A DNA stretch of 64,000 nt from Escherichia phage phiEc_1. This document shows, piece by piece, positions 1-64,000 of this stretch. The notes below the pieces were generated by a model. That model was not told the DNA's origin. It searched no databases and saw only the letters and a program-made list of their open reading frames with translations. The stretch is taken from sequence record LC768462.1; one strand, written 5' to 3'. The stretch's first letter is position 1. Every line of letters begins with the position of its first letter. The position numbers and the translations under genes were made by a program.

Positions 1-1
1 G

Positions 2-226
2 CATAATTACGGTGGCGTTACGTTATCCTTTGATGAATCAGCCGACGTTGGCTATTTGTCTTTTCTTTCCAAAGGTGAGATACAAAATATACGCTTTCCT
101 ATTGTCTGTTTAGTGCAAGATTATATAACCGTTGGGAAGTATTTAGCCCAACGCGGGATTCTCCTGTCGCTGGAAGAAGTGGAACAGATTAGCGTAGCAT
201 TTTTTGGTGAGGATAGCAACCAATGA
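2..226 (+). CDS. hypothetical protein, 3' fragment (5' end upstream of window)
   Basis: Open frame from window edge to TGA 224-226; stop overlaps next ATG (ATGA). Confidence 0.3.
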   Translation, partial: HNYGGVTLSFDESADVGYLSFLSKGEIQNIRFPIVCLVQDYITVGKYLAQRGILLSLEEVEQISVAFFGEDSNQ

Positions 227-309
227 TTCATGATTATTTTTGGCGTTGCTTGTTCGTTGTTACAGTGGCGTTATTCGTCGCTGATATGCTTTATTCTTAC
301 ATTCTCTAA
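223..309 (+). CDS. small hydrophobic peptide (28 aa)
   Basis: ATG overlapping upstream stop, GAGG 10 nt upstream, hydrophobic product; short, so uncertain. Confidence 0.25.
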   Translation: MIHDYFWRCLFVVTVALFVADMLYSYIL

Positions 310-325
310 CTAAAGGTTTATTATC

Positions 326-691
326 ATGGGTGTTATCAAGTTTGTAGTGAAAGTATTTGTAGGCTTCTTTCTGGTTGTTCTCCTGTTAGGTGTCCTGCTG
401 TCATCTATGGGTAGCGTTAAGGCTGCAACATTTTCCCCTGATACGGTTGACGGTTTACAGTGCACCTATTTGATAGAAAACTATGAAACTGGTAAAAAGT
501 CACCTAAAGTTATTATTTTACATGTGAATGATTTCGAACATGTACAATCATACGATAAAACTATTCAACTGGTAAATGAAACTACCGGTAAACAAATTAC
601 GGTGGATCACTTGATGCGCTCATCGTTGACGCTCTTTGATGAGTCCATGAATGAAATGGCATCCGGTAACGGTCAATGTGTAAATCCATAG
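326..691 (+). CDS. secreted/periplasmic protein, unknown function
   Basis: ORF track; N-terminal hydrophobic signal-peptide-like segment ending SVKA. Confidence 0.55.
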   Translation: MGVIKFVVKVFVGFFLVVLLLGVLLSSMGSVKAATFSPDTVDGLQCTYLIENYETGKKSPKVIILHVNDFEHVQSYDKTIQLVNETTGKQITVDHLMRSSLTLFDESMNEMASGNGQCVNP

Positions 692-766
692 GCTTAATCT
701 TTCTCCTGTATTGTGCCGTAGTCATGCCTATGGTCATAATTTATCTGATTCTCTAATCCTTCCTGT

Positions 767-794
767 AAGCCTCCTAGTGAGGCTTTTCTCTTTT
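767..794 (+). terminator. rho-independent terminator
   Basis: Stem AAGCCTC / GAGGCTT with 5-nt loop then TTCTCTTTT. Confidence 0.6.
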
Positions 795-950
795 ATGAGG
801 TGATTGTATGCCTTACTCCCTTTTAGCTCGTTGTGATGCGTTTTAGGCCGCTAAATATCGCTTTACAAGCCGTTTTCTATGATGTATCGCGTGCGCCTGC
901 TCTTTTACCTTCCTATAGTGAAAAAGTTTAAAATAATTTGCTTTACCCTA

Positions 951-978
951 TTGCAACCTCATCTGATTAGCGTATACT
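951..978 (+). promoter_or_regulatory. sigma70-type promoter (TTGCAA-N16-TATACT)
   Basis: Hexamers and spacing read directly. Confidence 0.5.
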
Positions 979-1025
979 TCATTTCATCGGGTACGATGTA
1001 AAACATACAAGGCAAGAAATTGCCC

Positions 1026-1039
1026 CGCTCTTTAAAAAT
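1026..1039 (+). promoter_or_regulatory. boxA-like antitermination element
   Basis: CGCTCTTTAAAAAT; matches rrn boxA GCTCTTTAACAA and lambda nutL boxA CGCTCTTAAAAA. Confidence 0.55.
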
Positions 1040-1075
1040 CAGGCTAGAAAGTGAAAATATTCTCAAAAAAGAGTA

Positions 1076-1104
1076 TTGACACCGGAAAAAGCCTGATATA
1101 TAGT
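1076..1104 (+). promoter_or_regulatory. strong sigma70-type promoter (TTGACA-N17-TATAGT)
   Basis: Consensus -35, 17-bp spacer, near-consensus -10. Confidence 0.7.
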
Positions 1105-1134
1105 GAGCATAGTCAGCGATGACTTAAAAAATCC

Positions 1135-1148
1135 CGCTCTTTAAAAAT
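1135..1148 (+). promoter_or_regulatory. boxA-like antitermination element
   Basis: CGCTCTTTAAAAAT, about 25 nt downstream of predicted start site of promoter 1076-1104. Confidence 0.55.
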
Positions 1149-1406
1149 ATGATTTGTCTTACGGGTGGCGGCGACGTCATTACTATAAGGCGCTCAGTTA
1201 ATTGGTAGAATTGATTCCTGATTCATACGTGACGCAGGCGGACAATAAGCAATATCAATAAGCCTTATTTGTTCGATACTTTCAAAAGATTAATGCTTGA
1301 AAGCGCACTAGATTCCCTGAAAGACAAATCAGACTTATCATCTTGCCCTTTCGCATAGATTCACGCGAGATAAGGGAAAGGAATTAAAAGAAGATGATAA
1401 AAAGAG

Positions 1407-1435
1407 TTGCAAACGTGGTTAAAGTAGTCCATACT
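1407..1435 (+). promoter_or_regulatory. sigma70-type promoter (TTGCAA-N17-CATACT), weaker
   Basis: Hexamers and spacing read directly. Confidence 0.35.
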
Positions 1436-1594
1436 AACCACAAGTTAGCAAAACATCGCTAACTAGTTCCCAAATCAACGTATCGCGGGAAAGGTGGCAC
1501 ATAGTGCAGCGATTAGTTCAGGTGTAGGCGGCCTGTTAATGAATCAGTAAGCCTTCAATGTGACAGTGATTAGCAGACACTTTAAAAGGCTAAA

Positions 1595-1608
1595 CGCTCT
1601 TTAACAAT
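1595..1608 (+). promoter_or_regulatory. boxA-like antitermination element
   Basis: CGCTCTTTAACAAT; 12/12 match to rrn boxA core GCTCTTTAACAA. Confidence 0.6.
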
Positions 1609-1708
1609 ATGAGTCATAAGTTAAGCCTCACCGCTTAATCTTCAATCAAATAAAGCTGATTGATATATCCTCCCAATAGCGGGAACGACGAAAAAGATTA
1701 AAAAGCGG

Positions 1709-1737
1709 TTGACAGCGAAAACAACATGATTCATAAT
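1709..1737 (+). promoter_or_regulatory. strong sigma70-type promoter (TTGACA-N17-CATAAT)
   Basis: Consensus -35, 17-bp spacer, 5/6 -10. Confidence 0.65.
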
Positions 1738-1827
1738 GAGCACTCACTAAGCAAATCATCGCTTCAGTGAAAAGCGTAACAACGGCTAACAGTTGCATAG
1801 TGTGAGAAAGCACACTGATAGATTTAC

Positions 1828-1841
1828 CGCTCTTTAATAAT
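1828..1841 (+). promoter_or_regulatory. boxA-like antitermination element
   Basis: CGCTCTTTAATAAT. Confidence 0.5.
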
Positions 1842-2660
1842 TTAAACATTCTCCTATATCGGTTGAATATGCTTGATGATAATAACCATCGGAAAGCATA
1901 CCAGATAAAACGGCGTAAAACTCCCTAAATTATCAGGGTAAACAGTTTTACATTCCCTTACTGGAAACGTCACCATTGATAAACGGATTCATTGAGTACA
2001 CGCAAAGACTTGAGCTAATCGCCCACGGTTAAGGGTAGCGGCGGTCATTGCTAACACGGTGCTACAGTGAAAGAAGTTAATCAGGGTAGGCAATCCCGAC
2101 GAATTAACGCTCAATTGAGAGCGGCGGGGAGTGGTTAAAAAGTGGCAAATTGCTATTTAACAATAAGGTTTAGTGTGAACGTTTACAATGTGAACGGCTT
2201 GAGATTCATCTTATGATGAAAGTACATAGTCGGTTTATGTAGTAAACTTGCCGAAAGATATAAAACGTCGGAACATTAGACGGTCAATGACTCTTTCGCA
2301 ATAGTATCCCGTAGTGGGCGATGACTAGCGATTGAGAGTTGATATAAAAGGATAGGCGAGAGCGAAAGCAAAGTAAACGATATTGCCGACGGTTACAATA
2401 ACGTAACTAATTAGAGTCGGACGCACTGCCTTATTGTGATGATTGATCATCGCTATCAGGTCGGCTTCGTTTATAGCGACTAATTAAAGATACCAGATGA
2501 AACATCACGGATAAGGGGGCGGCAAGGTTAACTCCTGATAAGACCGCCCCGCTTACCTATAACTACTTAACAACGAGTGGTTATAGTTAAGTTAATAGTG
2601 ACTTAAACAAGCTCATAGAGAGCGGGGCAATAGCGCCCTTACAATTGAAAGGTGAATATT

Positions 2661-3560
2661 ATGGCTAAAATCTTTACTCTGGTTAACGAATCCGGTTTTA
2701 ATGCTCTGGCTAACAACATTCGCAGTAATAACGCGGCGATCAAACAAGATGTTTCTAACTTCCTGTTAGGTCATTTGCAGCACTTTCGTAGCAACGGTAA
2801 GAAGTTAGATGTATTGCAGGCGGCGGTTGACTTCCTGTTAACCGAACGTTTCCGCGATATGGATGTTATTGCCACCGCGATTACTTTCTTAACTCCTATC
2901 AAGTTTAACACCGATGCGGCAAATGGTCGTAAAAAGTGGATTAATCTGGAAGGTGAGGCGAAAGCTAAAGAAGATGCGAAAGAAGCGCAAATTAAGGCCA
3001 AAATGGAACAAAACCGCGCTCGCTGGTCAAACGCTTTCGAAAACTTTGCATTAGGTCGTGCAATTGAAGTGGATAATCCTAACTTCTACAAAGGTTGCAA
3101 TGACAACGTGGCGGCACACCTGCAAATTCCGGCGAAAAACAAGGAAGATTTTAATCAGGATATTTACGCTTTGGTTGAACGCTTGAATGCAATCCGTATT
3201 GAAGCCAAATTACTGGCTGATGAGCGCAACGGCGCAACCAGCGATAACACTATCGCCCTGAGTGAAGAAGTTGGGAAGGTTAAAAAGTCCTTTGATTCAC
3301 TCATCAAGAAAATCACGGCCTCGACGGTAGCGATCTCGGATGATTATCTGATGAACGCATCAAGCAAGGAATTAGAATCACTCGATTCATACGCTGATGA
3401 AATGGAAAAGACTGTTGCAGCTATGCAGGAGAAGTTAGAAAGTCTGCGCGGTCGTATCTCTTCAACGGTTGCTACCCGTAGCGAACAAGCGGCGAAAGCA
3501 GAAGAGGAAGAAGTATTGCGTAAAGCGGCTGAAATTATGGCGGCACGTCAAGCGGCATAA
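2661..3560 (+). CDS. early protein, unknown function (first gene after leader)
   Basis: ORF track frame; ATG 2661 with AAAGGTG 7 nt upstream; helical, Lys/Glu/Ala-rich C-terminus. Confidence 0.7.
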   Translation: MAKIFTLVNESGFNALANNIRSNNAAIKQDVSNFLLGHLQHFRSNGKKLDVLQAAVDFLLTERFRDMDVIATAITFLTPIKFNTDAANGRKKWINLEGEAKAKEDAKEAQIKAKMEQNRARWSNAFENFALGRAIEVDNPNFYKGCNDNVAAHLQIPAKNKEDFNQDIYALVERLNAIRIEAKLLADERNGATSDNTIALSEEVGKVKKSFDSLIKKITASTVAISDDYLMNASSKELESLDSYADEMEKTVAAMQEKLESLRGRISSTVATRSEQAAKAEEEEVLRKAAEIMAARQAA

Positions 3561-3582
3561 GTAAGACAATTTAAATAAACAT

Positions 3583-3619
3583 AAGGCGCTATCTTAACGG
3601 GTAGCGCCTTTTCTTTTAT
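3583..3619 (+). terminator. rho-independent terminator
   Basis: Stem AAGGCGCTA / TAGCGCCTT then TTCTTTTAT. Confidence 0.65.
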
Positions 3620-3671
3620 CAGTGCATTGATTCAGTGCATTAATCAAAGAATCTAATTAAAGGTGACGATC

Positions 3672-3890
3672 ATGTTAATTACACATACCACGATCTATAG
3701 GAATCTTGTCAACGGTCAACATTACCGACTATCTAAAAAGTATGGCGTTGAATGTAAATGTGTTATTACCGGTGAATGGTATCCGTCGCCAATGAAGATT
3801 GAAACGTTGGAACGTGAAGCGATCAGCTATATTATCACGCAAGAAACAACGTTAGGTCGTATCTTAAGAAAGTTGGGATTGAGAAAATGA
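3672..3890 (+). CDS. small early protein
   Basis: ORF track frame; ATG 3672 with AAGG 9 nt upstream. Confidence 0.5.
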   Translation: MLITHTTIYRNLVNGQHYRLSKKYGVECKCVITGEWYPSPMKIETLEREAISYIITQETTLGRILRKLGLRK

Positions 3891-4111
3891 TATTCAGTAG
3901 CAATTTTGGCAAGTGTCCTATTTGTGAGAAACATCGCAGCACGGGAAACCATCGCAAATGTAGTAAGATATTACAGCGCCAACGTGATAACAAACATTGG
4001 GATACTGTACACACTAACCAGCGTAAAGAAGAAGTTAGGAAAATGGCTGTTAAAGCGTCATTTGCTCAATCCACCCGTATTGAACACATTCAAAGGTATC
4101 AAGCATTATGA
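3887..4111 (+). CDS. small early protein with CxxC-x-H zinc-finger-like motif
   Basis: ATGA overlap with upstream stop and with downstream start; CPICEKH motif. Confidence 0.5.
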   Translation: MIFSSNFGKCPICEKHRSTGNHRKCSKILQRQRDNKHWDTVHTNQRKEEVRKMAVKASFAQSTRIEHIQRYQAL

Positions 4112-4317
4112 TCACTAACATTTCAGAATTTAAGAAAGCACCTTCCCGCTTGTTAGGCCGTCGTGTTGTATATCTTTACAGCAATAAAGGTAAATGTACA
4201 ACTGGACGAATTACAACGGTGAGTAGTGCTAACAAGAAACTGTTAAAGTTATGCGTAGCTATGGATGACGGTACAATCCTGCTACGCAGTTGGAAATCGT
4301 TTAGTTTACTAGATTAA
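4108..4317 (+). CDS. small early protein
   Basis: ORF track; ATGA start/stop overlap. Confidence 0.5.
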   Translation: MITNISEFKKAPSRLLGRRVVYLYSNKGKCTTGRITTVSSANKKLLKLCVAMDDGTILLRSWKSFSLLD

Positions 4318-4386
4318 GTTATTTGTTCAAGCCTATCGCCTTGATGGGCTTGCCCGATATAACTTATCACTGAAAGGAATAAGATT

Positions 4387-4830
4387 GTGGCTAAATCTAA
4401 AATCAGCATGAAGGGCGGGCGTTGTTTTGCTATCTCTGAACTAGAGAAAGAGAAACCGAAGGCAACTAATCACGTTAGTAAGCGTAGTTTAAAACGTCGT
4501 GCTGCAAAGGCTGAGGCTGAATCCCATGTTCCTTCCAGTGTGGCAAAGCGTGTAGGCCATCGTGTCCATCGGGCTGATGCGTTGTTGTTGGCTGATCATA
4601 AACGTTCTTTGTTAAAGAGCGGGGGAGCTAAAACAGAAGAGGAGAAGAAGTTAGAAATCTTCTGTAATGGTCGCACCCGTGGTAAACAGAAGTTTAAAGG
4701 TAGCACGAAAGACCCGCAGGCTTTCCCTAAGACAAGCCAGTGTGCACCTGATGTTTTCTACGCAGATAGTAAACACAAGTGGGGCGTTGAAAAATACATT
4801 GACCCCATCAAAGAGGCAAGGGTTAAGTAG
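4387..4830 (+). CDS. basic protein, possibly nucleic-acid binding
   Basis: ORF track; GTG start with AAGGA 8 nt upstream; Lys/Arg-rich. Confidence 0.55.
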   Translation: MAKSKISMKGGRCFAISELEKEKPKATNHVSKRSLKRRAAKAEAESHVPSSVAKRVGHRVHRADALLLADHKRSLLKSGGAKTEEEKKLEIFCNGRTRGKQKFKGSTKDPQAFPKTSQCAPDVFYADSKHKWGVEKYIDPIKEARVK

Positions 4831-4900
4831 TAGGAATATAGCCCCCTCTTTTAGTACTATGACGCTCTTTCTGTAGCGTCGTGCCCTCTCCCCATTTGAA

Positions 4901-4927
4901 GCTTCCGCATAGCCGCCTTTGAGCGGC
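4901..4927 (+). terminator. rho-independent terminator
   Basis: Stem AGCCGC / GCGGCT then TTTTGCGTT. Confidence 0.5.
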
Positions 4928-5047
4928 TTTTTGCGTTGCTGTAAGTGCATTTGCGAGTGTATTTATAGCAACGGTCATGTGTTGCTTTCAGGTTTGCCCC
5001 GGCTACGGCTGGGGCTTTTTTATGTCTACTGTATAGGAATCTATGAA

Positions 5048-5782
5048 ATGAAAGCAATTGTATTATCCTCAATCCTAGCTCTGTCCGTAATGGCATCGCC
5101 TGTTTTTGCTAAAAGTGGAAACAATGGCAATGGCAATGGAGGTTGTGGTGTAGGTCAATCTACCAATGGTTGCGGTATCGGAGATTGGTTTAAAGGTGAA
5201 AAAGGTGATCAGGGAGAGAAAGGCGACACTGGCGCTAATGGCATTGATGGTAAAGATGGCATTGATGGTAAAGATGGCATTGATGGTAAAGATGGCATTG
5301 ATGGTAAAGATGGCATTGATGGAGAACAAGGCGCTCAAGGTGAAAAAGGTGATTCTGGTGCAGATGGTAAGAAAGGCGAAACTGGCCTAACTGGTGCAGC
5401 AGGTTTGAATGGCGTTGACGGATTAAATGGCAAAAACGGTAAAGATGCAGATATGTCTGCCGTTAATGCTAACGCCAAATCCATCAAAGCTCTGGAACAA
5501 TCCACCAATAAACGTTTTGCTTCTTTGCAAAAACAAGTAGACCGTAACCGTGATCATGCCTCTGCTGGTATTTCTGGCGTGGCTGCAATGGCTAACATCC
5601 CGCAAGTAAGTCAAGGATCTGCTTTCTCTGTTGGTGCTGGGGTAGGTGCTTACGATGGTGAATCTGCTCTTGCTATTGGTGTTAGTGCTCGTTTCAATGA
5701 AAACTTAGTAACTAAAGCATCAGTGGCAATGACTTCAGAGAGTGACGCTGTTCTGGGCGCTGGTGTAAGTTACGAGTGGTAA
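5048..5782 (+). CDS. trimeric-autotransporter-like protein: signal peptide, collagen-like Gly-X-Y stalk, YadA-type C-terminal anchor
   Basis: Signal peptide MKAIVLSSILALSVMASPVFA; ~30 Gly-X-Y triplets; C-terminus ...GISGVAAMANIPQV...LAIGVSARFNENLVTKASVA...GAGVSYEW matches YadA anchor pattern. Confidence 0.7.
   Translation: MKAIVLSSILALSVMASPVFAKSGNNGNGNGGCGVGQSTNGCGIGDWFKGEKGDQGEKGDTGANGIDGKDGIDGKDGIDGKDGIDGKDGIDGEQGAQGEKGDSGADGKKGETGLTGAAGLNGVDGLNGKNGKDADMSAVNANAKSIKALEQSTNKRFASLQKQVDRNRDHASAGISGVAAMANIPQVSQGSAFSVGAGVGAYDGESALAIGVSARFNENLVTKASVAMTSESDAVLGAGVSYEW
5240..5323 (+). repeat. perfect 18-bp tandem repeat (GGCATTGATGGTAAAGAT, about 4.6 copies) encoding GIDGKD
   Basis: Identical copies at 5240, 5258, 5276, 5294 plus a partial copy. 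Confidence 0.9.
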
Positions 5783-5789
5783 GATAGTG

Positions 5790-5816
5790 CCTCTCCCGAA
5801 AGGGAGGGGTGTTTCT
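5790..5816 (+). terminator. rho-independent terminator
   Basis: Stem CCTCTCCC / GGGAGGGG, GAAA loop, T-rich tail. Confidence 0.55.
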
Positions 5817-5892
5817 ATAAGCATCTTTTCGAGGGTGTTTATTGAAACAACAAAACAGGAGGTAGCAAGTTCTGATAACAACGGCACAGCTA

Positions 5893-6282
5893 ATGTTGAC
5901 ATTGACTATTTATTATGAGGCAGGGAATCAGCCAACCGCATGTAAGGCTTTAGTTGCGGATACCGTGATAAATAGAATGGCCCAACGAAAACTGACCGCT
6001 GAACAGGTGATAAGACAGAAGAACCAGTTTGAGTGGATTCCGGTACTATTAAAACAGGAGAAACCTTATAAACGTTATGTAAAGCTGATTCGTGATAAAA
6101 ATCCGATGACTAAGCAAGCCATTGGAGAAAGCGAGCGACTTGCTAAACGTGCCCTTAAGAAGAATTATGTTCCGCTGTACAGTGGGACTTACTTTCAGAG
6201 TAAGAGCGAAGGGGTGCCAAAATGGTATGCCAATCCTATGTATTGTGGTGATTTAGTGTTCGATAATAGCTCTAGGGAATAA
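5893..6282 (+). CDS. SleB/CwlJ-like cell-wall hydrolase domain protein
   Basis: TIYYEAGNQP...VADTVINRM...QFEW resembles Hydrolase_2 motifs; start uncertain (see findings). Confidence 0.5.
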   Translation: MLTLTIYYEAGNQPTACKALVADTVINRMAQRKLTAEQVIRQKNQFEWIPVLLKQEKPYKRYVKLIRDKNPMTKQAIGESERLAKRALKKNYVPLYSGTYFQSKSEGVPKWYANPMYCGDLVFDNSSRE

Positions 6283-6482
6283 TCACTAGTGCCAGATTTG
6301 ACAAACTAAATTCCTTTATAAACCAACCACTTAGTAAATTTATCGAAAAAGATGGTAGTATTCTGGGACTATGGGTAATGCTCTGTATATAGACCCTTTG
6401 AAAATTTCTTAGAAAATAAGTTTACTAAATATAACTTACTTAAATAATATTACTTTTAATCTCTGATAAAGGGTAAAATGAT

Positions 6483-6779
6483 ATGACTTTAGAAGTATAT
6501 AAATTCCTTTTTGTAAGCTGTTTAACTATCAGCGTTATAGGATTTATTGTTCTCAGAAACAAAGCAGCAAGCTGGGAAAGAATGTATAAATCCCTAGTTC
6601 GAGTGGATGAGATGTATAATGAGAAAGTTAAAGTAACACTCAACGATCTTATTATGCAAGTTGAAGACAGAAATAAGCGTCTTCAGAACCTCAACCATGA
6701 AGTATTACGACTTGCTCGTGCTAATGAAGACTTACGAGTGGCTATTGCTAAGCAGCAGGAGATTAACAGTGAAAGTTAA
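6483..6779 (+). CDS. membrane-anchored coiled-coil protein
   Basis: ORF track; N-terminal TM segment then heptad-rich region. Confidence 0.5.
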   Translation: MTLEVYKFLFVSCLTISVIGFIVLRNKAASWERMYKSLVRVDEMYNEKVKVTLNDLIMQVEDRNKRLQNLNHEVLRLARANEDLRVAIAKQQEINSES

Positions 6780-7005
6780 TATTAAATCCGATCGTACAAT
6801 GCTTCGCTTAAATAACATGAAGCCGGGCGTTCTATTTGAGCGTAAAGACTCTCTTTATATTAGAACCGACACACTATACGCAGATAACTATGTGAACTGT
6901 GTTGATGTGGTAACTGGAAAGCTCATGCCTTTTAAACGGGATGAAGTCTGCCAAGTACGTAGTGATCTTCACATAACCAACATAGAGGCTAAAGATGAAG
7001 ATTGA
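6769..7005 (+). CDS. small early protein, paralog family A
   Basis: GTG 6769 with AGGAG 8 nt upstream; shares G-x-F ... N/V-x-x-G ... P pattern with seven other ORFs. Confidence 0.5.
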   Translation: MKVNIKSDRTMLRLNNMKPGVLFERKDSLYIRTDTLYADNYVNCVDVVTGKLMPFKRDEVCQVRSDLHITNIEAKDED

Positions 7006-7246
7006 TCTTGAGATGAAAGCTAAAGAATTGTGTGTGGGTGATTTGAAACTTGGTGATGTATTCCAAGTTAAGGCAACATGTATTGATTATTACATGATCG
7101 TTCAGTTATATACACCACATGTGTCAGAGACTGATCTTCGGAATGGTTGTGTAGTGCTCAGTTTAAGCACCAATCAAGTAATGAAGCTAGATTCAAACTT
7201 ACCTGTTTCAGTTATCCATGATGCAGTAATTACCAATCGGAAGTGA
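6995..7246 (+). CDS. small early protein, paralog family A
   Basis: ORF track; family pattern. Confidence 0.5.
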   Translation: MKIDLEMKAKELCVGDLKLGDVFQVKATCIDYYMIVQLYTPHVSETDLRNGCVVLSLSTNQVMKLDSNLPVSVIHDAVITNRK

Positions 7247-7461
7247 ATATGAACATTGAAAAGAAGGTTGTTGACGAGGCTGTTCAGTTACGATCTCTTG
7301 AAACACATGATGTATTTGTGTGGGGAGGCAGTCTGTTTCAGAAATCTGCTTATGCTGTAGAGGGCGGGGTTCGTTGTTTTAATATCTTCAACAATGAGAT
7401 GCAAATCCTTCCTAACTTCGCTCATGTTAATAAACTTATCCACCTTTCTATATATCAATAA
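7243..7461 (+). CDS. small early protein, paralog family A (divergent)
   Basis: ORF track; ATGA overlap. Confidence 0.45.
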   Translation: MNMNIEKKVVDEAVQLRSLETHDVFVWGGSLFQKSAYAVEGGVRCFNIFNNEMQILPNFAHVNKLIHLSIYQ

Positions 7462-7471
7462 GGGCAATTAG

Positions 7472-7690
7472 ATGGAAATTAAAGTAGTTGATTATCCTAA
7501 ATATGCAAATGCAGAGGACGTTAAAGGTGGTGATGTTTTCTCTTATGATAAACGTTTCTGGCTGATGCTAGAAGATAAAACCCCTGATGGTTTGTGTAAG
7601 GCTGCTAACTTGAGCAGTGGTTCTGTTGAAGTCTTCGGTCTATCAACCACTGTTATGCCACGACCTGATCTGTGTTTATCCCAAAAGTAA
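7472..7690 (+). CDS. small early protein, paralog family A
   Basis: ORF track; GGDVF...FW...NLSSGSV...MPRPD. Confidence 0.55.
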   Translation: MEIKVVDYPKYANAEDVKGGDVFSYDKRFWLMLEDKTPDGLCKAANLSSGSVEVFGLSTTVMPRPDLCLSQK

Positions 7691-8048
7691 CACCGACTTA
7701 TAGCCCTTGTGTTTATCAGAGGGCTATGTGAGGGTGTTCCTCATTAACTTATTAATTCAGGCATATGCCACACCGCTAGGGAGAGCTTGCTCGAACATCC
7801 GGTGTTAGACTAAAACCTGTTAATTTTCGAAAGACTTTCCGATATGTAGGGGTACGTATTGGTTTGGGATTCAGGAGACTTCCTAGGGGTAGGGAGTCTT
7901 CACCAGTTGGAATAAGAGATAGCTCTAGAACCTGAACTCTTAGGCAGAGAAGGTCGGCAATGAGTACGCGGTCAGGGTTAGTCTACTGACTAGGGCTATC
8001 CCTTATATCAACTGGCAATAATGCCTCCACTAACAAAGAGAGATAGGT

Positions 8049-8189
8049 ATGAAAGTATCAACCAAACGTATGAACCGCCCTGAACGTATGGATGCAGTAG
8101 CTAATGGTGCTCTGAAACTGGAAGGCTTTTGGATTCATGCAATGTCAGCCATCCGTAACAAGCAAGGTAATTGGACGTATAACAGTTAA
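8049..8189 (+). CDS. small protein (46 aa)
   Basis: ATG 8049 to TAA 8187-8189, immediately followed by a terminator; below ORF-track size cutoff. Confidence 0.35.
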   Translation: MKVSTKRMNRPERMDAVANGALKLEGFWIHAMSAIRNKQGNWTYNS

Positions 8190-8197
8190 TAAATAAA

Positions 8198-8227
8198 AGG
8201 CTGCCTTCGGGTGGCCTTTGTTGTTTT
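8198..8227 (+). terminator. rho-independent terminator (UUCG loop)
   Basis: AGGCTGCC-TTCG-GGTGGCCT then TTGTTGTTTT. Confidence 0.7.
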
Positions 8228-8270
8228 AATTAAGGGACAACTCTTACTTAAACTAACAAGAGGTGCTTAT

Positions 8271-8624
8271 ATGAGACGCATGGTTAAAGATTGGGTCACT
8301 AAATCAGGTCTTCGTGCTGTGATTATGCACATGAACGACTCCCATTTTTGTGGATATGTAGAGCTACCAGACAGCTTAAAACATAAAAACTTCACCGGAT
8401 ATAACGGAAAGGAAGAGGTTTGTTATGTAAGTGTTCATGGTGGTGTCACATGGCAAGACACCCTTGAAGAGATGGGTGGTTTAGATACAATCGGATTTGA
8501 TTGTGCCCATGCAGGTGATAAGACACGGTTCAACCCTAACGGGATACCAAGAACAGAAGAGTTCTGCGTTAATGAATGCGAACAATTGGCTGAACAACTA
8601 AGAGATCTAGAATCAAATGTCTAA
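8271..8624 (+). CDS. hypothetical protein
   Basis: ORF track frame; ATG 8271 with AAGAGGTG upstream (track start at 8211 lies inside terminator). Confidence 0.55.
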   Translation: MRRMVKDWVTKSGLRAVIMHMNDSHFCGYVELPDSLKHKNFTGYNGKEEVCYVSVHGGVTWQDTLEEMGGLDTIGFDCAHAGDKTRFNPNGIPRTEEFCVNECEQLAEQLRDLESNV

Positions 8625-8793
8625 GCAAATAATCAAACATACGCAAGCTGGTTACTCTTATGTCAACTCTCCTTGCTGCGGTGCTCGTATTAGTCTGGTT
8701 AAGGAAGAGGTTCGTATTGTTCAGCGTGGCGCTACTGTTGTTCGTTCATGCTGTGTCTGTGGTAATGACATTTTTATCAAAGGTAAAGTATGA
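8617..8793 (+). CDS. small Cys-rich (zinc-ribbon-like) protein
   Basis: 58 codons; CC...CCxC pairs; overlaps neighbours. Confidence 0.4.
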   Translation: MSKQIIKHTQAGYSYVNSPCCGARISLVKEEVRIVQRGATVVRSCCVCGNDIFIKGKV

Positions 8794-9041
8794 AAAACTT
8801 CCAAGCTGCACCAATCACTAAAGTGATCGAAGTTGATGGTATAATGATGACTGTTCCTCTGAACACTCGTTACATTGCAATTGACAAGATGGGTTATGTA
8901 TGGGCTTGGAAGATCAAGCCTAGTTATAACGCATTGTTTGATGAGTTTGTTTGTACTGGAACTTACAGTCCCACATTCTTAGGTTTATTTGGAGAATTTG
9001 ATGGTAAGCATAAAATCATCACACTCCCTGCTTGTGCTTGA
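8790..9041 (+). CDS. hypothetical protein
   Basis: ORF track; ATGA overlap. Confidence 0.5.
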   Translation: MKNFQAAPITKVIEVDGIMMTVPLNTRYIAIDKMGYVWAWKIKPSYNALFDEFVCTGTYSPTFLGLFGEFDGKHKIITLPACA

Positions 9042-9048
9042 GGTTAAT

Positions 9049-9282
9049 ATGAAAGGAAAAGAGGTTAAATATTTTGGCGAAGTTGTTAAAGTGGACAGCT
9101 CTATAAGATATTTAGCAACTGATAGCAACGGCGAGGTATATGGGTTTACCCATAAGCCAGAAATTCGTGGGTATGCTTGGGCACTTCCTTATGGGACTCC
9201 GTTCGAGACGGGAGGAGCTGTTTATCTTAACGATAATGGACCTCTGTTTGCATGGAAAACATCTCTCGTTGAGGTGGTGTAA
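9049..9282 (+). CDS. hypothetical protein
   Basis: ORF track frame; ATG 9049 after GAGG. Confidence 0.5.
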   Translation: MKGKEVKYFGEVVKVDSSIRYLATDSNGEVYGFTHKPEIRGYAWALPYGTPFETGGAVYLNDNGPLFAWKTSLVEVV

Positions 9283-9284
9283 TT

Positions 9285-9449
9285 ATGTTCAAGTGGTTTA
9301 AACGTCTATTCCATCTGCATGATTGGGAGACAATAAAAGAAATTCGTTTACACATATATAATGAGATCGGTCAAATAGAAGACACAGGTACTCGTTATAT
9401 ACTTCGATGTAAAACATGTGGTCATATCACCAAACGAGATATGATCTAA
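9285..9449 (+). CDS. small protein with C-terminal CxxC
   Basis: GAGGTGG SD then ATG 9285; 54 codons. Confidence 0.4.
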   Translation: MFKWFKRLFHLHDWETIKEIRLHIYNEIGQIEDTGTRYILRCKTCGHITKRDMI

Positions 9450-9456
9450 ATCTTAT

Positions 9457-9532
9457 GCGCTCTTAGCTCAATGGATAGAGCAGTAGCCTTCTAAGCTATT
9501 GGTTACAGGTTCGAGTCCTGTAGGGCGCACCA
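9457..9532 (+). tRNA. tRNA-Arg(UCU): tRNA-Arg (anticodon UCU, reads AGA), encoded CCA
   Basis: Cloverleaf folded by hand: 7-bp acceptor stem, D stem GCTC/GAGC, anticodon loop CTTCTAA, T arm ACAGG-TTCGAGT-CCTGT, discriminator A, CCA. Confidence 0.9.
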
Positions 9533-9551
9533 AATCTAATAGGAGGTAATT

Positions 9552-9851
9552 ATGAGTTGGGGTGGTGTAATATCCTTAATCTGTATCTTCCTTGTCTGCA
9601 TAGCCCTTACAGGCTGCGTACAGAGCCGTCCTGATGGATGGTGTGCAGTAGCAGTGGAAGGTGTTTGTGTTTCTCGCTGGCATAAGGGTGAGAAGATTCC
9701 TTCTGGTGAAATTGATATGCGATGGAACGGAGCAACCTGTTCTAATGCTAACCCTTCTATCAACGAAGAGAAGTCTACACCGGATAATGTTGTTATTGAT
9801 ACAGCATTGTGGTGTGGTGGCTCTACGATTACAACCGGTAAGGAGTGGTGA
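9552..9851 (+). CDS. lipoprotein (Cys-rich)
   Basis: AGGAGG SD; signal peptide with lipobox LTGC (LICIFLVCIALTGC). Confidence 0.65.
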   Translation: MSWGGVISLICIFLVCIALTGCVQSRPDGWCAVAVEGVCVSRWHKGEKIPSGEIDMRWNGATCSNANPSINEEKSTPDNVVIDTALWCGGSTITTGKEW

Positions 9852-9852
9852 T

Positions 9853-10050
9853 ATGAATTACACATCTACAAAGGTGTTAATTGATTCGATTAATAACTCC
9901 TCAGAAACTGTACAGGAGCGTTTAATACAAGATGTTAGCAATGACATTAAGTTCTTTGTTAAGAGCCGCCTGTTAGGTTCTAAGGCTTATTACAGAGCTA
10001 AAGCAGAGCTTACAAAGAGGATGTTTCTTTTACATGGTTTGGTATATTAA
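9853..10050 (+). CDS. hypothetical protein
   Basis: ATG 9853 with AAGGAG upstream; same frame as track ORF 9661..10050 but non-overlapping start. Confidence 0.5.
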   Translation: MNYTSTKVLIDSINNSSETVQERLIQDVSNDIKFFVKSRLLGSKAYYRAKAELTKRMFLLHGLVY

Positions 10051-10059
10051 GGAACTTAT

Positions 10060-10281
10060 ATGAAACTAGACTCTAAGCAGTCACTTAAAACTGTTGAATT
10101 GTCCACGCTGCCAAACGGAAGTATTTTTGGTCATGATAAACACTTCTGGATTAAAACAGACATCATAGACGATGGATATATCACCTGTGTCAATCTTTGG
10201 AACGGCTCAGTGGATGGCTATCGCCCTAGTGCAAAAGTAGTCCCTCAGCCTGATGCAAAGGCTACAGGTTTAGTTTACTAA
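10060..10281 (+). CDS. small early protein, paralog family A
   Basis: ORF track; PNGSIF...FW...NLWNGSV...VPQPD. Confidence 0.55.
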   Translation: MKLDSKQSLKTVELSTLPNGSIFGHDKHFWIKTDIIDDGYITCVNLWNGSVDGYRPSAKVVPQPDAKATGLVY

Positions 10282-10290
10282 GGAGCCTGT

Positions 10291-10464
10291 ATGAGTTGTT
10301 TTGGTGGCGGTGAAGTAGATGACGATGATGACATGGAATCCAACGGTACATGTCCTGATTGTGGATGTGAGACGTTTGATGGGGTGTCTGTTTATCCTGC
10401 CTGTAGTTACTCACCAGTGATCTGTAAAACATGTGGTGATCAGCCGTGTGACCAATCTTGTTAA
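10291..10464 (+). CDS. small acidic Cys-rich (zinc-ribbon-like) protein
   Basis: AAGGAG SD; CPDCGC...CKTCGD. Confidence 0.4.
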   Translation: MSCFGGGEVDDDDDMESNGTCPDCGCETFDGVSVYPACSYSPVICKTCGDQPCDQSC

Positions 10465-10473
10465 GAGAATCTT

Positions 10474-10605
10474 ATGACTGAAGAATTTTTAGAGTGGTTT
10501 GGGAACACCTTCAAAGATTATCTATTCTCTCCAGAAGACTTTGAAGAACTGAAAACCTACACTTGGTTGGCTTGGAGAGATAGCCGACGAAAGTTGAACA
10601 AGTAA
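10474..10605 (+). CDS. small protein (43 aa)
   Basis: Short ORF between neighbours; weak support. Confidence 0.25.
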   Translation: MTEEFLEWFGNTFKDYLFSPEDFEELKTYTWLAWRDSRRKLNK

Positions 10606-10616
10606 GAGACGATTAA

Positions 10617-10874
10617 ATGGGTTTACTTGATATTTTTATCTCAGTTTACTTTATTGGAGTATTCCTTTCTGTCTTAGTGATGAAACTGCTATACAAGAAA
10701 GGTCTACTAAAAGGGGTCATTACAACAGGGTCTACCAGCTCTGAACCTGATGAGATGATGGTTGTTCTCTTAATTGTGTTGTGGCCTATCTCAATACTGT
10801 CAGGAGTTTTTTATCCAATAGGTTGGCTTCTGTTTAAAGCATATGATGCAGTTATGCATTTTATCTTTAAGTAA
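10617..10874 (+). CDS. membrane protein (two TM helices)
   Basis: ORF track; two hydrophobic segments. Confidence 0.55.
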   Translation: MGLLDIFISVYFIGVFLSVLVMKLLYKKGLLKGVITTGSTSSEPDEMMVVLLIVLWPISILSGVFYPIGWLLFKAYDAVMHFIFK

Positions 10875-11164
10875 TATCGTGAAGGATTCTTACGAGAGTC
10901 CTTTGAGATAGGACTTCAGATCTCCTATCAAACTAACATTCATGTAACTAGCCCATAAGGGCGTTACCCTTTAATAACCCAGCCCACTAAGGGGGCGGGA
11001 GTTTAGTGCTGGATTAGCATAACGCTTATTCCTACAAAGGCAACCGATTGTTAGATCTTACATGCAATATTAACTAATAGGATAAGGGAGGATTCGTCCC
11101 CTCCCCCTATTTTATTGAATCTTTATCTAAGCAAGTCTTATATAAACGTTTAATTGGAGGATGT

Positions 11165-11476
11165 ATGAAAGCACGAAGAACTATATGGACTCCGATGCAG
11201 ATTGAAAATCTTCGGAGACTGATCAAAGAGTACTCGGTTCAAGAAGTTGCTCAGATTATGAATGTAACGGAGAATGCTGTTAACACAGCTTGCACTAAAT
11301 TCGGAATATCAAGAGCTTCAATCCGAGTCAAGTGGTCTAAAGAAGAAGATCAGTTCCTTATCCGTAATGCCGGGTTTATGTCTATTCAGAGAATGGCTGA
11401 CATGCTTGGTAGAAGTTATGCTGCTGTACAGAACAGGGCATGTATGCACCTTAATATTAGCCTCAAACTTAAATAG
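11165..11476 (+). CDS. DNA-binding protein with two tandem HTH-like repeats
   Basis: Internal repeat W-[ST]-x-E-x-[LI]...S...A...G-[RI]-S. Confidence 0.5.
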   Translation: MKARRTIWTPMQIENLRRLIKEYSVQEVAQIMNVTENAVNTACTKFGISRASIRVKWSKEEDQFLIRNAGFMSIQRMADMLGRSYAAVQNRACMHLNISLKLK

Positions 11477-11484
11477 GAATCAAT

Positions 11485-11733
11485 ATGAAGATTACTCACA
11501 AGAAAGAAGAAGTGTCCACGGTTGATATCAACTCTCTTCCTAGTGGAGCAGTATTTAAATTCCCTGAGAGTTCTACTCTCTATGTCAAAGGGTCTGTGTC
11601 TGAAAGTCCTAATGTAACCGTTAACTCCGATCGAGCAATCACTCTTCGTCTATCTGATGGTAACGTAACAGCCCCTTCTATCTGGTGCCGAGTTGTCCCT
11701 GTATCGGCAGAACTTTTGGTGGATAATACATAA
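11485..11733 (+). CDS. small early protein, paralog family A
   Basis: ORF track; family pattern. Confidence 0.55.
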   Translation: MKITHKKEEVSTVDINSLPSGAVFKFPESSTLYVKGSVSESPNVTVNSDRAITLRLSDGNVTAPSIWCRVVPVSAELLVDNT

Positions 11734-11978
11734 TGAAAATCATCCCAAAGAAAAAGGATAATACGGTTCGATTGGAAACAATCATTCCCGGAAACCCCTT
11801 CGTAGTTCAGCACGGAAGTGCCTCTCCTCAGTATTATATGAGGGTTGAAAATGCTTCTGGTAACATCCGTATAGCCAGTGGCTGGGTTCCTGTAGTAAAT
11901 CTATCCACAGGTGCACTGTCTGTTAAAGGTCTTGATGATCAGGTAGAAATGATTCGTATGTCTGTGGTTCAGGAGTGA
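11733..11978 (+). CDS. small early protein, paralog family A
   Basis: ORF track; family pattern. Confidence 0.55.
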   Translation: MKIIPKKKDNTVRLETIIPGNPFVVQHGSASPQYYMRVENASGNIRIASGWVPVVNLSTGALSVKGLDDQVEMIRMSVVQE

Positions 11979-12226
11979 GAATGAGCACGATACATATTAA
12001 GGTTCACAACAAAGAAAAAAAGAAACTCTTTGTTAAAGATCTGTCAACCGCTGACATCTTTACTTTAAAAGATGATGACAGTCAGGTCATTTATTTGATG
12101 ATGCCTCTATCTGGTGGATATCGCAGAGCAGTTAATTTAGGTACAGGCGAACCTCGTCCTGTTTCTGACACTCTTGAAGTTGGCGAGAAGTTTGCCAAAG
12201 CAGAGATCATCTTAACTCCGATGTAA
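11975..12226 (+). CDS. small early protein, paralog family A
   Basis: ORF track; family pattern. Confidence 0.55.
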   Translation: MRMSTIHIKVHNKEKKKLFVKDLSTADIFTLKDDDSQVIYLMMPLSGGYRRAVNLGTGEPRPVSDTLEVGEKFAKAEIILTPM

Positions 12227-12459
12227 GGGTAAGTAAGTGAAAACAAAAGCATATTCTTATGATGATATGATCAACCAGAAAGGCTTCGGTCAACGCCAGC
12301 CTGACGGTTCAATTATCTGGTTTGTAAACGGACAGAAAAAGGTAGCTAAATAAGCCCTCTTCTCTCCTCCTTTTAGTACTATGACGCCTCTCTGTGGGCG
12401 GCCCAATTTGCGTAGGGAATTCCCTCTACGCAGCCATGACTTTTTAAGGAATTTCCCCT

Positions 12460-12693
12460 ATGTCTAAAGTAAGTGCAATTGATGCAATCCGTCAACCGTT
12501 CCAGTTCCAATCCAAATCAACCCAAACCTTCAGCGAACCTAAGCAAATTCGCTTGGGTGGCACAGAGAAAACTGTGTTCGATCTGGCTAAAAACAAGAGC
12601 GTTACCGTAGTTGATGGTGGCACTCTGGTTAACGTTTCTCATCGCATCCGCACTGGCAAAACTGCCAAAGATCGTGCTAAGAAAGGCGAGTAA
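12460..12693 (+). CDS. hypothetical protein
   Basis: ORF track. Confidence 0.5.
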   Translation: MSKVSAIDAIRQPFQFQSKSTQTFSEPKQIRLGGTEKTVFDLAKNKSVTVVDGGTLVNVSHRIRTGKTAKDRAKKGE

Positions 12694-12908
12694 TGATAAC
12701 ACTTGTGTCGATCGTTTACAGAATACACTACCGTCTAGACAAAGGTAAGACCTATAAGTGCAAGAGTAAGACAGGCAATAGATGCTCTGTAGAAAACAAC
12801 TCTGGTCAATGGGTGGATGTACCTTGTTGTTGGTTCAGGAAAGACTTGACTAACAAAGAAATTGACGAAATCCTTAGTGATGATTTTGTAAAATCAAGTG
12901 ATTTTTAG
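12693..12908 (+). CDS. hypothetical Cys-containing protein
   Basis: ORF track; TAATG overlap. Confidence 0.5.
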   Translation: MITLVSIVYRIHYRLDKGKTYKCKSKTGNRCSVENNSGQWVDVPCCWFRKDLTNKEIDEILSDDFVKSSDF

Positions 12909-13099
12909 TTGTAGTAACGCCTATAGCCTTCTTCGGAGGGCTATGTGAGTTATTCTGACTCAACTAACCTAATCTTAATATATTTCCCGTATGGGGCCGA
13001 TGCTAGGGAGAGGAACATTCCTCGAACATCCGTCGGATAGATATTTTAAGAGCAGGTTATCCACAGATATTGGGTAATATCTTTTTGTATTTAAAGCTT

Positions 13100-13126
13100 G
13101 ACTCTTTTCGGAGAGTCCTTTTTTAA
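13100..13126 (+). terminator. rho-independent terminator (UUCG loop)
   Basis: GACTCTT-TTCG-GAGAGTC then CTTTTTT. Confidence 0.6.
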
Positions 13127-13143
13127 ATTCAACGAGAGGAAAT

Positions 13144-13296
13144 ATGTCTAAATTAGATTTAAAACTGCTAGCAGCAGCGGTAGTGATTTGTGCACTAGCA
13201 CTGGTAACGCAGAGAACATCTGGATTTATTCAGTGTTTCTTTTCTGGGCAATCCACTTATCAGTGGGTTATTGACGAGTGTAAACAACAGGAGTAA
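13144..13296 (+). CDS. small membrane protein (50 aa)
   Basis: GAGAGGAAAT then ATG; hydrophobic core. Confidence 0.4.
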   Translation: MSKLDLKLLAAAVVICALALVTQRTSGFIQCFFSGQSTYQWVIDECKQQE

Positions 13297-13298
13297 GT

Positions 13299-13661
13299 AT
13301 GAATACACGTCCCATCAAGGGCAACGTTAATATTGAAACTCTGAACAAGGTTGCATCAAACCTCGGTGGTATGTCCAACGAAGAGCTTGAGCAAGAACTT
13401 GCTTGGATTGCAAATGGTATCAAGGTTGCTAAAGGTAAGATTGCTCGTGAGCAAAGTAACATGAAAGCTCATAAGTATCTAATCCATCGTGCAAACGTGT
13501 TACCGGAGCGGGTTGTACATCTTGCCCGTAAAAACTACGCAGAAGCAAAGAAAGCTCTGGAAGAAGCTGAGTTCCAGAAGCATCAATTTATGAACAACTA
13601 TCGAAACTTCCGAGATATTCTTTATATTCGTAAGTCGATTGAGTTGATTAAAAACCAATAG
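13299..13661 (+). CDS. hypothetical protein
   Basis: ORF track. Confidence 0.55.
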   Translation: MNTRPIKGNVNIETLNKVASNLGGMSNEELEQELAWIANGIKVAKGKIAREQSNMKAHKYLIHRANVLPERVVHLARKNYAEAKKALEEAEFQKHQFMNNYRNFRDILYIRKSIELIKNQ

Positions 13662-13672
13662 AGGTTGGTATA

Positions 13673-14872
13673 ATGTTTCCAGTAACATTAGAAGATACTG
13701 AAGGTAATGTTTTAACAGTCAACCCTCCTTGTTATGGGTTCCTTCAGCTTCGCAACTATAACGGTGGCGTTGATGAAGACGATGAAGAGTATGATGACTA
13801 CTTCGACCCTAACATGTATGAGGCAACTCATGGATGGAATATGCACGTTCGAGTGTGGCATGAAGAAGCTAACGTTCGTAGTGCTGATGGGGAAGAGTTC
13901 CTGTTAAGCCGAGAGATGGATATGTGTAAAATCAAGCATATCTGGAACTCTGGAACTCATATGAAGATGTTAGGTTTTAGACGTTGGCGTGATGAAAAGC
14001 ATGTAGCTGAAGCTTTAAGTTGGTGTTCGTATGAAGATGAAGACACGCCCCCTAAGAACAACATCGAACGTTGGAACGACAAAAACCCTGAGCATCGAAC
14101 CACACCTCGTGCTGTACTGGAAGCTATGGAAGCATTTGTGGACAAAGATCGTCCCTCCTGTTTACGCTGGCACGATAAAGGTTTTATGGGGGTAGCAACT
14201 GAGAATATCCCTGCTGATCGTTGTCTGTTCTATTTGATGTTAGACCGAATCTTCTATTGTGAAGATGAAGAGAGTCAAGTTGAAACCTTCCTCCATAAAT
14301 GGTTGGTTGAAGGCTGGACAATCCTTCAGGCTTATGTTTACTCACGAATGGTTAGCACTTACACTAACCTCTTAGGGGAAACGAAAGCAACTCTGGTTGG
14401 TAATGATTGGGATGCTTGTATCTTCCCAGCGTCGCTGTTTACAGTTGGCATGGCTAATAAATACGCTGAAGCATTTCAAGTGCCTTGGCGTCAACAGTCA
14501 TATAGAGATGGATGCGGTCATTTCCGTGATGAAGACTTTAAGTGGATTCATTACGAGAATGATGAAACAGCAGAATTACGAGTTAACAACTCAATGTTCT
14601 TGCCAGTGATGCACCCCGATCTAGTAAAAGACGGGTCAGAGACACTTAAAGGTGATAATCTTTTGGTTAACTTTACCCGTCGCGTGTCTAAAAATGAGAA
14701 AACAGCTAACAGGTTAATCTACGGCATTCGTGCCGAGGCTAAAGACCTGTTCAACATCTACAACATCATTCAGCGATTTAGTAGTGGAACTCTGGACCAA
14801 AGTTCGGAGTATTCAGTGATTCCGTCCTCTGAGTGGGATGGTATTATGAGCGGATTATTTTTAGGAAAATAA
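13673..14872 (+). CDS. acidic hypothetical protein (first gene of enzyme cluster)
   Basis: ORF track; GAGG SD. Confidence 0.6.
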   Translation: MFPVTLEDTEGNVLTVNPPCYGFLQLRNYNGGVDEDDEEYDDYFDPNMYEATHGWNMHVRVWHEEANVRSADGEEFLLSREMDMCKIKHIWNSGTHMKMLGFRRWRDEKHVAEALSWCSYEDEDTPPKNNIERWNDKNPEHRTTPRAVLEAMEAFVDKDRPSCLRWHDKGFMGVATENIPADRCLFYLMLDRIFYCEDEESQVETFLHKWLVEGWTILQAYVYSRMVSTYTNLLGETKATLVGNDWDACIFPASLFTVGMANKYAEAFQVPWRQQSYRDGCGHFRDEDFKWIHYENDETAELRVNNSMFLPVMHPDLVKDGSETLKGDNLLVNFTRRVSKNEKTANRLIYGIRAEAKDLFNIYNIIQRFSSGTLDQSSEYSVIPSSEWDGIMSGLFLGK

Positions 14873-14882
14873 AAGGTTAGTT

Positions 14883-15854
14883 ATGTCAATCTCCACAACG
14901 ATCGTACCTCTTAATCTTCAACAGGATTTAGGGGAACAGAAGTTCTTAGGTCGTGGGTGCTTCGGTATCCACAACTACATGCAAGGTCAAGTCGTATATG
15001 ATGTTAATGACGAATGTGTAATGGAAGATGGGCGCCATAAACGCTTCAACCGTGACATTAACTTGCAATTGGAGATGTTGAATTACTGGACCCACTCTTT
15101 TCATGGTCATGTTCCATCTGATATTGAAAAGAACTTGATTGAAACAGCAGACATTATGAATTCTATGTCTTGCTATCGTGATGTATTTACTATCACTTCA
15201 GCGAACAGTGTTGCTGTCAATCTTCGTGAGCATCCAGCAGATCAGATCTTCACAGGACTTATGCTCTTCCGTAGTATTCTGGAAGGGCAATATCGTGGAA
15301 TGGATTTCCTAGCAGAAGGAATTGAAGACAGGGAAGAGTGGCTGAAGCGTAAACGCATCGGCATCGCTCTAGTGTTAGCTGGGTTGGGTCGTGACTTCTT
15401 CGGTGGGTGGTCTCAACGAGGAAGAGCCAATGGGAGTAGCGAGAGCACCTCTATTGTTATTAACAACAATATGTCAGCAGCAGCTTTCCTTCCTTTGGTT
15501 GTAGACTCTGATGAATATACGAAGCAAGTATGGGTTCAAAACCCCTTCGGTGTTGGCGACAATGAGAATGGTTATGTTCGTAACCACAACCAAGATGCCT
15601 TACGAAGATTTGCTCGTGCTAAAGATCAAGACCCAGACGAGTATGAAACAATGTCAGAGTGGTTAAGACTCTGGTCCAACTGTTATGGTCACAAACGTGA
15701 AGCAATAGACGACAAGTTGGGAAACATTACGGTACAAAACTTTACATCCCGACTGATTCAAAGAACTGGAGCAGATTCCGGTCTTACTCTTGAAGAAGTT
15801 GGTAACACAATCTCATCTCTCTTTTCTGAACTAGTGGAGTATTACAATGACTAA
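14883..15854 (+). CDS. hypothetical protein (cluster-associated)
   Basis: ORF track; tightly spaced with neighbours. Confidence 0.6.
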   Translation: MSISTTIVPLNLQQDLGEQKFLGRGCFGIHNYMQGQVVYDVNDECVMEDGRHKRFNRDINLQLEMLNYWTHSFHGHVPSDIEKNLIETADIMNSMSCYRDVFTITSANSVAVNLREHPADQIFTGLMLFRSILEGQYRGMDFLAEGIEDREEWLKRKRIGIALVLAGLGRDFFGGWSQRGRANGSSESTSIVINNNMSAAAFLPLVVDSDEYTKQVWVQNPFGVGDNENGYVRNHNQDALRRFARAKDQDPDEYETMSEWLRLWSNCYGHKREAIDDKLGNITVQNFTSRLIQRTGADSGLTLEEVGNTISSLFSELVEYYND

Positions 15855-16653
15855 GCGCAAATTCCTCATCGGCTCTGACCCTGAAATGTTCGTTCGTACT
15901 AGTAATGGTATCATCACTTCTGTAGCCGGTTTATTAGGCTGCTCTAAGGACGATAAGATCGCTCTGGCTAAGGATGTTCGTCTCCAAGAGGACAACGTAC
16001 TGGCTGAGTTTGATATTGACCCACAGAGCGGTTTTGAAGCGTTTAACGATAACATGCAACGTGGTATTGATCTCACCAATAATGTCCTGAACAAACTGGA
16101 CATGGAAACAGCTCCGGGTGTTAGCTCTCACATCTTCACTGAAGAAGAGATGAAGACCTTTAACGAATCAGCGTTCATCTTCGGGTGCACTCCTGATTTC
16201 AACGCCTTCACTGGTCAGAAAAACCCATCCCCGACTTCTCAGAATAAGGGACTTCGTACTGCCGGTGGTCACGTACATCTTGGCGTAGTTGGTGCTTTGG
16301 ATATCACTCTGCAAACTCAGATGATACTGGGTGTGTTGTGTGACTACTTCCTGTCTCTCCCAGCAGTAATTATGGACAAAGATACTCGCCGTAAAGAACT
16401 CTACGGTAAAGCATCTGCAATCCGTTATAAAGACTATGGTATTGAATACCGCTCTCTGTCTAACTTCTGGATTAGTGATCGTGAAAACCGTAAGTTTGTT
16501 TACGATCAGGTTGACAAGGTTGTTCAGCAGTGTGATATGTCCACTCTGATGGCATTGCACTCTCGCCTTCCGATTGAGAAGCTTCATGAAATCATTAACG
16601 GGAACAACGTTAAAGAAGCTGACCAGCAGATCAAACTCCTTCAGGTAGCATAA
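15847..16653 (+). CDS. putative COOH-NH2 ligase (amidoligase)-like protein
   Basis: GSDPEMF near N-terminus and GGHVHLG motif, reminiscent of phage-type amidoligases; weaker than 17277 call. Confidence 0.4.
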   Translation: MTKRKFLIGSDPEMFVRTSNGIITSVAGLLGCSKDDKIALAKDVRLQEDNVLAEFDIDPQSGFEAFNDNMQRGIDLTNNVLNKLDMETAPGVSSHIFTEEEMKTFNESAFIFGCTPDFNAFTGQKNPSPTSQNKGLRTAGGHVHLGVVGALDITLQTQMILGVLCDYFLSLPAVIMDKDTRRKELYGKASAIRYKDYGIEYRSLSNFWISDRENRKFVYDQVDKVVQQCDMSTLMALHSRLPIEKLHEIINGNNVKEADQQIKLLQVA

Positions 16654-16662
16654 GAGGTTATC

Positions 16663-17280
16663 GTGAGCTTAGTAGCTGATTTTTCTCATTACTATAATGG
16701 TACATGGATTGCTAAACGAGCAGGCAATATCAACCTTCCGTGTTTTGTGATTGGTGTTGAGCAGAGCGGTAACTTCCGCAGCGATGACTTCTCGCATGAA
16801 GCAGAACAGGCTCTGTATTTTGTTGTAGAGCAGTGGTACAAGAATGAGCATGGGAATCTCCGAAACACTACGATGAATATTCCAGTGTTCGACCCAACCT
16901 TGATTCTTGAATCACCTGATGTTGGTTATCTGTTCCATAACGGTAACACTGTAAGCTGGACTCATATCAATCCTGTTCGTCAGAGAGCGAAGGGTTTGAT
17001 GGGTAACAAGATTCGAAACGCTCCTGGGATTGGTCGTTCGATCTCTGGTGAAATGGTTTACAGTCTGTTCAATCCTGAATTTGATGGATTGGTTACTCGT
17101 TATATTTACATCAATCCTACAGATGGTAAAGTGCATTATAAAGGTGCACTGGTAGGTCAGGTAGATCTGGAAGCGCCTCGTGACTCTTACGGTCAACAAC
17201 CGATGCGACTTCTGGAGCATTTTCATCACATCTCTGAAAACCTTAGCAATTATAATATTACGTTGGTGGATTCGTTATGA
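16663..17280 (+). CDS. hypothetical protein (cluster-associated)
   Basis: ORF track. Confidence 0.55.
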   Translation: MSLVADFSHYYNGTWIAKRAGNINLPCFVIGVEQSGNFRSDDFSHEAEQALYFVVEQWYKNEHGNLRNTTMNIPVFDPTLILESPDVGYLFHNGNTVSWTHINPVRQRAKGLMGNKIRNAPGIGRSISGEMVYSLFNPEFDGLVTRYIYINPTDGKVHYKGALVGQVDLEAPRDSYGQQPMRLLEHFHHISENLSNYNITLVDSL

Positions 17281-27136: not shown

Positions 27137-27670
27137 ATGAGTTTACTAGGAAGTATTGAACTGCATGATGTAATTGACAATGGCTATCTGGATGCGGAGC
27201 ATAAGTATGTTAACGCTGCTAGTGTGGATATCCGTATTGGTGATACTATCCTTGTTGAAGAACAGGCTGATGGCATCGTTGATATTGATGCGAAAGAGAA
27301 TCTTCAGTGGAAGGAAGTAAAGATTCCTGAAGAGGGTTTGGTTATCACTCCGGGTCAGTTCTTCTTGGCTCACTCTATGGAGGAGTTTAATCTTCCAGAT
27401 AACATCTCAAGTCTGTTTGTTCTGCGTTCGTCTATGGCTCGTTGTGGTTTGAACCACCTTCACGCCGGTTGGGCAGATGCAGGATTTAATAGTAGTAAGC
27501 TGACATTTGAATTCCATAACGTAACCAAGCACCACAGCTTACGAGTTCGTGCTGGTATGCGTGTTGGTCAGATGGTTATGTTTGAGCACTCTCATGCAGG
27601 GGAACATTCCTACGCAGTGAAGGGTCGTTATAATAACTCTGAAGGTGTGGTTGCATCTAAAGGTGTGTAA
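27137..27670 (+). CDS. dcd: dCTP deaminase
   Basis: VDIRIGD..., LRSSMARCGL, AGWADAGFN, GMRVGQMVMFEH align with E. coli Dcd motifs. Confidence 0.8.
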   Translation: MSLLGSIELHDVIDNGYLDAEHKYVNAASVDIRIGDTILVEEQADGIVDIDAKENLQWKEVKIPEEGLVITPGQFFLAHSMEEFNLPDNISSLFVLRSSMARCGLNHLHAGWADAGFNSSKLTFEFHNVTKHHSLRVRAGMRVGQMVMFEHSHAGEHSYAVKGRYNNSEGVVASKGV

Positions 27671-27868
27671 ATGAAAAAGTGGATTGTTCGTGTACATGAT
27701 AACACGACTGGAGAGTTAGTAGCTGTAGATTTTGTTAAGACTCGAGAACACGCACGTAGGGTCAAAAATCAATACAAGTCTACTTTTAGACTTAACAAGG
27801 TTACAATTGGAAAAGCTATTGTGAATAGCGAAGGTGCTTTTTTTGCCAACAGTAAGGTTTATTATTAA
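27671..27868 (+). CDS. small protein, paralog family B
   Basis: ORF track; tandem with two similar ORFs ending in ...KV-x-YY. Confidence 0.5.
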   Translation: MKKWIVRVHDNTTGELVAVDFVKTREHARRVKNQYKSTFRLNKVTIGKAIVNSEGAFFANSKVYY

Positions 27869-28077
27869 TGAGACCGATCACCATGAGACAATTTTGGTTA
27901 GCAAAGATTAAGTGGGCATCAGGTGGCATGACTATGACTGCACTACCCACTCGCCAACAAGCTCGAGATTTTAAAAAGACTATGCTTACTGGTGACGTGG
28001 TTAATAGTATCAGTATCCATAAGGCCAAGGAGTATTCTTCTGGTCGTGTTTATATCAGCGGAAAGGTACATTACTAA
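27868..28077 (+). CDS. small protein, paralog family B
   Basis: ORF track; ATGA overlap. Confidence 0.5.
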   Translation: MRPITMRQFWLAKIKWASGGMTMTALPTRQQARDFKKTMLTGDVVNSISIHKAKEYSSGRVYISGKVHY

Positions 28078-28286
28078 TGAAAAAGATGTGGGCTATTCAT
28101 GTTGTTTGGGATCTTGAGCAACACATGAGAAAAGATAACATCAAATTGTTTGATACTCGCAAAGAGGCTCGTATTGCTAAGAAACAGTTGAAGACTCTGG
28201 GCACAATAGTAAAAAGCGCTGACATACATCGCTGGTATGAAGACCCTAACACTGGTTCTTTTATGTCTAAAGTAATTTACTACTGA
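28077..28286 (+). CDS. small protein, paralog family B
   Basis: ORF track; ATGA overlap. Confidence 0.5.
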   Translation: MKKMWAIHVVWDLEQHMRKDNIKLFDTRKEARIAKKQLKTLGTIVKSADIHRWYEDPNTGSFMSKVIYY

Positions 28287-28311
28287 TTGGTAGTAGATAT
28301 GGTAACTCTCA

Positions 28312-28320
28312 AATGTATAT
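28312..28320 (+). promoter_or_regulatory. candidate phage-sigma promoter element (AAATGTATA)
   Basis: One-mismatch copy of recurrent TAATGTATA, 39 bp upstream of ATG 28359. Confidence 0.35.
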
Positions 28321-28358
28321 AGAGTACAATAAGAATTTGTATTTTACAGGAGAGAGTT

Positions 28359-28688
28359 ATGTTAGATTTGAGTAAAGTGGCCCCGCCCACTGAAGAGATT
28401 ACAAAATCCAAGGTGATGCAACAGTTTTATCATCGTGATATGCTTGGTCGCTTTATCAAGAATCGTGATGTTGTTGCTTGGTCTATTGGTAATCAGGGAT
28501 ATCTGTTGAAGGTTCTTCAGGTTACAGGTTCAACTGCTAAGCGAGTTAAGGTGTATGACCCTGAAATGGGGCGTTCTAAGTCAGTAGACCCACAGAACTG
28601 CATCGTAATTACCCAGCAGGTAATGGATAATATTGCACGTAACGTTGCTAACTCAGTTGAACTTGATGGAGAAAACCCAAATGCATAA
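28359..28688 (+). CDS. hypothetical protein
   Basis: ORF track. Confidence 0.55.
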   Translation: MLDLSKVAPPTEEITKSKVMQQFYHRDMLGRFIKNRDVVAWSIGNQGYLLKVLQVTGSTAKRVKVYDPEMGRSKSVDPQNCIVITQQVMDNIARNVANSVELDGENPNA

Positions 28689-29244
28689 GAATGTCTTTGA
28701 TTTACCTGAGATTGGTCGTGACAGCTATAGCATGTTAGACCGGTCTGATCTTTCAATCTCTCGCCTTGAAACAATGCAAGGCATGATTAGTGCAAACAGC
28801 CTAGAACACATCCTGAGCTGCTTACAAGCTAACATGGAACTCTTGCATATCAAAGCTAAAAACTACCACTGGAACGTCTCTGGTGCAGGATTTCAGGGTG
28901 TTCATGGTATGTTTGATGAGCTGGAAGATTACGCACGACAGGTAGGAGATCATATTGCTGAACGTATGCGTTACCACTGCGTTAAAGTGGACGCTACAGC
29001 AGCTAACTATCTTTCTCATGCTTGGTTCTCAGAGGGTAATGCTGACCTAGATATGGACGGTATGCTCTCTGATATGTGCATGACCTTGATGTGTATTATT
29101 GAGAAGATGGATGAGTTTGATGGTGATTTAGCCACCTACCCTGTTGATCAGAGTATGCTTCAAGAAATTAATGAAGGTCTTGGCAAGTATTGCTACTTCG
29201 TCAAGAGCAACATGTCCCATTCAAGTGGTGACGTGTCTTACTAA
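28681..29244 (+). CDS. dps: Dps-family ferritin-like protein
   Basis: KAKNYHWNVSGAGFQGVHGMFDE...D.IAER and C-terminal KYCYFVKSN align with E. coli Dps; ATG 28681 in track frame. Confidence 0.8.
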   Translation: MHKNVFDLPEIGRDSYSMLDRSDLSISRLETMQGMISANSLEHILSCLQANMELLHIKAKNYHWNVSGAGFQGVHGMFDELEDYARQVGDHIAERMRYHCVKVDATAANYLSHAWFSEGNADLDMDGMLSDMCMTLMCIIEKMDEFDGDLATYPVDQSMLQEINEGLGKYCYFVKSNMSHSSGDVSY

Positions 29245-29304
29245 AACCTCCGCCCTGTCTCCTAACCCGAGGTGGGGCGAACTTATTTATAAGGATATAG
29301 ATAT

Positions 29305-29484
29305 ATGTTATCAGCAATCGTATGGGGTATTTGGGCTATCTTTATTGGTGGTGGTATTTATTGGGCTTCTGGTAAGCTTATTGAAGAAACCCCTGATAAG
29401 AAAGGTGAGATTCAAACAGCATCAACTATCATGGTTATCGTAGCTGTTGTTATCCCATTCCTGCTTCACCTCCTGACTGCATAA
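29305..29484 (+). CDS. small membrane protein (2 TM), paralog of 29494..29679
   Basis: AAGGA SD; hydrophobic-charged-hydrophobic pattern; preferred over track ORF 29144..29443. Confidence 0.45.
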   Translation: MLSAIVWGIWAIFIGGGIYWASGKLIEETPDKKGEIQTASTIMVIVAVVIPFLLHLLTA

Positions 29485-29493
29485 GGATTTGAT

Positions 29494-29679
29494 ATGATTT
29501 CACTGATTGTGTGGGCCGTGTGGTCGTTAATAGTTGGTACTGTTATATATAAAGCTCGAAATTTAGCAATTAAAGAAAACCCAGCAGAAGAGGATGTTAA
29601 AGCTATCAAGCTAGGTAGTGTTGTTCTGGTACATTTTGCTATAACACTACCTCTTGTTATTATTCTTTGTATGCTATAA
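29494..29679 (+). CDS. small membrane protein (2 TM)
   Basis: ORF track; similar to 29305..29484. Confidence 0.5.
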   Translation: MISLIVWAVWSLIVGTVIYKARNLAIKENPAEEDVKAIKLGSVVLVHFAITLPLVIILCML

Positions 29680-29691
29680 GGAATCCAAAGA

Positions 29692-29868
29692 GTGAAACTA
29701 AACCTACCTGAAGAATTACAAGCACATGCCATTATCGTTAGTGGCTGTGTGATGGGTCTTGGTCAGACAAAGAAGATTGCTCATGACCTAGCAAAAGGTC
29801 AGTATAAATCTTTTATTGTTGTTCCTGCTACCCAGCGTCATATCAACCTGTTTATTAACAAGGAATAG
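29692..29868 (+). CDS. small protein (58 aa)
   Basis: GTG start with AAGGA 9 nt upstream. Confidence 0.3.
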   Translation: MKLNLPEELQAHAIIVSGCVMGLGQTKKIAHDLAKGQYKSFIVVPATQRHINLFINKE

Positions 29869-29869
29869 A

Positions 29870-30145
29870 ATGAGTAAAGTAATTAAGTTTTATAGTGATC
29901 AGTGTGCTCCATGTAAAGCAATGGCTCCTACCTTTGAGAAGGTTGTTAAGGAGTTTGATGTAGAAGTGGAAGAGATTAACATCCTTGAAGGTGATGGTCG
30001 TGAGCAAGCTGTTAAGTATGGTGTACGAAGTATCCCTGCTTTCGTTGTGCCTGACCGTAACAGTGGTGCACACTATAGCCTCTCTGGTATGCAGACTGAA
30101 GCAAACCTGAAAGCATTTTTGGACACAGCCCTGAGCAATAAGTAA
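29870..30145 (+). CDS. thioredoxin-like protein
   Basis: CAPC active-site motif in thioredoxin context; SIPAFVV cis-Pro region; ATG 29870. Confidence 0.7.
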   Translation: MSKVIKFYSDQCAPCKAMAPTFEKVVKEFDVEVEEINILEGDGREQAVKYGVRSIPAFVVPDRNSGAHYSLSGMQTEANLKAFLDTALSNK

Positions 30146-30160
30146 TAAGGATATTCACGG

Positions 30161-30817
30161 ATGAATGAACAACTACAAGCAACATTAATCGAAGCTATGG
30201 GAAGTGATCGTAGCGTAGTAAACGCAGCTCGAGTTTCCTTTGGCGTAACCCGTGAAGGTGATTTAAATGAACGTGATGAACGTCTCATCAACTTCCTCGC
30301 AAGAGAGAAGCATGTTACCCCATTCCGACACCCGCAAGTCAGTTTCCGATGCAAAGCACCTATTGCAATTGCGAGACAGTTGGGCAAGCATCAGGTTGGA
30401 TTCTCGTGGAACGAAATGTCCCGGCGGTATAAAGATGGAGCAGTTGAAGTCTTCATCCCTAAAGAGATTTTTGCGAGACCTTCGGACCTCCATGCAGGTT
30501 CAGGGATTCAACTCATCGACGGAGAGCGAGCTGAAGCATTAATGCTGATTAACGATGCATATGAAGCTTCTCTAGCAGCATATGACAAGTTGATTGAATT
30601 TATTGCACCAGAGCAAGCTCGATTTGTTCTTCCTCAGGGGATGATCACTGAGTGGGTGTGGACCGGTTCTTTGTATGGCTGGTTTGAGTTGTGTCGTCAG
30701 CGACTCTCCTCTCACGCTCAATATGAAGTTCGAGTGTTTGCTAAATCTGTAGACGAAGAGATAGCTAAGATCTACCCAATCTCGTGGGCAGCTCTGAAGA
30801 AAACATTGGAGATTTAA
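30161..30817 (+). CDS. thyX: flavin-dependent thymidylate synthase
   Basis: FRHPQVSF...SxRY ThyX signature. Confidence 0.8.
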   Translation: MNEQLQATLIEAMGSDRSVVNAARVSFGVTREGDLNERDERLINFLAREKHVTPFRHPQVSFRCKAPIAIARQLGKHQVGFSWNEMSRRYKDGAVEVFIPKEIFARPSDLHAGSGIQLIDGERAEALMLINDAYEASLAAYDKLIEFIAPEQARFVLPQGMITEWVWTGSLYGWFELCRQRLSSHAQYEVRVFAKSVDEEIAKIYPISWAALKKTLEI

Positions 30818-30963
30818 TATTGGAAGAAGATGACGACGTGTTCTGTACCAAGTGCGGAATGACAGTGGATGATGCATATGACCCAAGTGTAGAAATTTGT
30901 CCATGTTGCGGGGTATGTGAGTATTGCTGTTCTCATAATCCAGAGGATTAGCAGGAATTTCTG

Positions 30964-31197
30964 ATGAAAATCAAACATATTACAGATATTCAGGAGGCAT
31001 TTAGGATGCTTCCTCGAAGAGAGAAGGATAAGATTAAAAAGCTTATTCAAGTTTATGGTCATACATCTAAAGATGATGTAGACTATATGCCTTCTACTTT
31101 CGTAGAGTGTGGGATTGCTCGCGGTTTCACATTCGACCATAAAGTGTTTCAGCAATTCGTTGACCACTGGAGAAAAGATGGAAAAGAAAATCTGTAG
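30964..31197 (+). CDS. hypothetical protein
   Basis: ORF track. Confidence 0.5.
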   Translation: MKIKHITDIQEAFRMLPRREKDKIKKLIQVYGHTSKDDVDYMPSTFVECGIARGFTFDHKVFQQFVDHWRKDGKENL

Positions 31198-31363
31198 CTT
31201 CTGTAAGAAAGAGAAACCTATCGCCAACTTCAAACCTAACCCTGTAACCGGTCTGACCCATGTCATGTGCCACTCTTGCAGGATATATCTTGAAACAAAG
31301 CACACTATCAATAGGTTGCACTATTATCACCCAACAACATTCAAATTTAAGGTTGTGAAATGA
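31178..31363 (+). CDS. small zinc-ribbon protein
   Basis: CSFCKK...CHSC; ATG 31178 with GGAG upstream; track start 31109 rejected. Confidence 0.4.
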   Translation: MEKKICSFCKKEKPIANFKPNPVTGLTHVMCHSCRIYLETKHTINRLHYYHPTTFKFKVVK

Positions 31364-31683
31364 TTGACAGTAATACATTTAGGACTTCAAATGGAAGTGA
31401 AATAAGTCCCGCTGAAGTAATCAATCGGCATAGAAGGCAATTGATCATCCATTCCTATTTGTATTACTGGTTGGATGACCCTATCTGGTCTGATGATAAA
31501 TGGCAACAAGTTGCTAATGATCTAGTGGAGCTGCAAGCTCTGTATCCAGAACCTACTGGAGTCTTTGACAACGAGTTTAAAGATTGGGATGGTTCTACAG
31601 GTATGCATCTCCCACATAACGAAGCTGTTGCTTGTATGGCGACAGCTGTTTACAGACTTCATAAAGAGGTTAACGTCGCATGA
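31360..31683 (+). CDS. hypothetical protein
   Basis: ORF track; ATGA overlap. Confidence 0.55.
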   Translation: MIDSNTFRTSNGSEISPAEVINRHRRQLIIHSYLYYWLDDPIWSDDKWQQVANDLVELQALYPEPTGVFDNEFKDWDGSTGMHLPHNEAVACMATAVYRLHKEVNVA

Positions 31684-31880
31684 GCGTAGTTTATGTTCTA
31701 GAAAGATACGCTGAAGATCACAACAGTATTGTTGCCATATTTAAATATGCCCCGGATGTTGAGGACATTTTGAATGTGACTCACTTAACTGATGTTGATA
31801 AAATCAAAGACCTCATCAGGAATGACAATGCCCACATAGGTGACTCTCTGTGGTCTCTTACTGAATGGACATTGTGGTGA
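31680..31880 (+). CDS. hypothetical protein
   Basis: ORF track. Confidence 0.5.
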   Translation: MSVVYVLERYAEDHNSIVAIFKYAPDVEDILNVTHLTDVDKIKDLIRNDNAHIGDSLWSLTEWTLW

Positions 31881-32062
31881 AGTGCTCTAAATGTGAAGGA
31901 ACAAACCTTCACTTAAGTAACAAGGTTATCAGAGAGCTTGCCAAAGGCTCTCCAACCAAAGGGAAGAACAAACGATTTACTAACGTCAGGGTTTATACAG
32001 CAATCTGTAAAGACTGCTTAACTACTGAATGTCATTACGAAGAAATTGGAGAGCGTAAATGA
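31865..32062 (+). CDS. small zinc-ribbon protein
   Basis: CSKCEG...CKDC. Confidence 0.5.
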   Translation: MDIVVKCSKCEGTNLHLSNKVIRELAKGSPTKGKNKRFTNVRVYTAICKDCLTTECHYEEIGERK

Positions 32063-32796
32063 GTCGTCGTCAATCACGGAAAGAATCACGGAAAGACCTT
32101 CGTCGAGAAGCACTTGTTACTCGTAAGGGTAAGCGAGAGTATGAAGAGGTGGTTTTAGCAAAGCCTGTAGTCCCTCAGAACCAGTTTCAGTCTGAGCTAC
32201 TTAATGCTATCAAGACTAAACAAGTTGTGTTCACAGACGCTCCTGCGGGCTGTGGTAAGACCTTTGTAATCACTTCCACGGTTATTGATGCACTGAAGAG
32301 TGGTAAGATTCAGAAGATCATCTTGAGTCGACCTTCAGTTGGCATGGGTAACTCTCTTGGGTTACTTCCGGGAGGGATGCGTGAGAAGTTTGAACCGTAC
32401 CTTATGCCTATTATTGATGTTATTACTCAGCGATATGGTAAGGGGTTCTATGAATGCCAAATCGGAAATGGTAATATTGAATTTGTACCTCTGGAATATC
32501 TCCGTGGTCGTTCCTTCAATGATGCCATTGTTATCGTGGATGAGTTCCAGAACACCACTAAAGAGGAAGCCTTCTCCATCATGACTCGATTGGGAGAAAC
32601 CTCTCAGCTGTTCTGCATGGGTGATACAAACCAGCATGATATGCGTGGTCGTGAGAGTGGCCTCACTTGGGCTACTAACTTTATTGATGAACACGATCTG
32701 TATGAGTTTGCTGAGATTGTAGACGGTGAATCGGATGATATTGTTCGTTCTGGTTTCTGTAAGGCGATTGTTAAAGCAATGGAAAAGAAAGCTTAA
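32059..32796 (+). CDS. phoH: PhoH-like ATPase
   Basis: Walker A APAGCGKTF, ILSRPSVGMGNSLGLLPGG, VIVDEFQNTT, GDTNQHDM match PhoH. Confidence 0.9.
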   Translation: MSRRQSRKESRKDLRREALVTRKGKREYEEVVLAKPVVPQNQFQSELLNAIKTKQVVFTDAPAGCGKTFVITSTVIDALKSGKIQKIILSRPSVGMGNSLGLLPGGMREKFEPYLMPIIDVITQRYGKGFYECQIGNGNIEFVPLEYLRGRSFNDAIVIVDEFQNTTKEEAFSIMTRLGETSQLFCMGDTNQHDMRGRESGLTWATNFIDEHDLYEFAEIVDGESDDIVRSGFCKAIVKAMEKKA

Positions 32797-32807
32797 ACAG
32801 TAACTTA

Positions 32808-32816
32808 TAATGTATA
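32808..32816 (+). promoter_or_regulatory. candidate phage-sigma promoter element (TAATGTATA)
   Basis: Exact 9-mer 37 bp upstream of ATG 32853. Confidence 0.45.
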
Positions 32817-32852
32817 CTCCTTAGTGTACACTGATATATTAAGGAGTTCTAA

Positions 32853-33170
32853 ATGGCAGACCATGTAGGAAAGAGAGATTATGCACAAGAAAGACGTACC
32901 GCAATTGCCCGTGGTGAGACAGGCGTTGGGAGCAAGAGCGGAGATGCTCAGCGCCACCGTGCACGTCGCATCGTTGAAAAGCGCGATGGAAAAGCTGCTG
33001 TCAGAGGTAAAGATGTTGGACACAAACGAGCTGTCAAGTCTGGAGGCTCTAATGCGTCAAGCAACTTACGTGTTGAACCAGTCAGCTCAAACCGTTCAAA
33101 CGGCGGCAAAAGTGGTGATCGCGCTGGAAAAGCAGCTGGAGCACGCAAAGGAGCTTTAAGCTCATCGTAA
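32853..33170 (+). CDS. basic low-complexity protein
   Basis: AAGGAG 8 nt upstream of ATG. Confidence 0.5.
   Translation: MADHVGKRDYAQERRTAIARGETGVGSKSGDAQRHRARRIVEKRDGKAAVRGKDVGHKRAVKSGGSNASSNLRVEPVSSNRSNGGKSGDRAGKAAGARKGALSSS
32881..33159 (+). CDS. alternative-frame helical protein embedded in 32853..33170
   Basis: 92-codon open frame with amphipathic-helix-like composition; weaker SD. Confidence 0.3.
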   Translation: MHKKDVPQLPVVRQALGARAEMLSATVHVASLKSAMEKLLSEVKMLDTNELSSLEALMRQATYVLNQSAQTVQTAAKVVIALEKQLEHAKEL

Positions 33171-33174
33171 TATG

Positions 33175-33205
33175 AGGCTGCCCACTTGGGTGGCCTTTTC
33201 TTTTA
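33175..33205 (+). terminator. rho-independent terminator
   Basis: GGCTGCCCA / TGGGTGGCC stem then TTTTCTTTTAT. Confidence 0.6.
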
Positions 33206-33238
33206 TATAAACCAAACTAAACTTCCTAGGTAATAAAT

Positions 33239-33493
33239 ATGTCTATTGTAAAAATCGTAAATATCATTGATGTAACTCGTACCGGTAAAACTATCAGTTG
33301 GAAATTCACCAATAAGCATAGAGGTTCAGAGAACATCATTCGTTCTATGATTCAACAAAACCCAAATACAGCTCGCACTAACGTACTCCTTCGCGGAGCT
33401 GATGGAAAATTTATCTCTTATAAGAATAAGAACGTAGAAAAATCTTTCCGTGTTGCAGTAGAAAATCTCATCCCATTCACTAAAGGAGTTTAA
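33239..33493 (+). CDS. small protein, paralog family C
   Basis: ORF track; shares ART.V.LR...GKFISY...PF.KG with next ORF. Confidence 0.55.
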   Translation: MSIVKIVNIIDVTRTGKTISWKFTNKHRGSENIIRSMIQQNPNTARTNVLLRGADGKFISYKNKNVEKSFRVAVENLIPFTKGV

Positions 33494-33494
33494 T

Positions 33495-33779
33495 ATGAAT
33501 AAGTTAGCTATGGTACAGATTCGAGATACATACCCCAACCGCCCGGAGCAGAAACCTCGTACTTGGTCCTATCTGCTAGTAGGGAGTAAGACTATTAATT
33601 CATGCTCTGTAGGAATTGATACTATCCCAACCAGTATCACTTTGCTTCCTCACAAAACAGCCAGAACCCATGTGATGTTACGTGACAGCAAAGGTAAGTT
33701 TATCTCTTATCGTGATTCACGAATTAATAACGAGATTAAATCTGCTATGGAATTTTTGATGCCATTCCCAAAAGGTTAA
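33495..33779 (+). CDS. small protein, paralog family C
   Basis: ORF track. Confidence 0.55.
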   Translation: MNKLAMVQIRDTYPNRPEQKPRTWSYLLVGSKTINSCSVGIDTIPTSITLLPHKTARTHVMLRDSKGKFISYRDSRINNEIKSAMEFLMPFPKG

Positions 33780-33782
33780 ATA

Positions 33783-33941
33783 ATGAAAGAATATGTTTAC
33801 GTAGGACAGCGCTGGTTCGGTGACGAATGGGAAGGTGGGTACAATGTTGTGAAAGCTTTTAAGTCTGAAGAAGATGCCAAGGCATGGGTCTTAAAAGATG
33901 ACGTTGGCGAGAGAACTTACATTGAAGTAGAGGTGGAGTAG
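33783..33941 (+). CDS. small protein (52 aa)
   Basis: Short ORF filling gap; weak SD. Confidence 0.3.
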   Translation: MKEYVYVGQRWFGDEWEGGYNVVKAFKSEEDAKAWVLKDDVGERTYIEVEVE

Positions 33942-33942
33942 A

Positions 33943-34356
33943 ATGCCATTACCAGCTAGACACCAAAACCGTTTCCTAGTTCTCAAGTGGGATGATATTG
34001 AAATGAATCTCACTGAACATGAACTGGACTTGTTTCATGAATTATTATCAGAAATTCGCTCTGGTATTCCTGAACGTCAGTATGTGGTTATAAGCGATAA
34101 GCACCCTCAAGAGTTTGAAGAAGCTTGGGGTATGAAACTGGCTTACATCCAAAGAGCTATTCGAGAAAGAGAAGAAGTTGCTAATCAAAGAGTTGTGGCT
34201 CATCTAGTCAGAGAACAGCCTCGTGAAGTTAGGTCTTCTTATTCTCCATCTACTTGGGCACAAACAAATGCAGCAATGAGAACATACGCTGTTGATTCCA
34301 CATCCTTGGATGTAGTAGAAGATAACCAAGCATTTACAGATTTACTTTACCAATAA
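33943..34356 (+). CDS. hypothetical protein
   Basis: ORF track. Confidence 0.55.
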   Translation: MPLPARHQNRFLVLKWDDIEMNLTEHELDLFHELLSEIRSGIPERQYVVISDKHPQEFEEAWGMKLAYIQRAIREREEVANQRVVAHLVREQPREVRSSYSPSTWAQTNAAMRTYAVDSTSLDVVEDNQAFTDLLYQ

Positions 34357-34372
34357 TTTAAAGGAGTATAAA

Positions 34373-36217
34373 GTGAGCAACCCGGACGCTCTTCCATTTT
34401 TGACAGAGATGACTGTCGCTGATATAATCTCTAAGCAAGCAAAGCACGGAGTGAGTTTCAACCGAAGAAATGCTCGGTGGTATGTTCACCTCCTTAAAGA
34501 GATTATTGTTAATATTGACAGAGAGTTGATTCCTCTCTTACCTAAGATGAGATTAGATGGCTCTACTTACATGAAGCCGTTTAAGAAGTCTGGAGCTTTA
34601 CAGAAGTGGCCTCAAGCCTATTGTGATAGGGTTGGGCTGAAGAGAGAAGACATTGGTGGAGCTTTCACCTGTGTCGAATACGTAGACTTTGACCCATCGA
34701 AAGATGCACGAGTTAAAGAAGCTCTTATGGATGAGGGCTTTCTTCCTCCAGAGTTTAACGTATCTAAGAAGCCTTGGAATACTTTCGAAATTAAGAAAGA
34801 TATGAGAAAGTATGGAACATACCAAGCATGGTATACTGCTTGGATGCGAGGAAATGCTAAGCAGAAGCAGACAGCCGAGATGGTTGACGCTGATATTAAG
34901 AAGTTCTTAGAAAAGCATTTTAGGTTTAAAACTAAGAACTATATGAAGGCTTACGTATTTGGTTTGGGATTAAACCCGAATCGTCGTAATCCTGTAACGT
35001 TTGATGAGATTAAGAAAGCGCTAGCCACATCAAACAAGTGGCCTACAGCTCCTACAAACCTCGAGGAGACTCTTGAAGAAGGGTTAGGGGGTGAGCTAGG
35101 GAGTGTCGGAAGTTTGCTTAAGAGACGCGTTGTAGCGGCTCACAGGCTAGGTCTTATCAGTGGACTTATAGCAAAGGAACGCGAAGATGGTAAACTTTCG
35201 GCAGAAGCTAACAGCTGCGCTACGCCGACTTTTCGATTCAAACATCGTATCGTTGTTAATATTCCCTCCCGTGGTTTGTTTGGTCATGAGTGTCGCAGTT
35301 TGTTTGAGTCTGACTATAACTCAGACAGTGATCATTCTCGTCCTTTCGTTATTACTAACGTTGTTCCTGATGGTTGTTATATACGAAAAGGTACTAACGT
35401 AATTTACGAGAAAGGTAAGCCGGGGAAGAAAGACAAACCTGTAGGTGCTTACAAATATTACATACCCGCTGGTAAAGAAGTATTCTTAGGGTATGATGGT
35501 TCTGGACTTGAACTTCGTATGCTCGCTCACTACCTCATTAAAGAGTGTAGGGATATGCTTGCTGAGGCTATCGAAGAGAACAACCCAGCTAAGAAAGCTC
35601 TGGCAGAACGTGGTTTAGCTTCTGCTATTATGTATCGTGATATTCTCCTTGAAGGTGATATCCACTCCCACAACCAGAAACTTGCTGGTCTTCCTACTCG
35701 TGACAACGCTAAAACGTTTATCTATGCATTCAACTACGGTGCTGGCGATGCTAAGCTTGGTTCAATTGTAGGTGGTGGGGCTGACGAAGGTTCAGTGATG
35801 CGAGCACGTTTCTTAGCAGAGAACCCATGTATTGCAATCCTCATTGATCGTATGACAGAGAAAGCTGCTCAAGGATACTTGATTGGAGTTGATGGTCGTA
35901 AGATTACAATGAGACGGGATGCCACTGGTAAGGTTATGGTTCATAAAGCCCTTAACACACTCCTGCAATGTGCTGGTGCTGTTGTTATGAAATATGCTAT
36001 GATGTTCCTTAACAAGTGGATTGAGAAAGATAAGGTTCGTTGTGCTAAGGTAATTGATATGCACGATGAAGGTCAATTCTCAGTAAACCGTAATGATGTA
36101 CAGAAACTCAAAGAGCACACCGAGCTTTGTGTTAAGAAGGCTGGTGAGTATTTGAACATGGAATGCCCTCTGGCTTCTGATTGTCAGATTGGACTTAACT
36201 GGATGCACACACACTAA
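34373..36217 (+). CDS. DNA polymerase, family A, polymerase domain only
   Basis: Motif A DGSGLELRMLAHY, motif B RDNAKTFIYAFNYG, motif C HDEGQF; GTG start after AAGGAG; no exonuclease motifs in this ORF. Confidence 0.85.
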   Translation: MSNPDALPFLTEMTVADIISKQAKHGVSFNRRNARWYVHLLKEIIVNIDRELIPLLPKMRLDGSTYMKPFKKSGALQKWPQAYCDRVGLKREDIGGAFTCVEYVDFDPSKDARVKEALMDEGFLPPEFNVSKKPWNTFEIKKDMRKYGTYQAWYTAWMRGNAKQKQTAEMVDADIKKFLEKHFRFKTKNYMKAYVFGLGLNPNRRNPVTFDEIKKALATSNKWPTAPTNLEETLEEGLGGELGSVGSLLKRRVVAAHRLGLISGLIAKEREDGKLSAEANSCATPTFRFKHRIVVNIPSRGLFGHECRSLFESDYNSDSDHSRPFVITNVVPDGCYIRKGTNVIYEKGKPGKKDKPVGAYKYYIPAGKEVFLGYDGSGLELRMLAHYLIKECRDMLAEAIEENNPAKKALAERGLASAIMYRDILLEGDIHSHNQKLAGLPTRDNAKTFIYAFNYGAGDAKLGSIVGGGADEGSVMRARFLAENPCIAILIDRMTEKAAQGYLIGVDGRKITMRRDATGKVMVHKALNTLLQCAGAVVMKYAMMFLNKWIEKDKVRCAKVIDMHDEGQFSVNRNDVQKLKEHTELCVKKAGEYLNMECPLASDCQIGLNWMHTH

Positions 36218-36222
36218 GGTGA

Positions 36223-36591
36223 GTGATGAAAGAAACTAATATAATCTATAGAACACTTAGGTGTTTATTCAAGGAGAGAGGGATGGAAGATTTCCTCCTC
36301 CAGTATTATCATATAACTCAAACAGAAGAGTGTCCTCCTTGGTTTAACGAAGATCACGGACTATGCTTCAACTTCCGCTGTTATAAGAAGTATTATTATT
36401 TCACAAAACATCTAGACGTGGATGACATGAAGAATATGTTTAACCAAGATAAATTCTCGGACCATACATACCCTTTTGGCTGTGACCAATATTTCAGAGA
36501 TAGAGATAACAGATCACACCACAAGAACCAAAAACGAATTACTTGGATTAAAGATACACTGAAAACTCTATATAATATTGAGGTTGAGTGA
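36223..36591 (+). CDS. hypothetical protein
   Basis: ORF track. Confidence 0.5.
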   Translation: MMKETNIIYRTLRCLFKERGMEDFLLQYYHITQTEECPPWFNEDHGLCFNFRCYKKYYYFTKHLDVDDMKNMFNQDKFSDHTYPFGCDQYFRDRDNRSHHKNQKRITWIKDTLKTLYNIEVE

Positions 36592-36782
36592 TGAGTGTTC
36601 GTGGTTATTATGAATCTTGGGCCGTCTTCAGCGGTGGCTCCACTCTCGTAGCATTAAATGGTCAACTGTGTATCTTTGAGACAGAGAACTTAGCAATAAC
36701 CAAAGCAGCAGAGCTAGTTCGAAAGTTTCCAAACAAGATATTCACAGTTAAACGGATAGAAGTACCTGCATTGGTAGAGTGA
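36588..36782 (+). CDS. hypothetical protein
   Basis: ORF track; ATGA overlap. Confidence 0.5.
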   Translation: MMSVRGYYESWAVFSGGSTLVALNGQLCIFETENLAITKAAELVRKFPNKIFTVKRIEVPALVE

Positions 36783-36965
36783 ATAAATAAGACGAATGAA
36801 CTATTCTTATTGATTGGTTCATAACAAGGAGATTGAAGTGGAAGAGATGCCATCGGATTGGTGTTATCGTCAGAGCGCCATCTGTAATGAACAAGGTCGT
36901 CCTGATGAGGCTGAGTTCTATCTAGAGCTAGCCGAACTGTGGAAAGAGCGAGAGGAGAAAGAGTG

Positions 36966-37133
36966 ATGGAAGGTATTTACCGTAAGCCACCTCCGAAATA
37001 TAACATCCTTTATACTGATGCAACAGGTGAGTTTAGAAGTGTGTTAGTTTACACGGATGAAGAACGAAACCAAATGGTTGCTGCTATTGAAGCCAATGGT
37101 GGTACAATCATGCGAATTTATAACATAACATAA
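36966..37133 (+). CDS. small protein
   Basis: ATG 36966 in track frame. Confidence 0.4.
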   Translation: MEGIYRKPPPKYNILYTDATGEFRSVLVYTDEERNQMVAAIEANGGTIMRIYNIT

Positions 37134-37142
37134 GGAATATCA

Positions 37143-37319
37143 ATGACTGCTTCTGAATTAAAAGAAACCCTATCCACTGAAGAAGGTAAAGCTTTCTTCT
37201 TATCTCAAGTACACTCTATGGGTAAAGATGCCCTTCGCCAAGCAGTCGTTGAGCTTACTGGTGTAGTGATTGACTTGAGTATTGAAAACGAAACACTTGA
37301 AGCTAAAGTGAACAGTTAA
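37143..37319 (+). CDS. small protein (58 aa)
   Basis: AAGGA SD; followed by terminator. Confidence 0.4.
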   Translation: MTASELKETLSTEEGKAFFLSQVHSMGKDALRQAVVELTGVVIDLSIENETLEAKVNS

Positions 37320-37324
37320 ATAAG

Positions 37325-37350
37325 AAGCTGCCTTCGGGCGGCTTTTCTTG
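37325..37350 (+). terminator. rho-independent terminator (UUCG loop)
   Basis: AAGCTGCC-TTCG-GGCGGCTT then TTCTTGTCT. Confidence 0.65.
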
Positions 37351-37365
37351 TCTAAAGGATTTGAC

Positions 37366-37758
37366 ATGAATATTGGTTTAGATTATGATGACACTTACAC
37401 AGCAGACAGACGACTGTGGAGAGATGTGATAGGCTTGATGAAAGGGTATGGGCATGATGTAAGATTCGTGACTTTCCGTTTCTCAGAGCCTAACGGTTAT
37501 GATAACGTGGATATCTTCTATGATGCAGAGACCCTGCAAATCCCTGTCATCTTTTGTAATGGCGTACAGAAGGATGAGGTGTGTCGACAGTTAGGTTTCT
37601 TCGTCGATATCTGGATTGATGACTTCCCTGTTGGAATCCCCAAAAAGGATCACCTAGACGGTATGCTGAAGGGCGTAAGACTTAATGACCTTAGGGCAGC
37701 ACCTCCTGTAGAAATAGCCGCTCCTGTGTACTCTGAAGAGCCTTTGGTGATTCGATGA
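37366..37758 (+). CDS. HAD-superfamily phosphatase, possibly a 5'(3')-deoxyribonucleotidase
   Basis: N-terminal IGLDYDDTYT fits HAD motif I (DxDxT); ATG 37366 in track frame. Confidence 0.45.
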   Translation: MNIGLDYDDTYTADRRLWRDVIGLMKGYGHDVRFVTFRFSEPNGYDNVDIFYDAETLQIPVIFCNGVQKDEVCRQLGFFVDIWIDDFPVGIPKKDHLDGMLKGVRLNDLRAAPPVEIAAPVYSEEPLVIR

Positions 37759-37931
37759 AAAAGATAATCCTTTGGGCTTTAGGTATAGCTCTTTTCCTGT
37801 ATCTGATTGATCTCGGAGGAGATGCCAGTAGAGAAGACTGTGAAGTGAGATTGTCTCAGGAATTTAAGTCAGAGACAAAGTGGGTTAACGGTCGATGCTA
37901 TGTAAAAGATTGGGGAAGAACTTCTCGATGA
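37755..37931 (+). CDS. small membrane/secreted protein
   Basis: ATGA overlaps; N-terminal hydrophobic segment. Confidence 0.4.
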   Translation: MKKIILWALGIALFLYLIDLGGDASREDCEVRLSQEFKSETKWVNGRCYVKDWGRTSR

Positions 37932-38095
37932 AAAAGTATAGTGTATGGTTTAACGAAGTAGAAGAAGGTTTTGATGAAGTTGGAGGATGGGTAAATATCC
38001 TAAACACTGACGACATAGAAGAGGCCGAGAAGTGCGCCCTAAACTACAACTCTGGGTATTATGAAAGAAATTGGGAATATGAGGAAGAGGTATGA
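37928..38095 (+). CDS. small acidic protein
   Basis: ATG 37928 in track frame; ATGA overlap. Confidence 0.4.
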   Translation: MKKYSVWFNEVEEGFDEVGGWVNILNTDDIEEAEKCALNYNSGYYERNWEYEEEV

Positions 38096-38235
38096 TTTGG
38101 ATTCACACTTATAAGATTGGAAAGAAAGAGATCACCGTTGTACATCACTCTGAAGAAAGTGCAAATGCCTCTCAGGAAGTATTGAAAGGTGAAGTTAAAA
38201 CATATGTTGAAGTAAAAGCTAAATCTTGGTCATAA
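38092..38235 (+). CDS. small protein (47 aa)
   Basis: GAGGAAGAGG SD; ATGA overlap. Confidence 0.35.
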   Translation: MIWIHTYKIGKKEITVVHHSEESANASQEVLKGEVKTYVEVKAKSWS

Positions 38236-38251
38236 TGATAGGGAGTGTAAA

Positions 38252-38467
38252 ATGGAATATATCGATAAATACTCAAGCGAAGACTCAACCAACGCTGAAG
38301 TTTTGTTCGTACTAAAAACAGACTGCCTCGAACATGGTCAGCTCATTAACTTTATGGAGTTGGCAAAACTTAAAGAAGAGATTGATCAACTATACAGCGA
38401 TGAGCAATCCAGATTACTTTCCCTGTCCCTGCTAGGTGACTTAACTTGTGATGGGTGTACTATCTAA
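38252..38467 (+). CDS. hypothetical acidic protein
   Basis: ORF track. Confidence 0.5.
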   Translation: MEYIDKYSSEDSTNAEVLFVLKTDCLEHGQLINFMELAKLKEEIDQLYSDEQSRLLSLSLLGDLTCDGCTI

Positions 38468-38476
38468 GAGGTCTTT

Positions 38477-38980
38477 ATGGCTGAAGTTTATTTTGCAGGA
38501 GATGGTCACTTAGGTCATCGCAACATCTGTAGTTTTCGTAAGCAATTTAAAACCATCGAAGAGCATGACAAAGCAATTCTAGCTGCATTTGATCATGTAA
38601 CTAAGCGAGACAAAATCTTCTTTACCGGTGATTGGGTGTTTGAAAAGTATGCCCTTGATATCATCGCTGAAGTAAAAGGAGAGAAGCATCTAGTCTTAGG
38701 GAACCATGACAGGTTAGAACTTCTCCCTGATATGATGAAAGTCTTCCGTAGAATCTCTGGTGATTATAAATATAAAGAGTTTTGGGTAACTCATATCCCT
38801 ATTCACACTGATGAGATGAGAGGAAAGTTTAACATTTATGCTCATACACACAACCATGTAATTGATGATTGGAGATATTTCTGTACATCAATGGAGCAAA
38901 TTAACTATAAAGCTGTTTCTCTGCAAGAGATTAGGAAGGTCTTTGATGAAAGAAGAAAAGAACAAGATCTCGTTATTTAA
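38477..38980 (+). CDS. calcineurin-like metallophosphoesterase
   Basis: GDGHLGH, FFTGDWV, LGNHD, AHTHNH motifs. Confidence 0.7.
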   Translation: MAEVYFAGDGHLGHRNICSFRKQFKTIEEHDKAILAAFDHVTKRDKIFFTGDWVFEKYALDIIAEVKGEKHLVLGNHDRLELLPDMMKVFRRISGDYKYKEFWVTHIPIHTDEMRGKFNIYAHTHNHVIDDWRYFCTSMEQINYKAVSLQEIRKVFDERRKEQDLVI

Positions 38981-39458
38981 AGAACCTGTAGTACATAAAG
39001 ACTCTATCAGAGATCAATATAATGAGATGTTAAAGAAACAAGCTGATTCTAATCTTCGTTATCAGAGGATAGTAGAACAATCTAACTTTAAAGGTTTACT
39101 TGAATGGTAACTTATATTGTTTACTTCTTAGCTTTCTTAGGAATAATCTTTTTATCTATTCTTATTGAATTTGGTTTAAGTAAGTTAGTTAATTATTTAG
39201 GTAATAAGTAATTATTATTCTTTTAAATAGAGAATCAAAGTCCCTAGGAGTCCCTACAACCTAAATCAAGGATTCCTTAATTCTCTATTTTTATCTCGCA
39301 GGTGGCTCCTGCCCTTCGGTACTTGCAAGGGATTCTGTGAATTGCCCAATATACAAGCCTGCAATAACTTTATCAGCTATACAATATATACATTACTAGT
39401 GTGTTATATCTACTACCAAAGATACTTATATTATATAGTACTCTTATCGGTATAAGCG

Positions 39459-39467
39459 TAATGTATA
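39459..39467 (+). promoter_or_regulatory. candidate phage-sigma promoter element (TAATGTATA)
   Basis: Exact 9-mer 60 bp upstream of SSB start, inside an AT-rich intergenic region. Confidence 0.45.
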
Positions 39468-39526
39468 CTATACATAACCGCTCAAAGAGAGCAACAATCT
39501 TTCAAATTAAATAAGGAAATTACAAT

Positions 39527-40273
39527 ATGTCTATGATTCCAACTATCGCAACTGCTTCCCGTAAATCCAACTACGATGTAATCCCTGATGGTGAATACGA
39601 AGCACGTATCGTTCGTGTAGTAGGTTTGGGTGTTCACAATCGTGACCCTTGGATTGACCCGAAGACCAAAGCAGTAACTCCTAAGAATCCGGCTTTCCGT
39701 ATGGATTTAGCTTTCGAGCTGATTGGTGTTGATGCTACTGGTAAAGATTCCGATGGTAAGGCATTAGAACCACGTCCGGCTTGCCAGTTCAAGAGCTATG
39801 ATGTAAACCCACGAGCTAAAAACTCTGGTATTCTTGATCTTTGCAAAATGATTGACCCAAGTATTCAAGCACTGAAAGGTGATCTGTCTTGGTTCAAGGA
39901 TGTTCTGTTAGGTCAGCCTGTTAACATTCTGGTTAACTCTTATACTAACAAAGCTGGTGAAGTTAAAAACTCCATCAAGACCATTTCTCCAATCCCAACC
40001 AAATATCGTGCAGCAGTTGGTGAAGCTCGTAGTCCTCTGGTATTCTTCGAACCGTATGCTGAAACCGATGAGAACGTAGCATCCTATCAACTGATGTTCC
40101 CGTTCCAGCGCAACCTGCTTACTCAAGCTAATGACGCTAAGAACATGCCTCTGGCTGGTCGTGAAATTACTCGTGCTTCTGAAACAGAGCAGAAAGAAGC
40201 TACTCCTTCAATCCCTACGATTGATAAAGAGCCTGCTTCTACTTACGAAGACGACAACGATAGCCCATTCTAA
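39527..40273 (+). CDS. ssb: single-stranded DNA-binding protein (T7 gp2.5-like)
   Basis: Acidic C-terminal tail ...YEDDNDSPF ending in Phe; position in replication module. Confidence 0.6.
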   Translation: MSMIPTIATASRKSNYDVIPDGEYEARIVRVVGLGVHNRDPWIDPKTKAVTPKNPAFRMDLAFELIGVDATGKDSDGKALEPRPACQFKSYDVNPRAKNSGILDLCKMIDPSIQALKGDLSWFKDVLLGQPVNILVNSYTNKAGEVKNSIKTISPIPTKYRAAVGEARSPLVFFEPYAETDENVASYQLMFPFQRNLLTQANDAKNMPLAGREITRASETEQKEATPSIPTIDKEPASTYEDDNDSPF

Positions 40274-40294
40274 TAACTCTCCTTGTTATAGCTT

Positions 40295-40319
40295 AGCCAC
40301 CTCCGGGTGGCTTTTTTCG
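40295..40319 (+). terminator. rho-independent terminator
   Basis: AGCCACC-TCCG-GGTGGCT then TTTTTTCG. Confidence 0.7.
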
Positions 40320-40330
40320 TTGGAGACAAC

Positions 40331-40681
40331 ATGCAAAACACATTAAGTGATAACTTAGGGTTTATCGTTTTCTCAGCTCTTGTATTCTTTGGTGGTATGA
40401 AGTTTAACGAATATCAAACAGACAGCAGTAATCTGGACAAAGAGAAGCACCAGCAAGAGTTAGAGATTGAAAGAAGTAGAGCAGCTGATGAAGTTGCTCA
40501 GAGAGTTCTTACCGGTTTATCTAACTGGAAGAAGAACACGGAAACCGTTTATAAAGAGATGCATTATGAGAAAACTAAACCAGTTTTTTATAATGTCTGC
40601 GCTAGTGATGAGTATGTCAGCTTGTTCAACGAGCGACAACAGCAGGCAATCAATGCCCTTACCAACAAACCTAAAAGCTGA
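40331..40681 (+). CDS. i-spanin (Rz-like)
   Basis: N-terminal TM LGFIVFSALVFFGG then coiled-coil domain; embedded out-of-frame lipoprotein gene. Confidence 0.55.
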   Translation: MQNTLSDNLGFIVFSALVFFGGMKFNEYQTDSSNLDKEKHQQELEIERSRAADEVAQRVLTGLSNWKKNTETVYKEMHYEKTKPVFYNVCASDEYVSLFNERQQQAINALTNKPKS

Positions 40682-40825
40682 ATGTAGGGTTGACCTACCT
40701 CTTTTAGAAAGTGCTCAAGGAAAAGCACTAGCCACTACGTTGGAGTGGTATCAGGACCAGTACACAGAATGTGCTGCTAATCACAATGGATTGTTAGAAG
40801 CTCTGAAAGAGCGTGGAATAGAATA

Positions 40826-40826
<1 letters not shown>
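40566..40826 (+). CDS. o-spanin (Rz1-like lipoprotein), overlapping the 3' end of the i-spanin gene in another frame
   Basis: Lipoprotein signal MRKLNQFFIMSALVMSMSAC; Pro-containing mature part; starts inside 40331..40681 and extends past its stop. Confidence 0.5.
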
Positions 40827-42312
<1,486 letters not shown>

Positions 42313-42322
<10 letters not shown>

Positions 42323-43212
42323 ATGAAGAGGTAAAAGCTTTAAAGAAAGCTCTTGCAATTAAAATCAAACATTTAAATTTCGTCAGAGATGAGTTGGAGG
42401 AGCTATCCAACTTATCAGGATATGAGTTACAGAATGAGCTTGTAGAGTTTCAAATCAATATTGATGGCGGTAAATACGTAGAAACAACTAGAGCGATTTT
42501 ACCTAAAGTTACTGGTAACAAAACTTCTCCAGTAGACTACTCACATGACCACACGGAGCAATTAGAAATGGCATCTCAAGGCAATCCAGCACTGACCAAC
42601 ATGGTGGGAGATTCCCATAATAAGCCTTTAGTAGTAATTCTTAATGGGCCTCCGGGTTGTGGTAAAGATACGATAGCCAATGCTTGGGTCAATGCCCATT
42701 CATACCATCACAATTATTCAACCAAATCCTTCAAGGAGCCAATGTACAAGGTAGCTGCTGCTGCAATAGGCATACCTCTAGAAAACTTTCTAGCACGCTA
42801 TGAAGACCGTGAATGGAAAGAAAAACCTAGACCAGAATGGGGAGGGAAATCTGTAAGAGATTTGATGATTTCTACAAGTGAAGACTTCTTAAAACCTATG
42901 TTTGGCAACAGCCATATGGGGGATCTTGCTGTAAAAAGCATCAAACAAGAAGGGTTAGGTCAGGATGATATTGTCATGTTTACTGACGGAGGTTTTGATG
43001 CAGAGGTACGAGAACTAGAAAAGAATTTCCATGTCCAAGTTGTCCAAGTTCTTAGAGATGGTTGCTCTTTTGATGGAGACTCTCGCTCTTATATTGAAGG
43101 CGAACAGAGAAAAACATATCTACTGTTTAATGACTCAACTATTGAATCAGCAGTATCAGATCTAGATTGGATTATTGCTCAAGCTCAGGATGATATTTAT
43201 GGAAGAAGTTAA
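42313..43212 (+). CDS. P-loop kinase, dNMP-kinase-like, with N-terminal coiled-coil extension
   Basis: Walker A ILNGPPGCGKDT resembling T4 gp1 (SGKDT). Confidence 0.5.
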
Positions 43213-44017
43213 GCTCCCTGAAGTTGCTATAGTGGATGCTGACGTTCTTCGATATGAAGTGGGTGCTCTTACTCAGGAGCATCCCTTCCTTGACACAGGA
43301 CGTGTTCCAGTTGATTACAATTTCATGATTGAACGACTTCAGTACAAGATCGATACAATCATAGCTCGCTCGGGTTGTAGTAAGGTTGTATTCTACTTCA
43401 GCGAAGGTGGTAACTTTCGTTTCGATGTTGCTAAGCAACAAGACTACAAGGCAAATAGACCTCCCGGAGAAAGACCTTTTCACTGGCAAAACGTTGGTGA
43501 TTATATTAAAGCCAAGTACGAATATATTGAGGTCTTTGGGAGAGAAGCTGATGATGCACTAGCTGAAAGACAACGTAGGGATAAGAATACTATCATCTGT
43601 ACTAGAGACAAGGATTTGTTGATAACTCCCGGATGGCATTATCGCTGGGCTTGTGGAGAAAGACAGAAAGAAGTCCCTCCTCACTATGTATCCGATTTAG
43701 TCTCATGGCAAAACTTCTTCTATCAAATGTTGATTGGAGATGGTACGGATAATATCCCCGGATGTGGGGAACGTAAAGAAGTTATGTGGGGCGGTAAGCT
43801 TCAGCTTCGACGCCAAGGAATAGGGAAGAAGGCAGCAGCTAAATTACTAGCTGGTGTTACAGATAAGTGGACCATGTATCATATAGTACGAATGGAATAT
43901 TATAAGAAGTTCGATACTGAAGATGAAGAGAAGATGCTCGAGAATGCTCGGCTTCTCTTTGTTGGTCAGACTCCGGAAGACCTGTTCGACTGGACATGGT
44001 TAGATAAATCTTGGTAA
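43199..44017 (+). CDS. 5'-3' exonuclease / flap endonuclease (FEN family)
   Basis: H3TH motif GDGTDNIPG...IGKKAAAKLLAG and acidic clusters; ATG 43199 in track frame. Confidence 0.8.
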   Translation: MEEVKLPEVAIVDADVLRYEVGALTQEHPFLDTGRVPVDYNFMIERLQYKIDTIIARSGCSKVVFYFSEGGNFRFDVAKQQDYKANRPPGERPFHWQNVGDYIKAKYEYIEVFGREADDALAERQRRDKNTIICTRDKDLLITPGWHYRWACGERQKEVPPHYVSDLVSWQNFFYQMLIGDGTDNIPGCGERKEVMWGGKLQLRRQGIGKKAAAKLLAGVTDKWTMYHIVRMEYYKKFDTEDEEKMLENARLLFVGQTPEDLFDWTWLDKSW

Positions 44018-44030
44018 TAAGGATATTATA

Positions 44031-44210
44031 ATGGGTAAATTTGATTATCGTTCATATGATGAAAACTCCTCAAATCGTGAATCTCGTAAAGACCAAAAGA
44101 TCAAGCATCAGCTGTTTGATCAGCGTACTGGTCGTATTCCTCGTGAGGGCAAAGTAAGTCATCGTGTAAACAAACGAGTTTGGGAAGAAGCTGATTATGG
44201 CGAAGTCTGA
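44031..44210 (+). CDS. small basic protein (59 aa)
   Basis: AAGGA SD then ATG 44031. Confidence 0.4.
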   Translation: MGKFDYRSYDENSSNRESRKDQKIKHQLFDQRTGRIPREGKVSHRVNKRVWEEADYGEV

Positions 44211-44598
44211 GAAGACTCGCTGTAGTGGAATGTGGACTGAAGCTCGTTACAACTCTTTCATCAAGTCAGGGATTCGTTCTCTGACTAGAAAGTGGAAGCC
44301 CATGTTCGATGCACTAGCAGACGCCAAGACAGAGCAGAAGATTAATCCAAAGACAGGAAGACTGGCAATGCACTTTAAGTGTGCCATGTGTGGTTCTGAC
44401 CACCCTGTAAAGGATATGGCTATTGACCACATAGAGCCTATAGTTCCCTTAGATCACGAAGCAACTTGGGATGAAATCATCTCTCGTGCCCTGTGTGAGA
44501 AAGAGGGTTTTCAGGTTCTGTGTAAAGACCCTTGTCATAAGATTAAAACTAAGATGGAAAATGATGCAAGAAAACAATTCAAAAAAGGAAATGAGTGA
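44197..44598 (+). CDS. HNH endonuclease
   Basis: CxxC ... DHIEPIV ... CxxxCH pattern. Confidence 0.7.
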   Translation: MAKSEKTRCSGMWTEARYNSFIKSGIRSLTRKWKPMFDALADAKTEQKINPKTGRLAMHFKCAMCGSDHPVKDMAIDHIEPIVPLDHEATWDEIISRALCEKEGFQVLCKDPCHKIKTKMENDARKQFKKGNE

Positions 44599-44818
44599 TG
44601 ATCAAAAATCTACGCAACAAGTGCTTCGCTTTCGCTATCGCAATTGGAGAGGCGAGATTGCTGACCGGTCCGTTATTCCACTCCGAACCTCCGTTGCTAG
44701 CTCCCGTTTTCATAACGGTGGCAAACCTTGTTGGATTATGACAGCAATTGATGTAGAGAAAGATGAGATTCGAGAGTTCAAACTCTCTGACATTATCCAG
44801 TATTACGATTTGATTTAG
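44591..44818 (+). CDS. hypothetical protein
   Basis: ATG 44591 in track frame, overlapping HNH stop. Confidence 0.5.
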   Translation: MSDDQKSTQQVLRFRYRNWRGEIADRSVIPLRTSVASSRFHNGGKPCWIMTAIDVEKDEIREFKLSDIIQYYDLI

Positions 44819-44826
44819 GAAATAAC

Positions 44827-44988
44827 ATGATCACACAGTCAGATAAAAACAAACTCTTCGACTTAATCCATGACCTACTAGAAGCTCAGAGTTTTATTGA
44901 CAACGCACACACTTGGGAGATGGAATCAGCTGGAAAAGCTTTTGATGAAAGTGAAGAGAAGCTTATTAATTTTATAAACACAATCTAG
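44827..44988 (+). CDS. small acidic protein (53 aa)
   Basis: Short ORF before the convergent terminator. Confidence 0.35.
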   Translation: MITQSDKNKLFDLIHDLLEAQSFIDNAHTWEMESAGKAFDESEEKLINFINTI

Positions 44989-45140
44989 GGGGGTTATATG
45001 AATGAAGAAGTTGTTATTCTTGGCAGTAAATCAGATTGGTTCTACGGAGGCATCTCAGGATGCTTTGAAGATGAACATCCAGACTTCTGAAGAGAATTGG
45101 GATGTATGACGAATTTGATGGTTTTTAAAACTTAGAAACA

Positions 45141-45180
45141 AATAAAGCCCCTTCCTTTCGGTTGGGGCTTTTCTTTTATC
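45141..45180. terminator. bidirectional rho-independent terminator at the convergent module junction
   Basis: Stem AAGCCCC / GGGGCTT flanked by AAATAAA upstream and TTCTTTTAT downstream. Confidence 0.75.
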
Positions 45181-48100
45181 ACTCCTTAGGTCGAACTCTT
45201 ACACGGAGTCTCGATTGACGCTTACTGCGTTCAAGCTTCTCTGACAATGAGCCACGTTTAATCTTAGGCTTCCCTTCGTCATTAAACTTCTCCAAGAACT
45301 GCAAGTACTCAGTACGATTCGTTGTCTTGTAAGAAGGAATCTTAATATCAGGGTTCTCTTCAATTACACGTCTCATCTTCGCTACATCATCCCTACCAAG
45401 CAACTTACTCTTAGCCTGTTCAGCTGTAGAACCAAAGATCTTCTCCAGTGCTCTGGATTTGTTACCACCTGCGGAAGAAGCACCAAGTTTAGCAATGGCA
45501 GAGTAATCATCAGCACTAAACCAAGCTACTGGATTATCACCATACTTCTTCTTGTTTTCAGCAGCAGTCTGCAATGCACGTACAAAGCGACGGTTGTTAC
45601 CAGCCTTATCTGCACCATGAACCCTGTCTAAAACTTCAGCCACACTAGCCAACTCATCCAAGCTCTTCCCACTCAAGAAAGCTTTCTCTACTTTATCAGC
45701 AAAGACCTCTTCCTGTTGTTTAATGCTTTCCAAGATATCAGAATTTGCTTGAGATCTTTCATCGTCAGGCAGAGCAGAACGAATCTTCTCCATCTCCAAT
45801 TCTTCCTCTTGCAGTTTCTTAATATCAGAGTCAACCTTCTGAGCTTCCTCAATAGCCTTCCTAGTATCCGCATCCAAGTTATCAAGCTTACCTTCAGTAT
45901 CTCCAGTAACCTTAACAATCTCTTTCTCGATAGGGGTCATTGATTCGTACTTCTTAGCAAACTTCTCAACATCAGCTTCGATACGAGAACGAGCATTCTG
46001 ATGTTCAGTAGGAGTCATAGGCTTCTCAAGAAGTGCATAACGGTTATCCATATAGGAACCAGCAAATGCTTCAGCATCCTCTCTAGATATGCCCTTATCT
46101 TCCATAGTACGCATCAGGCGGCGATGAATGTCATCACGTTGACGTTGTACTGCCATAAGGTCATTCTCACGCTCTTGGGCCGCTTTAAGCTCTTCACTGC
46201 GCTTAACTCTCTTGTCCACATCAAACTTACGGTTCATTTCTTCCGCTTGCTCATACATCTTGTTCCACTTGGCCTGACGAGCGTCTTCCTCTGCATCAGT
46301 TAAACGACGCTGACGATCAAGGTAATCTGACTCGGCGTTGTGGATACGTTCAATGTAACTACGGAACTTCTCTGGAGGAACTGGAGAGTTCTTGTCATGG
46401 TGAGCAGCCAACTGTTTCAATGTACGAGATTCCTGAGCCTCACGAACAGGTTTAGGTAAACCTTCCATCATCTTCTCAATCTCACTCTTCTGAGCTGCAA
46501 TAGCCTCTAGAGTTTTACGTTCATTCTCAACAGCAGCCTTAGCATCTGAACGAGCCTGAGCCTTTTTCCTGAGGGTAGCAAGACGTTCTTCACGAGCCTG
46601 TAAATGCTTAGCAGCAGCTTCGTACTGAGAGTTCTTGTTAGCTTTGTTGAAGGCATTCACTTCTCTGTTATAGGTGTTAATAAACCCATCCCAAATATCC
46701 TTCATCTGACCAACTTCCAAAGCCTCTTTCCTACCAGCCTTCTCTGAAGATTTAAACTTCCCATCTACAAAGTCATTCATCAGCTTACGCATAGCATCTT
46801 TCTGAGCAGGACGTAAAGGTTCTGAATCAATCAAAGCATCAATCTCAGACTGAAGCTCTTTCTTCTGGTCAACCAGTTTAGGAGCATCTTTCTTATCGAA
46901 AGCTTTGTTCTCTTCTAGAGCTTGTTGATACAGTCTATCAAACTCATCCTCACGCTGCTTCTGATACAACCTTTCAGCACGACGTTTCAGACTATCCAAG
47001 TTAGTTACGTTCCCACCTAAACCTTTCTCTTCAGCACGTAATGCCTTAGTAGCAATGTCTTCTGGCAGACCACGTTCCTTAACCCATTCAGCAAAATTAG
47101 TTCGTACAGTGTTGTTCTTAGCAGTAGCAATACCTTGCTGAGAAGCCAGCTGGTTACGAGCCATTTCTTCATGACGTTCAGTGTTGATAGCATTGTCTTC
47201 CTGACGAATACGACGCATCAATTCCTTAGGATCACCTTTATAAGCCAAGAAGTTTTCAGCAGTAGCTTTAGCCTTAGCAGCCTTAGAGTACAGAGAACGA
47301 GCAAAACGTTCTGCACGATCTTTAGTAGACTGACGAGCAGCACTAGACATAGCAGCTAAACGTTCTACACCACTTGCCGGTTTAACGTCCTGTACAGCTT
47401 CCTTAGGAGCTTTAGGAGCACGGGCAGGTAATGGCTCAGCTTTGACTGTTGGTTCCTCTACAGTGGGTTCTGGAGCCTGTGCGGCCTCTTCTTGAGCACG
47501 TTGCTGTTCCATTGCACGACGCTCCTCTAAAGGGTTACGAGCAGGGAGAGGTTCAGCCTGTGGAGCTTGTTCGACTGGAGCTTCTTGAGCAGCAGCTGCC
47601 TCTTCTTCAGCGCGACGCTGTTCAGCCTGACGGATAGCACGTCTTTGCGCAACTAAATCACGAGCTGTAAGAGGAGTTTCTTGAGGAGTAGAAGAAGGAA
47701 GATTTTCTTCCATCACAGTACTAGAAGAAGGCTCCCGAACCGGTTCGGTTTCCGCGTCATTTTGCGTCTTAAATTTAACGTCATCAACAACTGGTTCTTC
47801 TTCCATCTTAGCACGAGCTTCATCAGCAGTCGACTTAGCACGAGCAACTTCCAAATCACCGCGAGCTAGAGAGCGGATAGCTTCACTGTTAGATTCTTGT
47901 TGCTTAACACGTTGAGAGCGAGCACGCTGAGAAGAGAAGCGATTCAGAGCATACTTAGCAGCACCGAGAGTGTTCATTACCAGACTAGGTGAAGAAGCCT
48001 CACGGAATCCATCATCAGTCAGGGAAGTCCAACCACGATCTTGGTTGCTCATGAATTTAGCTGTATTGTTCAGAGTGTAAGCATCTTGGATAGGATTAAA

Positions 48101-49600
48101 ACCTTCAGGCATACCTTTCAGTTTCTTCAACCCACCGATAGCTTTCTTCATCTCTGGAGAAACATTATCAGCCATCTTCTGTAGTTCAGCAGCTTTCTCT
48201 ACAAAGTTATTAAAGTCTTCACCATCACGAGCTTTGAATCGATTTGCTTCATTGTAGAAAGTCTTGTAAGCATCAATGAAATCACGGTCGGCTTGTGTAC
48301 GGTTCTTAATATCAATCGGACTACCAGTAAAATCACCAGAAGCTCGGAGAGAAGTTAATTCACGGTCTAGGTTATCTAGAACATCTGTAAGAGCTTTCGT
48401 ATTGTCTTTGGTGTAATCAGCCATTGCATCCTTCATAGCAACAGCCTGCTTCTGGTTGTGCTCGTTGTCAGCGAATGCTTTACCACGAGTCTTAGCAGGA
48501 GAAGCTAAAGGGTTGAGGCCCGGAATGTTGGAATGTTCTTTCTGAACGGAAGCAGCTTTCTCAGCACGAGCTTGGTCAGTATTAAGAATACGCTGAGCAG
48601 CAGGGGAGTCTACAGCAACAGCATCTGTAATACGGAATCCATTCTCATCCAGAAGGTTCAGAGCAGAAGCAGCGTTAGCAGTTTCAGCTTTAGAGTAGGC
48701 TTCTTTCAGTTCATCAATATTCTTAGCACTGCGAATTAGTTCGTCATCAGCAGCAATATCAGTCTTCGCATACTCTGGAGTATTCTTAAAGACAGTAGAG
48801 TCTGGACGGCTAATCAAACCATGAACCCCACCAACTGCACCACCAAATGCAGCACCCATAGCACCTTCTTCGATAGCACCCTCTAATACATTAGCAAAGG
48901 TTGTACCATCTCCATGCTTGTTCTGAGCTTCAGCAGCACCTACAAGAGCGCCACCTTTAGCACCAGCCACTGCGTTACTAGCAACGTTCTGACCGATACG
49001 TCCAAGTGTGGACTCAGCTGTACCAACAGCACCCGGAAGGATTCTCTGAGCCGCATAGTTAGCACCACCAACTAAGGCTGCATCTAGAATAGATTTATCT
49101 TCCCCCTCTTCAGGGGTTTGGTCTGCATATGCACGACCTGTCTCACGACCTGCGATGATAGCAGCAGCAGCCAATGGGTTAGCAACTGTCAAACCGATAT
49201 CACCAGCAACGCCAGCATACTGACCGACAGTTTTACCAATCCCATCCTCAATCTTATCCATACGTTCTTTAAGAAGGTTCTGAGAGTTCTCTTGGATACG
49301 CTTACCATAACTAGTTTGTGCTCCAGCTAGATTCTCACCAATCTCAACTAAACCACCAATACCTTTAGCAGCACTAGCTGCAATATTTGCACCACCAGAT
49401 TGAAGAGCATTTGACACACCTTGAGCAAACTCACCTATAGCACCACGTTCTTCTTGTTGTGGTTGTGCTACTGGCTGTTCCTCAGGAATAGAGCCACCTG
49501 CTGCCTTATATTGTTCTCTCATTTGAGCTTGTTGCTCCGGAGAGGCATTCAGATACGCAGGAGCTTTGGAAGCTTCTTCCCACGGTTTAATGTTAGCCAT
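45179..49600 (-). CDS. large internal virion/ejection protein (about 1473 aa, Ala/Glu-rich, coiled-coil)
   Basis: ATG at 49600 with AAGGAG SD (track's upstream Met at 49645 lies in the promoter-like motif). Confidence 0.6.
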   Translation of the reverse strand: MANIKPWEEASKAPAYLNASPEQQAQMREQYKAAGGSIPEEQPVAQPQQEERGAIGEFAQGVSNALQSGGANIAASAAKGIGGLVEIGENLAGAQTSYGKRIQENSQNLLKERMDKIEDGIGKTVGQYAGVAGDIGLTVANPLAAAAIIAGRETGRAYADQTPEEGEDKSILDAALVGGANYAAQRILPGAVGTAESTLGRIGQNVASNAVAGAKGGALVGAAEAQNKHGDGTTFANVLEGAIEEGAMGAAFGGAVGGVHGLISRPDSTVFKNTPEYAKTDIAADDELIRSAKNIDELKEAYSKAETANAASALNLLDENGFRITDAVAVDSPAAQRILNTDQARAEKAASVQKEHSNIPGLNPLASPAKTRGKAFADNEHNQKQAVAMKDAMADYTKDNTKALTDVLDNLDRELTSLRASGDFTGSPIDIKNRTQADRDFIDAYKTFYNEANRFKARDGEDFNNFVEKAAELQKMADNVSPEMKKAIGGLKKLKGMPEGFNPIQDAYTLNNTAKFMSNQDRGWTSLTDDGFREASSPSLVMNTLGAAKYALNRFSSQRARSQRVKQQESNSEAIRSLARGDLEVARAKSTADEARAKMEEEPVVDDVKFKTQNDAETEPVREPSSSTVMEENLPSSTPQETPLTARDLVAQRRAIRQAEQRRAEEEAAAAQEAPVEQAPQAEPLPARNPLEERRAMEQQRAQEEAAQAPEPTVEEPTVKAEPLPARAPKAPKEAVQDVKPASGVERLAAMSSAARQSTKDRAERFARSLYSKAAKAKATAENFLAYKGDPKELMRRIRQEDNAINTERHEEMARNQLASQQGIATAKNNTVRTNFAEWVKERGLPEDIATKALRAEEKGLGGNVTNLDSLKRRAERLYQKQREDEFDRLYQQALEENKAFDKKDAPKLVDQKKELQSEIDALIDSEPLRPAQKDAMRKLMNDFVDGKFKSSEKAGRKEALEVGQMKDIWDGFINTYNREVNAFNKANKNSQYEAAAKHLQAREERLATLRKKAQARSDAKAAVENERKTLEAIAAQKSEIEKMMEGLPKPVREAQESRTLKQLAAHHDKNSPVPPEKFRSYIERIHNAESDYLDRQRRLTDAEEDARQAKWNKMYEQAEEMNRKFDVDKRVKRSEELKAAQERENDLMAVQRQRDDIHRRLMRTMEDKGISREDAEAFAGSYMDNRYALLEKPMTPTEHQNARSRIEADVEKFAKKYESMTPIEKEIVKVTGDTEGKLDNLDADTRKAIEEAQKVDSDIKKLQEEELEMEKIRSALPDDERSQANSDILESIKQQEEVFADKVEKAFLSGKSLDELASVAEVLDRVHGADKAGNNRRFVRALQTAAENKKKYGDNPVAWFSADDYSAIAKLGASSAGGNKSRALEKIFGSTAEQAKSKLLGRDDVAKMRRVIEENPDIKIPSYKTTNRTEYLQFLEKFNDEGKPKIKRGSLSEKLERSKRQSRLRVRVRPKE

Positions 49601-49638
49601 AACGTCTCCTTTTATAAATAAAAATGTCCTACCCCCTA

Positions 49639-49647
49639 TATACATTA
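49639..49647 (-). promoter_or_regulatory. candidate phage-sigma promoter element (TAATGTATA on - strand)
   Basis: Reverse complement of TATACATTA, 39 bp upstream of the 49600 start. Confidence 0.45.
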
Positions 49648-49667
49648 TAGAAGGCAGGACTTAGGTC

Positions 49668-51323
49668 TTATTGAGTAAACCAGCTAGTGTCTTCGACAGC
49701 TGATAAAGCACCATTAAGCTTAGGATTGGTTGCTGCACCACCAACTGCTTCTTCTGCTTGTTCAGAGAAAACACCTAGAGGGTCATAGAAACCACCAGAA
49801 GGGATTGCACGGTTAACCAATGCAGTAGCTCTCTTCTTATCCATACCAGAACCGATGTAAGCTTCAATCGTAGCTCTCTTAGCATCAGCAACACCTTTCA
49901 TTGCAGAGGTGTGACCAACGTTAGCTTGCTTACGAGCATAAGCAAGAGCAGAATCAGTAGGACGCCATCCAGATTTCAGTGCAAACTTGTTGCCAACACG
50001 AATGAAGATTGATGGGTCTTCTGCAAAGTGCCCCAAGTCTTCTTCGGTAAGAGAACGAGTAGCACCGATTTCAGCCCTTGCGGAGTTCATGATAGCCTGC
50101 ATGTAAGCAGAACGAGCTGTCTGATAGTCTTTATCCTTAACAGCCTTATCAGCCAAATCCAAGTCTTTGTTAGACTGGTTAAACAGGCCACCTTTCTCTG
50201 CCCACTGCTTAGCAACCGTACCTTCAGCTGTATTCTGAGCAAGACGAACTTCTTTCGGGTTAAAGTTAAAACTCTGAGCAGCTTGTTCAGCACGTTCAGC
50301 CTTAACCTTATCACGATAACCAATCAACTCTTTCTGACGTTCAAAGTTCATGTTAGCCCTTTCTTCATCAGCACGACGAGTTTCATCAGCACGCTCACGC
50401 ATAGTTTGCTCTTGAATCTGTTGACGTCTATCCCATTCAGCATTTTGTCGTTCTTCACGAGCAGCATACAACGCTTCTTTCTGAGCAGGGTCTACAGCTC
50501 TCATCTTCAGTAGAGATGGGTCTCCGTTAGCAATAGCAGCTGCAATCGAGTCTTGAGAGAAGCCTTGTTCAATCAGAGCATCACGGTTAGCTTCCAGTTG
50601 CTTCTTAGTCTCATCTTGATTAGCCATTCCCTGACCAATCTGGAAAGCTTCAATAGGAGACTTACCTGACATAATGGAAAGACCTACACCCATCAAACCT
50701 GTGTAGAAACTAGAGTTCTGATAGAATGGTTCTTTCTGTAGCTTGTTCCAAGCTTCCGAAGGGTCTTTAGCTTTCGCAACTTGCAAGATATCATTGTTAA
50801 CACGTTCCTGATCTTTAGCACGAGTAGCAGCAGCCATTCCATCACCAGTATCTTGTCCTTGAGCAAGAGTATTAATCACACCTTGTGCCTGTTCCACCTG
50901 AGAAGGAGTAAACTCCATAGGACCAGCTTCTAACGGTTTAGTAGGAGGTGTTACCGGAAGAGGGTCACTAGGCATAAGCCCAGCATCCTGTAAACCTTGA
51001 TCAGTGGATAGGTTAGGGTTAGACGCTACAGGGGCCGGTGCTCCAATATCAATACCTTGAAGACTTGTAGGAGTTCCTTGATTCTGCTGTTCCATAAGAC
51101 GTTGCTGGAATCCCGGATTAACCATAGCAGTCTGATCTTCTTCTGCCTGAGAGACAAGACCCGCAAGAGATGAAGGTACAGCAGGACGTTGATACATAGA
51201 AATATCTGCTGTCTGAGTTGGTCTAGCCATATAAGGAGAGGCCGAAGCCGCTCCCGGATTAACACCATAGAAAGTATTTCTCGGGTCACGACTTCTGACC
51301 TGAGCGTAAGTTGTCTGTTGCAT
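49668..51323 (-). CDS. virion internal protein
   Basis: ORF track; AGGAG SD; Gln/Ala-rich with charged coiled-coil centre. Confidence 0.55.
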   Translation of the reverse strand: MQQTTYAQVRSRDPRNTFYGVNPGAASASPYMARPTQTADISMYQRPAVPSSLAGLVSQAEEDQTAMVNPGFQQRLMEQQNQGTPTSLQGIDIGAPAPVASNPNLSTDQGLQDAGLMPSDPLPVTPPTKPLEAGPMEFTPSQVEQAQGVINTLAQGQDTGDGMAAATRAKDQERVNNDILQVAKAKDPSEAWNKLQKEPFYQNSSFYTGLMGVGLSIMSGKSPIEAFQIGQGMANQDETKKQLEANRDALIEQGFSQDSIAAAIANGDPSLLKMRAVDPAQKEALYAAREERQNAEWDRRQQIQEQTMRERADETRRADEERANMNFERQKELIGYRDKVKAERAEQAAQSFNFNPKEVRLAQNTAEGTVAKQWAEKGGLFNQSNKDLDLADKAVKDKDYQTARSAYMQAIMNSARAEIGATRSLTEEDLGHFAEDPSIFIRVGNKFALKSGWRPTDSALAYARKQANVGHTSAMKGVADAKRATIEAYIGSGMDKKRATALVNRAIPSGGFYDPLGVFSEQAEEAVGGAATNPKLNGALSAVEDTSWFTQ

Positions 51324-51336
51324 ATTTATCTCCTAA

Positions 51337-52305
51337 TTAAGTACTAGCCAACCCACCGATTACACCCCCAGCTAATGCACCCCAAGGTCCAAAGGAAGAG
51401 CCAGCTGCTGCACCACTCATAGCTCCACCAAGGAAACCACCTTTGCCACCAGATGTTTTAGTAGTTGTAGTTTGTCCGAGAGCACCGTTAAGTACACCTG
51501 CTGCACCGAGTTGGTTATTGATATCTTGCCATCCCCAATTAGCTGCGTTCTGAGCATTCTGGTAGGCATTATCATATTCATTCTGTTGTTGCTGTTGTTG
51601 CTGCAACCCTGCATTCCATTGATTCATTATTTGCTGTTGAGACAAATTAGCACCCTGCTGACCTAGGTTAGAAAGGTTAGAACCAATATTAGAAAGACCA
51701 GAGAGAGCAGCTGCCTGATTCTGTCTATTACCAGAGAGGATGCTTTCAGCTTGGCTAATAGCCGAGTTATAGGCACTATTGGTAATATCTGTTGCTTGGC
51801 CTTGCATCTGATTCAGAGCATCACCTTGGGCAAAAGACTTAGCCATACGAGCACCTGAACCTTGTTGACCAGCAAACTGTTGAGCTAACTGAGGAAGAGC
51901 ATTACGTGCCAAGTTCTGTTGAACCTGTTCATTATTAGCTGTAATGGCTGCTTGCACAGCGTCATCATCATACAGTTGACCAGCGAGAGCACCAATCTGC
52001 TCTCCAGTAATCCCACCTTGTCCAGAGAGGCTCTGATAACCTTTATAGGCATTATCTAGATAACCCAAGCCTTGACCTGCTGCATCCATATACTGCTGTG
52101 AGAGAGTACCTAGAGCGCCAGATTGTGCTAGGTTGTTAAGTGCCTCTGTCTGATTGTTATTAAACCCTACATTGTCACGATAAACATAATCCCCTGAACT
52201 AGTATTACCAATCTGTTGGTTAAGCTGGTCAATATACTGTTGAATGTATTCAGGGCGAATCATTTGGGAAGTAGTTTTACTACCCCCTCCTCCGAAAAGT
52301 CCCAT
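51337..52305 (-). CDS. Gln/Asn/Gly-rich low-complexity virion protein
   Basis: ORF track; AGGAG SD; poly-Q run. Confidence 0.55.
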   Translation of the reverse strand: MGLFGGGGSKTTSQMIRPEYIQQYIDQLNQQIGNTSSGDYVYRDNVGFNNNQTEALNNLAQSGALGTLSQQYMDAAGQGLGYLDNAYKGYQSLSGQGGITGEQIGALAGQLYDDDAVQAAITANNEQVQQNLARNALPQLAQQFAGQQGSGARMAKSFAQGDALNQMQGQATDITNSAYNSAISQAESILSGNRQNQAAALSGLSNIGSNLSNLGQQGANLSQQQIMNQWNAGLQQQQQQQNEYDNAYQNAQNAANWGWQDINNQLGAAGVLNGALGQTTTTKTSGGKGGFLGGAMSGAAAGSSFGPWGALAGGVIGGLAST

Positions 52306-52317
52306 ATCAAATCTCCT

Positions 52318-53370
52318 TTAGTTTGCTCCAAATGCCCCTAAGACACCACCTAAGATATTACTACCTGCTGTGGATAACCAGTTAGACTGACCTTTCTGTT
52401 GAGAAAGATTAGAACCACCAATCATAGGACCAGCCATTCCAGATTGCCCACCTGAGTTGTTATAGGAACTCCAAGCATTCTGAGTCTGTTGATTAGGAGA
52501 GAAAGCACCCATACGACCTGCAATACCTAATCCAGTGATACCAGCACCTAGGAGCTGTTGTCCAGTATTAACCCCCGGAGCAGCATTCTTAATCGTGTAC
52601 CCAGCCATTGGGCTTACACTATTTAATACATTAAGTTGGTTGTTAAGCTGATTCCACCCATACTGTTGAGAGCCAATAGCATTCTGCCAATTAATATCAG
52701 CTTGAGCTTGGGCTTGTTGCTGTTGTAGATTACCAGCCATGAGTTGATTCTGGATAGCTTGTTGAGTTGCCTGAACACCTTGAGCACCAAGGTTGAGATT
52801 CTGTCCAGCCAATCCTGACTGAGCACCAAGTAATCCCCTCTGGAAGTTTTGGTCTTGTTGAAGAGCACTGATTCCCATATTCTTGCCACTGATAGTACGA
52901 GCTAAGTTTGTATTAGCACTGTTCAGAGCAGCACCTTGAGCAGCAGCTCTACGGAGAGAGCCTGAATCAGAACCATTTCCGAGGGATACATTGGAAGCTG
53001 CCTTACTAGTCGCTTGAGCAAGAGCTGAGTTATTCAATCCTTTACTAAAGTTATTAACACCATCAGCAGTTAGACCACCACCATTGACAATATTCTGATA
53101 CTGCTGTGCAAGAGAGTTTAATTGGTCCAACCCTTGCTGTGTACGAGGCGTGTACATATCAGCCAATTGCTTCTGAGTAGTAGAAGCTGCTAAGTTGTTC
53201 AGAGCACCCTGTTGGTTGCCATTAAACCCAGCCAGTTGTTGGGAGATGAATCCCGGATCGTTGTTCTGCATATTCTGAGCATTAGCAACAATCTGCTTCA
53301 GCAGGGCATCAACCTGAGAGGAAGGGGCCACTGTGGTTTTGCTAGAAGCTGATTTTCCAAATAAAGACAT
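52318..53370 (-). CDS. Gln/Asn/Gly-rich low-complexity virion protein
   Basis: ORF track; AAGGAGG SD. Confidence 0.55.
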   Translation of the reverse strand: MSLFGKSASSKTTVAPSSQVDALLKQIVANAQNMQNNDPGFISQQLAGFNGNQQGALNNLAASTTQKQLADMYTPRTQQGLDQLNSLAQQYQNIVNGGGLTADGVNNFSKGLNNSALAQATSKAASNVSLGNGSDSGSLRRAAAQGAALNSANTNLARTISGKNMGISALQQDQNFQRGLLGAQSGLAGQNLNLGAQGVQATQQAIQNQLMAGNLQQQQAQAQADINWQNAIGSQQYGWNQLNNQLNVLNSVSPMAGYTIKNAAPGVNTGQQLLGAGITGLGIAGRMGAFSPNQQTQNAWSSYNNSGGQSGMAGPMIGGSNLSQQKGQSNWLSTAGSNILGGVLGAFGAN

Positions 53371-53389
53371 AAGTCCTCCTTAAAGATTA

Positions 53390-54172
53390 TTACTTTACAC
53401 CAATGCTAGCCAGACGTCTGAGCACTGCTTGTGTTTGTGGACTGTACTGAGAACCTGCTGCATGTGGTGCACTTGCCCTCTGAACTGTTTGAGAAGTGGG
53501 AGGTTTACCAGCAAGCATAGCAGCTACCCCTAATACTGCATTACCAAAGTTCTGTTGAGGTTTCTGATTTTCGCCTTCCTGCACTTCATCAGAGTAAAAC
53601 TCTACTGGATTTCCACCTAAAGCACCTGTCTTAGAAGCAGCAATCTCTGCCTGAGTTGGAGCTTGTGCGGCCTTCTCTCTATCTAACAAGTCAGGACTAA
53701 ACTGATTGACTGGTTGAACAGCTTGCAAAGCTCCAACAGGGTTAGCAATCTGAGAAGCTGCATCACCATAGAAAGGAAGAAAGTGTTTATTGTTCATGGA
53801 GTCAAGAGCTTGTGGAGTAAACCCCTTTTTACCAGCGAACATTTGCTTAGCTCCACCGATACCTTCTGAATAACCAACCATTGCTTTCTTAACATCACCA
53901 TTAAAAGCTTTTAAGTTATCTCTTATGTAACGAGCGCCCATATCAATATTCTTTGCTGGGTCAAGTCTATCTTCTAGTTTGTAACCGTAATCTTTAGCCA
54001 ACCCTTTACTGATCTGCATTAAACCTACAGGACCAGTTCCAGAGGCCACTGTAGGACGACCACTGGACTCTCTTTGGATGACAGCATGAATCAAAGCAGC
54101 AGGAATCCCATACTTCTTTGAAGCTTGCTGTACCATTGGGTCTAGTTCTTCGATACCCATTCTGATTGCCAT
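53390..54172 (-). CDS. lytic transglycosylase (SLT domain)
   Basis: HAVIQRESSGRP...GPVGLMQI matches SLT catalytic region. Confidence 0.8.
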   Translation of the reverse strand: MAIRMGIEELDPMVQQASKKYGIPAALIHAVIQRESSGRPTVASGTGPVGLMQISKGLAKDYGYKLEDRLDPAKNIDMGARYIRDNLKAFNGDVKKAMVGYSEGIGGAKQMFAGKKGFTPQALDSMNNKHFLPFYGDAASQIANPVGALQAVQPVNQFSPDLLDREKAAQAPTQAEIAASKTGALGGNPVEFYSDEVQEGENQKPQQNFGNAVLGVAAMLAGKPPTSQTVQRASAPHAAGSQYSPQTQAVLRRLASIGVK

Positions 54173-54181
54173 AATATCTCC

Positions 54182-55216
54182 TTATTGTATACTCCTGAAT
54201 ATCTTTCTAGCATCTAATATTGGAATACTTAACCCGAGGGCACCACCCCCTCCTAAATCATATTGACTACTCCAAGAGTAAATCATCCTTCCGAAACCTG
54301 TACCGAAAGAAGAGCCATTCATCATGTGAGATCTTGTGTGTTGAAAATACCAACCACTAGCCTTGCCCCTTATTGCTCCTGCTCCGTAAGATAGTGGTAT
54401 CATTGGATAGGCCAGAGATGTGTTACCGCCACTCATAGGCATAAATCCCTCAACACTAAAAGGGGTTCTATATGTAGAAAATACACACTGAGACCCATTT
54501 GGAGAGAAGATATTTAAACCCCCATTGTGGGTTGGTACTCCAGAACCATCACAGAAGACGGCAATTCTAACACCACCAATGTATCCTGTTTGGTTTGTGT
54601 TACCATTATCATGAGATCTGTTCTGGTACACATAAACAACCCTATTGGATGGATTGTATAGCAGCCCTGCTCCACCGTTACTCCAATTCGCGTAGACAGT
54701 TGCTCGGCTCATATCAAAACCACCAATATCTGGTATTTGAAGAGAACCATTTATGTCACCCTCCCAAGCCCAAATACATTGACCAACAACCCCAGAATCG
54801 GATATTGAGAAATAGTCAGCAGAGTTGGAGAATGTGATTCCATAATTCCTGTTAGCTCTAGGCCATATTTGATACACATTAAAAGCCATATCAAATACCC
54901 AACCGTTTACATTATAGTCCATAGTAACTCTGAAGGTTGAGTTATTAATAACAGATATATCCGTTATCCAATACACATCAGACGTTACGTTAGGAGGTAT
55001 GTATCTCTCCCAAACAACAGACCCTGTTGGAACTACAACTATCTGACCACTACCATCCCAACCACTTATAGGCAAGTCACAGGTATTTCCACTAAAAGAG
55101 AAATTCCCACTGACTCTATTTCTGAGTTGAGGGAATGTGCTACCACTATCGATGTAAATATCAGCAGGTGCCGCTGGACCCGGACCAACCGGGCGTGTCC
55201 ATATTCCATATGCCAT
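54182..55216 (-). CDS. tail fibre / receptor-binding protein (beta-rich)
   Basis: ORF track; Gly/Ser/Asn-rich beta-like composition; adjacent to fibre-like gene. Confidence 0.45.
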   Translation of the reverse strand: MAYGIWTRPVGPGPAAPADIYIDSGSTFPQLRNRVSGNFSFSGNTCDLPISGWDGSGQIVVVPTGSVVWERYIPPNVTSDVYWITDISVINNSTFRVTMDYNVNGWVFDMAFNVYQIWPRANRNYGITFSNSADYFSISDSGVVGQCIWAWEGDINGSLQIPDIGGFDMSRATVYANWSNGGAGLLYNPSNRVVYVYQNRSHDNGNTNQTGYIGGVRIAVFCDGSGVPTHNGGLNIFSPNGSQCVFSTYRTPFSVEGFMPMSGGNTSLAYPMIPLSYGAGAIRGKASGWYFQHTRSHMMNGSSFGTGFGRMIYSWSSQYDLGGGGALGLSIPILDARKIFRSIQ

Positions 55217-55217
55217 G

Positions 55218-56186
55218 TTACCAACTCCCTATTCTTATGCGAAGAGTTCCACTCCCATCATAAAAATCTATTCTATTACCATTCATCCACAACTGAGAAC
55301 CACCTGTACCACCCATAACAAAATCACCACCAACAGTAAGTCTCCAGTTAGAACCCCACATAGAACCAGCAGTGATTTTATCCGCTGATAAGTTCTGAAT
55401 CTGAGCATTGGAGATAGATACGTTATCAATCTGTGCCCATTGGATCCTAGCGTTGGCAATCTGAGCAGTTGTGATGTTGACGTTCTTTATGTCAGCGAAT
55501 TCCATCCTAGCTCGCCCACCCTCAAATACGAAGGGGGTATTCCCAGAGCTGCCATCACCAACAATAAATTTGTTAGCTGTTACTTGGAATTGACTGTTTG
55601 TTCCGTTGTTAGTTAACTTGACCCCAGCATATCTTCCGTTGACTGTAGAGTTAACACCCCACGTAGCTTCATACTCAGAGAGTTTCATATACTGAGAAAG
55701 GCTTCCGTTGATATTTTGCAGTTCTGTCTGAACAAGAGCAATCTCTTGACCTTGATCGTTAACAATACCTTCTACTGTCTGAATTTTAGTTGTGTTACCT
55801 TCGATGCTGGTCTTAAAACCAGATACAGTGCTTTCTAGCTTCACAGGGGGTTGAACAGAATTATCCCAAATGTCCTCAGTGGACAGGTTCCCCATCTGGG
55901 TTTGGATATCTGCAATAGCTGTTTCTATCTCTGTAGTAATTCTATTCTCAAGCTCATCAAATTGTAGATTCATTGCATTAAGAGCTTTAATACGAACATC
56001 AATCTCTTCGTGAATTTCATCTATAGCTTGGAACATTTGGTTAGTAGCTGTGCTAACTTTTTGTAATTCATCATACACGGCTACGTTATATGTTTCTGTG
56101 TCCTGTACATTATTGAGAAACCCAACGTTGTACGGGAGTGTGGTGTTGTTGCGACCAGTATTCTTACGAAAACCACCTGCACCCAT
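55218..56186 (-). CDS. tail fibre protein
   Basis: ATG at 56186 with GGAGG SD (track start 56252 overlaps upstream gene); coiled-coil N-terminus, fibre-like C-terminal repeats. Confidence 0.5.
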   Translation of the reverse strand: MGAGGFRKNTGRNNTTLPYNVGFLNNVQDTETYNVAVYDELQKVSTATNQMFQAIDEIHEEIDVRIKALNAMNLQFDELENRITTEIETAIADIQTQMGNLSTEDIWDNSVQPPVKLESTVSGFKTSIEGNTTKIQTVEGIVNDQGQEIALVQTELQNINGSLSQYMKLSEYEATWGVNSTVNGRYAGVKLTNNGTNSQFQVTANKFIVGDGSSGNTPFVFEGGRARMEFADIKNVNITTAQIANARIQWAQIDNVSISNAQIQNLSADKITAGSMWGSNWRLTVGGDFVMGGTGGSQLWMNGNRIDFYDGSGTLRIRIGSW

Positions 56187-56229
56187 AAGTTCCTCCAAAA
56201 CAATAAAAGGGGCACGAAGCCCCTTGTTG

Positions 56230-59200
56230 TTATCTCCGCCCGCCAACAGCAAACTCTATCGTTAAACCATTGATAGCAGCATTACTATTAACATCATTAT
56301 CTATAACATTATAGAAAAGGTATGGATGGTTCAGTCTCACCGAGACATGCCTGTCAACACCGATCGTATATGTCTTAGATGTGTGTGGGTGTCCATATTC
56401 ATTTGAGAATTGACTACCACCAGCTTCAAATATGTAAGTACCTGAACCAGTTGTCTGAGGTCGGAACCTGTTAATATGCTTCTGATTCCACTCATTCGTC
56501 ACATTATCAAAATCTATACCAGTCCTCTCCAACCTCATTTCCAGAGGCTTCTCTATAACAACATCATTTAGCCTGTCATAGAAGTAATCAAGAGCACCCA
56601 CATCCACTTGATAGAATCCCTTCAAGAATGAACCTACTATCGTAACCCTCTGTCTAAAGTTTGTTGCATCCTTTCTCCAAACGAGTTCTTTAATAGATGG
56701 GTCATCCCAAGTGATTTCTTGGAAGTCGGACCAGATTGGACCTCTTTCTAAAACAGGAGGATCAACCAGACCAATACACTGAGCATATGGGATAGTACGG
56801 AAGGACCAAGTATCAAACTCGTAGTTCCATACAGCAGCTTTAGTACAAGCGAAGCTTTCTTTTGGCTCCCCCGGACCTACATACAGAACCCAAACCTCTT
56901 TCTTATCCTGATGCAAGTGTACTCGAGTTGCTAAAGGATTAACCAGACACACCTCGTTAATCAGCATGTTCTTGACACGGTTAGATGCAATTGATTTCTT
57001 AGTTGCACCGTTGTGTAAGATTACATCGTTCTGAGTAACTACGAAGTGACTACCTTCTACTTCAACCACACACTCAGGAGCAAGGATACCAGAGTCGTTA
57101 AAAAGCTTCTTGAACATTAGAGGTTGGTACGTGTTATTAGTTGGAGAACCAATATACGTTTCAAACTCTGTATAAACAAACAAGTAGTCTTTAAGAGGTA
57201 GGATATCAATCAAGCTACCATTAGAGTCAGCTAGGTCAATGTAACCAGCATACCCATTCTCTAGAGCCTGAGTCTGCCCTACGATATTAGAAGCTAAGTC
57301 CGAAGACACAACTCGATCATAGGCAAAGTCATCCCACAGTGTAGGAGCCTTGTTCTCATTGGCAAAGTTAGACCAACGAAGACGAAGCGGGTAGTTAGTG
57401 GTAACACCAGAAGCATTAGCCTCTCTCATATTCAGAGCAAAAAGACGGTTGTTAAAAGATCTTACTCTCTCACATTTCCAGTTAAACTTCTTGACTGAAG
57501 GGTTTCCATCATTATCAACAACTGTTTGCTCACCCCACCCCGGAAGGTCTACAAAGTATTCTGATTCGAATTCTTTTACCTGAGGAGTTTCATAGTGAGT
57601 TGTAGCAACTGCACAGTTAGAGATAACAGCGTGATACCAAGGATAGTCATCAAAAGCATCGTAATCTTTCTGAGTCATCTGACTAACAGTACAAGTTACA
57701 TTAATCTCCCCTTTACGGAGAGCAACCAGTTTGATAGATTTACCAGTGACTGAAGTTGTAGAAACATAGCCAGTTTTATCAACAGACCATTGATAAGAAT
57801 AATCACCTTCTGGAGAAGCCGTAGCTGTAATGACAATCTCTTCACCAACATCAAGTGAGGCGCTGACAACATCTAAGGTTACAGATGACAAAGGGGTTGC
57901 CAGTAAAGAAGCTCTTGCAAAACCTTCAATGTCATTCACGTTAGAGTAGTCATAGAAGTTATTACCTTCGTACATCCCTGACGTATCAATACCGGATGTA
58001 GGCTCAGCAAAATAAACCGTCTCTTCACTTTCAGGAGGAGTTACTACTTCTTCCTCTTGAGTTTCTACTGGCTCTGACACAGGAGCAGCAAATGCCATAG
58101 CACTTGTCCTCATTGTCCTTCCAGCTAAATCCACACGTACAGTACAGACAGCAACTCTGTTACCTTCTTCAGTGGTAGCTGTAATCTCAGTAAAACCAGC
58201 AAGTAGAGCGTTGATCGTCCCTTGTGTGCTAGTCCCTGATACTGTTGCAATATTTGGATTAGAAGAGGTCCAAGTAATATTTTGATTAGGGGCGTTAGCA
58301 GGAGAAAGGGTAGCAGTTAAGATATACTGAGAACCTCTACTCACAGTAACATCTGACTGGCTTAAAGAGATACTATCAATCTGAGGGATGGAAACAACCT
58401 CACAAGAAGCAGTCTTAGTTCCGTTATCAGCAGTGATTGTTACATTACCTTCTCCATTCGCTGTAATGACAGCAGTTAAAGAGTTGGCGTTAGGGGTTAC
58501 GGATACAATAGAAGCATTATTGCTGGACCAAGTTACAGGGGTCTTGCCAGTAACAGCCGTGAGAGTAGTAGTCCCTCCTTTACGAATTGTAACAGTATCT
58601 TGACTCAAGAAGATACCTGAATCACCATCGATAATATTAACAGCAATCTGAGCCACTACGGATTCGTTGGCAGTAGAGATAGTTACTACAAGATTACCCT
58701 CTTTCTCAAAAGATGTTAGAGTAGCAAGTTTAGAGTCACCAGGGTCTACCGTAATACTTCCATAGGATGAGTTACTAACCTCCCAAATAAGATCAGTGTT
58801 GTTAGCATCAGCAGGGAGAAGAGAAACCTCTAGATTCTTGGTCTGATTGAAGTTCATTGAGATAGTTGATTCTTTAGGAACAATCTGAGAAACAACTGGA
58901 TAAATCTTAATTGAGGCAGAAGCCTTCTTAGTGACTGTAGCAACCTTACGGCTAATATCAGTCAAGCTTTCATCTGTCAGTTTATATAACTTCTTATCCG
59001 TACCTACAACAAGAAAGCTATTACCTGCGCTATAATAATCGAAAGGCATAGAAACGAAAGACAGAGGGGTTAAATCCTTATCTTCATCTACATAAGAAAG
59101 AGGGGCATTGCCCCCCGTCTTAAATACTCTCTGCTCAACAAATCGAGCATTTATAGCATTAGTGAAAGCATTAGGAGCTAAGTCTGTCGGAGCCTGATCA

Positions 59201-59247
59201 GCGATAACGCCTACAGCACCTAGTGACTTTATTGGATACAGCGCCAT
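56230..59247 (-). CDS. large structural protein with bacterial Ig-like (Big_2-type) domains
   Basis: Three repeated ~80-aa segments with Big_2-like pattern. Confidence 0.55.
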   Translation of the reverse strand: MALYPIKSLGAVGVIADQAPTDLAPNAFTNAINARFVEQRVFKTGGNAPLSYVDEDKDLTPLSFVSMPFDYYSAGNSFLVVGTDKKLYKLTDESLTDISRKVATVTKKASASIKIYPVVSQIVPKESTISMNFNQTKNLEVSLLPADANNTDLIWEVSNSSYGSITVDPGDSKLATLTSFEKEGNLVVTISTANESVVAQIAVNIIDGDSGIFLSQDTVTIRKGGTTTLTAVTGKTPVTWSSNNASIVSVTPNANSLTAVITANGEGNVTITADNGTKTASCEVVSIPQIDSISLSQSDVTVSRGSQYILTATLSPANAPNQNITWTSSNPNIATVSGTSTQGTINALLAGFTEITATTEEGNRVAVCTVRVDLAGRTMRTSAMAFAAPVSEPVETQEEEVVTPPESEETVYFAEPTSGIDTSGMYEGNNFYDYSNVNDIEGFARASLLATPLSSVTLDVVSASLDVGEEIVITATASPEGDYSYQWSVDKTGYVSTTSVTGKSIKLVALRKGEINVTCTVSQMTQKDYDAFDDYPWYHAVISNCAVATTHYETPQVKEFESEYFVDLPGWGEQTVVDNDGNPSVKKFNWKCERVRSFNNRLFALNMREANASGVTTNYPLRLRWSNFANENKAPTLWDDFAYDRVVSSDLASNIVGQTQALENGYAGYIDLADSNGSLIDILPLKDYLFVYTEFETYIGSPTNNTYQPLMFKKLFNDSGILAPECVVEVEGSHFVVTQNDVILHNGATKKSIASNRVKNMLINEVCLVNPLATRVHLHQDKKEVWVLYVGPGEPKESFACTKAAVWNYEFDTWSFRTIPYAQCIGLVDPPVLERGPIWSDFQEITWDDPSIKELVWRKDATNFRQRVTIVGSFLKGFYQVDVGALDYFYDRLNDVVIEKPLEMRLERTGIDFDNVTNEWNQKHINRFRPQTTGSGTYIFEAGGSQFSNEYGHPHTSKTYTIGVDRHVSVRLNHPYLFYNVIDNDVNSNAAINGLTIEFAVGGRR

Positions 59248-59256
59248 AATTCCTCC

Positions 59257-60060
59257 TTAGCTAATACGTCTCCAAATGTGAGCTGCTCTGAATGGTGGCA
59301 AAGTGTTAATAGGTTGACGAGAGATATCATCACGACCAAGACTTACACTACCAGAGATTGTATGAGTGTGAGTGTCGCTATCAGTTCTCTGACTGTAACC
59401 ACCACCCGGACTATACCAGTTTGGTGAGCTGTTATGACCACTAGCATCTCCACGACCAAACACCATATTGTGACTGTGAGTGTTACTGGATAGAGAGAAG
59501 CTGGAGCCATTAACTGTCATCAGAGGTACGTTCTCAGTTCGAATGGTATTGAAGACACGACCACCAGTACCACCTGCTTGGAACTCAACTCTCTGAGCAT
59601 TAGGGACAGAACCATCAGGGTTTACTACACCAGTACCCATAATGACACCAGTCACTTTAGCCCAAGAACCAAACCCTAAGGAGATAGAATCACCGGGGTT
59701 AATATCTTCTTCAGTGATGTAGTAAGAACCAATTCGATAGAGCTTATTCTCCATCCAGTTCTTCATGAACGCTTCCATCTGACCTTTAGTAACAACATCC
59801 TTGTCACCAGTTCCCGGAGTAACGTTCTTGATCATAAGACCACCAACATCCATTGCATCACCAGTAAACTTGAGCTTCTCTGACATAATCTTAAAGGTGT
59901 CAGAATCTATATCAACCGGTTCTGTAACATTGGGGAATGTGTTCTGTAACGTTTGTTTAATGAGGCGGATTTGAGCCGCCCCTTCGTAGATGTAATCCCT
60001 GTCTCTAGGATAGAGTGGGTTTAAGTCGGTAATAACTACCGCATTAGTTTCGATAGCCAA
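59257..60060 (-). CDS. tail fibre protein with His-rich HxH tip motifs
   Basis: TTG start with GGAGGTG SD; THSHNM...THTHT motifs. Confidence 0.5.
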   Translation of the reverse strand: MAIETNAVVITDLNPLYPRDRDYIYEGAAQIRLIKQTLQNTFPNVTEPVDIDSDTFKIMSEKLKFTGDAMDVGGLMIKNVTPGTGDKDVVTKGQMEAFMKNWMENKLYRIGSYYITEEDINPGDSISLGFGSWAKVTGVIMGTGVVNPDGSVPNAQRVEFQAGGTGGRVFNTIRTENVPLMTVNGSSFSLSSNTHSHNMVFGRGDASGHNSSPNWYSPGGGYSQRTDSDTHTHTISGSVSLGRDDISRQPINTLPPFRAAHIWRRIS

Positions 60061-60072
60061 AAGGCACCTCCA

Positions 60073-60564
60073 TTAATATTTACCTTCGGTGTAAAGATTA
60101 GCTTCTGCAACTCTTCTATTATGAAGACCCTGACTTCTCTGCTTCTCTCCCTTGACCGTTATTTTATCCCAACGAAGAAATTCGGAATAAACATCCCCCT
60201 TAACATCTCCATTGATTACCTTCCTTAACTTAGATGTGCTCAAAGCCCCACTGCCAACATTGAAGTTGAAAGAAGTGAGTGCATCAAACTCATGAACTAG
60301 TAAAGGAACCTTTATGTTCTTCTGAGTAGCACGAACAGAGTCTTGTGTGTCTCTATCTAGCAGAGCTAGACAATCCTCTATAGAATACGTTAATCCTTGT
60401 CTAACCGGATAACCATTCATATCGCGCGTAGCCCCTACACATATAGTCCAGATACCTGCGGAATCTTTATAAGCCTTTGTTCTCATACCCTCATGCTTCA
60501 TGATGAATTCCATTCCAGCTGGGCTTAAGTTTAGTTGTACAGGTGGCAATGCGACGTTATCCAT
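60073..60564 (-). CDS. endolysin, GH24 lysozyme (T4-lysozyme-like)
   Basis: EGMRTKAYKDSAGIWTICVGAT catalytic motif; FDALTSFNFNVG. Confidence 0.85.
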   Translation of the reverse strand: MDNVALPPVQLNLSPAGMEFIMKHEGMRTKAYKDSAGIWTICVGATRDMNGYPVRQGLTYSIEDCLALLDRDTQDSVRATQKNIKVPLLVHEFDALTSFNFNVGSGALSTSKLRKVINGDVKGDVYSEFLRWDKITVKGEKQRSQGLHNRRVAEANLYTEGKY

Positions 60565-60593
60565 TTCTAACCTCCTTTTGTAGTCCCTTTAAA

Positions 60594-60812
60594 TTAAGGT
60601 AGTATCTTTCTCAGAGCGTTAGATTCAGCATCAGGGCAAATAACAACTAAGTTATTTTGAATTGTTCTCTGCTTGCATTGAGAGCTAAGCTTCTCTACTG
60701 GAGCAGGGACAGTTACTAATGGATGAACTGCGCCTACAGGAACTGCGGTGGATACCACAACACCTGCGCCTAAACATATTAAACCATATGCAGCTTGTTT
60801 CATCATTTTCAT
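60594..60812 (-). CDS. small Pro-rich membrane protein adjacent to endolysin (possible holin or lysis accessory)
   Basis: AGGAG SD; single N-terminal hydrophobic segment; no canonical lipobox. Confidence 0.4.
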   Translation of the reverse strand: MKMMKQAAYGLICLGAGVVVSTAVPVGAVHPLVTVPAPVEKLSSQCKQRTIQNNLVVICPDAESNALRKILP

Positions 60813-60904
60813 TTGAGTGTCTCCTATATATTAACCTCTTGGGATATATTAGTTTCATTACTTACTAAGGGTACTCACTACTAAAGCCCCCGAAGGGGCT
60901 TATA

Positions 60905-63103
60905 TTACCTCTCTGCTAGTTTTGCTTCTAGAACTTCAATACGCTTCAGAAGGTCTTGAACAACCTGCATAGTATCAAGGAGCATAGGAGCTGAGTCTAG
61001 CTCTTTCTGTTCTTGCTCTACACCATCATTGTCGTGGAACCTACGAGTCTTAACATAAAGAGGTTCTACCTTTTCTGCTTGCTGTGCAATAACACCGCGA
61101 CGAGTTCTTCCTTGTTCATCACTGTTGTACACAAACGATTTGAAATCCAAACCTTTGATAGCCTTGATAGCTTTCTCAGGGGAAATATCTTGGATATTAT
61201 GTTTTAACCTTTCATCTGACACAGGATTCAAGGCAAGGGTATATGTTCCAGTAGAGCTGGGTTGCCAAGTATAATAGAAAATCTCATTCCTGTTTGGTCG
61301 AAGGGTTAGGCGACAACCGTATTTGTTGTCTTCATCACCTGCAACGTGCCAGCAAGAATCGGCAAAAGTTCCGGCGTCGTTGTGAATCATGCCAACATGA
61401 GTGGTGGTCTTGTATCCCCCACTAGATGTTTGAGAAGCACTTAGTATGGAATTGAAGGAGAAGTTAGACCCTATCCCTTGGTTGTCCATGGAGAATGTTC
61501 CTTTCCTAGCTCCTGTTTCACTCCAAGACATCAAAGTGCCAAATCTAGAAACATACCTATCAGAATTCAGTGTACCAGAATCGTCGAAAGCTAACTGCTT
61601 GGTAACTCCTTTAGTTTTATTATAGACGTCAATGATTCCATAGTAAGCTCCGTTGATGTAGGCATCAGTTTTGAGAGTAGTAGAAGCTTCTACTTCTGAA
61701 CCGATTTTATACTCAGAGACAACTGACCCACTAGAAACTTTCGTTCCGTTGGAAGGTCGTGTGGTGTCACTATTAATAACAGACCAAGAAGTATTAGCAG
61801 CAACAAATCCACCATGAGCACGAATAGTCCAAACCCCCACAAAGTTTCTCGGTATAATGTTGTCAGAGATACTATAACGACCATAAACTGGGTTGGACTG
61901 GCTTGCGTCGAAGACTAGAGTATTATTACGTCCACCAACTGCACCGGACCCCGGAGGTATAGTGTCCCCTCCACCAGCCGGATACAAACTGTTATCCGTA
62001 TAGAATGAATCTTGCACAGACGTCCCGAATATCCCTGCATAAGTCCCGGCTGATACACCAGCGACCTTACCTTTGATATTAGGTGCAGCAGAATCATAGA
62101 TAACACCATCGTTGGATGATGTACCACCATCACCGCGACCAAATAGCTCCCTAATAGAACCGACCTGAACCCCGTTGCGGTCTGGAACGCGGAAAGTAGT
62201 AGAACCATCACCAGTAGAGTACTGTCCACGTTTTTGGGCATCACTAAGCCATTCAGAATCTGAGATAGGGGATAACAGCTGTGCATAAGCCCAGAGATCT
62301 GGGTACTCTGAACGATTAAGAAGCTGACCGTCTGACGTTACCTCAAAAGCTGGAATAAAAGCTCGACTGTCACGTAAATGGAAATCACCAATACCAAAGT
62401 TAGAGATACCGCTCATCGTAGGACCACCAGAGCCACCACCACTGTTTCGAAGCTGTCTCAAAGTAACCGCATCATAATCACCAACTGCATCAGGGACAGT
62501 TACTGGTTGAGTGAAAGTAACTTTCTGTGTGAGCTGTTTGATATCAGAGTTAATCCCTGTACGAGTAACACCTACCGTACGACCTTTAGAGTCTTTAACA
62601 TAAGAACCAATTGCAGCAAAAGGCAAATCCTCAATCTCAGGACGGTAACGTTTAGAATAAACTGGATACTTAGTTTCTACCCCAGAGTCATTCTGGTCAA
62701 CAACCTGAAGACGACCAGCAGAATGAATCTCTACACCTTGAACTGAAGAGGCATAACTACCAATCTTGATTGAGTTATCAGTAGTAACTTTCATCATATC
62801 AACTGATTCTACACCATTAGCTCCAGTAGAACGGAATGGGGTATCATTAACAACCCAAGGGTCTTCTCGGAACAGCGCACCAGACATAATAGGTTGAATC
62901 GAATCCAGCACAAAATCTTTAGATGCACCCTCTGTTTTAGTTTGATAGGTAGCAGCTGCGTCGGTTTTCTGTAAATATTTTCCGGTGAGGTTAATAGCTC
63001 CAGCCTGTCCATCTACAGTAGAAACCCCAACAACAGCCGCGTCTCTGGTTACAACCACATGAGGCATCATTATACCAGATTTGGGCATTAATTCTCTAGA
63101 CAT
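60905..63103 (-). CDS. tail fibre/spike with C-terminal intramolecular chaperone (peptidase S74-like) domain
   Basis: C-terminal SDERLKHNIQDIS...GVIAQQAEKV...LEAKLAER matches the chaperone signature. Confidence 0.75.
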   Translation of the reverse strand: MSRELMPKSGIMMPHVVVTRDAAVVGVSTVDGQAGAINLTGKYLQKTDAAATYQTKTEGASKDFVLDSIQPIMSGALFREDPWVVNDTPFRSTGANGVESVDMMKVTTDNSIKIGSYASSVQGVEIHSAGRLQVVDQNDSGVETKYPVYSKRYRPEIEDLPFAAIGSYVKDSKGRTVGVTRTGINSDIKQLTQKVTFTQPVTVPDAVGDYDAVTLRQLRNSGGGSGGPTMSGISNFGIGDFHLRDSRAFIPAFEVTSDGQLLNRSEYPDLWAYAQLLSPISDSEWLSDAQKRGQYSTGDGSTTFRVPDRNGVQVGSIRELFGRGDGGTSSNDGVIYDSAAPNIKGKVAGVSAGTYAGIFGTSVQDSFYTDNSLYPAGGGDTIPPGSGAVGGRNNTLVFDASQSNPVYGRYSISDNIIPRNFVGVWTIRAHGGFVAANTSWSVINSDTTRPSNGTKVSSGSVVSEYKIGSEVEASTTLKTDAYINGAYYGIIDVYNKTKGVTKQLAFDDSGTLNSDRYVSRFGTLMSWSETGARKGTFSMDNQGIGSNFSFNSILSASQTSSGGYKTTTHVGMIHNDAGTFADSCWHVAGDEDNKYGCRLTLRPNRNEIFYYTWQPSSTGTYTLALNPVSDERLKHNIQDISPEKAIKAIKGLDFKSFVYNSDEQGRTRRGVIAQQAEKVEPLYVKTRRFHDNDGVEQEQKELDSAPMLLDTMQVVQDLLKRIEVLEAKLAER

Positions 63104-63143
63104 TTAAATCTCCTTAAAGCCCCCCGAAGGGAGCATTGTTAAA

Positions 63144-64000
63144 TTACTCAGAAGGCATTTCAACACGAACTGAAATAAAAGCATCACTCGGGATATCAAT
63201 AGGATCACCGTCAGAAAAACCTTCTATCTCATTTCTAGCAAAAACCGGAGAGGTTGGATGGGTTCTGTGATAGGTTTTAACTAAAATAGAACCATCTTCT
63301 TTAATCTCATAGTCCAGCCAAACCCTAGGTTGTTTGTTGCGGTCAGTAGGGATTTCAAAGCCGCCGTCAATGCCTCCCCATTTTGCATCTGCGTTTAAGC
63401 CAAGGCAACCGGTAATCAAGTACTCACCAACACCTTGCCGAATGACATTAACCCCCTCAGATTCCTCGTTCGTCTCATATCGACCGTCGGAGTAAATATG
63501 AACTACCGGAGATGCCGCTTTGATAAATCCGTTTACATCAACAGTGGTGTTTTTGTTTGTAAGACAATGGACATATTTTATTGTTCCGTCTGCAATCTTT
63601 ATTGCGTAAGATATGCGACCGTATTGTGAGGCTTCGCCACCAGACCCTGCATATGACACACCGTGGGCAATCCAGAAGTTAGTATCCTCTGGCTGCATAT
63701 ACCAGTAGCAGTTAAACAAGTCTAAAGTAAACAGGCCGTTCCCGGAGGCATGTTGGACACGATCCCCAGTACCACCTACGCCTGAATTTGCTGGGGTGTT
63801 ACTTAGCGCTCCAATATTGAACCTTGCACCAGCAGCATCTCCAGCCCCTGTCCCACCATTAGCAATAGGTACATTATCCAGAGTAGAAACACTTCCCAAC
63901 CCTAGATTAGAACGAGCACCAGCAGCATCTCCAGCCCCTGTCCCACCATTAGCAATAGGTACATTATCCAGAGTAGAAACACTTCCCAACCCTAGATTAG
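63144..64000 (-). CDS. tail fibre protein, partial (N-terminus beyond window)
   Basis: Open frame runs off the window edge; N-terminal repeats LGLGSVSTLDNVPIANGGTGAGDAAGAR. Confidence 0.65.
   Translation of the reverse strand, partial: NLGLGSVSTLDNVPIANGGTGAGDAAGARSNLGLGSVSTLDNVPIANGGTGAGDAAGARFNIGALSNTPANSGVGGTGDRVQHASGNGLFTLDLFNCYWYMQPEDTNFWIAHGVSYAGSGGEASQYGRISYAIKIADGTIKYVHCLTNKNTTVDVNGFIKAASPVVHIYSDGRYETNEESEGVNVIRQGVGEYLITGCLGLNADAKWGGIDGGFEIPTDRNKQPRVWLDYEIKEDGSILVKTYHRTHPTSPVFARNEIEGFSDGDPIDIPSDAFISVRVEMPSE
63829..64000 (-). repeat. near-perfect 90-bp tandem repeat inside the tail fibre gene, truncated by window edge
   Basis: 63829-63910 is identical to 63919-64000. Confidence 0.85.

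What the first reader, a model, noticed from the sequence alone, without database searches (positions are those of the whole stretch)
40331..40826. Overlapping spanin gene pair encoded in the middle module, about 20 kb from the endolysin
An i-spanin-like gene (TM plus coiled coil) contains, in another frame, the start of a lipoprotein gene whose product has a lipobox Cys and Pro-containing mature part. The lipoprotein gene extends beyond the i-spanin stop, as in the overlapped Rz/Rz1 arrangement. The endolysin (60073-60564) and a small membrane protein (60594-60812) are in the late module on the opposite strand, so the lysis functions are dispersed.
Basis: partly seen in the sequence, partly recalled or inferred. 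Interest (0 to 1): 0.45.

Follow-up and report, generated by a model that had tools for sequence, protein, structure and literature searches.

The report
Known overlapping spanin genes of a phiEco32-like phage

Summary
The window is a Kuravirus (phiEco32-like) E. coli podophage, 99.4% identical to phages TH06 and YW01. At 40331-40681 (+) lies a 116-aa protein with one N-terminal membrane helix. In the +1 frame, an 86-aa lipoprotein gene starts at 40566 and runs to 40826 (signal peptide, lipobox MSA-C20, Ser at +2). This is the "overlapped" two-component spanin layout, with 116 nt shared.

[quoted passage not shown] PhiEco32 is listed in the 2018 spanin census. PHROG 1152 (Rz-like spanin) matches at E = 2.7e-37.

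The second frame is real:
- It stays open, with ATG, lipobox Cys and Cys69, in relatives down to 28% identity (FelixO1, phiEa104, 9NA, a Proteus phage).
- In 9NA and the Proteus phage the pair sits right after the endolysin/peptidase gene.
- Its non-overlapping part varies mostly at third codon positions.

The lysozyme-type endolysin (60073-60564, -) and putative holin (60594-60812, -) lie 19.2 kb away among tail genes. Such dispersal is known from T4 and is visible in published Kuravirus annotations.

Two details fail: the mature lipoprotein is not proline-rich, and a coiled coil was not demonstrable. Verdict: already known, low interest.

The parts
40331..40681 (+). i-spanin gene (116 aa, homolog of phiEco32 gp39): N-terminal membrane helix (about residues 9-23 or 3-25), short linker, charged and probably helical periplasmic domain with one invariant Cys (C90)
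   Evidence: ORF and sequence. PHROG 1152 'Rz-like spanin' E = 2.7e-37. 100% identical to phage Paul i-spanin QEG08132.1. C90 invariant in alignment A1. AlphaFold secondary structure at low confidence.
40566..40826 (+). o-spanin gene (86 aa, full-length version of phiEco32 gp38): signal peptide with lipobox MSA|C20, Ser at +2, flexible linker (about residues 21-42), C-terminal helix (about 50-82); Cys40 and invariant Cys69
   Evidence: 100% identical to phage Paul o-spanin QEG08131.1, annotated there with LipoP SpII score 18.03 and cleavage at 19/20. PHROG 2425 E = 3.5e-27 and PHROG 456 'Rz-like spanin' E = 0.0013. Invariant M1, C20 and C69 in alignment A2. AlphaFold C-terminal helix, pLDDT 70-84.
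40566..40681 (+). 116-nt dual-coding overlap: i-spanin residues 79-116 in frame 0 and o-spanin residues 1-38 in frame +1
   Evidence: In 11 aligned relatives, 22% of columns vary here, against 37% in the i-only part and 46% in the o-only part. Changes fall mainly on i-frame third positions, which are o-frame second positions.
40322..40325 (+). Shine-Dalgarno GGAG, 6 nt before the i-spanin ATG
   Evidence: Sequence. Phage Paul annotates an RBS at the same place.
40554..40559 (+). Weak Shine-Dalgarno-like AAGAGA, 6 nt before the o-spanin ATG, inside the i-spanin gene
   Evidence: Sequence. Phage Paul annotates an RBS equivalent to window 40556-40558. The sequence is conserved in all 11 aligned relatives.
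40295..40318 (+). Intrinsic terminator (7-bp GC-rich stem, 4-nt loop, T6) between the upstream gene 39527-40273 and the i-spanin gene
   Evidence: Terminator scan. RNA fold -17.3 kcal/mol, z = -3.06. Annotated as a terminator at the same position in phage Paul and phage 4E8.
39459..39467 (+). Exact match to the phiEco32 gp36-sigma promoter motif TAATGTATA, upstream of gene 39527-40273; likely the nearest promoter feeding the spanin genes by terminator read-through (inferred)
   Evidence: Motif search. Motif definition from PMC4281155 and PMC12276001. The motif count over the whole window is at chance level, so the assignment rests on position only.
60073..60564 (-). Endolysin, T4/lambda-type lysozyme fold family, with no N-terminal membrane segment
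   Evidence: Pfam PF00959 E = 3.6e-32 and PHROG 7 E = 4.1e-46. Maximum 17-residue hydropathy only 0.71.
60594..60812 (-). 72-aa protein with one N-terminal hydrophobic segment, annotated as holin in relatives (function unverified)
   Evidence: PHROG 11161 'holin' E = 2.6e-49. Hydropathy 2.05 for residues 10-26. Annotated holin in EK5, MN03, SU10 and others.

Best explanation
This is the two-component spanin of a phiEco32-like (Kuravirus) phage, encoded in the overlapped architecture.

Shown by sequence:
- One gene makes a type-II inner-membrane protein (i-spanin, N-terminal anchor, periplasmic C-terminal domain).
- The second gene starts in the +1 frame inside the first. It makes a lipoprotein whose signal, lipobox Cys and non-Asp +2 residue predict lipidation and Lol-dependent sorting to the outer membrane (o-spanin).

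Inferred from the lambda Rz/Rz1 and T4 PseT.3/PseT.2 paradigms:
- The two proteins bind through their C-terminal parts to form a bridge across the periplasm.
- The bridge is stabilised by disulfide bonds through the conserved periplasmic cysteines (i-spanin C90; o-spanin C69 and possibly C40).
- The complexes are held inactive by the intact peptidoglycan mesh.
- The holin (probably 60594-60812) releases the lysozyme-type endolysin (60073-60564) and the wall is degraded. The complexes then fuse or disrupt the outer membrane, completing lysis.

Because spanins are harmless until the wall is gone, they need not be co-transcribed with holin and endolysin. Here they sit in the middle-gene block beside a macro-domain gene and the phage sigma factor gene, directly after an intrinsic terminator. 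They are probably made at a modest level by read-through, ahead of the late lysis genes (inferred).
For: - Identity: the window is 99.4% identical to Kuravirus phages. Both proteins are 100% identical to the annotated i-spanin and o-spanin of phage Paul.
- Family: PHROG 1152 Rz-like spanin, E = 2.7e-37. PhiEco32 is listed in the spanin census in the JH2/FelixO1 i-spanin family and in the NJ01/ECBP2/KBNP1711/PhiEco32 o-spanin group.
- Topology signals: membrane helix, lipobox, Ser at +2.
- Conservation of the pair and of the overlap in FelixO1 (107 nt), phiEa104 (137 nt), 9NA (164 nt) and Proteus phage RS10pmA, at 27-42% protein identity. M1, the lipobox Cys and C69 of the o-spanin and C90 of the i-spanin are invariant.
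- In 9NA and RS10pmA the homologous pair lies directly downstream of the annotated endolysin/peptidase gene, which ties the family to lysis.
- Purifying selection on the o frame outside the overlap: 41 of 67 variable sites are at third positions, and 72% of codon differences are synonymous. Variability is reduced inside the overlap.
- No better lipoprotein candidate exists anywhere in the window.
- Spanin genes away from holin and endolysin are documented for T4 (PMC6139136).
Against: - No experiment on this family was found. Function rests on homology, topology signals and gene context.
- A coiled coil could not be shown, and the structure models have low confidence.
- There is no detectable sequence similarity to lambda Rz/Rz1 in Pfam, and the mature o-spanin is not proline-rich.
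- The lipobox has Met at -3 (MSAC), not the commonest Leu.
- The pair sits behind a terminator in a non-late module, so expression timing and level are unknown. The phiEco32 transcription papers could not be read.
Confidence: 0.9

Rival explanations
1. The pair is an envelope-modifying system unrelated to lysis. One example would be a lipoprotein-based superinfection-exclusion or receptor-masking function, like the T5 Llp or lambdoid Cor lipoproteins. Expression before the late phase would explain why it lies in the middle module, far from holin and endolysin.
For: Location among middle genes next to the sigma factor and a macro-domain gene, 19.2 kb from the endolysin. No experimental proof of spanin activity for this family was found.
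Against: Homologs of both genes in phages 9NA and RS10pmA lie immediately after the endolysin/peptidase gene, in a classic lysis cassette. The lipoprotein is always paired and overlapped with a type-II membrane protein, and conserved periplasmic cysteines are present. No other spanin candidate exists in the window. T4 likewise keeps its proven spanins away from its holin and endolysin genes.
Confidence: 0.05
2. Only the 116-aa membrane protein is a real gene. The +1-frame lipoprotein ORF is a chance open frame and is not translated, as implied by the many GenBank records that annotate only a 174-nt ORF starting downstream.
For: Most records (phiEco32, SU10, ECBP2, 4E8, IME267 and others) annotate a truncated 57-aa 'hypothetical protein' without a signal peptide. 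The Shine-Dalgarno-like sequence before 40566 is weak.
Against: The full frame with ATG, n-region, hydrophobic core and lipobox Cys is kept in all 11 aligned kuravirus-group relatives and in distant myo- and siphophages. The 145 nt beyond the i-spanin stop evolve mostly at third positions of this frame. When a homing endonuclease gene splits the overlap in E20-1 and Bas86, a new signal peptide with a lipobox has replaced the lost one. The spanin census explains the truncated calls as gene-caller bias against overlapped genes.
Confidence: 0.02

Closest known systems
phiEco32 gp39/gp38 and the phage Paul i-spanin/o-spanin (CPT_Paul_036/035, QEG08132.1/QEG08131.1); JH2/FelixO1 i-spanin family and NJ01/ECBP2/KBNP1711/PhiEco32 o-spanin group of Kongari et al. 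2018
   Same: Same genes: 100% protein identity to Paul and 99% to phiEco32. Same overlap, same upstream terminator, same neighbours (gp40 homolog upstream; macro-domain gene and sigma factor gene downstream).
   Different: Nothing of substance. The phiEco32 RefSeq record still starts gp38 at an internal ATG, so the signal peptide is missing there.
Phage P2 LysB/LysC (prototype of the overlapped two-component spanin architecture)
   Same: The o-spanin gene starts inside the i-spanin gene in another frame and extends past its stop. Same predicted topologies (PMC6139136).
   Different: No sequence similarity was detected here. P2 has its spanins in the lysis cassette, whereas here they are 19.2 kb from the endolysin.
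Phage T4 PseT.3/PseT.2
   Same: [quoted passage not shown] The sizes are similar (117 and 83 aa in T4; 116 and 86 aa here). The o-spanin has a predicted C-terminal helix rather than a proline-rich coil. In the FelixO1 relatives the pair lies two genes after polynucleotide kinase, recalling the T4 pseT neighbourhood (the T4 gene order is from my own knowledge).
   Different: In T4 the genes are separated, not overlapped. The T4 i-spanin has no periplasmic Cys, whereas here C90 is invariant. No sequence similarity appeared at tblastn E < 1e-3.
Lambda Rz/Rz1
   Same: Presumed mechanism and topology: a type-II inner-membrane protein plus an outer-membrane lipoprotein encoded in the +1 frame, with periplasmic cysteines.
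   Different: In lambda, Rz1 is fully embedded in Rz and is 25% proline and unstructured (my own knowledge). Here the genes are overlapped, there are 3 Pro in 67 residues, and a C-terminal helix is predicted. No Pfam Rz or Rz1 family match.

Membership tests
Two-component spanin, overlapped architecture | i-spanin: small protein with a single N-terminal transmembrane domain (N-in, C-out) | tested here: met
   Residues 9-23 have Kyte-Doolittle mean 2.23, and this is the only hydrophobic segment. AlphaFold helix 3-25. Phage Paul annotation: TMpred transmembrane domain at residues 8-23.
Two-component spanin, overlapped architecture | i-spanin periplasmic domain largely alpha-helical with coiled-coil propensity | tested here: inconclusive
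   Helices 36-76, 79-91 and 93-111 are predicted, but mean pLDDT is 56 from a single sequence. A crude heptad a/d hydrophobicity test was not better than shuffles (288/2000). No dedicated coiled-coil predictor was available.
Two-component spanin, overlapped architecture | o-spanin: signal peptidase II signal with lipobox Cys, and no Asp at +2 (outer-membrane sorting) | tested here: met
   MRKLNQFFIMSALVMSMSA-C20-S. It is the best of only 4 lipobox candidates in six frames of the window. C20 is invariant in distant homologs. The identical Paul protein has LipoP SpII score 18.03.
Two-component spanin, overlapped architecture | o-spanin gene starts inside the i-spanin gene in another frame and ends beyond its stop | tested here: met
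   o-spanin start at 40566 is at +1 relative to the i-spanin start at 40331. The i-spanin stops at 40681 and the o-spanin at 40826, giving a 116-nt overlap. The same layout occurs in FelixO1, phiEa104, 9NA and RS10pmA.
Two-component spanin, overlapped architecture | At least one periplasmic cysteine available for homotypic disulfide links | tested here: met
   i-spanin C90 is invariant. o-spanin has C40, and C69 is invariant. The general rule comes from PMC6139136. Actual disulfide formation was not tested.
Two-component spanin, overlapped architecture | Sequence membership in a curated spanin family | tested here: met
   PHROG 1152, E = 2.7e-37. Listed for PhiEco32 in the spanin census. Identical to annotated spanins.
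Two-component spanin, overlapped architecture | Both frames maintained by selection | tested here: met
   Variable columns: i-only 37%, overlap 22%, o-only 46%. The o-only part has 41 of 67 variable sites at third positions and 72% synonymous codon differences.
Two-component spanin, overlapped architecture | Required for outer-membrane disruption; complements lambda Rz/Rz1 defects; the two proteins form a complex | not testable with these tools
   No experimental paper on this family was found.
Lambda Rz/Rz1 sequence family (embedded) | Sequence homology to lambda Rz and Rz1; Rz1 fully embedded and proline-rich | tested here: not met
   No Pfam match to any Rz or Rz1 family at E <= 1. The o-spanin extends 145 nt past the i-spanin stop. 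Only 3 Pro in 67 mature residues.

The most novel reading that the evidence does not exclude
The position of the spanin pair is functional rather than accidental. It lies behind a conserved intrinsic terminator in the middle-gene block, next to the phage sigma factor gene. Under this reading, kuraviruses (like T4 and FelixO1-type phages) deliberately make a small, read-through-limited amount of spanin before the late phase. The outer-membrane lipoprotein can then be lipidated and sorted while host export machinery still works. The i-spanin/o-spanin/macro-domain block would travel as a unit between Ounavirinae and Gordonclarkvirinae.
Probability: 0.15. Interest if true: 0.3.

Novelty: already known. 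Interest (0 to 1): 0.08.

Why it matters
It matters little for discovery. The gene pair, its overlapped layout and its separation from holin and endolysin are already in GenBank annotations (phage Paul, EK5, ShigP1), in the 2018 spanin census, and in recent Kuravirus genome papers.

The practical value is for annotation. Most deposited relatives, including the phiEco32 reference record, still call the o-spanin from an internal ATG that removes its signal peptide. The correct start for this window is 40566.

Tried and rejected
- Pfam scan of both proteins found no spanin family. Only PHROGs recognises them.
- PDB sequence search found no meaningful hits.
- Single-sequence AlphaFold models of both proteins had low confidence (pLDDT 56 and 59). 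I used them only for secondary structure. I ran no further search on deeper alignments, because the identity of the genes was already settled.
- The crude heptad test for a coiled coil was not significant.
- My first lipobox regex scan was faulty and missed the o-spanin itself. I replaced it with a corrected scan.
- Whole-window matches to the gp36-type promoter motif TAATGTATA are at chance level (20 found, 20 expected). The promoter assignment at 39459 therefore rests on position only.
- A sigma-70-like match at 40566-40594 inside the overlap was disregarded, because the scan as a whole was at chance level (23 found, 20.2 expected).
- The phiEco32 genome and transcription papers (PMC2587145, PMC3275717) are not held. 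The phage Paul announcement does not mention lysis genes.
- I tested whether the HNH gene inside the spanin overlap of E20-1 and Bas86 is a group I intron. Rfam found no hit at E <= 1. Both genes are intact without splicing, so I rejected the intron reading in favour of a free-standing endonuclease with target duplication.

Full report
**Identity of the window.** The 1.8 kb around the finding is 99.4% identical to Escherichia phages TH06 and YW01 and 96.7% identical to phiEco32. All 98 matching records are Escherichia or Shigella phages, and the best matches are phiEco32-like podophages of genus Kuravirus, subfamily Gordonclarkvirinae. The finding corresponds to phiEco32 genes 39 and 38.

**Observation.** The ORF list and sequence confirm two genes.
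- The first runs from ATG 40331 to TGA 40681 (116 aa) and is preceded by GGAG at 40322-40325.
- The second runs from ATG 40566 to TAA 40826 (86 aa), in the +1 frame.
- The two share 116 nt, and the second continues 145 nt past the stop of the first.

Protein 1 has one hydrophobic segment (residues 9-23, LGFIVFSALVFFGGM). It is followed by a charged 86-residue domain with a single Cys (C90).

Protein 2 begins MRKLNQFFIMSALVMSMSA-C20-STS. That gives a basic n-region, a hydrophobic core, a lipobox-like MSAC, and Ser rather than Asp at +2. Its mature part is 67 residues with Cys40, Cys69 and only 3 prolines.

A corrected six-frame scan for lipoprotein signals found only four candidates in the 64 kb. 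This one scored best and is the only one overlapping a membrane-protein gene (the first regex was faulty).

The endolysin lies at 60073-60564 on the minus strand (Pfam Phage_lysozyme 3.6e-32, PHROG 7). The 72-aa membrane protein lies at 60594-60812 on the minus strand (PHROG 11161 'holin', 2.6e-49). Both are as described, between tail genes, 19,247 nt from the o-spanin stop.

**Is the second frame real?** Three lines of evidence say yes.
1. tblastn finds the 86-aa protein at 80% coverage or more in 253 phage records, and the i-spanin in 434.
2. The overlapped layout recurs in distant phages at 27-42% protein identity: FelixO1 (107-nt overlap), Erwinia phage phiEa104 (137 nt), Salmonella phage 9NA (164 nt) and Proteus phage RS10pmA. 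M1, the lipobox Cys and C69 of the o-spanin are invariant, as is C90 of the i-spanin.
3. In an alignment of 11 kuravirus-group sequences down to 77% DNA identity, variable columns make up 37% of the i-only part, 22% of the overlap and 46% of the o-only part.
   - In the o-only part, 41 of 67 variable sites are third positions of the o frame, and 72% of codon differences are synonymous.
   - Within the overlap, changes fall mainly on i-frame third positions. The degenerate signal peptide absorbs them, while the ATG, the basic residues and the [ST][AS]C lipobox persist.

**What it is.** PHROGs assigns protein 1 to family 1152 'Rz-like spanin' (E = 2.7e-37). It assigns protein 2 to family 2425 (unnamed, 3.5e-27) and weakly to the spanin family 456. 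Both proteins are 100% identical to CPT_Paul_036 (i-spanin) and CPT_Paul_035 (o-spanin) of phage Paul. There the annotators recorded a TMpred transmembrane domain at residues 8-23 and a LipoP SpII site between residues 19 and 20.

PhiEco32 is listed in the spanin census of Kongari et al. 2018 (PMC6139136). Its i-spanin is in the JH2 family together with FelixO1, and its o-spanin is in the NJ01/ECBP2/KBNP1711/PhiEco32 group. Recent Kuravirus genome papers also describe the pair:
- ZCEC16: 'overlapping spanins', ORFs 35 and 36, with holin and endolysin at ORFs 15 and 16.
- vAPECPW12: holin and endolysin at 2.2-2.9 kb, and o-spanin on the complementary strand at 21.8 kb.

In 9NA and RS10pmA the homologous pair sits directly after the endolysin/peptidase gene. 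This links the family to lysis independently of the annotation labels.

**Mechanism (inferred from lambda Rz/Rz1 and T4 PseT.3/PseT.2).** The following is established knowledge, partly quoted.
- The inner-membrane i-spanin and the outer-membrane lipoprotein o-spanin bind through their C-terminal parts and span the periplasm.
- Homotypic disulfides through the conserved cysteines stabilise the complex.
- The intact murein keeps the complex inactive until holin and endolysin act.
- The complex then disrupts or fuses the outer membrane.

This logic explains why spanin genes tolerate expression outside the late lysis unit. [quoted passage not shown]

Low-confidence single-sequence AlphaFold models suggest two layouts. 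The i-spanin has a membrane helix (3-25), a linker, and helices 36-76, 79-91 and 93-111. The o-spanin has a disordered linker (21-42) and a C-terminal helix (50-82, pLDDT 70-84). That is closer to the T4 o-spanin description than to proline-rich lambda Rz1. A coiled coil could not be demonstrated.

**Context and regulation.**
- By homology, the pair lies in the block called middle genes in phiEco32 and SU10.
- A strong intrinsic terminator (40295-40318, -17.3 kcal/mol, z = -3.06) lies between the upstream gene and the i-spanin Shine-Dalgarno sequence. It is annotated at the same place in Paul and 4E8.
- The nearest upstream match to the gp36-sigma promoter motif TAATGTATA is at 39459.
- The sigma factor gene downstream has its own sigma-70-type promoter with an 18-nt spacer at 41238-41267, as described for SU10.
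- I therefore infer modest read-through expression of the spanins. I could not check transcript data, because the phiEco32 papers are not held.

**Comparison and novelty.** The genes work like a two-component spanin and are a member of that class in the overlapped architecture, whose prototype is P2 LysB/LysC. They are not members of the lambda Rz/Rz1 sequence family: there is no Pfam hit, they are not embedded, and the o-spanin is not proline-rich. Every element of the finding is already recorded in public annotations and literature. The finding is correct but already known, and I score its interest at 0.08.

**Side observations.** The most notable one is off-window. In phages E20-1 and Bas86 an HNH homing-endonuclease gene has landed in the spanin overlap.
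- The i-spanin keeps its frame and acquires a new 14-residue tail.
- The old o-spanin lipobox is destroyed in the upstream copy.
- A new signal peptide with a lipobox is encoded in another frame of the HNH gene's 3' end.
- A relic of the old i-spanin 3' end persists because it overlaps the start of the mature o-spanin.
- Rfam finds no group I intron there, although the Bas86 record joins the i-spanin across the insertion.

This repeats, in a second family, the overlapped-to-separated conversion described for the T5-like phages Shivani and phiR201, which carry a GIY-YIG endonuclease between their spanin genes.

Noticed in passing
L007 (Escherichia phage E20-1) 1492-2529; L009 (phage OliverMaurmann_Bas86) 721-1758: An HNH homing-endonuclease gene is inserted in the i-/o-spanin overlap. 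The i-spanin gets a new C-terminal tail. The o-spanin gets a new signal peptide and lipobox, encoded in another frame of the HNH 3' end. A relic of the old i-spanin 3' end remains. This converts the overlapped architecture to a separated one through a target duplication of about 45 nt. The Bas86 record annotates the i-spanin as a two-piece join (intron-like), but Rfam finds no group I intron and both genes are intact without splicing. A precedent exists in the T5-like phages Shivani and phiR201.
   Followed up: partly
L008 (phage SU10) 1284-1697: A different HNH endonuclease gene sits between the gp40 homolog and the i-spanin gene in SU10, FH3, 1-6af and KM01, where the query matched in two pieces. 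The spanin neighbourhood appears to be a hotspot for homing endonuclease insertion.
   Followed up: no
L002 (phiEco32) 4154-4327, and the same in L008, L010, L012-L016: Most deposited relatives, including the phiEco32 RefSeq record, annotate the o-spanin as a 57-aa 'hypothetical protein' starting at an internal ATG (MPLPTNL...), so the signal peptide and lipobox are missing. In phage 9NA the o-spanin homolog (L004 2501-2749) is not annotated at all, and an antisense ORF (gp60) overlaps its 3' end (2729-2749).
   Followed up: yes
window 40826-41266 (+); L006 2998-3780; L003 4258-5043: The gene that starts at the last base of the o-spanin stop codon encodes a macro-domain protein (Pfam Macro 1.3e-10; PHROG 335 'phosphatase'). 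A member of the same PHROG family follows the spanin pair in phiEa104 (immediately) and in FelixO1 (six genes later); BLASTP E = 2e-6 and 2e-9. This suggests a shared spanin-macro block between Ounavirinae and Gordonclarkvirinae. The ECBP2-type relatives have a 74-aa gene there instead.
   Followed up: partly
window 38981-39526: A long (about 550 bp) AT-rich non-coding stretch lies upstream of gene 39527-40273. It carries several copies of the gp36-type promoter motif in both orientations: 39378-39395 (-), 39459-39467 (+) and 39469-39477 (-), the last two forming a near-palindrome. It also contains a GC-rich hairpin-like segment around 39290-39335. No Rfam family or tRNA was found there.
   Followed up: no
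window 60594-60812 (-) and 60073-60564 (-): The 72-aa 'holin' has only one N-terminal hydrophobic segment (residues about 6-29), followed by a possible signal-peptidase site (VGA|V). A 2026 paper on a related phage reports that only a signal peptide, not a transmembrane domain, is predicted, so the holin assignment is unverified. Some records call the endolysin a SAR-endolysin, but it has no hydrophobic N-terminus (maximum 17-residue hydropathy 0.71).
   Followed up: partly
window 9457-9532 (+): A single tRNA-Arg (anticodon TCT) gene, as reported for related kuraviruses.
   Followed up: no

What the first reader, a model, noticed from the sequence alone, without database searches (positions are those of the whole stretch)
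63829..64000. 90-bp near-perfect tandem repeat in the N-terminal part of the terminal tail-fibre gene
Two identical 82-bp stretches are separated by an 8-bp variable linker and encode the 30-aa unit LGLGSVSTLDNVPIANGGTGAGDAAGAR-x-N. The repeat continues to the window edge, so copy number cannot be determined. Repeat number could vary by recombination and alter fibre length or attachment.
Basis: seen in the sequence. Interest (0 to 1): 0.4.

Follow-up and report, generated by a model that had tools for sequence, protein, structure and literature searches.

The report
Duplicated 30-residue module in tail fibre
A coliphage related to phiEco32 and SU10 carries a very recent, exact, in-frame 90-bp tandem duplication of one 30-residue shaft module in its proximal long-tail-fibre gene, an ordinary kind of tail-fibre microevolution that relatives show in older, diverged form.

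Summary
The repeat is real. Window 63826-63910 and 63916-64000 are identical (85 bp, cut by the window edge), a head-to-tail array of period 90 with no spacer. It lies on the minus strand.

The gene is the orthologue of the Kuravirus SU10 gp12 long-tail-fibre proximal protein. By comparison with the 852-aa MN03 orthologue, the repeat sits in the C-terminal third, just before the PF25670 C-terminal domain. It is not in the N-terminal part.

The unit is one 30-aa GGTGA..AR.NLGL shaft module. All 16 phage records that are at least 99% identical here, and all 11 members of the MN03 protein cluster, carry one copy fewer. In those genomes the unit is bounded by ATGCTGCT(A/G)GTGC, which fits slippage or unequal recombination.

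More distant relatives have runs of 2, 3 or 4 such modules at this site. Their copies have diverged at the DNA level (46-69/90 nt), so these are old duplications. One other phage, TH34, has an independent exact 90-bp duplication.

An effect on fibre length is inferred only. An assembly artefact and the true copy number beyond the window edge cannot be settled here. This is a new allele of a known kind and of low interest.

The parts
63144..64000 (-). 3' part (last 284 codons plus stop at 63144-63146) of the long-tail-fibre proximal protein gene, orthologue of SU10 gp12 and MN03 gp020. The gene continues beyond the window edge; about 570-600 codons are missing.
   Evidence: Open frame window:63144-63998:-. 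99.1-99.8% nt identity to MN03 and other Kuravirus tail-fibre genes. The MN03 orthologue matches PDB 7z47_D 'putative tail fiber' of SU10 with E = 0.
63916..64000 (-). Upstream (5' in coding sense) copy of the 90-bp unit. 85 of its 90 bases are visible; it is cut by the window edge. It encodes (S)NLGLGSVSTLDNVPIANGGTGAGDAAGA.
63826..63915 (-). Downstream copy of the 90-bp unit. This is the copy that corresponds to the single unit present in MN03 and the other close relatives.
   Evidence: MN03 contains the 90-mer exactly once.
63912..63929 (-). Novel duplication junction, between 63915 and 63916. In coding sense it reads ...GATGCTGCTGGTGC|TCGT..., that is, the end of one unit joined to the start of the next. 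It reconstitutes a canonical GGTGAGDAAGAR-SNLGL motif.
   Evidence: In MN03 the unit is preceded by AATGCTGCTAGTGC and ends with GATGCTGCTGGTGC (12 of 13 nt alike). A 38-mer across the junction is absent from the IMG/VR, JGI metagenome and GTDB genome contigs.
63150..63551 (-). C-terminal globular domain (Pfam PF25670, Phage_tail_C_2) that follows the module array.
   Evidence: Residues 150-283 of the fragment, E 5.9e-61. The AlphaFold2 monomer model is beta-rich with pLDDT 76-92 there. Foldseek against BFVD matches the C-termini of tail fibres of T1, Providencia and Salmonella phages. No PDB fold match.
60905..63103 (-). Context: the next gene downstream, the long-tail-fibre distal protein (T-shaped receptor-binding fibre with a Peptidase_S74 intramolecular chaperone). 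It is thought to attach to the C-terminal end of the proximal protein.
   Evidence: Pfam PF13884, E 2.4e-14. Annotated 'tail fiber protein' in ShigP1 and MN03. Roles taken from PMC9509320 and PMC11990801.

Best explanation
The window ends inside the gene for the proximal half of the long tail fibre of a Kuravirus (a podophage like phiEco32 and SU10). The C-terminal third of this trimeric protein holds an array of 30-residue modules of the form GGTGA-x2-AA-x-AR-x-NLGLGS-x-STL-x-N-x-P-x-A-x. The array leads into a globular C-terminal domain, to which the distal receptor-binding fibre is thought to attach. In this phage one module has very recently been duplicated in tandem, exactly and in frame: 90 bp, 30 codons. 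The most likely route is replication slippage or unequal recombination between the two 13-nt near-identical stretches ATGCTGCT(A/G)GTGC that bound the unit in the single-copy ancestor. The predicted product is a fibre protein of about 882 aa instead of 852, with one extra shaft module. I infer that this lengthens the proximal half-fibre slightly, by roughly 1-2 nm. That figure scales from SU10's 300-400 A fibre segments and its 786-residue protein. The change leaves both the virion-attachment N-terminus and the C-terminal domain untouched. What is shown: the repeat itself, the gene identity, the position in the protein, single-copy status in all close relatives, the microhomology, and natural module-number variation in more distant relatives. 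What is inferred: the mutational mechanism, that the duplication exists in the phage rather than only in the assembly, and any effect on fibre length or adsorption.
For: The exact 85-bp identity at offset 90 is far beyond chance. The gene is identified by PF25670, by 99% identity to Kuravirus tail-fibre genes with the same gene order of distal fibre, holin, endolysin and short fibre, and by the MN03 orthologue matching SU10 gp12 (PDB 7z47) with E = 0. gp12 is the long-tail-fibre proximal protein (PMC9509320). Sixteen records at least 99% identical over window 63600-64000 all align in two pieces spanning 328-331 bases of the record instead of 401, which means one copy. TRF finds no repeat in MN03 or ShigP1. 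All 11 members of the MN03 90% cluster are 852 aa. The unit in MN03 is flanked by AATGCTGCTAGTGC and GATGCTGCTGGTGC. The longest exact match between the two sides of the junction is 8 nt. A k-mer assembler therefore could not create the junction without reads that contain it (inference). Module number varies at the same site: MN03 2, NJ01/ECBP2/VTCCBPA_211 3, Bas88/P0126/P0127/P0130 4. Indels are phased on the motif: 30 aa between P0126/7 and ECBP2, and 94 aa between P0139 and P0142 with 294/295 identity downstream. Adjacent units in relatives are only 46-69/90 nt identical although up to 26/30 aa identical. These are therefore old duplications kept by selection, whereas the one here is new. 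An independent exact 90-bp duplication of a different-sequence unit exists in phage TH34.
Against: Only the assembled sequence is available, with no reads. The upstream copy is cut by the window edge, so neither the copy number nor the upstream context is seen. No other sequence in four collections carries this junction, so the allele is unreplicated. The gene is demonstrably hard to assemble in relatives. The ShigP1 record has a 96-N gap 5' of the unit in the coding sense, between two near-identical motif copies. The TH34 record is 'UNVERIFIED' and its ends overlap across its repeat. No structure of the module exists: SU10 gp12 is built only for residues 1-90, and the AlphaFold2 monomer gives pLDDT of only 60-76 there. 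The length effect is therefore a rough estimate.
Confidence: 0.65

Rival explanations
1. Assembly or consensus artefact: the phage has a single unit, and the second copy was created by the assembler or by polishing or scaffolding in a repeat-rich, hard-to-assemble gene.
For: The allele is unique among all close relatives and absent from the large contig collections. The same gene has a 96-N scaffolding gap in ShigP1. TH34's record ends overlap across its repeat and carry a frameshift difference. The repeat touches the window edge.
Against: The junction sequence does not exist in a single-copy genome. The two sides share at most 8 contiguous bases, so short-read k-mer graphs cannot mis-join there. 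At 175-180 bp the array is shorter than typical read pairs. The duplication is exactly in frame, is phased on the protein motif, and recreates a canonical module, as the real indels among relatives do. Neighbouring genes are intact and full length, which argues against a noisy assembly.
Confidence: 0.2
2. The visible 1.9 copies are the end of a longer array of three or more exact copies, or of a differently organised allele, so the event is a multi-step expansion rather than a single duplication.
For: The identity runs to the last base of the window. Relatives reach runs of four motifs. Perfect tandem repeats expand further more easily once two copies exist (general knowledge).
Against: No relative has more than two identical adjacent units. 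The closest genomes (98.5-99.8% identical) are collinear with MN03 upstream of the unit.
Confidence: 0.1
3. Functionally selected, fast-switching length variation (a contingency-like locus). Under this view module number changes at high frequency and tunes adsorption to hosts with different O-antigen or capsule thickness.
For: There are at least three independent copy-number changes of different ages at the same site: Bas88-type, TH34 and this window. The long fibres of these phages mediate first contact, and the BASEL isolates depend on O-antigen (PMC11990801).
Against: There are only 2-4 modules. Established alleles have synonymously diverged copies, which suppresses recombination, the opposite of a contingency locus. 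There is no further copy or template repeat and no inverted repeats nearby. The module lies in the proximal half-fibre, not in the receptor-binding protein. No phenotype data exist.
Confidence: 0.05

Closest known systems
SU10 gp12, long-tail-fibre proximal protein of Kuravirus (PDB 7Z47/7Z4A/7Z4B/7Z4F; Siborova et al. 2022, PMC9509320)
   Same: Orthologous gene. The MN03 orthologue matches it with E = 0 over residues 1-507 and over the C-terminal domain. Gene order is the same, with the distal fibre gene following. It has the same GGTGA..NLGL modules and the same PF25670 C-terminus.
   Different: SU10 has only two GGTG motifs (786 aa) and a different insert before the C-terminal domain. The allele here has at least three motifs in one run. 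Only residues 1-90 of gp12 are solved, so the module structure is unknown.
Four-motif alleles of the same gene in Bas88 (StefiGeyer, 883 codons including the stop, i.e. an 882-aa protein) and metagenomic P0126/P0127/P0130 (882-885 aa)
   Same: They carry one extra 30-aa module at the same site relative to their 852-aa relatives (ECBP2), as a single 30-aa indel phased on the motif.
   Different: Their extra module is old: 69/90 nt and 26/30 aa identity to its neighbour in Bas88. Here the copies are 100% identical, and the genetic background is the MN03 type, which otherwise has a two-motif run.
Escherichia virus TH34 (MT446407.1, UNVERIFIED record)
   Same: Exact 90-bp tandem duplication (90/90 nt, TRF 2.6 copies at 99%) of a GGTGA..NLGL module in the same gene.
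   Different: Different unit sequence (GGTGATNAAGARTNLGLGNISTLNNVPVAS), in an SU10-type architecture at motif position 492/522. It is therefore an independent event. Record quality is doubtful.
T4 gp37 host-range mutants with tandem duplications of a small adhesin domain (Tetart et al. 1996, J Mol Biol 258:726; cited in PMC3157838; content recalled from my own knowledge)
   Same: In-frame tandem duplication of a short tail-fibre segment bounded by short conserved motifs that act as recombination sites.
   Different: In T4 the duplicated segment is in the receptor-binding tip and changes host range. Here it is a shaft module of the proximal half-fibre, and no phenotype is known.

Membership tests
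Kuravirus long-tail-fibre proximal protein (SU10 gp12 orthologues) | C-terminal PF25670 (Phage_tail_C_2) domain | tested here: met
   E 5.9e-61, 204.8 bits against a cut-off of 27, residues 150-283 of the fragment.
Kuravirus long-tail-fibre proximal protein (SU10 gp12 orthologues) | Collinear near-identity with annotated orthologues, and the orthologue matches the SU10 gp12 chain | tested here: met
   99.1-99.8% nt identity to MN03, Bas90 and others. MN03 gp020 against 7z47_D gives E = 0.
Kuravirus long-tail-fibre proximal protein (SU10 gp12 orthologues) | Gene order: followed by the distal (T-shaped, Peptidase_S74) fibre gene, holin, endolysin and short tail fibre | tested here: met
   ORFs 60905-63103, 60594-60812, 60073-60564 and 59257-60060 on the minus strand, with Pfam PF13884, PF00959 and PF21939. 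The same order is annotated in ShigP1 and MN03.
Kuravirus long-tail-fibre proximal protein (SU10 gp12 orthologues) | N-terminal ~90 residues that bind the adaptor | not testable with these tools
   The 5' ~1.7 kb of the gene lies beyond window position 64000.
GGTGA..AR.NLGL 30-residue fibre-shaft module array | Motif recurring at exact 30-residue spacing upstream of the C-terminal domain | tested here: met
   Canonical GGTGA..AR.N[LI] motifs at fragment residues 18 and 48, i.e. 30-residue spacing (a further bare GGTG at residue 75 is not a module motif). The same spacing is seen in 47 of 137 homologues.
GGTGA..AR.NLGL 30-residue fibre-shaft module array | Existence of a curated family model for the module | tested here: not met
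   No Pfam hit on the repeat region even at E <= 10. Only whole-protein PHROGs (1591, 10305) cover it. The module is therefore described here by its motif only.
Tail-fibre small-domain tandem duplication (T4 gp37 type) | In-frame tandem duplication bounded by short conserved sequence motifs | tested here: met
   90 bp = 30 codons; bounded by ATGCTGCT(A/G)GTGC.
Tail-fibre small-domain tandem duplication (T4 gp37 type) | Located in the receptor-binding tip, with an altered host range | tested here: not met
   The position is in the proximal half-fibre protein, upstream of its C-terminal domain. The receptor-binding domains are assigned to the distal protein. Host range is not testable.
Programmed tail-fibre variation (diversity-generating retroelement or invertible segment) | A second, non-adjacent template copy, or flanking inverted repeats | tested here: not met
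   The unit occurs only as the two adjacent copies in 64 kb. The only inverted repeat in 56-64 kb is a 21-nt pair, 76% complementary, 2 kb apart.
Programmed tail-fibre variation (diversity-generating retroelement or invertible segment) | Reverse transcriptase or invertase gene nearby | not tested
   The ORFs of the whole window were not scanned for these. None is named among the feature labels listed for related genomes.

The most novel reading that the evidence does not exclude
The GGTGA..NLGL module array of the Kuravirus proximal long tail fibre is a recombination-prone 'length ruler'. Motif-phased gain and loss of 30-aa (and 64/94-aa) modules happens often enough to be caught in the act, here and in TH34. 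Under this reading it is selected because fibre reach matters for getting through O-antigen or capsule layers of different thickness.
Probability: 0.15. Interest if true: 0.45.

Novelty: new member of a known kind. Interest (0 to 1): 0.2.

Why it matters
Taken alone it matters little. It is one more example of phage tail-fibre genes evolving by motif-phased duplication and recombination of short modules. It has two modest uses. First, it flags a place where Kuravirus assemblies are error-prone, which bears on annotation quality of therapeutic-phage genomes: ShigP1 has an N-gap and the TH34 record has overlapping ends. Second, together with its single-copy near-identical relatives it offers a natural, nearly isogenic pair. 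Such a pair could test whether the length of the proximal half-fibre affects adsorption in phages whose BASEL isolates depend on O-antigen.

Tried and rejected
- Pfam on the repeat region alone and on full-length orthologues at E <= 10 found no repeat family.
- A PDB sequence search found only SU10 gp12, a T5-like L-shaped fibre chain (8hqz) matching residues 246-472, and PhiM1 gp47 with a weak motif match. The PhiM1 paper says nothing about the motif's structure, and SU10 gp12 is built only for residues 1-90.
- The AlphaFold2 monomer of the 284-aa fragment, using a 43-sequence alignment, had mean pLDDT 61. The repeat units are predicted as short helices at pLDDT 60-76, which is not reliable for a trimeric fibre.
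- Foldseek against the PDB gave nothing below E 0.09. Foldseek against BFVD returned only other phage tail-fibre C-termini.
- Searches for the junction 38-mer in IMG/VR, JGI metagenomes and GTDB genomes gave 0 hits each.
- An exact look-up of the neighbouring 732-aa fibre protein, meant to find the source contig, found nothing on record.
- The source genome is not in the phage collection. The best matches are YW01 at 98.5% and EK5 at 99.1% over different parts of the window, so the sequence beyond the edge could not be recovered.
- The search for related loci in IMG/VR gave only 4 loci, all known isolates.
- A DGR or invertible-segment reading was rejected, because there is no template copy and there are no inverted repeats.

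Full report
**Observation**

The last 175 bases of the window form a perfect head-to-tail tandem repeat. Tandem Repeats Finder reports 63826-64000, period 90, 1.9 copies, 100% matches and no indels. A direct comparison at offset 90 shows an exact run of 85 bases, 63826-63910 = 63916-64000. It ends only because the window ends. The first mismatch is 63915 against 63825. The 85-mer occurs exactly twice in the window at up to 3 mismatches, with none expected in 100 shuffles. It is the only sizeable direct repeat in 56-64 kb.

There is no spacer. What differs is the flank after the last copy compared with the junction between the copies.

**Strand, frame and gene**

All genes at this end of the window run on the minus strand. 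The frame window:63144-63998:- is open for 284 codons and ends with a stop at 63144-63146. It reads NLGLGSVSTLDNVPIANGGTGAGDAAGAR-S-NLGLGSVSTLDNVPIANGGTGAGDAAGAR-FNIGAL..., followed by a domain that matches Pfam PF25670 (Phage_tail_C_2) at E 5.9e-61.

The window belongs to a Kuravirus (Gordonclarkvirinae; podophages related to phiEco32 and SU10). Its last 3 kb are 99.7% identical to Shigella phage ShigP1 and 99.1% to Escherichia phage MN03. The gene order is the same as in those phages: this fibre gene, a second fibre gene with a Peptidase_S74 chaperone, holin, endolysin and short tail fibre. The source genome itself is not in the phage collection. The best matches are YW01 at 98.5% for 39-63.8 kb and EK5 at 99.1% for 1-24 kb.

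The complete orthologue in MN03 is annotated as 853 codons including the stop, that is, an 852-aa protein. It matches the PDB chain 7z47_D of phage SU10 with E = 0. According to Siborova et al. 2022 (PMC9509320) that chain is gp12, the 'long tail fiber proximal protein'. Its first 90 residues dock on the adaptor. The following gene, gp13, is the distal protein. The fibre is 700 A long with one elbow that divides it into 300-A and 400-A segments. The BASEL-II paper (PMC11990801) describes the distal protein as a T-shaped fibre with two receptor-binding domains that attaches to the long proximal fibre. It also reports that the BASEL isolates depend on O-antigen.

In MN03 the unit is residues ~597-626 of 852, in the C-terminal third and just before the C-terminal domain.

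**What the unit is**

The C-terminal third of these proteins contains GGTGA-x2-AA-x-AR-x-NLGL motifs. They are spaced either exactly 30 residues apart or ~61-68 residues apart where a small insert follows. No Pfam family covers this module, and no solved structure does either. An AlphaFold2 monomer model gives the same short helices in both copies, at pLDDT of only 60-76. I treat that as a hint only. The same motif is present in ~430-aa prophage tail-fibre proteins of Enterobacter, Escherichia and Salmonella that share the C-terminal domain.

**Comparison with close relatives**

MN03 contains the 90-mer once, and TRF finds no repeat in MN03 or ShigP1. Sixteen phage records are at least 99% identical to window 63600-64000. 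All of them align in two pieces spanning 328-331 bases of the record instead of 401, which means they have one copy. All 11 members of the MN03 90% protein cluster are 852 aa. The window therefore carries at least one extra unit, which would predict a protein of about 882 aa.

In MN03 the unit is preceded by AATGCTGCTAGTGC and ends with GATGCTGCTGGTGC. In the window the junction reads GATGCTGCTGGTGC|TCGTTCTAATCTAGGG. This is what slippage or unequal exchange between those two 13-nt stretches would produce, with the crossover in the last four bases. It also recreates a canonical GGTGAGDAAGAR-SNLGL motif.

**Comparison with more distant relatives**

Module number varies at this site. The run of 30-residue-spaced motifs before the C-terminal domain is 2 in MN03, 3 in NJ01, ECBP2 and VTCCBPA_211, and 4 in Bas88, P0126, P0127 and P0130. 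Among 137 homologues the longest runs are distributed as 1: 64, 2: 17, 3: 21 and 4: 9.

P0126 and P0127 (882 aa) differ from ECBP2 (852 aa) by a single 30-aa indel. P0139 (880 aa) differs from P0142 (786 aa) by a single 94-aa indel running from one GGTG motif to another, with 294/295 identity downstream. Indels in this gene are thus phased on the motif, which marks the motif as a recombination site.

Adjacent units in the established alleles are only 46-69/90 nt identical, even where they are 25-26/30 aa identical. Those are old duplications kept by selection on the protein. Only one other sequence has identical adjacent units. That is phage TH34 (MT446407.1), which has a 90/90-nt duplicate of a differently sequenced module at another motif position, so it is an independent event.

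**Real or artefact?**

I cannot see reads, and the junction 38-mer is absent from IMG/VR, JGI metagenomes and GTDB genomes. The gene is also troublesome for assemblers. ShigP1 has a 96-N gap between two near-identical motif copies. TH34 is an UNVERIFIED record whose two ends overlap across its repeat and differ by a frameshift.

Several points argue against an artefact:
- The junction does not exist in a single-copy genome, and its two sides share at most 8 contiguous bases. A k-mer graph could not mis-join there.
- The array is shorter than a read pair.
- The event is exactly in frame and phased on the motif, like the real indels among relatives.
- Neighbouring genes are intact.

I put about 0.65 on a genuine recent duplication, 0.2 on an artefact, and the rest on variants such as more than two copies or a selected fast-switching locus.

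**Likely consequence (inferred)**

The change adds one shaft module to each chain of the trimeric proximal half-fibre. The N-terminal adaptor-binding end and the C-terminal domain are left intact. Scaling from SU10 (segments of 300-400 A, 786 residues) gives roughly 1-2 nm of added length. Whether that changes adsorption is unknown. The receptor-binding domains are in the distal protein, so a direct change of specificity is unlikely. A perfect 90-bp tandem repeat should also be unstable and revert by the same mechanism.

**Relation to what is known**

The closest matches are the gene's own orthologues (SU10 gp12), the older four-motif alleles (Bas88 and others), and the independent TH34 duplication. 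The classical precedent is the set of tandem duplications of a small gp37 domain in T4 host-range mutants (Tetart et al. 1996, cited in PMC3157838; content from my own knowledge). Those lie in the receptor-binding tip, which is not the case here. There is no sign of a programmed system: no template copy and no inverted repeats.

**Verdict**

This is a new allele of a known kind of tail-fibre microevolution, of low general interest (0.2). It has a modest practical value as a natural near-isogenic test case for fibre length and as a warning about assemblies of this gene.

Noticed in passing
window 5048-5782 (+), repeat at 5238-5322: A second perfect in-frame tandem repeat, 18 bp x 4.7 copies at 100%, encodes GIDGKD collagen-like triplets. 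It lies inside a 244-aa secreted-looking protein with a Collagen triple-helix region (PF01391, E 8.6e-17) and a YadA-like membrane anchor (PF03895, E 2.5e-19). That is a trimeric-autotransporter-like protein encoded by a lytic podophage. An 'agglutinating adhesin' appears among the feature names listed under phiEco32's match to window 1-24000, but it was not mapped to this ORF. Copy number may vary here too.
   Followed up: partly
L001 (Shigella phage ShigP1, PQ818763.1) 6929-7024: The published ShigP1 record has a 96-N gap inside the orthologous fibre gene. The gap lies between the first and third near-identical GGTGAK(D/N)AASARSNLG motif copies. As a result the gene is annotated as a 251-aa 'hypothetical protein' plus small fragments, so assemblies of this gene break at the motif repeats.
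   Followed up: yes
L010-L012 (Escherichia virus TH34, MT446407.1) record start and end: The two ends of the UNVERIFIED TH34 record overlap by several hundred bases across the fibre gene. One end carries a 1-base difference (GTTTCAC against GTTATCAC) that truncates the called protein to 585 aa. Both ends carry the same exact 90-bp duplication.
   Followed up: partly
P0139 (880 aa) against P0142 (786 aa, phage vB_EcoP_HC-25922); also SU10 gp12: A 94-aa segment (one 30-aa module plus a 64-aa module with a small knob, containing 'NNGWGCY') is present or absent between two GGTGAK(D/N)AASARSNLGL motifs, with 294/295 identity downstream. This looks like a recent motif-to-motif recombination that changes fibre architecture more than the 30-aa duplication does.
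   Followed up: partly
L006 (NJ01) fibre residues 555-614; the same in phage 172-1 (P0124): Adjacent modules are 25/30 identical in protein but only 58/90 identical in DNA. This strong synonymous divergence between neighbouring repeats would suppress recombination between them.
   Followed up: no
window 9457-9532 (+): A single tRNA-Arg (anticodon TCT) gene lies in the early region of the phage genome.
   Followed up: no
window 63150-63551 (-) and homologues P0001-P0120: The PF25670 C-terminal domain, together with two GGTG modules, is shared at 45-81% identity with ~410-495-aa prophage 'tail fiber' proteins of Enterobacter, Escherichia, Salmonella and Citrobacter. By fold it is also shared with fibre C-termini of T1 and Providencia phages. 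This points to horizontal exchange of this end of the protein. It has no solved structure and no PDB fold match.
   Followed up: partly
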